Source: Microthyrium microscopicum
Lineage: Eukaryota
Length of the DNA stretch: 64,000 nt
Assembly: GCA_010405405.1 (NCBI GenBank)
Contig: MU004240.1
Coordinates: 138,316-202,315 of the forward strand
Reading direction: 5' to 3'
Under the pieces are notes generated by a model. That model made no database searches. It saw nothing but the letters and a program-made list of their open reading frames with translations, and was not told the origin of the DNA. A program made the position numbers and the translations under genes. Below, one piece after another: positions 1-64,000 of the stretch (the first letter of the stretch is position 1; each line of letters opens with the position of its first letter).

Positions 1-869
1 AGCAGTTCAAAAGACTTCCAACGGAGAACGCCGAAGGGGTAGATCTTTGCCAAAAAGGGTATAGCGCTTTGAACTTAGTTTAAACTATTTAAACTCAGTT
101 TAAAGGCTTTAAACTCGTTTGAACTAGCTTTTTAGCGTATATTTTAACTAGAATAGGTTAAATATAATAGTAATTTTAATGTTATATAATAATCTTAAGA
201 TATAGATCTTTAGTAGTATGGAATATTAATATTTAAATAGTAGATTTTACGTATTAAACGTACTAGAATAGCAATATATTAATAATGCTAAATTTAATAT
301 TAAAGGGATATAAAATACTATAGTTTATATAGATAAAGTAGAAATCTAGATAATCCTATTACTACTATTAGTAAATTATTTAAGATATAATAGCTAATAT
401 TATATAATCTAATACTACCTTTATTTTAATACCTATTAATCTAAATTAATCTAGAGTTAGATAACTTAATTTCTTTACTACTAAATGATTCTTAGCTAAT
501 AAGATTTCTATTATAATAGCCTTAATTTTTAAGGACTACGCTAATATTAAACTTATAAGATATATTATAGAATTTAGTATATTTTAAGTCTTAATAAGAG
601 TCGTAGTAGTATAAAGATTAGATAATAATTCCTAATGACTACTTATAGAATTAAACTGTTATAACGCTAGATAGTTATAGTTAGAACGACTTTTAGAGCC
701 TATTATAGGCTCTTTAAATCTTATTAATATAGCCCTTTACTAGCTAAATTATTACTAAAAAGTGCTCTTATAGAAGGGGAGGTTAAGTAGCTACTAGGAC
801 GTCTACTAGGGTACTTTTAACTATACCTTTACGTTAAGGAATATACTAGTAATTAGAATATAGATTTTG

Positions 870-1560
870 TACCCTTACTAATATTATTAGGATTATAAAT
901 CGTTATAAGTAAGTGTATAGTAGTAATAGTAGTAACGCTATTATTAGATAGAAGACTTAGTAATAGAAAGATATTATAGCTAAGTATAAAAGTAATACTA
1001 GTTTACTATAAGGCTCCTCTAGATAGGCTTTTTAATAAGCTATTAAGAAAGCTATTAAACTATAGGTTATTAAACTAAAAGAAGAGTTAAGATATATTAT
1101 ACTAATAAATAAATTTTGTATTAACTTAGACCTATTTATAGAGATATTCTAAAGGTATAAGAATACTATTTAATAGAAGAGGTCCTTATAGGATACTATT
1201 TATTAACGCTATAAAGATACTATAAAACTTTAAGAGATACTTAACCTTACGTTCTTTAAGAAGTAAGCTCTTCTAACTAGTATTAAAAAGGATAAAGATA
1301 TTAAGATAAATACTATTAAGCCTAAAGATACTTTATATTTACTATTATTACTATTATTTTTAATATCTTTATTATTAGTACTAAATTAGGGTATTAAAGG
1401 AACTACCTCTTACTCTAGACTAGTTCCTAGGATCCTTACTAAGTTATAGGCTTTACTAATTTAAAGTAGAAATATAAGTATTTCTTAAGGTTGTAGAACT
1501 TAAAAATTTATAACTAAAATTAATAGCGTTATAGATGTTTATAATTGTCTAGTTCTTTAG
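870..1560 (+). pseudogene. Harbinger accessory ORF2 (Myb/SANT-like) of element A, boundaries approximate
   Basis: De-RIP reading LTNIIRI.NR(H)K(Q)VY....(G)NA..(G)(Q)KT..(W)KDI aligns with ORF2 of element B; convergent with the transposase. Confidence 0.55.
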
Positions 1561-1889
1561 TTAGATAAGATAAATTTAGATAGGAATAGTACTTATTATA
1601 AGAATATTATTAATAATAAGAATATTAGTAGTAATAGTAATAATAAAGGAATTAAAATTATAGAATTAAGAAAAAAGGTAAGGATTATACGTTTAAAGAT
1701 AATAAAGATAAAAGATATATTAAAAAGTCTTTATAATAATAGGCTTTAAAAAGGATATTCTAGTATTTCCTATATAAATTAGTAGTAGATATAAAAGCTA
1801 GTTTTTATAGAAATATTATAATAAATATTAAAAGCTTTAAAAGTATATACTAAGGTTAAATAATTAGCTAGCTCTACTTTATTAACTTT

Positions 1890-3174
1890 CTCTTCTTTAG
1901 TAAGAATATCTAACTTTACTCTATAACTTCTCTTTTATCCTTTACTATAATAGATACTTAATATCTTTTAAATCCTCTTTGTCTACTATATTATTAAATA
2001 TATTATTTAGATTAAGATACTATTAAATAATTAGTAAATTAATTTAAAAGTAAGAAGATACTATATTTCCTTAATAATAAGTATAGTAGTTAATAAGTAA
2101 GAATGATATTAATATATATGCTTTAACTAGTATTAATTTTATCTATAAACCTAATCTAAAATTAGATATTTCTTCCTTAAAAAGGGCTTTTATATTATTA
2201 ACTACTTGCTTAATAGCAATATAGTATTTAAATATCTATTTATTAAAGTCGTGCTAGATTTAGGTTAGATTCCCTTAGAATAGTGATATAATTAAATTGT
2301 TATTTAAATAGGCTATATTGCTATATAGTAGTAATTTTAGGCCCCTATTAAATATTTAAAAGAGGTAAGTTATATTTATATCTATATAGGATAAATACTA
2401 ACTTATTAAAGTCTATTTTTAAGACCTAATACTAGTAATATACCTAGATTATTTAAACCTCTTAAATATCTTAAATCTATTACTATTATTAATCTGTTAG
2501 GATAGTAAATAATTTAGTATTTTAAATAGTAAGCTTTATTATATTTACTATATAATAATTGCTAAATTGGTCCTTTAGGCTTATAGATATTAATATAAGT
2601 CTTATTAATATAACCTTAAAAGATATTATTACTACTAGCACAATTAATTACTCTAGAGTACTAATAGTATCTTTCTATATTTAAAAGGAGATAGAATTTA
2701 AGTAGGGATTTAGTATAACGTTAGTTAAGATATATAATAGTAGTATTAAAGTAAGTCTTTAGGTATATTATACTTTTACTAAAGTACTAATAGATGTCGT
2801 TATAAGTATATATTTTTGCTAACCTATATAATACTATATAAAGTAGAAAAGGTCTCTTCTAATATGGATTTAAATAATCTTATAGAGAAAGATTCTTAAG
2901 ATTAAAGAGCTCTATTAGCTTAAGGATCTTTTACTTTAAAAATCTACGCTATATAAATTAATACTATAGGCGTTCTTTAATATAGATTTAGCATAATATA
3001 CTAATACTTAATAATAGTTTAGTGATCTAATCTATCCTTAAGATTCTAGTTAAAATAGTAGTATTTTAGTAGTAGTTCTCTCTCTCTTTAATTCTTAACT
3101 ATCGCGAGATGTAAAAGTAGTAGAATTACTACCACTATAGTAATTATTATTAAACGCTGTTTAATAGCGTTTAT
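1890..3174 (-). pseudogene. Harbinger transposase A, RIP-destroyed (3' end approximate)
   Basis: De-RIP reading gives, in order: YRFSKQEILEL, RLA, F(W)GYI(D)xT..I(C)KP, KY(Q)..P(DG), LY(GD)xAY, FN..IA(VE)Q, LLIN(C)HT(C)Y.GN.VSSYF. Intron at 3001-2944 and a probable second intron near 2400-2355. Confidence 0.85.
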
Positions 3175-4453
3175 TTTAGTAGTATTTTAGGTAAGATTAT
3201 AACTAAAAAACGCGCGTAGGGGAAATTTGTATGTAAGTGTTTATCCCTACATAATATTACGCAAAATCGCCACTAACGTATATAATCGCTACTTTAGGCT
3301 AGATCTGTAGATCTGTTCAGTTCAGAGGAGTTCAAATCCTGGCGCCAAAATTACTGGCTGACGGTCCCCATTATAGTCTTGCAAGTCTGATTCAACCGCG
3401 TCCGATGATCCGATTTGGATGATCATCAAAACAGTGTCGCAATAAGATCAGCATTGCCAAGTGTTCATTTTGAATGGCGGACTGGCGGTTGAAGATTTGG
3501 TTGGGAGGGAGTGGATTCCCCCTGCATGCACGGATCATTCAGGAACGCGACAAGCGTCCCAATGCGCGATATGATTGGTTACATCAAGATGTCAAGTGTG
3601 CTAAGGAGCCGCAACTGTTTGTTTCATGTTTCAACTTTGCACAGCTGAGGCTGAAAGATGAAATGGAGGCTCTCTGGTTCCTGTTGTGAACCTGTGGTTG
3701 GTTTGAACCTGACTGATACGTGGGAAATACAATTTGTTGGTTTGCGAATCTGATATCATGGTGAGCCCCTTGATTGTGCTGATCTGAGGACAACAGATAC
3801 AACATTGGTCATGAAGAAGTAGTCGTAACATGATGATGCACAGCATAATAGGTGAATAAGTGGCTGATGCGAACTCCTTTCTTGACGATTACACGAATTA
3901 CACGAATTACCAAATGGCTCGCCAATTCCTTGGTAGTCGGCGCCCGTCAGTGTGGTGTTGGTGGGTCCATCCGACTGGCCTGCCTCGTACCACCCAAACC
4001 TTCCCCTTTTTAGCCATGAGGCGTTAGTTCTTGCCTCCTGTTGACCTGTTCTTGCCTGTTCTAGACATTTTCCACTTGCTCTTTCTTCATTCACTGTCCA
4101 CTCTCTGACTTCATTCTTTTGACCAACACCTTCATTTTCCCTTTTGTTTCACATCTCACTCATTATTCTCCCAGTCTCCCGCCCATTGTGAGACTTGATA
4201 CACATTCTTTTGACCACTGCCTTCACCTTTTACATTCATTCAAACCATTGCTTTCTCTCTCGTCAAATTTCTCACGGCCGGCCGTAGAACACTATTCCCC
4301 CAACCCCACTGTGATAGGGAATTTTAAATTCGGATCACGGATACTGCTCTATCAGAGCTTCACGTCGTACATTATACGTCACATCCGTGTCTTTATCAAT
4401 TGACGCTCTGCTCGCCTTGAAACCTTCGTCTATCACGCTGGGCAATATACCGG

Positions 4454-7261
4454 ATGTATTCTGGCTCTCAAACGTCTCCCCGCTTTCCACAGCAGGAAGG
4501 ATTCCATCAACTTCCCCCATCCCAAGGCAGCATGGCTCCTAGCTATTCACAGAATCTCAATGACATTCCACTTGAAAAAGTAGTCACTGGAGGTTCCACA
4601 GGCGCTCGCAAGCCGTCATCAACAGTCGCAACAACTGCCGTCAACAGTACCAATGGCAGCGATGGGCGACCACGATTGGGTCGTCGTAAGACCAACACTG
4701 GCTTCTCATCCACCGATGAAAAGGCCAAGCTGAAAGAGTCGGATGATGGAACTCTGAAGGGAATGGGTAGGATATACCAGGCCGTTCTAAACTTCAGTGT
4801 CATTACCAGATACTTCATCTACGTTTTGCCAGTTGCGGCATTATTGGCTATACCAATTGCCATTGGTCTTACTGTTGCCAAGAATGCTACCATTGCAGGT
4901 GTTCGTATCGTCTGGTTTTTTGCTTGGATTGAAATAGGTATGTTCGCTGGAAATCTGGTTTTGCTCTGGCTAACACTTCTTCAGTATGGCTCAGTCTCTG
5001 GGTTTCGAAGCTATTCGCCCACTTCCTGCCAACCGTCTTCCAATTTCTTGCCGGTGTTGTCAGTCCTGGAGTTCGAAAATATTATCTCATTATTCGGGCA
5101 CTTCAGATTCCCTTGTCCTTGGTTGGATGGGCACTCGCTTCTCTTCTTACATTCTCACCAATCATGACACGCAATCCAGACACCTCCAAGGCTGCTGAAA
5201 AAACTCCATCGCTCAAGAATCTTCAACCAGGATTTCAAACTGTCATGGGTGAGCTTCTCGGAGCCGCCCTGGTTTGTTCACTCATTTTCCTTGTTGAACG
5301 CTTCATAATCCAGCTCATCAGCATCAACTACCATCGTAAGCAATTTGACGACAAAATCAAGGACAACAAACACAGTGTGTTTCTGCTTGGTCTGTTGTAC
5401 GATGCGTCTCGTGCTCTTTTCCCAGCCTATTGCAGCGAATTTGCCGAGGAGGACTACATTATCAATGACGCTCTAAATCTTTCGCAACTTGGAGGTGGAA
5501 AGAATAAGCGTAGCAGCGCCAACCCCATGCGTTTGTTAGCTAATGTTGGTCAAAATGTTGGAAGAGTTGGTGATAAGGTTGGCGCAGCTTTCGGGGCAGT
5601 GGCGTCGGAGATTGCTGGTCGCCGAGTCTTTGACCTTGAATCTGGCCACTCAATTGTTGTGGAAGCATTAGAGAAGACCCGATCGTCCGAGGCACTGGCT
5701 CGTCGACTTTGGTTTTCTTTCGTTACTGAAGGCAACGAGAACCTGTACCTGAACGACATATTAGAAGTTCTTGGGCCAGATCGACGAGCCGAGGCGGAAG
5801 AGAGTTTCCATGCTATTGACCGTGATGGGAATGGTGATATCAGCTTGGACGAGATGGTTCTTACTGTCACAGAAATAGGCCGCACCCGCAAATCACTCGC
5901 CAGCAGTATGCATGACGTCGATCAAGCAATCAATGTTCTTGATAGCTTACTAGTGACTGTCGTGTTCGTCGTCTGCATCCTCGTCATTGGTAAGTCTCTG
6001 TCAGAACTTGCGATTAGATCCGTACTAACATTAAATAGTTGCCTTTGTCAACAAAAGCTTCGTCACGACATTGGCGGCTACTGGTACCGCCATATTGTCG
6101 TTGTCATTCGTCTTCGCAGCTACATGTCAAGAGTTCTTGGGCTCTTGCATCTTTCTCTTCGTCAAGCATCCATTCGATATTGGCGACCGAGTTGATATCA
6201 GCAAGGAACGTCTAGTTGTTGAGCGAATTTCTCTTCTATTCACCGTATTCAAGCGCGTCCAGGACGGCAAGACCACTCAGATTCCAAACATCACCCTCAA
6301 TTCGCTTTGGATTGACAACATTACGCGTAGCAAGTCTATGCGCGAGCAAATCAAAGTATACTGCCACTTCGATACCAGTTTCGATGATATCAAAGCTCTC
6401 AAGGAAGAACTCTACAACTTTGTCACCGAAAAAGAAAACAGCCGTGACTTCCACTCAGACATGGAGATTGAGGTCACCGGTATTGCCGAGATGAACAAGA
6501 TGGAGCTCATGGTTGAGCTCAAACACAAAAGCAACTGGCAAAATGAGTCCATCCGCGCTGCGCGTAGGTCGAAGTTCATGTGTGCTTTAGTTCTTGCCTT
6601 GCGCCGTGTTCCAATTTATGCACCAGGCGGCGGCGACGCTGCACTTGGAAGCGCCAATGCCCCAACCTACTCCGTCAGCATTCCACCAGAAGTTGCGCAA
6701 GCCAATAAGGATGAGTTTGCTGCCAAGAAGGAAGCAAAACGATTGATTCCAACTCCTGCAGCCAACCCCGAGCCAACCAACAACTCCGCTGGCTTTTCGT
6801 CGGGCATTGAGCTTAATGGTGCAAACAACGAATATTTGGCCGTGCAGGGTCTAAACCAGCGCTCAGCGGCAGTCGACGCTACGCGTGACGACACGTGGAA
6901 TAATCGCGATGACATGAGCACACTGGACAACCGCAGCTCGTTTGATAAGACCGACGGGCAGAGCGAGCGTGGCCTCCTCCGTGATACTAGCCGCGGTAAG
7001 AGACAGCCACAGCAAGCCTATCAGACCACAGCATACACATCGAATGAGCCACTCCCGCAACGTGGAGCCTCCCATGTACCATATGCTCAACCTCCAACCA
7101 ATGCTTCCCAGCACGCACCAGCAGCAAATGCTCCACCGCCCAGTCACGCTCCTCCGGCACCACCTGCCATTCAAGGTCCGAGTAGTAGTCAGATAGCAGC
7201 CATGGGTGGCATGGCAAACTTGCAGTCGTGGAATCAGCCTCCTGCACCAGGCCCACAATAG
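4454..7261 (+). CDS. MscS-family mechanosensitive ion channel with EF-hand (Msy1/Msy2-like), 3 exons
   Basis: Joins ORFs 4454, 5113 and 6071 through introns at ~4938-4985 and ~5990-6038. TM segments, EF-hand DRDGNGDISLDE, MscS motif SCIFLFVKHPFDIGDRV, and RRSKFMCALV. Confidence 0.93.
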
Positions 7262-8699
7262 AAAGGGTAGTCTGAGTAGGATGGATTAAAAAACGGCCGC
7301 TCATGAAACCTTGGGATGGTGGTCGGCTTTCGTGGCCAACAAAAAAGCCTTGTATGACCTAATGTTTCAATACTTTATCTGCACAGTTTAGTTTTAGAGG
7401 TTGGAATATCATCGGTACCAAGTGTTGGTCCCGTATGTGTTTAGATTGGAAATTGACTTGTTTACTTTTCGATATCTTCCTTCGTGTTGACTTTCATCTG
7501 TTTCTACGCACTGCTTGTCGCGACTTCTCGTGCTGCCTAACGATAAGTCTCGAAGGTCTTTACAGACACTCATCGTTGTTTGGTGGTAGAATGTCTGTCA
7601 ACTTTGGGCACAAGTATTGGGGCTTGCATCGTGTACAATACGATAAATAGTACCCAATCGGATTATTTGATTAAACTTTTACTAGCAATGTTAACTTTTC
7701 GATGAGGACTGACAGATGACTTATGGGAGGTAGATGTTGGAACCTTGTTTCAGCCTTATGCTACTTCAGTATTTGTTGATAATATGATGTAACGAGGAAC
7801 CTATCAATCTATCATAAACATCTTCCAGAAGGAATCGTCGATGTGCTTTCTTGACTTAGGGCCTCGCTAGAAGTTCAGAAAATCGACAATTATCGGATTC
7901 ATTGAACACTGGCAATAATACTGAAAGTTGTACACTTTGGTCATTGGCTACAATATCGGACGACAACGTGTTCCTTTTGAACATAAATGCGACTCGCTGT
8001 GAGTCTAGAAAGTTAAGACTACGTGTACGTGAATACTACTTTGTTCGTCATAGCAATAACGATTTACGAACAGTGGTAGGGCTCACAGTCCCAACATGGC
8101 ATCCATAGAACATGCGGAAAATAGACTCCCAGAGATGCCAGCCTATAGCCATACCAATTGCTATTACTTATCCTTGCGAAATGTGTTGTGTGATCCTTAT
8201 GTGCCTCTCTATCTGGAAGGTTGGACTAGCATTAGAGCCAAACTGTGCACCTTCGGCCTTGGAATCGGATGAAATCTTCAGACTACCCCTGAATTTCAAT
8301 CAATATATATTGGACGGAGCGAAAATCAAAGAGATATTACCTCTACGCTCAGGCACTTTCCCAATTGACCCCTGGAGAAGTCTCACCTCTACCGTAGACT
8401 TGCACGACCCAGCTCACCAAAGTCTAATGGATTTTCTACGGTGATTTGTTGGATTGTTCAGGAAACAAGGCTCTAATTCAGCCTCTCCATAGATTACTGA
8501 CATCACCAATAAGAGTCAATGTAACTTGAGGCTCTCGGGTAACATCTGCTGTATACTTTGATTGCTTTTCGGCTTGTCCTTCTTCCCTATAGTCCAGTTG
8601 TGAGATAACTTCCTTTCTTTCTTCTATGCTTGGCTTATAATTCAAACTTATTCTCTCTTTTTTTCCAGGGTGTCTTTCATCCTAAACACTCGTTCAATA

Positions 8700-11608
8700 A
8701 TGCGTTTCTCGGTAGTGCTTTCCCTCTCCACTGGAGTTGTCCTTGGGGCTGCTCACGGGGAATCTATTGATAATTCAGTCGATGCCAACAGACAACCAAA
8801 CGCTCCTGCTGCAAGTATTCCTAATGAAGCAGATAATGGCTCTACTCTTCACCGCCGATATTTTCCGGGATTAATGACTCCACCATCTCATGACAAGCCT
8901 CATGTACCGTTTCCTCTGATGCCACATCACAAGCCAAAGCACTGGCCTAAACATCCATCTCCTCGTCACTCTGACAAAGAAGATGACTGTGAGGACGAAG
9001 AAGATGATGGAGAAGAGGAAGACGACGAAGAAGATGACAACGGCAAAGAATTCAAAGGAAGCACAGAGCACGACCTTCATGAGAAAGACGGAAGCAAAGC
9101 ATGCCGTCCCAAGCAGGGCAAAGGCAAAGGCACAGGATTAAAGCCAAAGCCAAAATGGCCTGGAAAGGACACTGGCAAAGGATTCCAACCGAAACCCGAA
9201 GGCCACTCTGGAAAAGGCCCAGCAGTGCCATTTTTGCCTTCAGCATCTGTTCCTCTACCTGCGACCATCTCAGCTGGCATCACGGTCGAACTCCCAGCAC
9301 CGACTATCGTTTCGTCTGTCACTTCAGTAATAATCTCCAACATAATCTCCGAAACGGCCTCTATTTCAATCATTGTTCCAACTTCAAAGTCGGTCCCCTC
9401 TCCCTCTAGTGCTTCTTCATATGCATCTGAGGGCTGGACACTTTCCTTAGGCAAAGGATCCAATACTGCTTCAGCAGAAGGACTTACAGCAGAAGTTTCT
9501 GCGAGTCAGTCCACAGTTCTGTCCAAGGCATCGGAAGCTAGCACTGCAACAGTTTTGTCGACTGGTTCTGTCGTCGCTGGATCTGGCTCATCAGCTTCTT
9601 CGTCCACTGGCTATGGCGCGGGCTCTTCCGTCATCCCAGTTCCCACGCCTGTTGGAGCTGGTTCTGGAAGCTCTGTTGTGTCTACAGGTACTGCTATCAC
9701 AGGATCTAGTTCAGTGGCCTCCTCATCCACTATTTATGGATTGAGTTCTGCAATTGTTCCAGTTCCCACTCCCGTGGGAAGTGGCTCTGGTGGCTCTGTT
9801 GTATCAGCCGAATCTTCAAAAGTCACAGCTAGCAGCTCTACAACTCCTCTTGCTGCAGGAATTGAAAGCCCAACTGCAGTACTTTCATCATCAACTGCAC
9901 TTACGGCGACCGCTTCTGGTCAGAAAGAATCGCAATCCAGTTCTGCCCCTGCCGCTCCCTTCCCAGTTGTGCCGGCTGGACTTGGTAGCAAATCTTCCTC
10001 TGCTGCTCCCTCCGCCGTGACACCAGCTGTTATTGTAAGCTCAGCAACTGGTTCTTCTGCTGCAGGACTTTCCTCTTCACTGGTAACTCCAGCGTCCGCT
10101 GCCACTGCAAGTTCCACTGGCAAAGGCTTCGGCTCAGCAAGCGGTTGGACTTCTGCAATCGTCCCTAAAGCATCAGGATCAGGCGCTCGTCCAAAGCCAG
10201 GCTCTCCCTCGGCACTTGGTGGACTCCCAGGCTCGCCTGAATCAGTCACCAACTCTGCAGCCACGTCTTCTGCGATTGTTCCTGAAGCAACAGGAAGAGG
10301 TTCCCGTCCAAAGGCAGCCTCTCCCTCAGCACTCGGAGGATTCCCAGGCTCGGCTGAATCAGTCACCAGCTCCGCAGTTGCGTCTTCGAATGGAACTATA
10401 CTCGGCTCTCAGATCACATCAGCCACAATAGTTTCATCTTCCACTACGTCTAATAGTACTCAAGTTCCAGCAGGCGTGATCGGTGGTCTTGGATCAACAC
10501 CTTCGGGCTCTACCCCGGCTCCAACCAACGGAGCCTCACCTCCTGGAGCAGCTGCAGCAGGACACGGAGGACACGCCTCGCCTAAATCACCAGAACAGCA
10601 GCCAGGAGCAGCACCTGTACCAGCTCCAATTCCCCAACACCCTGCGACTGTCGCGCCTTTAGCACCTGGATCGCAACCAACTCCACCAAGCAGCGCTGGC
10701 TCAGCACCTGCGCCTGCCAACCAAGGCTCGTCTCCTCATCCTTCGCCAGCACATGGAGGCTCCGGAGCTCAAGCTGGTATCTCAGCAGCGCCGGCGGGCC
10801 CTTCAGGAGCACCAGCTGGATCTTCGGGCGCAGCGCCAGCGGGAGCAGGACTTCAAGGTGGTCTCATCTCTAATAGTCGTAAGTTGTTCCAATCTCAAGC
10901 CAGAGTTTCAGCGGTGACATAACTGACGCTGTGAAATCAGCCGATACCACATTGACTTCAACTCGAACTGTTCGAAGCACAAGGACTGTTCAGGTCATTC
11001 CAGTTCCCAAGAAGGTAAGCTGACTATCATTTAGATTACCATATGCTGACTATCCTCAGTCCGCGACTGGAAGTCCTAAAGCGCACTCTGGAGAATCTTC
11101 TGGCTCGCAATCGTCAGGCAGCTCAGGCTCTGCCGGATCTGTTGGCTCTTCTGGTGTCAGCGGAAGTTCTTCAAGTGGCTCCTCACATGGCTCTTCGCAC
11201 GGCAGTTCAGCAGGAAGCTCCAGTGGCGCCTCAGGAGAAATCTCGGGCTCATCATCTAGCCCACAAGGAAGTGGCTCCAGTGGCAGCTCAGGTTCAAGCT
11301 CAAGCGGATCATCTGGCTCATCCGAAGGCTCTTCGTCTTCCACTTCATCGTCGCCCAAATCAGGATCTCGTCACGGTGGTAAAGCAGGAACAAACGGCTC
11401 AGATGCGCCAAGCGGAGCCACTTCATCGTCAAGCTCAGGAGGAGCGCACGATCAAGACTCTCCATTTGGAGGTGCAGCCGCAAAGAAACCATCAAAGTCC
11501 AGCCCAAGCACAAAGCCTAGTCCTGAGGTCTATACAGGAGAGGCCGTTCGATCAACATCTCAAATTTCGCTACTAATAGCTGTTTTCCTTTCTGTCTGGG
11601 TCATATAA
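8700..11608 (+). CDS. Secreted, probably GPI-anchored Ser/Gly/Ala/Pro-rich cell-surface (mucin-like) protein, 3 exons
   Basis: Signal peptide MRFSVVLSLSTGVVLGA; acidic and Lys-Pro segments; introns at ~10878-10940 and ~11015-11059. Last exon is Ser/Gly-rich and ends YTGEAVRSTSQISLLIAVFLSVWVI* (GPI-like signal). Confidence 0.8.
10151..10384 (+). repeat. Two 117-bp (39-aa) coding tandem repeats in the wall protein
   Basis: SAIVPKASGSGARPKPGSPSALGGLPGSPESVTNSAATS / SAIVPEATGRGSRPKAASPSALGGFPGSAESVTSSAVAS. An older 41-aa duplication (..IPVPTPVG.GSG.SVVS) lies at ~9560-9810. Confidence 0.85.
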
Positions 11609-12477
11609 TTTTACTTTGTAATCTGTTAATGGTTAAGCGATAAACTGTACAATAATACAATTAGTTCACTTCAATTTATATCCTTATAGAGCTCTTTGTC
11701 TAATCTCACATCCGCTGTTGGGAGTAAACTTGCGCCATTTGCCTGTTACAGAGTTCTTTCGAGTGGATTGACTTCAGGTGCTATCACAAGCTATATCATC
11801 TGATGACTTTACGAGTAACACGAGACTTCGGCTATCTTTACGACTTTTGGTATCTCCGCTCCAAGCTGGCTGGTCCAGGGTGTTGTTGTTGTTTTGGTTT
11901 TCGAAATTAAGCCAAGTAACTGTATGGTGTTCTCGTCTCTTCCAAACAGGGAAGGAAAAGAGGCCACTCTCTTCTCATTTCTTGAGAATCGGCATTTCAG
12001 ACTGGAAGGACGCACTGGGATTGGTGTACCTCGAGAACAGCTATAACTCACCGTACTATGCTTTCATACTGAATCCCTCGAGATCACCACCAAAGTCCAG
12101 TGTAGTATAAAACCTCACTTTCTGATATTTCCAAGCTCTCACCAAATGTTCACCGCTTCATATCAGATTCCGCCTTGGGTATCTCAGCCACTCAGGTAAT
12201 CCTCGCCATGGATTCACCTATTCCCTTCTGGGGAAAAAAAATGTCTGTTGCCTCACAAGGCGCACATTTGACATCTCATCACTTCTAAAGACGCTCCCCT
12301 TTACACTCTAACTACGGTCTCTTGATTCGAATTCCCATACACCTTTATCTTACCATTCTTATCCGATTATTACTATCACGACTTTTCTGCTCTGTTAAGG
12401 CAGGCGAAGCTTCGAAACAACAGACGGACCACATCGATATTTGTGAGCTATAGTCCGTCAGCGCTCGTCCTCCAAAC

Positions 12478-14358
12478 ATGGCAATACACCCAGGTATTCC
12501 GGGACTTAAGGTTTCTATCCAACAGGAGTTTAAACATCGGATTGAAACTCGGGTCGAATACGAAGTCAAAACTTTGAGCGAGGAGTTATTTCTCGAGATA
12601 GAAAGCTCGCCTATGATCAACGCGCCTCAAGTCATACGAAGAGTAAAACTGGATAATCCTCAGAATACCAAGAAGTTGTCCATCGAAATCGAGGTCGATG
12701 ATAGCTTTCCATGGAAGTTCCACGTCTGCGGCTGGCTTTATGTCAATGGTTGGAATAAGCGACATGTCCAGGCCGATCTTCCTCGACATGCCCTGGCCAA
12801 TCTTGCTTCTACTCGACCTTTCGTAGTCAAGAAGGGGATTAAGTACAAGTTCGAAGCCAAGTCTCACACTCAATGTGAACGGAACCCAGATTCAGCTCGT
12901 AAGTCAAATCGTAATCCATTCGACCTCATCGTGGCATCCTGAATCCTGGTGTGCTGACCAAACTTTGTCGCAGAACATGAGGAAGGCGTTCGTCGACATA
13001 AAGACCTGACAATCAAGGAGGCACGAAATCTTGGCCATGTCGTTGTTTGTGTCTATCGCACGTTCAATGCGGCCAGCAAAAATACCCGCAGTGCTGAAGG
13101 AGGCGGCGGTCTGGGATATCAACCCCAGGATCCGCCACCAAAACTCGAAGGCACCCCAATCAAGCCAGACCCGGATCGGACGTCCACCATACCCCGGCGG
13201 GCCACGAGCAGTGTTGTGCGCGTAAAAAGCGAGCCGGGTGACCCCTCGCGAGTTACGGCGTCGTAAGTCAAGTCTTGAAGTTTGCTCAATGGCATCTGAT
13301 AACACCCAGCTAGAAGCGCCAATCGGGCACCACGAAGCGCAAGAAGTGCTGGAGAACCATCTGGATCAGGTGGACGAGACCGGCAACTGGTTGCACAACC
13401 ACAAAGCCAACGTTCAAGCCGTCTAAGATACCAATATGTATCGGAAGACATACCGCCATACTCTCCATTGGTGTGTTTCAGATTCTATTGGGACCACGTT
13501 GGTAAGTGCTCCATTCTGGTCTTATTGTTCCTAGCTCCTTGTGCTCTCATTCTGTACCGGCCTTCAACTTTGCTGATATGTTCTAGGCGTTGATGTCACC
13601 TATGATATTGACACTGACGACTCCGATACCAGCCCGGGCTCCGATCGTAGTGAAAGCAGCGACTTGATGTCTGATGGGGGTGGCAACAATACGAACAATC
13701 AGACGAGCCCAAGCCGGCTCGATAGCGATGATGAGGATGACGACAACAACCTCAACGACAACAATGACAATGATGATGATCACGACAACGACGATGACGA
13801 CGACGGCGCAAATCTCTTCGTTCAGCCCAACAATCCGCAGCAAACCAAGCTACCAACCCGTGGCAAGCCTATCAGCAATGACGACTCGGCGGATACCGAC
13901 ATCGCCGCGCCGACCAGCCAAGGTCAAGGCAATTCCACTCAAGGTCTAGTTGGAGACCGTACGGCCAAATGCAAGGCCAAGAGTCAAGACCAAGCCGGAC
14001 CAGGCGCTGGACGTAAGCCTGCCACAAAGACCAGCGAAGCATCCGAGTCTGGCATCCGAAACTCCTCTGAGAGCTGCGATGAAGATGACTTCTTTGAGAT
14101 TACGAGTAAAGATGACTGGCAGGCTGCGAGGCAAAAGCGAAAAGGAGATTCAAAGAAGGAAAAGAGACGTGCAGAAGACACAGGTGGCTCTGCGAAGAAA
14201 CGGGCGAAAACATTCGACGTAAGCTCTCCATACTGATGTTCATTGTCACTACTCCTTACTGACTCTCGATGTAGATATCAGAGATGGAAAGGGTTGGCCG
14301 TGGTTGGGTGATTGATCCGGAGGATAATCGCTACAAGGAACTTGTTGTGATTGATTGA
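12478..14358 (+). CDS. DUF7918-like protein, paralogue 1 (most divergent), 5 exons
   Basis: Starts MAIHPGIPGLKVSI. Open frame through introns 12899-12973, ~13263-13313, 13502-13586 and 14219-14275. LGHVVVCVYR and PLVCFRFYW match family blocks; acidic and basic tail; ends KELVVID*. Confidence 0.7.
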
Positions 14359-15575
14359 GACAGCTATGTTATCTCACAGCAGCCACTTATATTTGTTGCA
14401 GACCGGTTAGAAACTTGTTACGGGCGAGGATACTCGAGGAGCTGCGCGAGCAGTTCTCAACAGTACAGAAAATGCTTTCAATACTCGACTTTCTCATTAC
14501 CTACACACTTGTACTGTAAGCATATGCAGACCATCCAATGTGATGAGAGACAAGAACAAAACTTAGTAGAGTCTGGCACCTTAGCTATTCATTTGATTGT
14601 CAAGCTCTTGCGCCGTCCTGTATTGTTCATCCATCAGACTTGTCGTCTGATTTCATCCATCTCACAGTAGCGCTGGTTTGATATCTTTTAAGGTATCAAA
14701 AGATGGCAATCACATCAGCCATCAGTACACAATACTTTCACTTTCAGAAGGGAATGTCTCCAGCCCACTGGGATCCTAGTCACTGTACGGAGTAGCAGAC
14801 CTAAGTTCCCAGCTTGCACAGAAACGTCGCTTGTTGCGCCATCGATCCCAAGAAGTGCTCTCGCGCTATCGTGCTCCGAAGCAGCGAGTATGTTCAATGA
14901 ATTGATGGAACTGGGAGTCATGGCCAAAGATGTCCGTCAATGGCAGATAGGGTAGCTGAATTGTCGAAGGACCAGATTGGTAGGTGCGTTTGAGGCTGAG
15001 AGCGCCAGGCGGACAATACGTGTTGCGAAGTCACTGTACCAATAGTTACGGCATCCTGGTAGTTCCTGACGAGTCTCATGAGACAAAGAAGTACCGACTC
15101 ATTGAGTGGGAAAGGACAGGAGACAGTGACCATAATCGCTTCGCAGTCATGCCTGGGACTGGTAGTGGCGTTTCCGCCTAATGGTGCATGATCAAGAAGC
15201 AGCTCTTGGCCAACAGTCACATCGTCTCAGTTTGAAGCCTTTGGTCAGTAGAGGAAGGATCATTAATTTGAGAGGTGAAGAGTGAGGTATCAAGATACGA
15301 GGTTTCCTGATTGAAGATCTGAAGACTGAAGACTGAAGTTGAGGCGTATCTGGTGACATCGCGCCTAGCTCGCGTTGGTTTCCAAGGTTTCAGACGCGCA
15401 CGACGCGTCCTTGAAGCTCCAAGTGCCCACTTTTATCTCCCTAACAGGCTAACACCAACAACTCCCCTCCCCACATGCACCTGCCCTGCATCCTATTTCC
15501 TAGCTGCTCATCAACCAACCATCCTCAGCCTTACGACTCCTATCAACTCTCGACTTTGACCAACCATCGCAAGCA

Positions 15576-16742
15576 ATGCCGAAAATTCCCACCATACCCG
15601 GCCTGTCGGCTGCAATACGTATCGATGAGGAAACGCTTCATGAATATGATAATGAGGACGAGTTCACTGGTCCAAACAAGATTAGCAAGTACATCGAAGC
15701 AGTCCCTGGAGCCCAATGGGACGTCACCATAAGTGTTGACAAAACCTACCATCATCTGGGCTTGGACATGACATGCTACCTATACATTGATGGCCAACGC
15801 GTTGAAAACGTGTTTGTGGACAAATCGATCTACCTCTCCCGTTCATCAGTCAAGTACTGTGGTAGAATCCAAGGATCTCACTCCTACACAAACGGAGTCG
15901 CCGAACGAAGACCATTTGTCTTTAGCGAGCTGCAAATTGGTAATATATCCCGTCGATTGGCGTGTTAATTGCATACGCTAACCGTGGCCTTTAGAAGAAC
16001 GCTCGCTGAATGCCTCCGACAAGGACCTTCTGAAGAAGGCTAAACACCTTGGAACGATACGATTGATTGTCGTGCGGTGTCGCAAAATCTCCGACCTTGG
16101 TCACATTCAGGCGACCAAAGCTGCCCTACATGGGCGCAACAAGATTCCCGAAAAGCTACTCAAAGGAAAGGCGATATCTTCACTGGCAGGGTACAACAAA
16201 ACTCCAATCTGTTCATGGCATGTTTGCTGATTAAAACTAGTTATGGTGCAGCAGTTTCATCGGCTCCTCGTAATCACGTCAATTGCGACGACATCGATAC
16301 GACGGATGCTCCGCTAGCCGATTTCGTATGGCACTACCGAACATCAGGTAGGTTTCCACTGGTGCCGGCATTTTGTAATCTAACATTGTCTAGAGGATCT
16401 CCGCAAAGAGGGCATAGTCCCTCGCACTCCATCGCCTGAGCCTCTGGAAGATCGACCTCGAGACGAGCTCTCTGCAGCAGAGCTTCGTGAGCTACTCCAG
16501 CGTGAACAGGTCTGTATTGATATTTATAAAAGGTTATGCCAAGAATCGCGATCGCTAACTGTCGAAAGGAGCGCAATACACAGCTCAAGAAAGAGCGCGA
16601 TGCCGCTCGAGTAAAACGTGAACGTAGTACCACGATCCAGTTCGAAGACGGCGAAGAATTGTCTTTCATTTCCACCAAACCTGCCAAGCGCCAGCGAGTG
16701 TCTATTGAGGATGCTCAAGTCATTGATCTCACAGAAGATTGA
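15576..16742 (+). CDS. DUF7918-like protein, paralogue 2, 5 exons
   Basis: MPKIPTIPGLSAAIRIDEETLHEY, KYIEAVPG, LYIDGQ, FVFSEL, LGTIRL, KIPEKLLKGKAIS, FVWHYRTS, GIVPRTPSPEPLE. Ends KPAKRQR..QVIDLTED*. Confidence 0.85.
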
Positions 16743-17394
16743 AGTCTGGCTTGATGAAGCTACCAAGAGGTCGTTGTACGTTCGATTGATCGCAGGATGG
16801 CTGATACCTGCTTACGTGACCGTTGGCGTTTTGCTGGACAGGTTGCCGATTCTGTGTGGTTCATGAATGGGTGCGGCACTTGATGGTCTATTTTTGATTT
16901 GTTCATGTCTGGTCATGTTATGGGCTCTGGCCGATTGATTCTTGTTTACTATTTCTTGTTTCTCTGCCCACCACAGCAAACATCATGTTCAAATGTCACA
17001 GTTATGGCCAAAAGTAGTTACCCAGGGAGATAGTATTCTCTAATCAAATATTGTACGAAGTGGACAGCGCTTCAATTTCAATCCGCAGCCCAGTGATCGA
17101 TTGATGCAGTTGTTAAGACGTTCTTTCCTTGAACCCGCTGTGGACCTTCCACTATCTATACAGACGCTCACAGGCTCCTTCCACACATACTCGCAGGCTC
17201 CTTCCTGATCAGTGATATGCTATAGCAGCTACTTCCCAGTCAAGACAGCTGCCTAAAGGCAATTCTAACTTCATCTCTTCATCTTGCCCCTCTCAACCTT
17301 CTTTACCTCTCTTCAACCAACCTTCTTTACTACTCATTCCTGTCTTTGTCTTCTCATTGTCTTTCTTTCAAGTACATCAAGATCCGCTCCTACA

Positions 17395-19096
17395 ATGGCC
17401 ATCATACCAGGTATTGAGGGCCTAGACGTGGTAATCCGAGTGGCCGGAAAGCCCACATACGAGTACGAGGATCCTGATGGCCCTCGAGGTCAAAACACTG
17501 CACGAACCGAGACTCTATACATCGAGAGCCAGCCTGGAAAGCGCTTTGCGGTCGACATCATGATTCGCAAAGAATTTGCCCATCACTGCCGCTCTCACAT
17601 AGCAGCTCACATCTTTGTCGACGGTGCTCTAACCAACCGCCGCACCTTCTACGCTGGCCAGATCGTTTATGGCAAGAATCAAGTTGTGACTGGAGCGGAA
17701 GACTTCATCGACGGGATGCAGGTGAAGCGTGACTTCATTTTCGCAGAAACGGTCACTGGTACGTGCTCAACTCATCATCCCCGACTTCTACCATCAGATG
17801 TGATGTCTGCCATTGATTGTCATTGGGCTTATCGCCAAATATGAGCTTTGCTAACCAACATTTAGTTGATAATGAAGACGAAAACATCGTATTGAGCAAC
17901 ACCGAGCAGGAGTATGTTCAGTGTATGGGGGAGATTGCGGTGTGCTTCTACCGCAAGGAAGAACGCGAGGAGCAATGGGGTCAATATCGTGTTGGAAGAG
18001 CCCGGAATCGACATGAGCCACAGAACCGCCTGGCGAGACTCGAGAATCTCCATGCCATTCCCGAGAAGGCTCTGAAAGGCCGAGCAGTGTCCCTTCGAAC
18101 ACGGTGAGTATACATCTATCCTTTCTTGCAGACTTCACTGACGTAGATCAGTTTTGGCCAAGCCAAGTCCTATCCTATGAGACCGGAGAAACTTGGCCAA
18201 AAGTCCATTCGGTATAGATGGCTGGATCCCCCTAATCGTCGTACGTTATCCATTCCGGACCTAAACGAGTGCGACGGCAAAATCAGCGTCTCTTCTTGAA
18301 GAAGAGATGATGGTAGACGTCGTGGTCGATGGGAGAACCCCAGAAGATCCAAAGGTTAACACAAAGTGCAAAGCTTTTGGAAGCTTCGTTTTCCGATACC
18401 GAACACTTCGTGAGTTACTGCCCGTCAAGTGGGGAAGAGAAATATCTCACAATTAAGCAGGAGATCTAAAAGCCGAAATGATCATTCCGCGAACTCCGTC
18501 GCCAGAGCCTGAACATCATCAGCGTCCTTGCGATACCGACACCTACATGTCGGGCTACTACGACCAGCAGTACCCAGAGCATTACGACACTCGTCGTCAG
18601 GCTGGACAGGGAACTTTCAGCTCAGGGAGAGTCTCAGTGCCGCAGTTTCCAGGCTTCCATCGCCTCTCACCAATCATGGACCAAAACCATGAGCACGAAG
18701 ATGACGGTAAGATTCTCTGCATCAAAACTCAATTCTTGCCCCCATCGAAGATATCCCAACATGTATGGAGGCTCGTATCGCGTTCGATGGCTTCCAGCGA
18801 ATGCTCTGCGGGTTCATCAATAAATCCCATTTGAAGGCTCCAGCGCTTGTTTGACTCGAATGATACTCTTCGTTATTCGTGTGTACTAACAAATCTCAGA
18901 TGACGTTGTTTTCATGTCATCGAGACCACGAATTGGTCGGCAAGGGGATGTGGATCACCACGATCGCGCAAACTACTATCGCGATGTCAACTACGATGAC
19001 AGTTACGACGACAACATGCATCCCAGTCGTCGCAATCGGTACAATGATGGCACGCCAGTCCCACCAGACCGGTACGTCGTCGACTTGACTGCATAA
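17395..19096 (+). CDS. DUF7918-like protein, paralogue 3, 6 exons
   Basis: MAIIPGIEGLDVVIRVAG..YEY, YIESQPG, IFVDG, FIFAE, MGEIAVCFYR, IPEKALKGRAVS, FVFRYRTL, MIIPRTPSPEP. Ends YVVDLTA*. Confidence 0.85.
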
Positions 19097-19448
19097 CGTC
19101 AACCAGTCTGCAAACTATGCCGTCACATGAACCCAGATGAAGCATGGAGATAGCGGGCCAGTATTTGTACTTGTTCGATTAAGCTGGTGGGAAGATATCA
19201 GATGGTGGCTGTCAAGTTTCGGAGATCCAGTTGCAAGGCGAGGGGTCCTTTCCAGTGTTTCACAAAGGCTCAAGAAGCTTGAAGTATAGATATTGTATTA
19301 TATCTTATGTACTCGTCCACTGTGGCATAGTCTAGACATAAGGGTATACTGTACATGCCACTTGCTTCATCCAACCAAAAAGCAGAAGGGTATCAATTAC
19401 AGACATTAAAAAGAATAACATGTGTCGCGAGCCATTAGCAAGAGGCTA

Positions 19449-22030
19449 TCACCGTTCTCGCCATCTAGCACTGGTCATGCGGAATAGTTCATCAACATAG
19501 GTTGGTGCCTCGCTGGCCACACCAGCTTCGGAGCGGACACCAAGTTCCGACATCTCCACATGGCCATCCTTGTCAAATACCTCGACCTTCGTGTCGGAGC
19601 TGACCATGATACCTCCAAAGGCAAGTGACCGCCGCCGTGTTGAACCTGAGTCTGTTTTGATCGCATCCTTCTCGATCGAAATTGTCTCATCGGCTAACGG
19701 CGTGAAGCTGTCTCGCGGTGTGCCGCCTACCGAGACACTTGGAATTGACAGACGTGAGAATCGTTTACTATCCGTCTTCTTTGCAGTGCGAGATCCCCGA
19801 CGGAAATTTTGAATGTCTTTGTGAGTGAGGATAGCTGCAAACTCGCGATGTATACGTTGTGCCAGAATGCTGTGGTCGGGCGAGTGCTTGTACACACGCT
19901 GTATGCACTGGAAGAAGCTGAGTGGGATGTAGGTTACCCGCGTGGACTTGACGGATGCGCCATGCACATCTGGAATGACGGAGAAAGCATAGAGCTGCGG
20001 TGGACTCTCATCGCGGTTGTCGCCGAGGCCAGGGGCGGCGACTGGCTGTGCGCTGAAGACTGCTTGCTTGAAGAAGTCCTCGGGGACAAGTTCCGTCAGT
20101 TTGGTGATCTGGTCAAGCAAGTGCTCGATAAAGTCGCTCTCCTCAGTGGTGGTGGCGTCGGGCGAGACGTTGTTGAGGTAAGCGATGCATTGGCCAACGG
20201 AGAGACCGTCGAGCTGATGCAGGCGGGCGAGTTGAGACATTTTTAGGGGTGCATTGCTCAATTCGACGTGAGGCAGTTCATTGGGGCGGTTGGCGGGCAC
20301 GAGGATGTCCCAGCTGCGATTAGAAGCCTTGACGGTTGCGCGAATAGCGAAACAGGCGAGGTAGGAGCCTGAAGCGGAGAGGGGTTCGTGAGGTTGCGAG
20401 TATGTCCAGAGACGCTCGACGGTGTTTGTAATGTCCGCATGGGGAACTTTCATGGTGCGCGAGATGATTTCTGAAACGGCCTTTGGTTGCGCAAAGCGAT
20501 ATCCAACTGCCGTGAGCTTGGCTGCTTCAGCTTTATCGACACGACGAACAACAAAGAGAAGTTGGCCTTTGCCGAACATGGTTGGGAAACCTAGACCCTT
20601 TTCGAGGTCAGAGTAGCCACGTTTTTTGGTGAATTCGTTTGATATGCTGCCGGTGGTGAGGATGCCATTGTAGAGAACACCGACGTCTTCCAGTGGAACG
20701 TCTAGACTGGTCGCAAGCTCCTCTGCTGCGACACAGAAGTATTCGCGAAAGACGACGGAGTAATCGCTTTCAATATCGCTTTCCTCATAAGTGCTCAGGG
20801 TGCCACCTGTGCTTGGCCTAGAGTGACGGCTTCTATCCTTAATGAAGCCGACTGCTCTGAGATGGCTCCGCATACCAGGTACAAGGTCGGTTACAGATGG
20901 CCAGTTGAACGTTACACGATAAAGCCACTGGAAGACGGGATGCGCCACATTGAATTCATCGTCGAATGACTGGACACGGTTAGTGGAGCGGACAGACAGC
21001 GTTTCGAGATGCATACCTTTTGATTGAACTGCTTCGTCACCTTACGACAAGGCGGAAGACCCTCCTGGGTGACCAGAAGTTTGCCTTCTGAATCAAAAGT
21101 TGCGGAAGCTAACACGACATGCTGAGCTCTGTCGGCGAGCATCCTCTTCCGACGCTGTGTCAAAAATGCGAACACAAAGCAGACCGCACAGGCCAGTATT
21201 GCCTACACAACATGTTAGAGCATGCTAATTTGAGCAGAGTAGAAAAAACTTACGCATATCATTGCCACAATGAGATTGACATTGCGGTCGTATGTGCGAT
21301 TAACCACCCAGTATCGTAGTCTGTAGGTTGTACCGACTGTGGCGAGCCAATGCATACCCGAGACAGCACCAGCAAGCAAAACTGAGCATGCCATTCTTCG
21401 GAAAATCGTGTTGAGCCACCTTTCCTTGAAGTAGAAGAACAGTGACAGGGCAATAATTGAAGCAACTATGGCAATTGCCGCAGCGCCAACAACGTATGCA
21501 GCGGGATTACCAAGATCGTAATTGCTAATACCAAAGTTTCCAACATAGTGCATGCCCGTTATAGCGAGTCCGGTAATGACACCAGTCACGATGAGTAGAG
21601 GCCAGAAGGCGGTCTCTTCAGGAGTCCGGAATTGCACGAGGCTGAATCCGAAGAACAGAAAGACGATGGGGAGAAAGACTGATAGGGCTGTGAATCCGGG
21701 GCTGTAGTATAGTTGCAATTCTGGTCTTCCATCGCCTAGTATGATGGCGCGGTTACCAACGAAATGCATGCACCAAATCGCTACCAGTCCCATGGATACG
21801 GCAATTCCAAGCTGATATAACCTATTTCTTAGTTAGCCAGATAATGTGGACAGCTGACTTTTAGCTTACCAGTTGACCCATCCTTTCTGCCGACTTTTTC
21901 GATGTAAAAGTTCGACTGCTGTGAAGGCTCCTAATATGGCGGGAATGACAGAGGCGACGATGATTTGAGGTGAGAAGTGATAAGGCACTATATCGCCTTT
22001 GGCGTATGTGATGGTAGAGTCGTTCGTCAT
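19449..22030 (-). CDS. Fungal MHYT-domain integral membrane signalling protein, 4 exons
   Basis: Repeated AIWCMHFVG / ITGMHYVG / VSGMHW motifs, followed by a cytoplasmic domain (VLASATFDSEGKLLVTQEGLPPC, HPVFQWLYRVT, GKGQLLF). Confidence 0.9.
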
Positions 22031-24517
22031 ATTTGATTGGTTGAAAGCATGAATTTGAAGATGTAGATAACCCTGAGTCGATCGCAGGGCTGGAATTATC
22101 GATTGTTTATATGCTGTTGATGTTTTCAAAGGCTATTCACTTCCTTACCAAACCAGCAGGTAAGGTCCAACGTATTGATATGGTGACAGCAGTGAGTCGC
22201 GGGACCAATAAGCCAGTGAGGTGTTGACTCGAAAGATGAGTTGCTGAAAAAAAGAGAGAGGGTATGTACAAAAAGACAAGAAATGAGAGTCCAGGAAGTC
22301 CGATATGGGATTTAACACTCCGGATTCCAGGATTTAAGTACAAATCAGGCTATATGTCGCTGGATGCCAGGCGGACCATTCGCATCATCTACTCCCGAAG
22401 AATGGCCAGTCCAGTCTAGAATCGGATACTTTGATGGTGAGAACAAGATGTTTCCAAAATATCGGTAGGTCCCAGCGGAATTAATTGAAAACGTGGTCGT
22501 TGAGTGAGATTGTCGCGTGCTCGATATGGAATTGTTGGTACCGACAGATTTCTCCTAGGGAAGAAGGTGCGAAGGTTGGGAGCGTGGTGGTAGGGAAGGA
22601 AGGGGAGTCTAACAGACTAACACAGGGGTGGCCAGGCTTTTGACTTCTTTCCACTTTTTGCTGCACCACCAACACAAAGACTGGCAGACTGGCAAGATAC
22701 ACTACTACTGGACTTCGAGACCTCGGCGATGGGGAAGTGGTTGTTCAAGTCTGGTTCAAACGGTCACTAATTGATTCAAAGTGCGATTCTGCTTGTCTTG
22801 AAAAGGAGAACAACCTGGGTGAGGCGGCATTGATGCCATACAAGCTCATAGCGATTGAAAGCACTACTGGCACTTGGACAAATCCGTTGCAACACGGCGC
22901 GGCTTGCCTCTTTCTCTCCACCTCTCCACGTCAAGGTTGGACAAGTTTAACTGGTCAAGCACCTTCGCGGCGCGCTCATTCGATCGGAGTCGTCGGCAGG
23001 CTCATCAAGCCACAAATGCAAGAGGAACGGCAAACAACCCCTCTAAGGCTCTAAGCAGAAAATAGCAATTGCTGTTGGCTGACTGTGCAGTGTGCGAACG
23101 TCACGAACTCACAGCAGCGCACACTCGCCTTGACCCGCTGTCCGCTATCTTTACCGTTGGACGCCATCAGACCAAGCTAGCACTACTTTGGAAAACTAAG
23201 GCTCTTAAATCGCTGGAAAGGGGTCCCTCCCTTGCAGTAAGTTTGACGCGAAAGGTGGATGCAGTTCCCTCCTTTATCCAGTTCCAGCTGAGACCCCCGA
23301 CGTGGATCTTGCTTTTACCGGGTGCCAGACGGGCGGATGGGCACTGTACCGGAGGCATTTTCTTGATACTTGCGCTCGCTTAACAAAGCCCGTATCTGAT
23401 CGTAAAAGCGCTGCGAGATGCTCGAATATGCGCACACTATTGCCTGCGAGATGGATTTGACGGCCCGCGATGCTGCACTGTCAATTTTGAGGCTTTCCAA
23501 GAATATTTATCTATCAGAGAGGCGAGCCTTGCCAATGCGCGTTGTAGAATTCGGCCTATCGAATAGCGCAAGAAAGAATACATGGCGCTGTGGCTTGATT
23601 TGGATTCATCTTGCTAATCCCTGTTGCGGATCACGGTTGGGTCAATTCACATTTCCAGGCCCTGCCCGTTGACAACCTCGCTGAGCAGTGAGGACCCTTG
23701 GAAAATACCTTCCTCGAATTGTGTGACCAGTCCTCACGATGTGCAGATTTGGCAGTCGTATTTCGGAGAAAAGCAACAATCAGGCCTGTTGATCGAAACC
23801 CCGTCGTCTTATCCGAGAGCGAATGGCGATAGACGAGGTTGGAGGTATCGAGATCTAAACGAATGGGATGCCTTGTGATGCTTAGAGTATCTATCATCTT
23901 TCAAAGTACCAATGATCGTTCGACCCCATGCAAATTATTCTACCTGTCATACACCAAATTAGGGTGTGATAACACGAAGCTTAAATTTACTCCGTCTAAA
24001 GTTCCCCATTGTTCGCCGCAGTGTTCACCAATATTCCAACCTCATCTTGACTTCTCAGGCTGGCCCCATTCTTCAACGGCTTGAGGTTGTGGCCACTAAT
24101 TTCGAATTATCAAAATATTCAGCCATGGCGGCTTTTAAACTCGCTTGTCAGCTAGCTATTCAAGGCCAGTGAATGAATTGGGAGACGTGATTGGAGAATT
24201 TTTGTCTGCACGTCCACTTACGTGATAGATAAATATATTATAGCTCCGCTATCTGAACTGTCAATAGAGCGCAAATACAAGTGCGAGACAAATTCGTTAC
24301 TTCATTCTCAATCTCGAGGCAGGCTGTCAGCACGATGGTCAATAGTACTCCGCATGTTCAACGTTTGAAGACCAAGAGCTAGGAATTTGACGCAGCCTGT
24401 CTCTCGTCTTCGGACATTTGACTATTGCGGTGTTGAAAAGAAGACAAGGGTATTCTGCATCTCACTGGTAGTCTGATAGAGCGTAAAATGGGTGCAATCA
24501 ATCAGGTATTTAGAGGC

Positions 24518-25979
24518 TCAAAAAAGCATTTCTTCCCTTACATTTTCCTCCTCCAGATCCTCTACATAAGCCATTTCCATTTCGATATCCATATCTTCAA
24601 GATCATTTGTCTGCCGAGACATGACATTCCTTTTCCTTCGCTTAGGTCCAACGGACATCAACGTCTCTGATTGCCTGACATCCCTCTGTGGGGTCAGTAG
24701 CTTCCATAACCTATGGTACACTAATGCGTTCCGCGTCTTTACGTCGGGTTCACCTTCCTTTTCATCATTTTGCGGGGCTCTGGACGGATCCGCTAAAAGT
24801 GATAGTTTATACTTCAGGGATGGCGACTGGATTCGCTGATTCAGTGATGTGGAAGAAAGAGAGCGTGCGATTGTCTGCATCAAAGGTATTCTTGTGGCGA
24901 TGTTCTATTCCACTTGTCAGAAGGGGACTTTGAAGATTTGCATGGCACTTACCGCCAGAAAGCGCGGTGAAAAAATTGATGGGACCAACTCTCTTAGACT
25001 GCTGGCCATGGAATTTTCCGTAACGATCACTTGACTTGACGGATCGCTTGATCCATGCAACAGAACTTGGATCAGTCCTTCGATGAGAAGGAAGTGCTCA
25101 TGCACAACATGTTCTTCCTTTGGAATCTCTCCGTCGAGTTCCCTTGAGACTTGTGGTTCGTCGAAGAGGGACACGTCTGTTTGGGATGATTCTAAGCTCA
25201 CAGGACAACTCGAGGCTGTCGAGTCTATCAACGCTTCAAACTCAAACTCATCATCGGATTCAACAATAATTGGTGAACTGTCGTCTACCCATGCTCCAGA
25301 TTCGAGAAATGGATCTCGATTGTCTTGCCGAATCTCATCTAAGGTATCGTAACCGTAGATTGGCGAAGACGAGGCAACCTCTTCCACCCAGTCTTCGGGT
25401 AATTCGCTTCCATTAGCCGAGACGAGTTGAACATCAATGTTGATCGCACGCAGAGCTACACTCTCAAACGATTCTGGAGGAGCAACATCAGCTGGCGAGA
25501 TGGTGCAGCGTTGCTTTTTGGACACATTCTTGATGTTGTACGTGGGTGATTCGCGATTGAACTGCAGATTGATGTGTATGATGGACGAAGTCCCAAAAAG
25601 GTCATCGTCCACTTCCGAGTCATTGTTCGGCAATGTCGCTAGCATAGCAGATTCCTCCCATATCTTCATGGGGTCAGTTAAGTGACTGCATGCGTTATAG
25701 ACTACTCACGTTGCTATTGCAGAGTGACTGGGCCATTACAGCCACATTTTGGCTGCTGTAGGGAGAGTTGTCCAGCGTCAGGTTTAGGCGCATATGCATC
25801 CCAACCTCACGGCATATCCAGTGACGCCCAAGAGTTGTTATGGGATCTTCGTTCCAGTGAGTGTGATCTGACGTGGTTCCGCCAGGTAGATTAAGTGAGA
25901 GATGTGTTTGCGAGGAAAGCATGGTATTCGATATCGGAGAAGAAAGGTCCAAAGACCCAAGACGTATCGCTAGAGACAT
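24518..25979 (-). CDS. Hypothetical acidic protein, 3 exons (start uncertain)
   Basis: ORFs 25695-25994, 24917-25669 and 24518-24883 can be joined at GT..AG sites; acidic C-terminus EEMLF*. Confidence 0.55.
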
Positions 25980-26269
25980 GAGACGAGAATCCAAAGGCTA
26001 ATATTATGAAATTGATCCATTTGCTAAAGTTCAGGAGACATTTGGATCGGGCATGAGGTGAAGTTGGGATCCCGAATGCAACAACACCAGAAACATCCTA
26101 GCTCCGTCTGAAGTGAGGAAGGCACGATAGACCCGACCACTACTCTTTGCGAAAATCCCTGTTGAATCTGAACTTCATCGTTTCCCTTGTAAACACCAAC
26201 TGATCGTTCAATAACTGTACTTGTCGTGCATGCCATGTCTCCATTTCGCCATACAAATTCGTTGAAGCA

Positions 26270-27406
26270 TTACAATACAACTTTGCTCGCGACACTGAAC
26301 AACCAAGCCGCATCTTTCCAGCCACCCTCTTCTTCTTGCAGAGGAGGCTCCGTAACTGGAATCGGGTTCGTAGCACTCGCCGAGCTATTCGCAGTTCTTT
26401 CCATCTGCTCTTTCCGTCTCCTCAACAACTCCGCCTTTCTCTCCTTGACATCCTCCGGCGTGCCACTCTCCTGTTCCTCTTCCTCACTATCCGATGGTTC
26501 CTCAACGTTGAACAGCGGCCACCCAATCAACCGATCCACCAGCCCGCCCAATCCAAACGTCGATATCTTTGACAACCGCTCCACCTCCGCCGCGTCCTCC
26601 AGTTCGTCTTCGCCTTCCTTGTCCACAAAGTCTGGCTCTACGTCCAGCTCATCAAAGTAACCTTCAACTGCTCGCGACGTCATTGCTCTTGAATCCGTCA
26701 GTCCTACAAAATCCACCTTACTGCCCACCCGTGAAGGCCGTCGACTTGTCTTGGCACTCGCCACTCGACTACCCGCGCGACTTGTCTGTCTACTAGCAGC
26801 TCGCGAGTGGAAGTTCTCAACAAGAACTTCTCGCTCGCGCTGTTCACGCTGATATGTCTCATCTGCGTCCTCCTGGCTTGGTACGAGGGAGGTTGAGCTT
26901 TCGCGGCTCACCAGCCAGCTCTGGCCTTTGCCCTCACGCATCTCACTCGCAATCACAAGACCAGCACGGTGAAGCCACTCATCGTTGCTCTGAATAGATG
27001 GTTTTGAAAGCGTGCGGCGGTAGAGGGGCGATGTGGGCCCAGTAGGTAGAGCAGATAGGCCTAGGGAAGACTTGGCGTGCGAGTCTGTGATTATGCTGGC
27101 ACTTTTGGCTTTAGTGATAGGAGCATCGTGAGAGCGTTGTTGTGGGGGGAAGTAGGACTCGTGGGCGTAGGTAGCCGTTTTCTTGGCACGGTTCTTCTTT
27201 TTAGGCGTGCGTGAGAGGATGCCAGGTGTAGTTGGGGCTGAGCGGCCTTGGATATAGGAGGATCGTGGGACTTGATCTAGCTCTTCGTCGTATCCATCGT
27301 CGTCAATGGGGAAGCGGGAGCTCAGTGGAGCGAGTGAGAGATGGGTGAGGTTTGGAAACGATCTTCGGTTTGGACGCGTGCCTGGTGATGATGGAGAGAC
27401 GGCCAT
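26270..27406 (-). CDS. DUF3984-family protein
   Basis: RRSFPNLTHLSLAPL, SYIQGRSAPTTPGILS, EWLHRAG..REGKGQSWLVSRESSTSL, GGWKDAAWLFSVASKV; family recognised from memory. Confidence 0.8.
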   Translation of the reverse strand: MAVSPSSPGTRPNRRSFPNLTHLSLAPLSSRFPIDDDGYDEELDQVPRSSYIQGRSAPTTPGILSRTPKKKNRAKKTATYAHESYFPPQQRSHDAPITKAKSASIITDSHAKSSLGLSALPTGPTSPLYRRTLSKPSIQSNDEWLHRAGLVIASEMREGKGQSWLVSRESSTSLVPSQEDADETYQREQREREVLVENFHSRAASRQTSRAGSRVASAKTSRRPSRVGSKVDFVGLTDSRAMTSRAVEGYFDELDVEPDFVDKEGEDELEDAAEVERLSKISTFGLGGLVDRLIGWPLFNVEEPSDSEEEEQESGTPEDVKERKAELLRRRKEQMERTANSSASATNPIPVTEPPLQEEEGGWKDAAWLFSVASKVVL

Positions 27407-27823
27407 GGTAGAGTTGCGTCAAGTAGTGAGTAGTACCACGAGTACAATTGGTTTGTCTGAACTCCTTGGTACTTGGTTATGGTTATTGGTAGACTTGTCC
27501 ACGATAGAGAGGGTGGTTTGAAGGATGCTACCAGATCGTGCCTTGGAATTGGTGGGAGCAGTGGAAAAGAGTGCTAGCGTACCTAATATATTATATTATA
27601 GGAGCTGAAGTCAAGTCACAGGGCCAGATTAGAATCAGTCAATGGCATCGGGCAAAGCTAGGGATTTATCGGGATTGCAGGTTTCAATATGTGGTAGGTA
27701 CAGTACTAAACCGATAACCTTTACTCAGAGGTTAAGTAATCGCAGAGTGACAAGATTGTCCCCGCAAATGGCGGCCCAAGACTCGGCTAAATTGCAATCA
27801 AACCACCATACAAAGTGAGCTCG

Positions 27824-27907
27824 TCGCGTACTACAGCTTTGAGTTTCTACTTTACTCGTCCCAGCGCCACCGATCCCATACGCGTGACGCGACCCGCATC
27901 AACGCGA
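27824..27907. promoter_or_regulatory. Cluster of four MCB-like (ACGCGW) elements in a divergent promoter
   Basis: TCGCGT 27824, ACGCGT 27880, ACGCGA 27887 and ACGCGA 27902, within 84 bp and ~100 bp upstream of the ATG at 28002. Confidence 0.5.
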
Positions 27908-28001
27908 CTCCCCACTCTCCAAAACTTCATCTTCCCATCAATCCTCTCTCCCAAAATTCCAAACCAGATCAACCATCAATATCACAACCATTACAACAAT
28001 C

Positions 28002-28749
28002 ATGCTCGCCACACCCCCTCCCATATTGAGCCAAACCTACCTCCCACCACGACCTTCTCCGCTCTCCCCGCGCTCCACAAACACACTCAATTTCTCCTTC
28101 AACCATGCCGCGCAACCCATCTACTTTGGCATGACCGACACGTCCGAAAATGCCTTTTCGCGGCCCCACAAGCAAAGCACCTACTCGCAACGCACAATCA
28201 AGCCTACACCATTCAGCAACCGTAATCCAGACGAACAACGCGAGCGCCGGCGGGATATGTTTCTGCGGCGCGTGGAGCAGACGCGCGATGATAAGCGATG
28301 GCAGGGCCGTTCAGAACACGTATGAAAGATCCCCCGCCATATGTTCAATGGAATGCTAATAAGAGTAGATTATGCGGACGAGTTATTTTGCCGAACGACA
28401 TAATTTCAAGCTGAACATTCTGCGCGAAGCGCCAGACGATGTGGATGTTGCCATGGTCGAAGAGGACGCGGCGAGCTTTGAGCTACCGGAGATGATGGAT
28501 GAGCTGCTAGTGGATGAAGTGGAGCGGCAGGAACAAATGGAGCTGCAGGAGCTATTGGCGCTCGCAGAGCAGGGACATCGCGAGGATGAGAGTATGGAGA
28601 CGGAGAGTATGGAGACGCAGACGGCAAGCTCGGATTACGATGAGGAGGAGTATGATTCTATATTCATGGAGTTCATATCGGACGAAGCCTCGTTAGAAGC
28701 ACCGCCCGATGGCCCGCCGGGCAGTCAGCAGATGGACATGTCTGACTGA
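28002..28749 (+). CDS. Conserved fungal hypothetical protein, 2 exons
   Basis: RPSPLSPRS, RRDMFLRRVEQTRDDKR; intron ~28320-28368; acidic tail with DYDEEEYDSIFMEF. Confidence 0.75.
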
Positions 28750-28892
28750 TGATGAGGGTGAGGGTTCGCAGCTGTATTCTTTCACGATCGATTGTATAGT
28801 GTCATTGGGTACATAGCAAGGCGTTGGGGTGTGTCATAGAATTGATTCAGGGTATCTTATTTGCCGTTACTCTTTACTACTTTGGACAGCTC

Positions 28893-30188
28893 TCACTGTG
28901 TAGGGCATCCGGCGTCGAGGTTTCCCATTGCTTCTTGGGCTGCTTCCATGCTCCCGACTAGTTCTTGGGGTGGTGAGCCTTCGTTTTGCATCTATTCCTG
29001 TTAGTATGAGTAGTCGGGACTTTGTAGCAATACATACCTTTTGCATGCGCTCGATAATGTATTCCCGATATTCAACCTTGTCATCACTGTATCCAGGCTC
29101 CTCAAATTTCGTTACTATTTCATGAGATAGCCGTTGAATCTCTCGATATCTTGTTATATCCTCAATCGACACCTTATCCTGATTCTTCGCCATCCAATCT
29201 GGAAACTTGCTATCCAACTCTTTCATGGGCTCGTAGAGAATCTCCTTGTTAGTGAGTTGCTCCATCATTCCCATCAGCATCTTTGAAAAGTCATCGTCAG
29301 ATGCTCCTCCACCGGAGTCCATCTCTCTAAGAAGCGCTGCCATGAAGTCCGCATCTCCAGCCTCTGTTGCCGCCGCGCCAGCTGCCTCACCACCTTGTTG
29401 CATGCGCTCCATTGTCTGTCGAATAGTATCCTGAAATGACTCTGCCGGCTTGCCAGCGTCTGACGATGAGGCGCCGTTAGTGGAGCGTGCTGTTGAACCT
29501 TCACCATTGATAGCGCCGTCGGTGGCTTTGCCAAGTTCTCGGATCATATCCTCAAGTTGTTTGGCCATTTCTGGTGATTGATCGAGTTCGCCGAGCATGT
29601 CGGCCATGTTAGCAGTCAACATCTTGGCAAAATCGTCATCGTCAGTTGGAGCTGCGGCTATGGGGTCGCTTTCGGGAGGTATGCCAAAGACTTCATTCAA
29701 GGGAGCAGCCGGTCGTCCTGGGCCAGATGTGGCAGGGGCGGGCATACTATCGATTTTGCTTGCGGTGAATTGGTCGAGGACATCTGTAAAGGATTAAAAT
29801 GCGCTGACATCTTGCGATTTATCTACTAACCATCCAGTTCGTCGAGGTCGTCAAGTTCATCTTCATCTGGGTCTGGTACAGCGTCTACTGATGCGACGCC
29901 GGCATCAGGGACTTGAATATCTGGGTCTGGGATTTGTGATTGCGCTGCCTTTGTTTCCGACACAGGTTCGCTTGTGGTGGCCTCTGTTTTCGGTTCTATA
30001 TCTGTAGGCTTAGCACTACTCTCTGCTATCGAAGCCGCTACGGCCGGTGCGAGTTCTGTAGCGTCCACCTTTTCTTCTTCTACTGGCTTGGCCTGTGTTT
30101 GGGCATCTTGCGGGCTTGAAATGACAGCTGGGTTGACCTCGGCAGGGTCAGTTGCAGGAACCGGAGTTGTGTGGGCAGCGTCGGCCAT
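28893..30188 (-). CDS. PEX19: Peroxisomal biogenesis factor 19
   Basis: DPDEDELDDLDELDDVLDQF, SFQDTIRQTMERM, MMEQLTNKEILYEPMKEL; C-terminal CaaX CPTQ*; two introns. Confidence 0.95.
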
Positions 30189-31045
30189 GATGGGTGATAA
30201 AAGTTGTAACGCTGTGTGGAAAAAAGTGGTGGTGGTCAGTCCAAAAGGTTGAAATGATGTAGCAGGCTGAAGATATAGATTGACATGGCAGGCAGGATAT
30301 ATTCCTTGCAACCTGGCCTGCTCCGAAAAGATCGAGGCAGATTTGACTACTGGGAGTCCTGGAGTCTGGGGCAGCGGGCAGGTTTGATTAAGTTATTAAT
30401 GAACTACTGCATCAATGCATGTGAAGTCGACTCTAACCAGCCCGTCTGAGGGCAAAAGACAGCCGTTAGTAAGACATGGCAAGATATTTCATCCATTTAC
30501 TTGCCCGATAATCGATTACTAATTGTGGTTTCGAGGTGACCCCTCATTTGATACGGCTCAGCTTCATCCACTTCATGGTTCCTTCCTTTTCGAGACATTG
30601 GGAGGATCGAGGCAACGTGAATTCCAGAATTAGCATATAAACTATCGTGTTGCCGCTAAGCCGCTATTTCAACACCTCAAGGCGTTCTCATCACTTTCAA
30701 ACGTTTCTCTTCTTCTACACTTTCAAAGTCTGAGTGGCAAAATATACCAGTCAGGGTAAATCGCATCGCAGAGCCTCCTAGAAACGATACTTTTTGTGTG
30801 ACCTTCTGAAGTCTACTCTATCTTTCAACCGGTCACATATTCACCACTTCACTTGTCTCTAGTGTTCTACAGGTTTCTACTAGTAGCCAGTACAAGGCTT
30901 ATTTCTGTGAAGAAGAACTTTCGCTCGCCCAATCTTCTTCACTCCACTGTCATCCAACTGCCTCCTAGGATCGTAACCCTCCCTTGCCCGTTTGCGCCTC
31001 GATAACTACAGAACATTTACTGCATCCCAGCCCAAATCAGTCAAG

Positions 31046-31670
31046 ATGAGTCTCTGCCAAAACAGACTAAACGAAGAGCGGTATGTCCTACCAATCCGCA
31101 AAGCCCTCAGTCTACTAACACCACCCAGCAAACAATGGCGCAAAGACCACCCCTTCGGCTTCGTCGCCAAACCCGCCCGTCTTCCAACAGGCGCCATGGA
31201 CCTTAAGAAATGGGAATGCGCAGTCCCGGGCAAAGAAAAGACCATCTGGGCCGACGGACTCTTCAAGCTTGAAGTCACATTTCCAGACGGTACCTCTCCC
31301 GCTCACCCTACTCCCTCACCCAAGATACCACACTCCCTCAGCCTCAACCCACAAGTCCTTTACTGCCACGCAGCTAACACAATGATGACCAGAATACCCC
31401 ACCAAACCGCCAAAATGCCGCTTCATGCCCGCGCTCTTCCACCCAAATGTCTACCCCAGCGGCACCGTCTGCCTCTCCATCCTCAACGAAGAAGAAGGCT
31501 GGAAACCCGCCATCACCATCAAAGAGATTCTGCTAGGCATTCAAGAGCTACTGAACGAGCCGAACATCGAATCGCCTGCGCAGGCGGAGGCATACCAGCT
31601 GTTCAAGAAGGACAAGGTGGCGTATGAGCGCAAAGTCAAGGCGGTTGTCAAGGAGAATCCTACGCCGTAG
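31046..31670 (+). CDS. UBC9: SUMO-conjugating enzyme E2 (Ubc9/Hus5), 3 exons
   Basis: [68 protein letters not shown]. Confidence 0.97.
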
Positions 31671-32418
31671 AGAACTACAACTCTCTATAGCAAGGACGGA
31701 AAAGAGGCGATGGGCATGCGTATCGGCAGTTTATGCGGAAATCATGGACGAAGGAAATCTCGACTGGTCTGTCTTGAGGGAAGAGCGGCGGGAAAGGGCG
31801 GTACTGTTGTGCTTCGACGACTGGATGAGGTTCATGTGATTTTTTTGTTTTGTTTTTGGGCTCTGTACTTTATCATCCAAGCCTGGAGTTTTGGGAATCG
31901 GACCAACCTGCTATCCAGGGTTCTGGTGGCGGATTACTGAAATATGGCGTGATGGAGCCTCTACTGGCCTCGCGGCAGATACAGGTTCATAGATGAATCC
32001 AGCGAAATAATTACATTGTGCTTCCAACATGTTATAGAAGTAAACTATCATAGTCTAATGTGGCATTTTGTGAAGAATTGTCCGTTTCTCACAGTGCTAA
32101 TAGGGTTTATGGTGCAATAAGTCATGTCGCAGATATGAAACGCGAGCATAGTTATTTTTTTAAGCTGGAAAGACGAATTGGATTACTATCTTTGATGAAT
32201 TGATGCGTTCAACATGTTGACTTGCAAATGTATGCCTCAAAATAACCGCAACTCCATGATCAAATCTTACAAATACAGTTACCGTTTGAATCAATGAATA
32301 CCCCGATCCCTATGAACCACAAGTTGAGAATAATGAATGCAATGTTTTTCATGTAACTTATGTCGTGGGCCGTTCAAATCATTGGAAAAATAATCCACCA
32401 AGTAGCCATGCACCACCA

Positions 32419-33276
32419 TCACGCGACTTCTCCCATCTCGACATCCTCGCATGCTGACTGCTCGAGCTGCATCTGCTCAACGTTGCTGGCTTGAGCAACA
32501 CCATTGATAGGCGATAGGGCGGTAATTGGCGAGGGTGGAACGTCTCTGGCAAAGAGCTCGGGTCCTTCAGCGAGAATGTCTGGGATCCAGTTGCCGCGCT
32601 CGTCTTGACGCTTGTTACTAAGGCGTCGGAAGAGATCGTTGTCGTCGTTGCAGAGGAAGCGACTTGACTTGAGATCGTCGCGGAATAGCCACCATTGATG
32701 CCAGTATCCTTTGGCCCCGGCTGGTTCGGATCGAACTACGTATATGCCAAGTCCTTCGTGTTGGAGTAGAATACGTGGCTCTTCAAGTGAGAATTGTATT
32801 TGGACGAACTTCTCGGAGCCGGCGATGGCAGACTCTTGAGTGTCTGAGAGTCTCTTCCAGCCAATGCCAAGTTGACGGACAATGGGGTCAATCTCTTCGT
32901 GGTTGTTGATGTGGTTTGGTGTCTCCACGACGCGACGTTGTGACTTGCGAGCAATGAGACGGGGACGATCCGAGGAGGTTTCCATAGCGGAAGATGATGG
33001 CGACAAAGGATCGTTCTCGGATCGATCTTCGTTGATATCATCTCGGGAGCGTTTGCGGCCAGCAGTAGCGGTTGATGGTCGAGAGAGATAGTTTAACGAT
33101 GGTGGCGTAGGGTACTTGGGGACGAATTTCCGTGATGAGAAGGCATTGGACTGTTCAAATGCAGCTGGAGATGGTTCAAGGATGGCTCCTCCTTGAGGAT
33201 GAGGAGTTGTGGAGAATGGGGTGCTTTGAGGTGGCAGCAGCACAGTTGGCGACGACGCGAAGTAGGTCAGACCCAT
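32419..33276 (-). CDS. Hypothetical protein (285 aa)
   Basis: Intact ORF with a basic motif AGRKRSR, ARKSQR, LGIGWKRL and a globular C-terminal half; long pyrimidine-rich leader. Confidence 0.7.
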   Translation of the reverse strand: MGLTYFASSPTVLLPPQSTPFSTTPHPQGGAILEPSPAAFEQSNAFSSRKFVPKYPTPPSLNYLSRPSTATAGRKRSRDDINEDRSENDPLSPSSSAMETSSDRPRLIARKSQRRVVETPNHINNHEEIDPIVRQLGIGWKRLSDTQESAIAGSEKFVQIQFSLEEPRILLQHEGLGIYVVRSEPAGAKGYWHQWWLFRDDLKSSRFLCNDDNDLFRRLSNKRQDERGNWIPDILAEGPELFARDVPPSPITALSPINGVAQASNVEQMQLEQSACEDVEMGEVA

Positions 33277-34088
33277 GTTTGCGACAGTTCAAGTTGGACA
33301 GAAGAGCTAAAAGTAATCAAGGTAAGTGGGCAATAAGAAGAAAATAAACTTGTCAAAGTAATAAAAGAGTCGAGGCCGACTGGAGAATTGGTTGACAAGG
33401 TGATGGGGGTGAGGGTGGAATGGTAAACGGTTGATGGTGAATGAATGAGGCGGAAGGCTGAAAAAGATGAGAGAATAAGGCTGTGGTGTGGGGAGGATGA
33501 AAGAGAAGTCAAGCCAGCTGCAGCATGGAGAACTAGTCAAGACTTGTAGGAGATGAAAAGAGAAGAGAATAATGGGAGGTATGCTTGATGTGCAAAAGGT
33601 ATTGAAAAGGAGTTGTAGTTGAAGAGGGGACAGAGGTTGGAGGAGAGTGATGAAGAGAAGGAAACAACTGGGAGAGCAGTTGGCCTGGATTTGATGGGAA
33701 GCAGCGATGGGGGGGAAAATGGGGAATTGATTGAGTTGGTCGCGACTGCCTTTCAACCAATAGGCCTTGAGCCCTAGCAACTGCACGCCAAGCTCACCGG
33801 AGTGGCAATTGCTCTTTCCAACATGAAAGAGCTTTAATCCCGAATCGGCAACTTTGACTTGCATTCCAGGGTTCGTGCCTGCCGTTTTCTATGTCTGCCT
33901 TGGATTGCCGGCTGCCAGGATTCCAGCCTCACGAGATAGGCGCGCGCAAGAAAGAATTTCTTTGATTGGCTATCATTTACGCCGTGCCCCTCGTACTAGC
34001 AACAATGCTCCAGCACAAAAATCAGGCGGCGCGAGCTTTTCCCAGATTATAAACACTTACCTACACTCGAACCTCACTGCCATACATA

Positions 34089-35849
34089 ATGCAAGCCCCG
34101 GTAGTAGTACTCAGTAAGATCATGTCTGGTTTAGCTGGACTACAATGAACTAACATCATCTTCAGACACCGCCGCTGGCGAGCGCCAGTTTGGTCGCAAA
34201 GCACAGCTCTCAAATATCACTGCTGCAAAGACGTATGATTCAGGGCCTAACCTTCAAGGCTTCTGCTAACAGTTTTCAGAGTAGCAGATATCATTCGATC
34301 ATGTCTCGGTCCCAAAGCCATGCTCAAGATGCTCCTAGATCCCATGGGAGGCATCGTCCTCACCAACGATGGACACGCCATTCTCCGCGAAATCGAAGTG
34401 GCGCATCCCGCTGCAAAGTCTATGATCGAGCTTAGTCGAACACAAGACGAAGAGGTTGGCGATGGAACAACAACTGTCATCATCCTCGCTGGCGAAATCC
34501 TTGCCCAAGCCTTACCACAACTCGAGCGAAATATCCATCCCGTCGTAATCATTTCCGCCTTCAAACGCGCTCTCGCCGATGCTCTCACCATAATAGAAGA
34601 CATTTCCATTCCAGTTGATGTCAAAGACGACAAGGCCATGTTCTCTATAATCTCATCTTCTATTGGCACAAAATTAGTGTCGCGCTGGTCGAATTTGATG
34701 TGTGGACTGGCCTTGAAGGCCGTTCGCACAGTGACGTGGGAAATAAATGGCGGACAAACGGAGGTCGACATCAAACGATACGCAAGAATAGAAAAAGTCC
34801 CAGGAGGTGAAATTGAGGACAGCAAAGTTCTTGATGGCGTAATGGTGAACAAAGATATCACGCATCCAAAGATGAGAAGAAGAATAGAGAACCCACGAAT
34901 CATTCTCCTGGATTGCCCTTTGGAGTACAAGAAGGGAGAATCTCAAACAAACATCGAAATCACCAAGGAGGACGACTGGAACCGTATTTTGGAAATCGAA
35001 GAAGAGCAGATCAAGACGATGTGCGACGCCATTCTCGCCGTAAAGCCAGACCTAGTCATCACCGAGAAAGGTGTCAGTGGTAAGTACACGATCTTCCATT
35101 TCAAGCCACGACTAACGATTCTAGATCTCGCTCAGCATTTCTTCGTCAAAAACAATGTTACCGCTATCCGTCGAGTCCGCAAGACCGACAACAACCGTAT
35201 CGCTCGTGCCACCGGAGCCACCATCGTCAACGATGTACGCACCATCCAAGCTTCGGACGTTGGCACACAATGTGGTCTGTTTGAGATTTCAAAGATTGGC
35301 GATGAGTACTTTACGTTCTTGACAGAGTGCAAAGACCCTCACGCCTGCACCGTCCTTCTCCGTGGACCTTCCAAGGACATCCTCAACGAAGTCGAGCGCA
35401 ACTTGCACGATGCCATGGGCGTGGCTCGTAACGTCGTTTTCCATCCACGTCTCTGCCCTGGCGGTGGCGCAACCGAAATGGCTGTCGCTGTAGGACTCGA
35501 ACAAAAGGGCAAAGCAGTAGAAGGTGTCGCACAATGGCCGTATCGCGCTGTCGCAGAGGCAATGGAGGTTATTCCACGTACACTAATCCAGAACAGCGGG
35601 AACAGCCCCATTCGCGTGCTCACTCAGCTACGAGCCAAGCATGCCGAAGGCTTCACCAGCTGGGGCGTGGACGGTGATGCAGGCAAGATTGTGGACATGA
35701 AGGAGTATGGCGTATGGGAGCCCATGGCCGTCAAAATGCAGAGCATCAAAACGGCGGTAGAGAGTGCATGTCTCCTACTACGTGTAGATGATATATGTGC
35801 TGCGAAGCAGGCAAAGACTGCAGGTGGTGGAGTCGGTTCGGATGATTAA
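34089..35849 (+). CDS. CCT3: T-complex protein 1 subunit gamma
   Basis: MQAPVVVL start, GRKAQLSNITAAK, LTNDGHAILREI, DEEVGDGTTTV, YKKGESQTNIEI, KTAVESACLLLRVDDI; three introns. Confidence 0.97.
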
Positions 35850-36427
35850 GCGAAGAATGTATGAATCAAAAAGCTTTGACTGTATTAACGAGACATACCC
35901 ACGGTGTATTTTGCGTATAGCCATAGAACGTTAATTAGATCATCAAACAATCACGCTACTTTTGTGAGCTCTCTGGTGCGATGATATTGTTAGAACTCCT
36001 TACCATTTCCTTTCTTAACTTATTCGTCCTCCTTCTCGCCGGCTCCTCCAAACTATACAAGACACCTTTGAACTTACGTGTCTCTTAAGAGTCTTTGTGT
36101 GAGCCATCGCTTCTGATGGGAACCATGGTATTTGATCAGCACTAAACTTAAACCGACCTAAGTCCCAGTGTCAACCACGAGGTAGAGCTTGAAGGATGAC
36201 CATTTAGAACTTCACGACGAGGCTAGGAAAGGGCAACATGACAAAATGCCCAATGACAAGGGTCAGATCAAGAGGTAAGTAAGTCATCAAGTGATGGACA
36301 TTATGTATACGTTAAACTTCATATTCAAGACTATATATATTAAGGGGTATCTCATTATGCGATAAAATCAACCCAATCCAGGCTATGCATCTTTCAAACA
36401 CCCTTTCCGACATCAAATATATTCTTC

Positions 36428-39400
36428 CTAGACCTCTCCAGCTTCCACCATAGCGACCTCTTTGGCAATGGAAACGGACCAATTAGTATCATCGCTCCAA
36501 CCTGTAGTGTCTAGACAGCCTTCCTTCCACGAGTTATGGAAGATGGTCTGCTTCGCTCCAACGCACTTGGGGAGTCCTTTGAGTGGTGAGAATACGGAGG
36601 CAGCACCAGTTCCAAGCTTGACGGTCTGGCCCATGATAATGCTTTCAGAGACACCAGAGATGGGATCTGATTTCATCTTGGTAGCCGCATCGAATAGATG
36701 ATCTGGTGTTTTTTCAAACGAAGCTAATTGGAGGACTGAATCGCCCATCTTGGCCATACCGAATCGCGTGATGCCCAAAACTTCGCCTTTGAGTGTCATG
36801 ATGCAGGCAAGCAGGTGGATGTGATGGTCATCAATATCCATAGACTCCATGACCTTTTGGATCTCTTGGATAATGACTCTACGCGCTGCCTCAATACCTA
36901 AAACGTTGCAGGTTTCCATAACGCCGTTGGTGGCTGTAAGTCGGCCGTCAACACCTTCAGTGCCTAGACAATCCTTGAGACCATAGCCTTCGACAAGCAG
37001 TTCGTACTGTTTTTGGCCGTTCTTCTCGGATTGAGAAATGATAGCTCTCGAAGTGTCAGGATGGCCTTTGACGACAACGCTTAGGATATTTCTGCGCAAT
37101 TCTAGCACGGATTGATAGTAGGCTGCCGAGCCACCTTTGCTCTTGCGTTTACCGCCTCGCTTGGTTCCGTTTTCCTCGTCAGTTTCGTTGCCATCGAGGT
37201 CCATCATTTCGACTTCTGCCTCTGGCGCCTTTGGCATAATTTGAAGAATATGATCGCCGATAATCGTGACATTCTCAGGCTTGAGCTTTAGACCTTTGGT
37301 TTTGGCGATGCTTTTGGCAATATCCTGAATTGTGATATCCAGCTGCAGGCTCGATACTGCTGCCATATCAATGACAACGCGAATACAACCGCTATGAGAT
37401 GCCCACTCGTCTTCAATATTGCGAGCAATCTAGCACAAGTTAGTCGCGTTGGCAATGAAAATAAGGGTTTGAAAGCACTTACATCTCGAAGATACGTCTT
37501 TTCAATTCGGCTTTGGACGTATCGAGCAGCATTAGGATCGCTTTTATTCATGAGCACACAATTGATGACGGGCGTGCTAATTTTCTTGGCCGCATTGATG
37601 ATCTCCTTGATACGAGGTACACCACCTGTAATGCTCATGCCTGTGACACCAGCAAAATGGAAAGTTCGAAGTGTCATCTGTGTTCCTGGCTCACCAATAG
37701 ATTGCGCAGCGATGGCTCCTACAGCATGTGCTGGTTGAGTGACACTTCGACCATATTTGAGCCAGCACAATTTGAAAAAGGTATCCAAAACCTCCGGTGT
37801 GATCAAGAGAATGCGATCCACGGCAGCTTGTCGTACTGATTTAGCAGCACTTCGTGGTCCCTTTGCTGGTGCAGTGTCGATGTATTTCTTGCGAAGACCC
37901 TTGAGGCGGTTGATTTGTCCATGCAGATAATCATGGACATCTTTGATAAACCTGCGAGCAGATTGATCAGAGTCGGCTTTGTCATCTGATATTTCCTTGT
38001 CACTTGTTACTTCATCGATGTCGTCGTTGCTGTGTGGGACAAAAATTTTGAGTTGGCTAGCCAGTGCTGCGCGAACATGTTTGATGATTTCTTGCGGCAC
38101 TAGTCCGGCAGACTCATCAGTTCGTGTGGTTTCTATTGCATGTCGGAAAGTTCGCTCAAAAGCTATAGGCTTCTTGTTTCCCTCAAGTTCTGCTGGATCC
38201 AAGAAGTCGTCTCCGAAACTGAATTGAATAATTTTGCCAGACGAGTTTCGCACGGTCTTGTCGTAAACCACAAAGGCATCTTCCAAAGATTTGATTAGAC
38301 GTCGACTCATGTAACCAGTTTCTGCGGTTTTGACAGCAGTGTCGACTAACCCCTCACGGCCAGACATGGCGTGAAAGATGAATTCTGTGGGAGTCAATCC
38401 AGAAAAGAAGCTGTTTGCGACGAAACCTTTTGAGGCTGGATCTCGAGATCCCTTGTCGAAATGCGGTAGCGTACGATCTTGAAAGCCATTCTCAACTCGA
38501 GCTCCACCTATCATCTGTTGTCCGACACCAGCAGCCATTTGCGAAACGTTGATCATGGAACCTTTCGAGCCAGATTTAGCCATGATGACAGCAGCATTGT
38601 GTGGACTGAGTTCATTGAAACAAGCCTGACCAGCATCATTACGGACCTCGCTCAGGATTTTGGAGATGCGATTCTCCAGGGTCTGGTCCATATCGCATCC
38701 GGGATCCCGAGTAAGTGTCTTGTTCTTGAGCATGGCGATGAGTTCCTTGACTCTGGCCCCAGCACTATCAGTAAGTTCGTTCTTCAGCTTTGTCAAGCGG
38801 TCGCTGGGATAGACATCACCAACACCAATTGAAAAGCCTTGATGAGCCAACCAACGAGAAGACAGCTTAGCCAGTCGATTCATGCCTTGAACAGCATAGT
38901 CTTCACCAAAATCGCGAAGAATGACAAAGAAAATGGATGACTTGTTCCCATCACCAATCGCACTCTTGTCCATTTGTCCACACATCACTTCGGAATTACG
39001 AACAACCATATAAGCATCTTCTGGACTCATGTCTGGTGCGAGAAGTGCATTGGGCTTAAATTGTTTGAGCTTGCCTTCAACATTGACCAAAACTTTGCAC
39101 TCTCTACTTGGGCGCATCAGAACATTGAAAACTTGCTTTCCGGTCCAAAGATACATGGGCTTGCGAATCGTAGGAGGCGGCAGCTCATAACGCTGGAGTT
39201 TCCCGGTATCAGGATCTTCAAACATGTCTGCATCAAACATATATCCGATGATTTGACTGAATTGCGACTTGTTGAAAAACTGATCTTTATGGCTGATGAG
39301 GTAGGAAGCCGTGATGAAATCTTGAATTGGTGCAATTATTGGAGCACCATTCTTTGGCGTGACTAGATTGTGCTTGACACCCATGAGCTGTAATGCTTCG

Positions 39401-41019
39401 GCACGAGCCTCTTCTGTTTGAGGCACATGGATGTTCATTTCATCGCCATCAAAATCGGCGTTGTAAGGATTGCAAACACTTTCGTTGAAGCGAAATGTTC
39501 GACTCTGATGAACTCGAACTCTATGACAGAGAACACTGAGCTTGTGCAAAGACGGTTGACGATTGAAGAGTACGATGTCACCGTTGATGAGATGACGATG
39601 AATGATATCTCCAGGCTGCAACTCCGCAATGATCTGCTTGATTTTTTTGTCCCCGATCTGATGGGCGACTTTTAGCGAAATATGAGGCCCGTTGAGCTTC
39701 TGAATCCCATTTGCTCCTGGATAACGTTCCGGCCCGTTTTTAATCGCGGCCTCCAGGCTTCTCTTGAGACTGTCAAGTCTGGGCGCGTACATCTGTGGAT
39801 ATGACAAAATCTTTGCCACATGTTCTGGAATGCCCACTTCTTCTATTGAAAGATTTGGATCAGGACTGATGACAGTGCGGCCTGAGAAGTTTACACGCTT
39901 TCCAGAAAGATTTCCTCGAAAGCGACCCTGTTTGCCCTTCAAGCGAGAGCAAAAACTGCGAATGGCTTTTCCATACTCGCTCTTATTTAGCCCAGGCGCA
40001 TGGCTGTTGATGTACATGGCGATGTGATCTTGCAATTTTTCATAATAGTCCATCTGAATGTTCAAATGCTCGTTAAGTCTAATGGCTTCTCTGAGGCGTG
40101 TGTTCAGATCGATAATTTCGCTCAATTTAGTGGTAAGCTCGTCTTCTGTTGTTCCTTGATCTCCTGGCACGGATGGGCGGATATTTGGAGGCGGGATTGG
40201 TAAATGTGTCCAAAGATATGACTCGGGTCGACCTTTTTGCAAGTTTAATCCAAGGAGTTCGCAGTCCTCAGTAGGGATAGCACAGAACAGACGATGGACC
40301 TTGATGGCTGGTAGATCGTCGAGTGCCTTTTTCATATGACGCGCATTATCTGGGTTCTTCTTGGTATAATTATCCAAAGCTTTGTCGAATAGATCCTTGT
40401 CTGGTGGAGCAACTTTGCTTTTGGCAGCCGATTTGAAGAAGAACTCGAATTTGAGATGCATAAGTTTGCATGCGTGACCAGGAACTTTTCGGACTGGACC
40501 ATTGGATGAGTCACAATGTGGACATCGGCGCACCTTTTTGCAATCGGCTTGAAGACGCTGCAGGAGCTTCTTCTTCTGAAAGGAATCAAGGTTTGGTTTG
40601 CGAAGACTTTTGAGGTAGTTTTGGCGCTCTGCATGTGGCAGCAAGATACGAGAGCATGATTTGCAAATTTGGTTGAGAACCTCGACAGTAAAAGCCAGGA
40701 AGCCGATGTGGAAGCAGGGAGCTTCAAGACGCACAAATCCCCAATGGCCATTGCAAGATCGTTGTTCGTGTCCACAAGTTGCGCAGATGGCGGTTTTGCT
40801 GCTGGTACCTAAGTGGCGATCCAAAGGGCCATTTTTGGTTGGGTTTCGTTCGGCATCAAGGTCGTAGAGATTGCGATCTGATACCTCTAGCTGAGCTTGT
40901 TTCTCGATTTCATCTTGGGACATTACACCAAAATCCAAGGCGCCGATGCGCATGGGAGTTCGATCAGAGACTTGACCTTTTGGCAGCGCCGAGGCTGCTG
41001 GACCAAGTGGCCCGATCAT
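36428..41019 (-). CDS. RPC1: DNA-directed RNA polymerase III largest subunit (Rpc1/Rpo31), 2 exons
   Basis: RLKGKQGRFRGNLSGKRV, LFNRQPSLHKLS, CNPYNADFDGDEMN, GEPGTQMTLRTFHFAG, GITRFGMAKMGDSVLQLASFEKT; no CTD heptads. Confidence 0.96.
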
Positions 41020-42460
41020 CTTGTTAGTAGTCCAGTCGGAGCAGCAAGAAAGTAGAGAAGATTGGTGGCGGATATGGGTGAAGGATACGGTTGTGGTGAG
41101 AAGCGTGAGATATATCAAAAATCAAAAAAGGTTTGGAAGCTAGATCAGAAGCAGGAAGGTGCACGGAATTCGACAGGGGTTTGGTGGGTAAGCTCTGACT
41201 CTACCATGTCAACCATTGATGATCGCATCCAACTTCAATCCATTCTATGAAATGATAGATTCTTGAATTCTGACATGTACGATAATAGTCTGAATTTAAG
41301 TTGCAAACCAGCTATTCAATATTGTTAACAGGTAATGCGCATTTGGCTAGTCTAATTTGGTGTTTTGGAGCCTGCGCTGTGGCTTTGGTTCTGACTGGAC
41401 GGAGCTCCCTCCACTTATCAAGACCACCTGAAAGACCTACGCAGTCATACATAATTTTGATGCGAGAGAGGAATGTTATTTTGAAGAATAAAAGCAATCT
41501 GACCGCGATGTTGAGTCCCAGGTTTAACAACAGTATACTCGCGAGTAATAGACATGATACACTGAGGCCTCTGCTACGGTACTCCGTGATTGATGAGGGC
41601 TGCGGCGCTGCCCCTCACCCCTCCATCTGATACTGGTATTCCGGTCTGGTACCTTGGTGGCTTGCCAGACCAGATGCACTGTAAGTTAGTCTGCAGCCCA
41701 GCCTGATGTGATGCAGCCAACTACTCTAGAGTACTACTCAGCTCTCAAGAAGATGATAGATTCGGGCATGGCAGCGCGCAAATAAACCGCTGGAACATTC
41801 TCAAGTCAAGAATGCTTGGATTAGAATGGCTATTGGAATTGTGCTCTTATCCTGGAGGGTCGACAGCTCGCATCCACAATAATAAGACCCTAATCCGTCG
41901 CTTAATTAGGAATAGTATTACACATAAATCGATAGTTCTTATATAGCGCTAATAGATTCCATTAGCGCTACATAAGAGATTTTAGCTCTAATTCTTAATA
42001 ACGCATTACCAAAATAGTATTACTATAGAGTTTATATAAACGTTACATCTTAGCCTTATTAGCAATAAAATCCCTTAAGAATTAATCTATTTTAAGCATA
42101 TTTTTAAAGCTACAAGTAGAACTAAGAATAGCTAAGACTCCTAAGAGAGCTATAGGTTATAGAATGCGCCCTAATGAAGAGATATAATCTTATAGTAGTA
42201 ATTTAGCTATAAAAACCATTAGATCTAATATCTTTATATTCTATAACTTATATCTTTATATTCCAAAGCTTAATATCTTCTTTAAAGCTAAAATATCTTA
42301 ATAATATAATTCTATACCTAGAATCTTAATTAAGAGCATACTTAGCTCGTTTAAAGTAACCCTAACAGCAACCCTAACGTCTTCCCTACCCTTTTAAGCC
42401 TTCTAAGGCCCTACTATATAAAATACGCCTATTTAATACTCTAATTACTAGCAGGCCACA

Positions 42461-43378
42461 ATGCCTATAGGGCTAGTAGCTTTACCACACTAGCATTTAA
42501 GCTAGGGCTAGGATAATCTAACCAAATTAGTTAGAATCTACATCTATAATAGGGAATTATATAGTAATAGTACTAGTAATGCCCTAAGTAGTTAAAAGGG
42601 CGTATTTTAGAATAGCATTATTTAAGATTTTAAAGTAGCGTCTAGTAGTAAAGCACCCTCTAATTAGACTATAAAGACTACTCTAAAAGACAATATTTTA
42701 CGCTAGCATAAAGAGAAGAATAAATATTATTTAAGGACAGTTCTTAGATCTAACCTATGTTAAGAAGCTCTAAATACATAGATTATTATTAAAGACTAGT
42801 ATAATTTAAGGGTACTAAGTAGAACTAAAGCTTAGGAACTAGTTAACGCCTATAGGTAAGAATAGGTTTAACGCTACGATATTATTATAATAATATTTAG
42901 TAAGCGTTCTAGCCCTATAATTAAATTAGATAAGACTTCGCCATTACTAGTAGATATTATTACTACTCTATATATTCCTAGATCGCTATTACAAGAATTC
43001 CTTAACTTCAATAGTACTAGTTTAGGTCCTCTACCACTATAGCGTACGCGCGCTTAATCCCCTACCCCTAAGCCTCTAATAGGTCCTAGCTTAGGCTTAA
43101 GAAGGAGTAGAAACACTCAAAATCCTACAGTAGGGCAAGTAAAGCGCCAAAAAACTCGCTCTTATATTAATAAAGCTACAATTATAATAACTCGCTTTTT
43201 TATTAATGCTAATAAGAACCTTAAAAAAGCAGATAAGCTAAAGAAGGCATAATATAAAGCGAATAGGATTTATAATAGTAGTAGTAGTAATCATTTTAGT
43301 AAAGATATATTAGATACAAGAGGTATTAAGTTAAGGGTGTTTAGATTAGAAGAATAGGCTACTTAGGAATTAAAGTGA
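42461..43378 (+). pseudogene. Harbinger accessory ORF2 (Myb/SANT-like) of element B, end approximate
   Basis: ATG at 42461. De-RIP reading LTKLVRI(C)..NRELY....NAPS(GR)KG.F(W)NS ... (SG)TV ... EAL(D)T(W)I; likely intron from ~42856. Confidence 0.65.
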
Positions 43379-43587
43379 TATTTAGAAATAGCAAGAGATC
43401 TTAGCTTTAATCCTATAAATAGACCTAGATAGATATAATTCTAATATTCTCTACAAATTTTAGTAGTAGTTATAGATATATTCCATTTATAGCTCTTTAC
43501 GATATCTTCTAAAAGCTTTAAGGATTAAATAAAATGCTAACCCTAAATCTTTAATATCTTTACCCCTTAATATCTACAAGCACCTAA

Positions 43588-44801
43588 CTATATCTTATCT
43601 TCTTTAACATCTTTAACAAAACAGATATCTTTTAAACTATAATAAATTAACAATTCTATCTAATTAAATATTTCAAAAGGATTTAAATAATCCTTAATAG
43701 ACATTAGCAACGTCCTAAAATAAGAATTTACTAAGTTTGTATAGTAATACGTTAGGCAGTTAGTTAATAAGAACGAGATACTTAAATAACATATAACAGG
43801 CATTAAACTAACGTATAGGCCTAGCCTAAAATTAAATATCCCTCCACGCTATAATCCTTTTAACTAAATAAAAAATTACTTAACGAAAACCCTCTTCTTT
43901 ATTATAATATAGTTAAATCGTCGCTTAATTAGATTTAATAGCCTATCGAATAGAACTATTATAATATTACTACTCTAGTATATAGCATCTCTATATAACC
44001 ATTATTTTTAATAGTGTTAAAATAGCTAACAGAGTCTATCTTTAAGTCTAGACTTAAGTAACATTATTCTATCATTAATAGCACTAGGATAACTAACGTT
44101 AATAGAAAGGATTATACCATTAGGATAATAAACGGCTTAGCTTTTTATATAGTGTCTTCTTATATAACTACTATAAAAAGCTTACTATTAGTCCTCTTTA
44201 CCTTTAGGTTAATAGATATTTACTATAGTAGCATTAATAAAGCCCTAAAAGTAATCTCTACTACCACTATCCCTTATAATATCTATATACTCTTATATTT
44301 AATCTAGCGTTAAAAAAGGATAGAATTTTAAGAGCTTAGAGTAGTAGCGATAAAGATAAAGAAGAGTATTATTAAAGTAGTCCTTTAACGTTATTAGGCT
44401 CTTATAAAACCATTATGCTAAATCAAAATAAATATATAGTTAAGCTAAACGCATAAGTAGTAACAATATTAGGAATTTAGCTTTATATAAAGGATTATAT
44501 TATTTTTTAAAGGGCATATTTTAAAGATCTATTAGTTAAGCTAACTATCTAATTTCCTACTTTAAGAACCTATTACATACTAATTAGTACTATAAGCATT
44601 CTTTAATATAGATTTACTATACTAATATTACAACACCATATTGCTATTACTAAGCAGATCCAAATGCTATTCTTAGTATCTATATTTAATAGGTAATTAA
44701 TATTCTTAATCAATATAGTCCTAATTAATAGCATTAAGGAATTAGAACTATTATAAAGCTACACTAGCAGCTTTACTAGTAATCTATTATACGGCGTCTA
44801 T
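43588..44801 (-). pseudogene. Harbinger DDE_Tnp_4-type transposase B, RIP-destroyed
   Basis: De-RIP reading: RF(S)K(Q)EIR(Q)LA, LLMRLA, F(W)GFI(D)AT..I(CR)P (~44227-44250), FYS(GH), P(D)G, ND..ML.(E)S(G)L, WLY(G)DA.Y, RFN...KRVFV(E), LLTNCLT(C), SYF...MS.(E)DYL. Intron at 44622-44570. Confidence 0.9.
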
Positions 44802-45500
44802 TTTGGGTATCTTAGGCTTTAAATTTAATAATTTTTAGATAGTCAATAGCTAAGATCTAGCAAGATTAAGGTTCAAAAAGCTATAGGGGCAAAATTTGTA
44901 TGTAATCCTTTATCCCTATTTGATACCCCCTAATGGGACCAACTAATCTACCCCTTACCTCTTTTAGCTGTCGGATAGCGTTTATTAATTATCAGGTTTT
45001 CAGCTGTCGACCCTCCAGATCAACGGCTAATGTGTCAATGTTGCGCTACGGAACGGGGCTGAAGTGGTGAGCCAACGATGGCCCCGCTCCCAAACTAGGC
45101 AGTAGGCAGAAATGTAACAAGACACGAGTAATCAGCTACAGGTAGGTAGGTATTGATTGATGTTATTCGTAATAATTGGTGTAGTAAGAAGGTATAGGTC
45201 TGGCATCTCCGGTTTTGATACAGCGCTTTACCCTTTTCCTGCTGCCCGTGATTTCGTGGCTCTTTCCACCTACCAGGCGGCACCTGATTACCTGTAACCT
45301 TAGGCTAACTCTACTACCGTACCCTCTACTACCTCTCCTCAACTCCTCCCTCCCTCTACCTCTACCTTTACTATCTTTGGCACACTTCCAACAAGTAATC
45401 GTTAGATATCCGAAAGTCGACCAAACTTGTCTCTCTCACCATCTTCTGAAAACCACTTACTTCCTCGTCGACTGACTGCCTGTCCTTCGACTCCTCCATC

Positions 45501-47540
45501 ATGCCCCCGCCTCTACCACCATCAACAGCACGCTTAATGTTGAAGCTCACCCTTGTCGACGGCGACGACAACCTCAACAGCCGCTCCATCGAGCTTACTG
45601 AAGGCGACTCTGTCATTGTTGGCCGTGCTTCCAAAGATCCCAACAAGAATATCCAGGCTCGCACCCATAACTTCAACATTACAAACTCCGTCGTCTCCAG
45701 ACATCACGCTCATTTCTACTATCAGCGGTCATCAACCATGCCTTCTCTGGTATCCAGCTCTCTTCCCCCATCTTCTTTCGAGCAGGCCGCTGACTATTTA
45801 CTGCAGCCTTGCAAGCTCTATATTGAAGATGGTGGTTCTTCACATGGCACTTATCTGAACGAGGAGCGAATCCCACAGGGTAGCAAGAAGGAAGTGAATG
45901 ACGGTAGGATTTCCTCGTACTGTTTCATCGTTCTCGACGATGTCCGATGCAGCCCAAAACACGGCATCTCCCATCGCATTCGATGGCTACCATATACTGC
46001 GTTTCTAATCGAGTTCTATGGTGCCCATCGAATGCGACGGGCATTTGGCGGTTTCAGGCGTTTTGGTTCTGTTCCTGATCTTTTACTGACGGATCCCAGG
46101 GGATGAGATTCGATTTGGCGTCAAGGTCGTAAGAGCCGATGGTAAATACTTTCTTCCGCATTCCAACCACGTTTACTCACCAATGATAGCCGAATTCCCA
46201 CCACCCGTTTATTCCGTCGAGCTTGAAGAGGTTGAAGACGACGATGACGCCGGTCTGAATGCCAACGGACGTTCCTACGGCTTTCACGACTTGGTTCAAG
46301 CCGATATCGACGAGATGATTGCCGGTGCAAGTCACGACGATCACGACGATGGATATAGCGACGGATATAGCGATGCCGAGGCCGGTGAAGATTATCCTGG
46401 TTCTGAGGAACTCTGGGATCAAGATGATTATGATCATGATCATCTCGAAGATGACATTGAGGAATTATACGACGAAGAACAGCAATTCGAACTCGATACC
46501 ACACTTGGCCCGAAAGACACAAACGACAACCCCATCCACGCACGACAGGCTAGTTTCAATGGCCAGCCATTGTCTACAGCTTACAAGTTTGACGTCTTCC
46601 AGGCTACCAATCTCAATGCAGTCGAGGTAAGATTGACCGGTTTTGTGCTCGTATGATGCAGGCCTTCGAGTGTTATGGGAACAAACAAGTGCTATGACCC
46701 TCATCAAGTACTTTGGTACGCACATAAGGCAATGCCGCGATGTTTCTGGGTCGATAGACTGGCACCGCTTTGGTAGTTTCTCAGGAAACCTTACAATGGA
46801 TGCTACTGCCAGAGTACTTGATGGTTGCCATAGCACTTGATGGCCATCATCACACTCGAAGGGCCACTTGACAATTTTTAACTAACATTTTGTAGGTCCC
46901 TGGTCTGTTGCAGAACGATGAATCATCAAGCGATCCTTCATCTTCGCTGCCTGTTTCTCCTGAGCAGACGCGAGCTGGAACTGATTTCTGGACGGTCGCT
47001 CTTCAACCACCACCTGGAATGGCTCAAGCAACTGCAGGTGCCTCGGAACCGACCAAGGTACACCCAGATCGCCAACGCATGCTCGCTGTTGAAGAGCTTG
47101 TCAATAGCACCGAACCTTCTTCAACATCCTTCGTCGGTCGCAAACGAAAGGCAAATGCTATGGACGCTCTTGAGCAACCTGTCACCCAGCGATCGCCAGT
47201 AGTAATAGTTGACGTTCAGCCACAGGTGAATGCAACTGAATCATCAACATCCCAGCTAGAAATCGCAATGTCTTCTTCCACACTGGCGCGACCAGAACAA
47301 GTCAAGCAGCAGGTTGAGCATGTCCAGGAGCGAATGAAGCAAGTCAAGGAGAAGCTGGCCCAGGCATTGAAGGAGCCTGTCGACGTTCAAGCAGCAATGG
47401 CAACTCAAGACGCTCCCGTCGAGCCACCTCGCAAGCGAGCTCGAATGACCAATGTGGCCATCGGTGTCGGCGCTTTTGTCGCTGGATCCGTCAGCACCAT
47501 TGCGGCACTTGCCAGCCTTCCTGAAAGTTTCTTTCTCTAG
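45501..47540 (+). CDS. FHA-domain protein with acidic centre and C-terminal hydrophobic anchor, 5 exons
   Basis: VIVGRASK, VVSRHHA, IEDGGSSHGTYLN, GDEIRFG. Introns ~45750-45807, 45904-46099, ~46142-46189 and 46627-46895. Tail VAIGVGAFVAGSVSTIAALASLP. Confidence 0.88.
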
Positions 47541-49581
47541 AAGTCCGGGTCATTGATGTTTTACGTCTTACTGTCATGTCATGGAAATGAAATCGGAGGT
47601 GTCATCATGCTTTTGATGGAAACGGTGTTGCCAGGTGTTTTGTATTCCTTTATCTTTTTTCTTGTCAACACCCAGCACCCACTTTGCATAGCACTACCAC
47701 GGATTGGTCTTCCCTTTTAGTTTAGTTCTTTTCCCTACTAGAGACAAAGAGAAATGATATACTCCCCATAAAACTATGGCTCTACTATAGAGCGGTGCTT
47801 GCATTCTCCCATTTCTCACTTGCATCGCCTCTTCAATCTCCAATAAATCGCGCATCATTTGCATTCCCTTTGCCGCTGACCATCGCCGGGCGCTCTTGTT
47901 GCCTTGCGATGCCGTTTCGCCCTGCATCGTACATGCAACCAATTAGCCCTTCACTGCCTTTTTCCTTCTATAGTTCTCTCCTTTTCTTTCCTTTTTCCCT
48001 GATAGCCGCGCTTATCCCGTCCGACCATGTCCTCTTCGTAAACATTCCTATCCCAAGATAGCTATGGACGATGTGCTGGCTTCTACATACTGGAATCCTG
48101 AACCAGCTGATCTCAACAACTCGCATTATCAAATCAACTGCAATCCAATCTCGCCCTGTTCGCTCGTTCCTGCTGCGGGCCATCTGTGTTGCCGATATGG
48201 AGATTTGCTGATTTCCCATATTCGCCCGCTTCTTGGTCACTGGTCCGTGGAACGGAAGGACCTGGGGCGGGCGGGAAGACTTCTAGCCTGGCCTCTGTTT
48301 CTTTTTGGTTTGGTTCGCTGCTGTGTCGCCGAACGGCAAGAGACGGCCCGGTAGTTTGGGCGCGTAGTGATTTGGATGTGCATTGTTAGGAGGGGGGCGA
48401 TCCAATGCTGGTAGTATGTTTGGGCGAGAGAAGAGTAATATGCGCGAGTGCTTTATCGTAGAAAATCGTATCGAAAGTGTCAGGAATTAAATCTCCGCGG
48501 GATATAGTGACCACTTTGGGCATGTAGTTGGCGGAAGAGGTTGTATTGTACCCTGGGACGTGTCCATGTCGTTGGGATTGGATGTCCGAAAACTCGGTGC
48601 AGATCCGGATATGGTGGTAGGGTCCAAAGGAGCGGGTTTTCTGTCGTGGGAGACGAGGGAGGGAAGTTGGATGCGTACGCCAGGAGAGAGCAGAGATTTG
48701 CAAAGGAGTGGGACTTGTTGAAGAAAGAAAGTGGACTGAGGCGGTGAGAATGGTAAATTCCGTGGCATTGGTTCTGCTTGGATTTGAGTTGTTGCTGGTC
48801 ACACTGCTTTGTGCTTCTGTTTGATACTGGGCTACGTGGTAGTTATGAGGCATAAGGCTAGAGTACCTGAGCTATGGGATCAGGTCACTGAACGAAAAAG
48901 GCATGTAGATCCTGAATTTTTGGTTGTATTTTGGCACAGCTAGTGATTACTTTCACATATCACTGTAGAGCAAAGTAGAACACAAGTTCAAGTTATCAAA
49001 CTAGCTGTCTGGTAAAGAGTACCAAACGCTTAGAAGTTGAGATTCATTTCGTAATTATACGGAGAAAATTCCGAAGGGGGCATAAGTACTATTCAGTGCT
49101 AGATAGAAGAGTGCGATTGACAAATCCGAAGAGCATGAACACTCACCTGCAAGATGCAAGTGAAGTAGACCAGGTATGACATGAACAATTGTGGTTCGTG
49201 TGAAGAAGTTCTTCTAAAATAACAGTGATGTTGCTAAAGAAGCTTGAGTTAGATATGTTGCTGGAGAAAGGGCCTAGGTGTGTTCGTTGCTTTGCTTTTG
49301 TTGGTCCTAGATATATTTGTAATGTAGGAAAAGCTCTCGTTTGCGGTAACCAAGAATCGTATATGTATCTTGATGTATGGCCTTGCAGGAACTTGCCAAA
49401 TGACAAGCCAAGGCGTCAAAGAGAAAAGATGGATGTTGCTTGTTATTGTAATTGGTTATGTTGGATCGGCCATGCGAGTGAGGTCGATTGTTGCTCGCAT
49501 ATGCTCGTCTGCTAGCTTCACCATGGCATTTGGTCAAGAGTAAATTGATAGATATTACTCATCATGGTGATGTTGAACAAG

Positions 49582-49925
49582 CTAGTGATCCTTCTCCTTC
49601 TTGCTATTGTCGGTTGCATTTTGACAAGAAGGACAGCCTGGGCAACGAAGAACTCCGTTAGCTCCACAAGTCTCGCAGCTGTTGTACTAGTGTTAGCCAA
49701 TCAATTCATATATAGGTAATGAAGGCGCAGCAAGATAATTTGAGGACAAAGAAATCGGGCAGAATGTTTTGCGCTAGGTGAGAATTTTGGCGTCATATTA
49801 CGGAGCCGCAATTCCTCGGATGTACTAGGTAGAACGATCTTGATATAAGAGAGCACTTACTCGACAACATTCCTCGGATGAGATCCACACTGGGGACACT
49901 TGATGAACCCACCGCATTCGGCCAT
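49582..49925 (-). CDS. 53-aa Cys-rich zinc-finger microprotein, 2 exons (absent from the ORF track)
   Basis: Exon 1 49925-49861; intron GTAAGT..GCTAAC..ACAG 49860-49679; exon 2 49678-49582. Product MAECGGFIKCPQCGSHPRNVVDCETCGANGVLRCPGCPSCQNATDNSKKEKDH. CAAAATG-like start context (CCAAATG) and TATAAAG at ~50041-50047. Confidence 0.75.
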
Positions 49926-51514
49926 TTGGAAGTTTGATCTGGGTGTGGTGCTGTTGATATGAGAGAGTATTGTTTACGTAGAGGAAAGGTAGGATAATTC
50001 ACTGAGCATGCTCAGAAGAGCTTGGAAGACTTTGACTTGACTTTATATCTTCCATTCGATTAACAGTGTACTCCCAACTTCGACCCGCCCTCGAACCACT
50101 TGAAATATTGCTATGCGGACAAGGCGTACCTCCGATCAGACACCAAGAAGTGTGCAAAGACTCGAGAATGGTACCTCAAACGTGCGTGATTAGAGCTGGC
50201 CATGGGAGGCGCCAGCGAAGCGGTGGACGTTGAAAGCTGGAACCGTGTCACAGTTCGTCAGCGGTGTTCCTTTCTGGATACATTCAGGCATGCCATTGCG
50301 GGAGATAGATCTCTAACTGTTGATCATCGAGAGGGTCTACCTCCAATTGTATTGCGGGCTTGATAGGGCGTAATTAGAAATTGAAAGAACCACAAAACGA
50401 TGCTGATCGACCCACAAACAAGATCATGCACATCGTATTGGGTAGAGCCACCGCAGGTGATTGGAGCATTACGAGTGAGCGCTTCATACGAATCTGATAG
50501 GCAAGCATAATACTGTGCATTATATTGTCAAAATTCCGAGGACCCAAAGTCTAGGTTCAGCTGGAGCTCTCCAAGCAATTCTTCACTAGCCTATCGTGAA
50601 GTTTCAACTCTGTATCCAGACTGACGGTAATCTTGCAAACTATTAACGAACCTCGGTAACATAAAGCTTGAATCGGCATAAATCCTGTGTCAAGAACCGA
50701 TAAACTGGTCCCGAAAAACAGCAGAGTGGTATCTGTACGAGGTTGGGCATCCGTTTGTTTCCGAGACTTGTTCTTCCTTACAGTGGAAAGTTGGTTTAAA
50801 AGCCATAAAACCCCGACATTATCACACCGAGGCACCAGAACGTTGTCCATGCTATAGGTCAATATTCTTCGAAAATCTTGCTTTAACGTGGTCCAAAGCT
50901 TAGGGCAGATGCTCGTGACCTATTCATGGTTTTCATGAGCAGATTTGCTGCTGGCATTGAGTACTGCATCTTCCACTGCGCCCAGTTCATGGAACCGGGT
51001 AGGAACGAGATGTTGCAATGCACTATCGAGTCTATGAATATATCGGCAATCGCTTATCGCGCCACTTGAATATTGAAGTCTACGCAGGTGGCGCGATATG
51101 AAGTGCGCTTTGGCGAATTAGGTGTGTGAGAAACAGACGGTGTGTAACATGTTGTCCTTCCGGTCAGCAGCGATTTGCGTCCATGTGCATCAGAGGATAT
51201 AGTCATGCGCAAATTCAGGCAGGGATATGCAACGCCATATCTCACTCTCCAGTTCGCATTTCTTCTCGGCTTGAAAAAGCACTAATTGGAAGTAGGAGAG
51301 TGCCTCTGTAGATATGCCAGGCATGATCGAATCTGGATCGTTCGATGAATAGTTGGATGTTATAGGCTCCCTGCCTCGCTGATAGCATCAGCATTTCTGT
51401 AATGTAGTTGCCTGATAGAAGCTTGTCTGATAATTCGAAATTTTTCGAAATTTGATGATGAGTATATTAACAGATGCTTCCCGAAACACTGATAGCTGAG
51501 GCTTGTATGATAGC

Positions 51515-52888
51515 CTATTCGGCCTCGCTTTCGCTCTCACTTTCCATGACAGGACTATTGTGCTCACTTTGTGCAAGGCCTTGCAGGAATTGACTTTCGA
51601 ATTCGGCGTCTTCGTCGAAGTCTTCTTCATTGGCCAAGTCAGCATGACCATGCGCAGGTGATCCAAGTAACATTGGCTCAACATCGCCGTCGCCTTCTTC
51701 GCCCTCGGCGTCATCGTCATCCGGATAGTGTCGGTTTCGATGCTGAACGGTAGGACTATCATCCTCACTGACGTCGGCCTCTACATTATCAAGGTCAACC
51801 GCAAAATCGTCCTCGTACCTGTCACGCTTAGGCGGTGTATGTATTTGGCTGCTGGGGGAATTGGCGGCAGACCGGAGGGATATAGGACCGCCGTGTGACG
51901 ATCCAGGTAGCGTCACGGCACGCTGCCGCCGTGGGGGAGAGTCACCAAAATCAATTTCAAGACCATTGTTTCCTCCAGTTCCATAGTCATCATCGGCAAA
52001 GTCGTCGTCCATTTCTTCCACATCTGATAATTTACTGGCAGGAGGTTCTTTCGGCGACAAACTTGGGGAAGGCCCTTTGACAACAGGTACTTCAAGTTCA
52101 CGGCGCCCTTTGATGTCGCTCTTTTGGGTCCTCTTCGATGTAGGCTTAGGGTCTTCGTCTCGCGTTGAGGCTCTGCGATCCATGCGTATCTTTGGAGCTG
52201 GACGCCGTTGTGTAGTGCGCGCATTATTGCTCTTTCCCTCCGGATTGGAGGTTGCACGTTCTCTGGGGATAGAATCTGTGTCCTGAGTATTGCTTGTGGT
52301 AGGTTTTGGCTTTGAATTGTAACTTTCTTTCTGTTTTGGTCGTTCTACCAAATGATGTCGAAAGTCGAAGGGATTGTTTGGGTCGGCATCCGCCATATCG
52401 TCGTTAGCCAAGTTATTGAGGCCGTCATCATCAGACGATGGTTCGCTTTGTTCCAAGAGCTGTGGATACTGCTCACTCAATTTGGTCCCGTTTTTCTCCC
52501 AGGGTGTTGATCGTAAGTTGAATGAATATTCGGCTACAAGGGGCTGAAGAGTGAAGGTTTGCGACGCTGGGTCAAAAACGAGAGCGAAAGACTTTTTGCT
52601 ATTTTTCCGGTGGCCATCATAATGGTAAATACTCCGACCACCGCTTTCATCGTCCTGAATGTCTAAAGAGCTTGTACCGGCATTAGCTTTGAGTTTGGTG
52701 GTTCGTATCGTACCCGGTGATTGACTTGGTTTGTGGTTCAGTCGGACGGCGGAAAAAGGAGAGGAGCTGGCATCTCCGTTGAGAAGATCATCGGAGATAT
52801 TGAGAGTGTAATGGGACTTTCGATGAGGGTCAACACTGGAGGAGGTATGAGGAGTTGGTGTCGTGCCGAGAGGGGACGCCATTAGCAT
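51515..52888 (-). CDS. Transcription elongation factor Eaf (ELL-associated factor) N-terminal domain protein
   Basis: N-terminal beta-rich block (RLNHKP, YHYDG, FALVFDPASQTFTLQPLVAEYSFNL), DPNNPFDFRH, GPISLRSAANSP, acidic tail ESESEAE*. Confidence 0.75.
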   Translation of the reverse strand: MLMASPLGTTPTPHTSSSVDPHRKSHYTLNISDDLLNGDASSSPFSAVRLNHKPSQSPGTIRTTKLKANAGTSSLDIQDDESGGRSIYHYDGHRKNSKKSFALVFDPASQTFTLQPLVAEYSFNLRSTPWEKNGTKLSEQYPQLLEQSEPSSDDDGLNNLANDDMADADPNNPFDFRHHLVERPKQKESYNSKPKPTTSNTQDTDSIPRERATSNPEGKSNNARTTQRRPAPKIRMDRRASTRDEDPKPTSKRTQKSDIKGRRELEVPVVKGPSPSLSPKEPPASKLSDVEEMDDDFADDDYGTGGNNGLEIDFGDSPPRRQRAVTLPGSSHGGPISLRSAANSPSSQIHTPPKRDRYEDDFAVDLDNVEADVSEDDSPTVQHRNRHYPDDDDAEGEEGDGDVEPMLLGSPAHGHADLANEEDFDEDAEFESQFLQGLAQSEHNSPVMESESESEAE

Positions 52889-53465
52889 TGGGGTCGACTA
52901 GAGTCGAGTCGCGACAGCTTGGAGAGATCTCCAGAACAGAAGCGAACAATAAGAAGAAGCAGTTGGGATATAGAGGCAATGAAGATCAAGCTGATGGGAA
53001 GCGGTATGTTGATAACAGTCCATGTAGTTGAGTGTTGCGGTTTGTTCACATGTAGACACGGGCTGAATTGGCGAGGCGAGGAGGAAGTTAGAGCGCTCCA
53101 ACTTTGGTCAGCATCATCCCAGAAGGAACTGGTCCGTGCAAGACAAATTAACTATGTTTATACAGAGCTAAAAGAGCTATTCTAGGCGTTGGTATAGCTT
53201 GAGACTATTTAACAATTACTAGCGCACTTAGTTACATTAAATGCTAACTTCACTCCTTCCTCCACTACATACTATGGAAGAATGGAGTGATTCTGACCCC
53301 ACAGTCTGGTTGCTTTTCTCTCTGATTGTTACTCTGTTGCACTGCCTTATAGAGGTACCACTGGCCATGGATCGTACCAGCTTGGTCTTAGTCCTCACAG
53401 TGCCCGCAATGAATATGTGATCAAGAACAGCATCTGCTTGAAATACAATCCTATGTTTGACAGCT

Positions 53466-53978
53466 TCACTTTGGATCCAGATTGTAGTTACTTGGCTCGC
53501 GCTTGCAGGGTGTGCAAACTCCCGGCTGTAACCCTTGACGCTTCCGTTCCTCCTGTTCGCGGATCCGTTCTTCCAGTGCTATTTTATGCTTCTGCAGAGC
53601 CTCCTCCGATGGGCGCTGAGGTCGGATCTCTTCTGGCGGATTAAAAAGATGCTCCTCAGGAACATCGCGTCCATCGACGCCACGATATTTATCCTCTTTT
53701 GCTTGATCGAACGGAAAGCGATCTAAGAAGGTCTTGATCTGTGCAGTTGATAGGCGCACTGCATCAATAACTTCGAAAGTGTCGGAGTTCCAGTGCCGAA
53801 AGACACCATCTGTTCCAATGCAGGTAAAAGCATGGCCATCAGGCTCCTGCTTAAGTGATCGGAGGATTGTGGACAACTCTGCTCGCGCTTCTGCTCGAGC
53901 CTGTAGGGCAACTTGTTAGTCAATCCCAGTCAAAGATGTCTAGTAATCATAATCAGGTGGTCATACTTCTTCTGACAT
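53466..53978 (-). CDS. Small conserved fungal hypothetical protein, 2 exons
   Basis: Micro-exon MSEE, intron GTATGA..CTAAC..TACAG, then IGTDGVFR, EVIDAVRLS..QI, GVDGRDV. Confidence 0.75.
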
Positions 53979-54950
53979 GTCGTCTTAAGTTTTCAGAGTA
54001 TCACTTGCTGGGTTCGCAACGAATTGTTGGACTGATGAAAAGAAGTGCAGCAGAGGAAGAAGGGATCTACAGATAAACCCACTCATACTTATTATGTGGC
54101 AGCCTACATAATTCTATGTCCCTTTCGCTTTTGCCTCCATATTTTTACTGACATGATACATGTAGAGTTGTGGCAGTGATTCGTTATGACAACCAGAAGA
54201 GCGAAGCACGATCTGAACTTGGATCTCGTCAAAGCATCGAAGATTTTCCACTCGGTGTAGGCGTACAAGTACGTAAGATGCCTTATTCACGTCCTCCTTG
54301 AGAATTTGAGACTGAAACAGAGCCGTTCAGATCCCACGGCTTGGTTGGTCCTATCATTGTTACTCCCATAATGCAACCGTTTGTAATGGCTGTTGTGCTT
54401 GCTGTCACTTAGTATTACTTCTACTCTCCGGTTTCGTAAAGTTTTGCGGTTTCTCTTTGGGTCATCCAGCAATGTCCAGAGCGGAGCAGCCTACCTATAA
54501 GCGTATAGCAGATTGTGAACACCACAAGGACAAAAGACGATAGCGTTTTTGTATTTGTTTGGGTTTAAAGGTCCCAGCAGACTACATATCGTAGTTTACG
54601 TGCATCACAATTGCATTTCACTGACAGCTTCTGAGCTAGCAAACGTAGAGTACTCTACTCTATATTCAGACAGAGGCTTGCCAATTTTCCACCCCCATCG
54701 TGTACAGTATTACTTGCCAGGTATCTGAATTCTGGATGCAAGGGCAAGAAATACTCAGGAAGGAACAAATAACAAAAATAATACCGACTTTAATTCCTAG
54801 GCCGTTCTAAGTAAAGGTACAGATAACAGACATGCATTATCCAACCGAAATAAAGCTCGTAACGTCGTGAGATGCTGCATGACTCTTGGGAACCTGCCAA
54901 TATTAGAACATCAAGAGAAACAAAACCCGAAAAGCGTAAAGCAAAACACA

Positions 54951-55668
54951 TCATTCCTGACCCGACTTTCTATGTGGAGCCTTGCTTCTCTTGGGAATAT
55001 TCTCATGGTGAAAGTTCCGCAGATGCTCTCTTAAATGATCACGACGTGTAAATCCGCCGTCTCCACGCCTTGGGCAGCCATCCCAAGTGCAATCGTACTT
55101 CTTGTTCCTGTCCCTATTATGTACACATTCAAAGTGTCTGTCCTTGTCCGCTTTTCGGGCAAAGGCTACGTCACAGCCTTGCGATGGACACTTGTACTTC
55201 TTACTGCACATGGTAACTTAGCAGCGAGCTTTTGCATTTACCGACGCCACCGCCGTAGAGAACCACGGGGACGTACCTAGGGGCAGATTGTGCCTTGCCA
55301 TCCTCCGAGCCAGGACTGTGGCTATCCTCATCTAGCCCTGAACCTGCAACCGACTGTCCCAGAGGCGATTGTGGGTATGCTCCGGGTAGTTCAGCCGCAT
55401 GGTGAGGGTGCAAGGGAGACGTTGGCCCGCTGCCCGGTATGATGGGCCGCATCCAGTGATCTGTAGCGGGAGATCGATCGCCAACTGTATGATATGATTG
55501 GCTCCAAGAGTCGAGCGCATGATGCCCTCCCGCACCAGCGCCATCTGTGTAGTATCTGTGATGGCTACTCAAATCACTATAGCTATGATATGGATAGCTG
55601 TAGGCCGGGTCGGGGCGAGCGGATGGACTTCCGGCATGCGAGTACAGGGGTCGATTGTATTGATCCAT
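54951..55668 (-). CDS. C2H2 zinc-finger transcription factor (two C-terminal fingers), 2 exons
   Basis: Intron GTACGT..CTAAG..GCAG ~55276-55205; YKCPSQGCDVAFARKADKDRHFECVH and YDCTWDGC..FTRRDHLREHLRNFH. Confidence 0.88.
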
Positions 55669-56807
55669 GCGACCGTCTACTGAATATGGAGAGGCATCTG
55701 CGTTTATGCAGTCCTAAACAAAGTTTTAATAAATAAAGTCTTGTCGGCAAAAAGTCGACTCAGGGATACTCGCAGATCGTACCTCACTACCCAGACTGCT
55801 ATTGGTTGGGTAAGACATTCTAGGTAGCCTAGTCTATGCTCGAATACAAAAACGAAGAGTTAAAAATGCAAGAGGGCGAACAGATTGGGAGTCCGGATGC
55901 CTGATGGCGGCAGCGAAGCTTGATAATGTGAAGCAATCCAGAACGATTTCCGATCAAAGTTCAGCACATTCAATGCGGGGCGTTACTTTTGAATATGCCT
56001 CAACCGAGGGTCTAACATGGCAATTTATAATGCAGGCGAGATAATAGCCCAAAGCTTGGTGCAAGAGAACTCGTAGCAATTGGTTGATTGGTGGGCAATT
56101 CGGAAGTTGGGTTGAATCGACTTGGTTGGGAACTCCATCGACTGCTGGCAGCCGTCTAAAACATCCAACAGAGTCTTTGCAATACCTGAAACTCTAGGCC
56201 TTGAGTGGTCCAACGGAATCCGAATCAGGCTTCGGAGACAATCGCAAAGAGCAAAGCCAGCTAGGGGTATCGATCACGCAGGAGACGTGTCCGTCCATGA
56301 CGTATCCGTATAGCGTTGATTTCCCATTATTTTCTTACTACTAGTCCACGGTATACTGTGAGGCCAACAAGACAGCGAGGGTTGAATGGGGTGAGGCCGG
56401 GTCAACAGCGCGAGACTAGTCGATCGTCACCCAAACGGCAGGGGAAAAGCAACATGGAAACCATCGTCCGAGCAGAAGGAGACAAGAAAGCACTGTTGAC
56501 GTGCTGTGGAAAGGAGTCTAATTACTAGCATGCAGCATCAACCTGTCCTATACTTGAAGAAAGCGTCGTGAGAAGTCGGGTCCAGAAGGCTTCCAGATGG
56601 TCCCGTGAGCTATCCGCGGCCAAGGTCGAACCCAACTGTTGGGTCCTGGATCGTTCTGAGAATACGAAGAGAAAACTAGAAAAGCTGTCAGAAGCAGGCT
56701 ATCAAGTATGACAACTTGCAAAGCGCTTGCAGCCGGCTAAAACCGCAGTAAAGGGCCTAACAACGCTTCTTCTGCAATCTGCATGGTATACTTAGTCTGA
56801 CAAGCAG

Positions 56808-56839
56808 CGACCACGACCACGACCGCGACCACGACCACG
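56808..56839. repeat. (CGACCA)n hexanucleotide microsatellite, about 5 units
   Basis: cgaccacgaccacgaccgcgaccacgaccacg. Confidence 0.8.
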
Positions 56840-57486
56840 CACCAGACCTGGCAGTAGCGCACGCTCATCTTTAGTTCGACAGGCTTGTAGGGGGTCCGAT
56901 CATTTGGAGAAAACTCCTTCACCTCAAACTGAAGGCTTGGAGCGAGAAGGTAACCTAGAACTCGTGGCGGACTCTGATTGATCGGCTATCACAACCGCTA
57001 ACAGGCAGAGAGGAGCGGGCCGAACCGGGTGCCTGATTGCCTAGTTGCTGCTGAGCCTCTAAGCCGCTGGGAAAGCGAATGGATGAAAGGAGAAGTCTGA
57101 CATGAAACCAGACAAGTGATAAATTCTATAGGCGTCTAGGTGAGAAAAAGACACACGCAGCCTATTCTATGACCTAGATGCAGTTAACGGTGGAGCAATC
57201 CTTCAAACAAAATGCGGTGAGTTTGCAGAGGAAGAATTTGGAGAAATCTGTAGGGGGTCAATGAAGTACAACTGCATATGCTGTGTGACCGATGAACGGC
57301 TAGGGTCATAGTCACATGAGGCTCTATTGAAAGTCGTGCTGTTAGGAGCTGAAGAAGACCATGGCCGAAATGTATTTGCCTATAGACCAGAGTGGTGAAG
57401 TTCATTTCAACACTGCAATACAACACAGCTGCTACAGAAACAGAAACACGTAGCACTGTTGCACAAAACTTCCATCAATACTGCGA

Positions 57487-59530
57487 TTAACAGTCGTCCT
57501 CTAGGAATTTGTAGTGAAACTTGAAGTCTGCCTTCCTGCGGTTCATCCTGTTCTTTGAGTCAGCAAATGGTCATAACAAAATCCCGACAGCCTGGATGCT
57601 GGTGCAGGCTACCAGTGATGTACAGATGAAACCTCTAAACATACCATGTGCTCTCGTAGTCGAAAAAGCGATAAGTACCCTGCTCATAATCCTCCGTGAT
57701 GTCCTTGGGCTCTTCGTGCCGCTGGAACCACGTCTGATATTGTTTGTGAAACCGCCAGCTTTGGGCTTTGAGAGCTTTGGCTGCAGCATACTGCTGATAG
57801 GTCCCCTGTTTGTAGTAAAAGCTGTAGAACAGCGTGTCCGTATCGCATTTACTGTACAGTCGAGGATCATCAAAGATTGATAGGGGCTCTTGTGGGTAAT
57901 GGTTTGGAGCATATGGATAAGGATTCTGGGGCCGATAGTGTTGAGGGCGTTCCGAGTCAATGCCATCAGGGTAATACTTGCCACTAGCGATGAACAGTCG
58001 CTGAGTGGTAGGATCAGTTAGAGGTTGGAACGCGGACGCTTTGGTTGCCTCAAAAGACTCGAGCAGGTCCGAAAGATTTGCCGGCAAATGGAAAATGGAC
58101 TCTTCTTCCTCGGCGTCCGAGTGTGTGTCACCATTTGTCAGTGAAGGCGTTGAAGGCGGCATTGTTTCTTCCACCGGCCGCTCATCTGAGCTCTTTTTGG
58201 ATGCTTGTTCTATTATTGGGGCATTTCTTATGTTCTCATTGGCCGCAGGCGGTGTCACAGACGAAGCTGTAGCTTTTGATTGGCTTTCCGGCGGAACAGG
58301 GTGAGAATGCACCGCGGATGGCGATGAACTCGGAATAGACTGGGCAGTAACATGTGCTAGCGCTGGTGATAAACCTGTTGCTGACGTTGTGTCTCTTAAT
58401 GGCGGAGGGAGAGCTGTCAAGCCAAGTCCACTCTTATCACTTGCAGCAGCAGCAGCCGCAGCAGATGCATATTTGAGTGGTTCCCCCGTTCCTCTTGTTG
58501 GTAAAGGAGCCGGTTTGGCGGTCGTTGGCGGTGGTCCACTCGAAGTTGTCGTAGGTATAGGTGGGTGTAGAGTAGCCAGGGCAGGTAAGGGTGATTTCAT
58601 TTGGGTCGATGGACGTCTTGCAGCAGCAGTGGATTCCGACACCGACGTTGACTTTGGTTTTCCTGCTCCCACGCTTGCTTGCCGTGTATCAGCTTCCACA
58701 GGGTCATCCGCTATCGATTGTGTGTCGTGTGAAGAAACATGGTCCAATTCATTCTCCAGTCCGAATTGCTCGTCAAGTTCCTCCAATCCTAATTCGTCGT
58801 AAATCTCATCGTCTTCCATGAAATCAACCTCCGTATTGTTGTCCACATAATACCGTATGTTGTCTTCCAGTTCTTTCAGTCTATCTGGCGACAAAAGTCC
58901 GTTTTCTAAAGCTCTTAGTATGCGCTCTAGAGTGGTGATGTGGAAGTTGTGCTGTTCTAGTTTGACGTCGATTTCTGCAATTCGCTCGGCCTTAGAAGTA
59001 TCTTTCTTTCCCTTCTTCATCGTTGCGTTTACACTTTCTTGCTCTGCTTCCATCTGCTCAACCTGTAGCTGCAGATCTTCCACCGCTTGCTGCGTGAATT
59101 CAATGGCTTCCACCTTCTCTCGCTCCTTCGGATCCAGCTTCGCCGCGGCCTGGAGACCTTCTTTGCTGTATGCTTTCGTCTTCATTTCTTTCTCCACCGC
59201 TTTGAACTTTTCCATTTGCTAGATCCGCATGTTAGCCTTATTCAGTGATGCCACAGCATTGAGTCCAAAGTCTACCGTTTCTATCAACTTGCGCTTCGCA
59301 AGCAGCTCCTTCTTGTCCTTGATCTCGCCACTTGACGCCCATTGTTTTATTTGATCTCGTGAGCGCTGAAGCTTCTTGATTTCCTTCTTTAACGCGTCTT
59401 CCAGCTTCTCTTTCTGTGACGGGTTTGTACTCGATTGGATCTTTTCATGGATGTCTTCAAATTGTTGCACGCCTTCTAGCACCTTCTTGAAGCATTTCTC
59501 AATCTCATTCTGGAGTTTCCGCTGAGCCAT
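57487..59530 (-). CDS. NOT3: CCR4-NOT complex subunit Not3/Not5, 3 exons
   Basis: [54 protein letters not shown]-box [35 protein letters not shown]; last exon [20 protein letters not shown]. Confidence 0.95.
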
Positions 59531-60211
59531 GGCGATGATAAACCAGCGATAGGCTGATTACAGGACAGGAGAGGGTTCAATGTGATGGCACGGCGTGTGA
59601 TCAGCCGCGCGTCGGTGGATGGATTAGTTCAGCCTGTGGGAGAGCGGGGTGTTTTGATAGAGATTGGATATCGAATAGGCGATGATAGGGCCGGAGAAGA
59701 GGTGCTCGAGGCAAAAATAGCTGTACCGTAGCTTTTGGGGACTTGTCGCTGTTTGGAGTTGTTGCGACATGAAGGAGAGAAGTGGTGGTGTTGGCAGAAA
59801 GTAGTTTAGCGCGGTGCAGCTGAAGCCTGTACTCATTGGACGCCTCAGCAATAATGGCGAGAATCCTGGGCCGTGCGCGTGTCTTCTTCAACATCAAATG
59901 CAAAGATCAGACGTTTATCTTGTAAATCTTCGCTTGCAGTCATTTTGCTGTTGCTTTTATCTGTGATTGGTTTGTCTTTTTGGCTTTGTGGCTGCTACAA
60001 TACAGCCGCACAAGCCAAAGCGCAATCTCGCCATCATCGCATCAACTTGCCTAGGTCTCTCAGAAGTTATAGCGATCGGATCCATTGTTGTCGACTCTTG
60101 CTACGCGGCTGGACGGGTCATATTACCACGTCAATAGTCCACACAGCTCTGGTTCCATAATCTTGGTTTCTCAGATTGGCTACATCGCTGATAGCGATCT
60201 GCAGCAAGGTG

Positions 60212-60991
60212 ATGAAGGGTACGATAAGATTCTCCATATTGAACCGCGTAAAAGAAGTAGCCTAACATATGTTTTAGTAGTACTTCAGCGGGTCAAATCC
60301 GCATCTGTTAGCGTGGATGGAAAACTGATTTCATCTATTGGCAAAGGTGTTTTGGCATTTGCCGCAGTGTCAAAGAATGATACCATGGAGGATGCCCTGA
60401 AATCAGCAAGCAAACTTCTAAAAGTACGACTTTGGGATGATTTCGAGGATGGAAAAGAGAAGAGATGGCAGAAGAGTGTTCAAGATGTCGGAGGCGAAAT
60501 ACTTTGTGGTATACCTGCCTTTCTGTACCGATCTTAATCGCCCACTGACGCAAGAAATAGTTTCTCAATTTACGCTACTGGCGTCAACCAAAAAAGCTAG
60601 ACCAAGCTTTCACGCCTCAGCTGAGCCTGCCAAAGGAAAGGAGCTCTATACCGCCTTTTTCAAGAGAGTACAGGAGTTATATGAAGCTGACAAGGTCAAA
60701 GATGGTATCTTTCAGGCCATGATGGACGTTGCCTTGATAAATGATGGACCGGTAGGTTTAAATTACACGTCACTCGACGGAGTGGTATGCCCTTCAATCC
60801 AGTATATGAAAGGTTGGCTAATCTGGTTGTTCTAGGTAACTCTAGAGATTGATACGGACCCGCCTCCATTGGACTTGCCCAAAGATCCTTCATCAACATC
60901 CTTCAAGGGAAAGGTAAATTTAGAAGATCTTGGTGAAGAACTCAAGAAGTTCAGTGCCGAGTTCAAATTACCAGCCGAACTATTAGAATGA
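60212..60991 (+). CDS. DTD1: D-aminoacyl-tRNA deacylase, 4 exons
   Basis: MKVVLQRVKSASVSVDG, VSQFTL, DGIFQAMMDVALINDGP. Confidence 0.95.
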
Positions 60992-61558
60992 GCTTTCGTA
61001 TTGAGGCTGCATTATCACTACGACTGCTCCACTCAGGCGGTTAACAATAGACGTCGACAGCGTCGAACGTTTGACACCACTGTAGCTACAAGAGTTCATA
61101 CGCTGGCGCAACAAACAGTGAACACGCAATACCTCAGTGCTCAAAACTGGTCAAGAGCTCCAAGCACGCAGACCGCACACCGCAGACTGGGCCTGAATGA
61201 AGAGACAGGCATGAAACAAAGCGCCAAGAACGATGACGGAAATTCCCGGAAACCTATGCCAACAGGGTCAATCACGTGGAACACCTGCAACCACGGTTGA
61301 AATTAGTTTGGCCACCCAACTTTCGAACAACTCACTTCACCTCCATCCTCCTTGCTGTCGATTCCTACCTGCCGCTTTCTCTTTTAAAGCATCCTGCGTT
61401 AACCTCGCTTTCCGTCATGCACAATCACCGAACCCTCTACACACATAACCTCTTCAAGTCGCCCGATTAGCGCAAACCCACAACCGCAGTCCTCCGCTTT
61501 ATCAATACATTAAAAGGTCATCTTATTCGTACCAGTAGCTCTCCAAGCGACATCAACT

Positions 61559-63190
61559 ATGTCTCATAACATAAACCCGGAGAAAAAGTCAGGCAAGAAT
61601 CAGCTGCGTCGACAAGCACTGGAGAGTGGCAAAACTTTGTCCCGCAAAGCCAAAGCCAGACTTGAATCAGCATCTATCGCATCATCTCCGTTTGCTTCTC
61701 CGGGCGGATCAAGAGCTGGGTCTAGAGCGCCCTCACGCAATAACTCTGCGCCTCCATCTCGAGTGCCTAGCAACGCAGGTTCCACTGATGGCGATGAAGC
61801 TGACGAAGATAATCTTGAAGTGTAAGATAATGCTTGCCTTGTTATGCCAATTCGTTATATTTTGTCTAACTTGCCAAGGTCCTCAAATTCCTTCTCCGTC
61901 GACTCTACCGATGCCGCATTTACCCAGCTCTTCAGCTCCTTAGAGGACCGAGATTTCTGGAAAGGCGATAGTCAACATCGTGTCGCTCTTATACGCCGCT
62001 ATGCAAATTCCATCGCTAACAGCTATTCTATCTTGGATGACAAACATGATAAGCTGCGGGACATGATGCCAATTCTGTTGCGCTGCATTAAAGAAGGCTC
62101 TGCGGGAACATGCACCGAATATGCTTTACGAGCTCTTGCTATCACGGTAATTGTCATAGGCGATTACGATGGCGAGCTATTCATGGAACTCAAGGACCCT
62201 CTGCAAATCTGCATGTACGACACCGCATCCGCAGTCGGCCAAAAAGCTGCCGTTCAGGCCATGTCTGCGATTACATTCTTCGGCGGTGCAGATTATCAGG
62301 AAGTAAGTTCCTTTATGGAACTTCTGTTGGATATTGTCGAATCCGACGGCGAGCAGGTTGAAGCTCTGGACGAGGCATCTGTCGTGGCATCTGCTATTCA
62401 AGAGTGGGCATTTCTGAGCACATTAGTTACCGTCGACGTCAACCAATTCTCCCGCGCTTTGGAAGCGTTTGGAGCACAGCTGGAAAGCAACGCGCCATCA
62501 GTCATCCAAGCGGGTGCCGAAGCAATTGCACTCATCTACGAGTCTGCCTATACTCTCAAAACATCCGGTGACGAAGTCGAAGTATCCGCCCAAGATGAAG
62601 AAGAAGATTCCAAAGTCCATCCCACCTATCGCAAAGCTAATTGGGCACACACCCACACGTTCCGGAATGACAATGACTACGCCATCAGAGAGCAGCTTAA
62701 GATTTTGACCAAGACACCCCTGCGCCACGTCAAAAAAGACCTGCGTAAAGATCTGAAAAACCGCTTCCGCGACGTTCTACACGCACTCGACTACCCGTGG
62801 CGTGGCCCGCATTACTCCACCGCTATGGAAGCCGAGAGTGGCGACCACTATGGCCATCGCATGTACATGGGCGGTATGGTCATTGACCGCTGGTGGAAGC
62901 TGATCCGGTACGTGACTGTCCGGCGCACGCTGCAGCATGGAGTAGAGGCACAGGCGGCGGATAATCCGGCAGTTCAGGATGCGTTGCGGAATTGCTTGGA
63001 GGCGCCTAGTCGGTTCCGAAATGTCAGTCATACTGGTCATGCATTGTTGGATCGCGAGTATGAAGAGCATGTGCCACAGCAGCCTAACTATGATGATTTG
63101 CCTTCCGATGAGGATGAGGATGAGGAGAGTCCTGAAGAGGATGAAGATTTGGAACTTCATGGCCGCATGGGTAAGCTGCGTGTTCGTTAG
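61559..63190 (+). CDS. Interferon-related developmental regulator (IFRD)-domain protein, 2 exons
   Basis: LRRQALESGKTLSRKAK, ALRALAIT, TFFGGA, LLDIVESDG, QEWAFLST, AGAEAIALIYE, RGPHYSTA, IDRWWKL; intron ~61821-61878. Confidence 0.85.
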
Positions 63191-63660
63191 TTTCCCTCTT
63201 TCGGTGCAAACGACAGTACTATATCGCTCATTGATAAATGCTTTGCTTGTCATTATGAAGCACTCATGTACATACATATGAATGCTTCTGTTATCTGCTA
63301 CTTTCCTTCACATGCGTTTAACTAGTCACATATTTGCAGAATGCACCAAGATTGGTTACTAAGAATGAATTGTTTCTTAATACTATCGTACAATTGCCAT
63401 CATCCATCATTTTACATCGAGTGATCGACTTCCCTTAACTCTATACTCTCATTGTTTCGAGTAAAGGATACCCAAGCCCCTCAAAACACATCAGAATCAA
63501 AAAAGCTAATGTGCTTCGTGTATTACACGAACGTGATTGTATATCGTCCGATTCCGTAACATGCCGAAGGATTTTACTGTTGTCGGTGGATGCCATCTAG
63601 GCATTATTCATTCAAAAGTGTTGTAACAAGTGTGATGAAAATTCGCAAAGCTCGTACTGA

Positions 63661-64000
63661 TTACGACTCGTCGTTGTCTTCACCATCCGGAGCACGATCT
63701 TTGCCTTTGTTGACACGACTCATCTCGCCATCGCCATTCACATGTGCGCCAGAGGCAGTCGCTCCGTCTGACGAGCCAGCGGTTGCACCCTTAGGTGTTG
63801 CTGGATCGCTCGTGGGAGTGGCGTCGCCGTCTGTAGCACCTCCACCATTTTCGTTTTCCGCTGCTTGTTCAGCCTCGATGCGTAGACGTTCTTGTTCGCG
63901 CTCTTCTGCTTCTCGACGAACGCGCTCGACTTCTTCTGCGGCGCGCCGTTCACGGTCTTCCTGTAGATGTACTGCGCGCTCGCCAATGCCGGGCCACAGA
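63661..64000 (-). CDS. 3' end of a gene truncated by the window edge (charged coiled-coil tail)
   Basis: Open frame LWPGIGERAVHLQEDRERRAAEEVERVRREAEEREQERL...KGKDRAPDGEDNDES*, stop at 63661-63663. Confidence 0.7.
   Translation of the reverse strand, partial: LWPGIGERAVHLQEDRERRAAEEVERVRREAEEREQERLRIEAEQAAENENGGGATDGDATPTSDPATPKGATAGSSDGATASGAHVNGDGEMSRVNKGKDRAPDGEDNDES

Follow-up and report, generated by a model that had tools for sequence, protein, structure and literature searches.

The window analysed here, a 64,000-nt stretch of contig MU004240.1 from Microthyrium microscopicum, contains one copy each of two transposon families, A and B1, and raises the question of why a short piece of an intron should be almost the same in two elements whose transposases have diverged. 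The first-pass annotation had pointed to 35-nt blocks at 2956-2990 and 44582-44616, in the same transposase intron of both elements, and had ascribed them to a selected cis-element. We reproduced the identity of 32/35. The three mismatches are transitions, as had been reported, all of them C-to-T on the minus strand and in the contexts CpT, CpT, and CpG; the commonest context of RIP is CpA, in which none of the three lies. Both blocks sit in GT...AG introns on the minus strand (3001-2944, 58 nt, and 44622-44570, 53 nt), and in both elements this intron 1 splits the Arg codon of Y-R|F. Because RIP makes transitions only, comparisons were coded as purine or pyrimidine (R/Y). In this code the blocks agree at 35/35 sites, compared with 0.65 at codon position 3 of exon 2 and 0.62 at the four-fold sites of exon 2 (A versus B1, n = 16); the match is thus closer than that of synonymous-type sites and goes beyond chance. 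The caveat that RIP inflates the identity does not account for it, as the conservation persists in R/Y coding, far above third codon positions.

Both elements are RIP-mutated and lie on the minus strand, as do all of their features given below unless stated otherwise. The family A element (L001, 1-3369) is 3379 bp long in total, its last 10 bp preceding the window start, and has TIRs and the 3-bp target duplication AAT at both sides; a second copy (L002) is 89.5% identical to it. Exon 1 of its transposase (3002-3174), which runs from a RIP-mutated start codon to the Y-R junction over 57 codons and 2 nt, has a frame common to the other families, and intron 2 (approximately 2356-2402), marked by a frame change near residue 180, served as an internal control. 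The B1 element (41852-45018, 3167 bp) has a perfect 14-bp TIR and a 3-bp target duplication. Its exon 1 (44623-44801) comprises 59 codons and 2 nt, and its exon 2 (43660-44569), which has many RIP stops, matches DDE_Tnp_4 (PF13359) with an E value of 5e-07, above the curated cut-off when the stops are read as X. The start ATG of the transposase survives in 5/30 copies and is kept in the B1 sister copies L032 and L033. A probable second ORF region of B1 (41900-43600, no strand assigned) was recognized by a three-base periodicity of transversions between B1 and B2, and this ORF is more likely convergent with the transposase; tblastx of the region against the outside loci described below gave no hits. 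Both elements also contain a short TAG/CTA-type trinucleotide repeat, at ~1613-1640 and 43254-43290, in the stretch that separates the transposase from the second ORF region.

Sequence searches of the genome collected at least 31 copies at distinct places, a lower bound, all of them heavily RIPped and A/T-rich. No intact, un-RIPped copy was present among 26 protein matches in the genome, and neither a PF13359 family search of the genome nor a word-indexed protein search with the RIPped alignment returned a match. The copies form 12 families in four deep groups, with exon-2 R/Y identities of 0.70-0.80 between the deep groups (0.74 for A versus B1). The 3-bp flank duplications match in all 10 elements with both ends, nine being ANT and one GAT, in a left-end search that permitted A/G-N-T only, the flanks of the B families having also been seen by alignment. 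The canonical target duplication of PIF/Harbinger elements is TWA, a type found in 0/10 here. TIRs are 14 bp long with 0-3 mismatches, those of families A, C, D, E, F, and G mostly starting with GG and those of B with CT, and two members of the protein clusters of the best relatives are labelled ‘nuclease HARBI1’ by their source. By their described features, rather than by a tree with named references, the elements fit the Pangu group as defined by Han et al. (2015; PMC4482050), a group of the PHIS superfamily that is given as equivalent to Repbase Harbinger2 (PMC12730594). In the description by Han et al., Pangu elements are found in ascomycetes and have ANT duplications, TIRs of 11-40 bp usually starting with AG or GG, a mean length of ~3.5 kb, and a second ORF without a known domain. 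The elements studied here resemble them in their 3-bp ANT duplication, short TIRs, length of ~3.2-3.4 kb, and combination of a DDE transposase with a probable second ORF, but depart from that description (PMC4482050) in the TIRs of family B, which start with CT instead of AG or GG. The main text of the same paper does not use the word ‘intron’.

Comparison of the families moved the boundaries of the conserved unit, which is the last 26 nt of intron 1, with a looser edge up to ~35 nt from the acceptor. In B1 it lies at 44570-44595 and includes the branch site (44583-44589) and the acceptor. It overlaps the block of the first-pass annotation by 14 nt, and only this part, the 14 nt of the block nearest the acceptor, belongs to the universal core, whereas the other 21 nt are neutral across the 12 families. 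The 26 nt are R/Y-identical in 11/12 families. In the remaining one, family A (2944-2969), the intron end matches the others at 23/26 sites, the first 14 nt being common to all families and the last 12 nt rearranged; A has lost the shared tail, yet it has two copies with target duplications. By comparison, the longest R/Y-invariant run across families in the 172 codons of exon 2, catalytic motifs included, is 8 nt. When the branch heptamer and YAG are excluded, 16 sites remain. Mapped on the exon-2 tree, these non-signal sites require 3 transversion steps, each of them in family A; 19.0 would be expected if they evolved like codon position 3 (Poisson 7e-6; resampling 2e-5), and 8.8 if they evolved like codon position 2 (p = 0.024). 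The earlier argument that the branch site covers too little of the conservation is therefore borne out in R/Y coding over 12 families, the non-signal sites being near fixed. The constraint stops at the acceptor: all four letters occur at the first exon base. RIP spared only 9/107 CA/TG sites in conserved codons, which leaves five TA sites of the core ambiguous as to their original letters.

A degenerate pattern of the unit, with ≤2 mismatches allowed, matched the genome 29 times, compared with 0 for the reversed control. This intron position accounts for 28/29 matches, and 28/29 non-A copies match. We regard the other match as chance: a two-mismatch hit with C at the branch position (L168, G000:C3:2331375-2331400), it lies in non-element DNA of ordinary GC without tblastn or blastn similarity. 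An introner-like mobile intron was rejected on the same counts, with all but this unrelated locus at one intron position, and Rfam covariance models gave no match to 44400-45020 at E values up to 1. As far as sequence can demonstrate it, selection held the last 26 nt nearly fixed while the elements were alive.

The 21 nt in the middle of the intron (2970-2990 in A and 44596-44616 in B1) have a different history. They take 23 steps across the 12 families, compared with 25 expected, and are thus neutral overall; the first 12 sites take 20/23 of these steps, and 10/21 sites are unchanged, most of them adjoining the core. A and B1 agree here at 21/21 R/Y sites, against the tree. The informative middle sites side with B1 against C1, C2, and C3 in 4/4, 5/5, and 4/4 cases, compared with 30/139, 32/142, and 34/145 in exon 2 (Fisher p 0.003, 0.0008, and 0.004). 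The first 3-4 informative sites of exon 2 likewise side with B1, and runs of 3-4 also occur elsewhere in exon 2, while the middle segment of D is like both A and B1 at 19/21 sites. The A/B1 identity is most likely the result of a short sequence exchange between families or, alternatively, a retained ancestral state. Whole-gene chimeras are not indicated, as trees built from the 5′ end and from exon 1 recover the main groups of the exon-2 tree.

Families A, C, and D have an intron 2 that B, E, F, and G lack, and several outside proteins end at its site, which suggests an old intron that was lost in some families. Its last 26 nt agree at 11-12/26 R/Y sites when D, whose end is uncertain, is compared with A or C, and at 15-16/26 for A versus C, a value lowered by an indel; within C, the agreement is 21 for C1 versus C2 or C3 and 26 for the close pair C2/C3. 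For intron 1 in other organisms, 80 metagenome loci were fetched with an alignment of un-RIPped relatives and 64 were parsed. An intron was called at the intron 1 site in 32/64, of which at least one (L078) was wrong and was dropped, and several other parsed loci read through the site without an intron, leaving 25 distinct outside introns for the tests. The calls lend independent support to an intron at this position. Outside intron 1 drifts: among the pairs listed, the intron ends agree at 10-22/26 sites in 20 pairs with exon-2 identities of 0.80-0.96, and at 26/26 in two near-identical pairs only. The 26-nt block is absent from these relatives, which match it at 6-19/26 sites. The first-pass annotation had held that its absence from un-RIPped relatives would speak against selection; none of the outside relatives keeps the block, as that argument would have it, but all of them lie outside the clade, the closest being 0.63-0.69 identical and placed outside it by a tree that carries a long-branch warning. 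Because the same intron drifts in the outside relatives, the constraint is clade-specific, and it withstands RIP. By eye, the intron ends and first exon-2 residues of a small outside group, the metagenome loci L080, L088, and L121, resemble those of C and E, although the tree does not join the three to these families. A sequencing run taken as RNA yielded a single contig at a TIR end, without joints, and is uninformative on expression; from a further run, X5, three short low-depth pieces, one of them continuing like family D, were left out.

The target of the constraint is most likely the pre-mRNA, at its 3′ splice site. The reading that we prefer, with moderate confidence, is a selected pre-mRNA element that limits splicing of the transposase, probably as a weak hairpin over the branch point and acceptor. 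In the predicted stem-loop, the bases before the branch point would pair with those after it and the first bases with the acceptor, so that the branch adenosine would lie in a 4-nt loop and the stem would often extend into the exon-2 Phe codon. This fold, alone or with a host splicing factor, may lower or condition splicing. With intron 1 lengths of 53-58 nt, retention shifts the frame in 9/12 families, and the three 57-nt families probably keep a stop if the intron is retained; a retained intron, shifting the frame, would therefore cap the output of transposase. Among the functions named in the first-pass annotation, a splicing switch thus appears to fit best. A more specific form of the preferred reading can be offered only tentatively: an RNA switch of 26-35 nt over the branch point and acceptor, held tighter than the catalytic motifs and opening only conditionally (stage, temperature, or host factor), would let transposase be made outside the sexual window of RIP or at a tolerable level, and the family A variant would have rebuilt the fold in a new register.

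The acceptor and the branch region fall within one predicted hairpin in 22/31 copies. In this model, every arm of the stem has a fixed signal (branch site, YAG, or Phe codon) as its partner, and invariance rather than covariation is therefore expected. The pairing holds in 92.9% of cells, compared with 24-51% with slid partners, a control that favours any structure drawn from these sequences. In a few copies, the RIP-escaped bases G at position 3 and C at position 24 would form a G-C pair, and in family A the rearranged tail is predicted to pair with bases just upstream of the core, in another register. With its RIP-altered letters, the 26-mer folds no better than its shuffles (z -0.14 to +0.24), and when the flanks are included z is -2.0 for B1 and -0.3 for A. 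Covariation is within the range of shuffles (90/500 reach the score), with one informative pair holding in 7/12 families. The same masked fold is found in 12/25 ordinary un-RIPped introns, in 35% of cases after simulated RIP, and in 23% of shuffles, and at an MFE of -5.9 or lower in 18% after simulated RIP and 4.5% of shuffles; for all these fold statistics, the copies count as about one independent observation. A by-eye comparison with the U2 snRNA of the genome showed no clean extension of the pairing. A stwintron or an alternative acceptor within intron 1 was rejected, since the pieces, at 14-38 nt, are too short for the minimum-length limits of introns.

The sequence might instead work as double-stranded DNA, a near-palindrome that would be bound by a host transcription factor or the second protein and would regulate the transposase promoter ~320 bp upstream, possibly together with a related half-site in the conserved block before the transposase start; we consider this unlikely. 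The upstream block (3217-3249 in A and 44884-44918 in B1, with 85.7% identity over 35 columns) is alignable in most families and is a candidate promoter; in B1 it includes a 13-nt inverted look-alike of the intron end (44893-44905). It lies ~50-100 nt before the transposase start and has inverted arms around a core that is like the reversed intron end. The core of the intron end is a palindrome of 14 nt in R/Y terms and of 12 nt letter for letter, but comparable palindromes occur in 9% (R/Y) and 2% (letters) of 607 RIPped background 26-mers. A 13-nt degenerate motif is found inverted at the intron end in 26/28 scanned elements, forward ~112-133 nt from the left end in 17/28, and nowhere else in the elements. 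However, this motif was drawn after both places had been seen, and the upstream complementarity of 11-13/14 equals that of a downstream control (11-13). Invariance across families that share one host would suit a host factor, but family A keeps the upstream motif without the intron one, C, D, and F show the reverse, and five complete MITE-like derivatives are without the intron motif. The last point also weakens the earlier proposal of a binding site for the ORF2 protein, as does the result that 12 frames of the two elements gave no hit to Myb/SANT, MADF, or any other Pfam domain, in a search of low power on RIPped frames, RIP lowering the sensitivity. Pairing of the intron end with the upstream block was rejected as well: it did not surpass the downstream control, and 16 outside relatives do not show it.

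Exchange between families, as proposed above for the middle segment, leads to another explanation, that the intron end has no function and that repeated short gene conversion or template switching within one genome homogenized it. The middle segment of A and B1 conflicts with the tree, A and G have the first 11 bases of the intron in common, E2 and F have the same middle where E1 has a different one, and one E1 copy carries an A-type TIR start. On the other hand, the 5′ end, exon 1, and exon 2 yield trees with the same main groups. Exchanged tracts would need to end at the acceptor in each of 11 families, although the exon 2 sequences of these families diverge by as much as 30% (R/Y), and would need to leave intron 2 and the catalytic motifs untouched, which makes homogenization improbable as the cause of the invariance.

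We find it distinctly improbable that the stretch is instead fixed by RNA-processing signals on both strands, those for splicing of the transposase on one strand and, on the other, either a polyadenylation signal or a branch site with its acceptor, which would serve a transcript that comes from the second ORF as an antisense or read-through product. The opposite strand does have a branch-like heptamer followed by YAG, ending exactly at the edge of the invariance, as well as a TAYRTA hexamer, which we take to be the yeast 3′-end efficiency element, and the more likely convergent course of the second ORF would suit such a transcript. Nevertheless, these words depend on TA sites with ambiguous original letters, and signals on both strands would fix ~18/26 sites rather than all of them.

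A coding role in the frame of exon 2, as an alternative N-terminus that would fix many R/Y positions automatically, is highly unlikely. Several codons in this frame are two-fold, and RIP could have made the branch-site stop from a Gln codon; that 0/31 copies retain the Gln codon is not decisive, because retention is only 8%. Yet intron lengths of 53, 55, 56, 57, and 58 nt leave no frame shared with exon 1, neither a common start codon nor a usable upstream acceptor is visible, the TAA is needed as the only branch-site candidate of the intron, and the invariance is above that of even codon position 2. Finally, a mere artefact of RIP convergence and ordinary splice signals is scarcely credible even with every copy heavily RIPped and A/T-rich, as RIP makes transitions only, the tests were R/Y-coded, and the equally RIPped intron 2 and third codon positions are unconserved.

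A splicing-limiting element at the 3′ end of intron 1 would belong to kinds of control that are already known, both regulated transposase splicing and structured branch sites having been described. Splicing of a transposase intron is a control point, as is proposed here, in the Drosophila P element, through its third intron, and in Restless, a fungal hAT element that is alternatively spliced. The P-element silencer, however, is in the exon near the 5′ splice site, whereas the constraint here is at the 3′ end of the intron and its regulatory role is a proposal. The SF3B3 poison exon, as reported, has conserved stem-loops with concealed branch sites (PMC11162794), and in yeast reporters of structure-tuned splicing, base pairing over splice sites is described as tuning the output (PMC12637734). 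Our case is similar in that a conserved intronic stretch is predicted to pair over the branch or splice site and would lower splicing. It differs in that those accounts (PMC11162794, PMC12637734) concern host genes or designed libraries with experimental proof, while here a weak, predicted fold of 26 nt, which does not exceed its statistical controls, lies in a dead transposon, with no poison exon. In Cryptococcus, the Harbinger element HAR1 is silenced by RNAi, and stalled spliceosomes can trigger siRNA production (PMC6643885); that account, in the part available to us, describes no conserved intron element, and poor splicing there exposes the transposon, whereas the sequence here appears to have been selected in the element. 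In the literature searched, which covered few subscription papers, we found no account of an intron element conserved among the transposases of Harbinger or Pangu elements from fungi.

The self-control of transposase is a little-explored side of fungal DNA transposons, and in any transposon it is surprising to see the end of an intron better conserved than the catalytic motifs. Should the constraint act on splicing, the intron provides a 55-nt, easily mutated case of transposon self-limitation in the face of RIP and RNAi, for which family A is a natural mutant and the distant relatives are neutral controls. All copies are dead, and we infer the function from what they have kept; dead, RIPped families still record selection when they are read in R/Y code.

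Several further features of these elements were observed. Eight loci (L043-L050, for example L043:1502-1820) hold MITE-like sequences of 308-330 bp that end in termini of the family B type, contain an internal palindrome, and have suffered little from RIP. A role of the intron end as a transposition cis-element was rejected, the five complete MITE-like elements being without the motif and 3/8 loci having no clean pair of ends. Two pairs of copies, L034 with L039 (G000:C4:1989914-2000655) and L007 with L030, are split, apparently by insertions of several kb. One of the two U2 snRNA matches (L196, G000:C12:664974-665170) is at most ~2 kb from the matched part of the Pangu copy L019. The copies L013 and L011, both of family E1, differ in the TIR start of their left ends, that of L013 being of the A type and that of L011 of the E2/F type, a hint of an exchange of ends between families.
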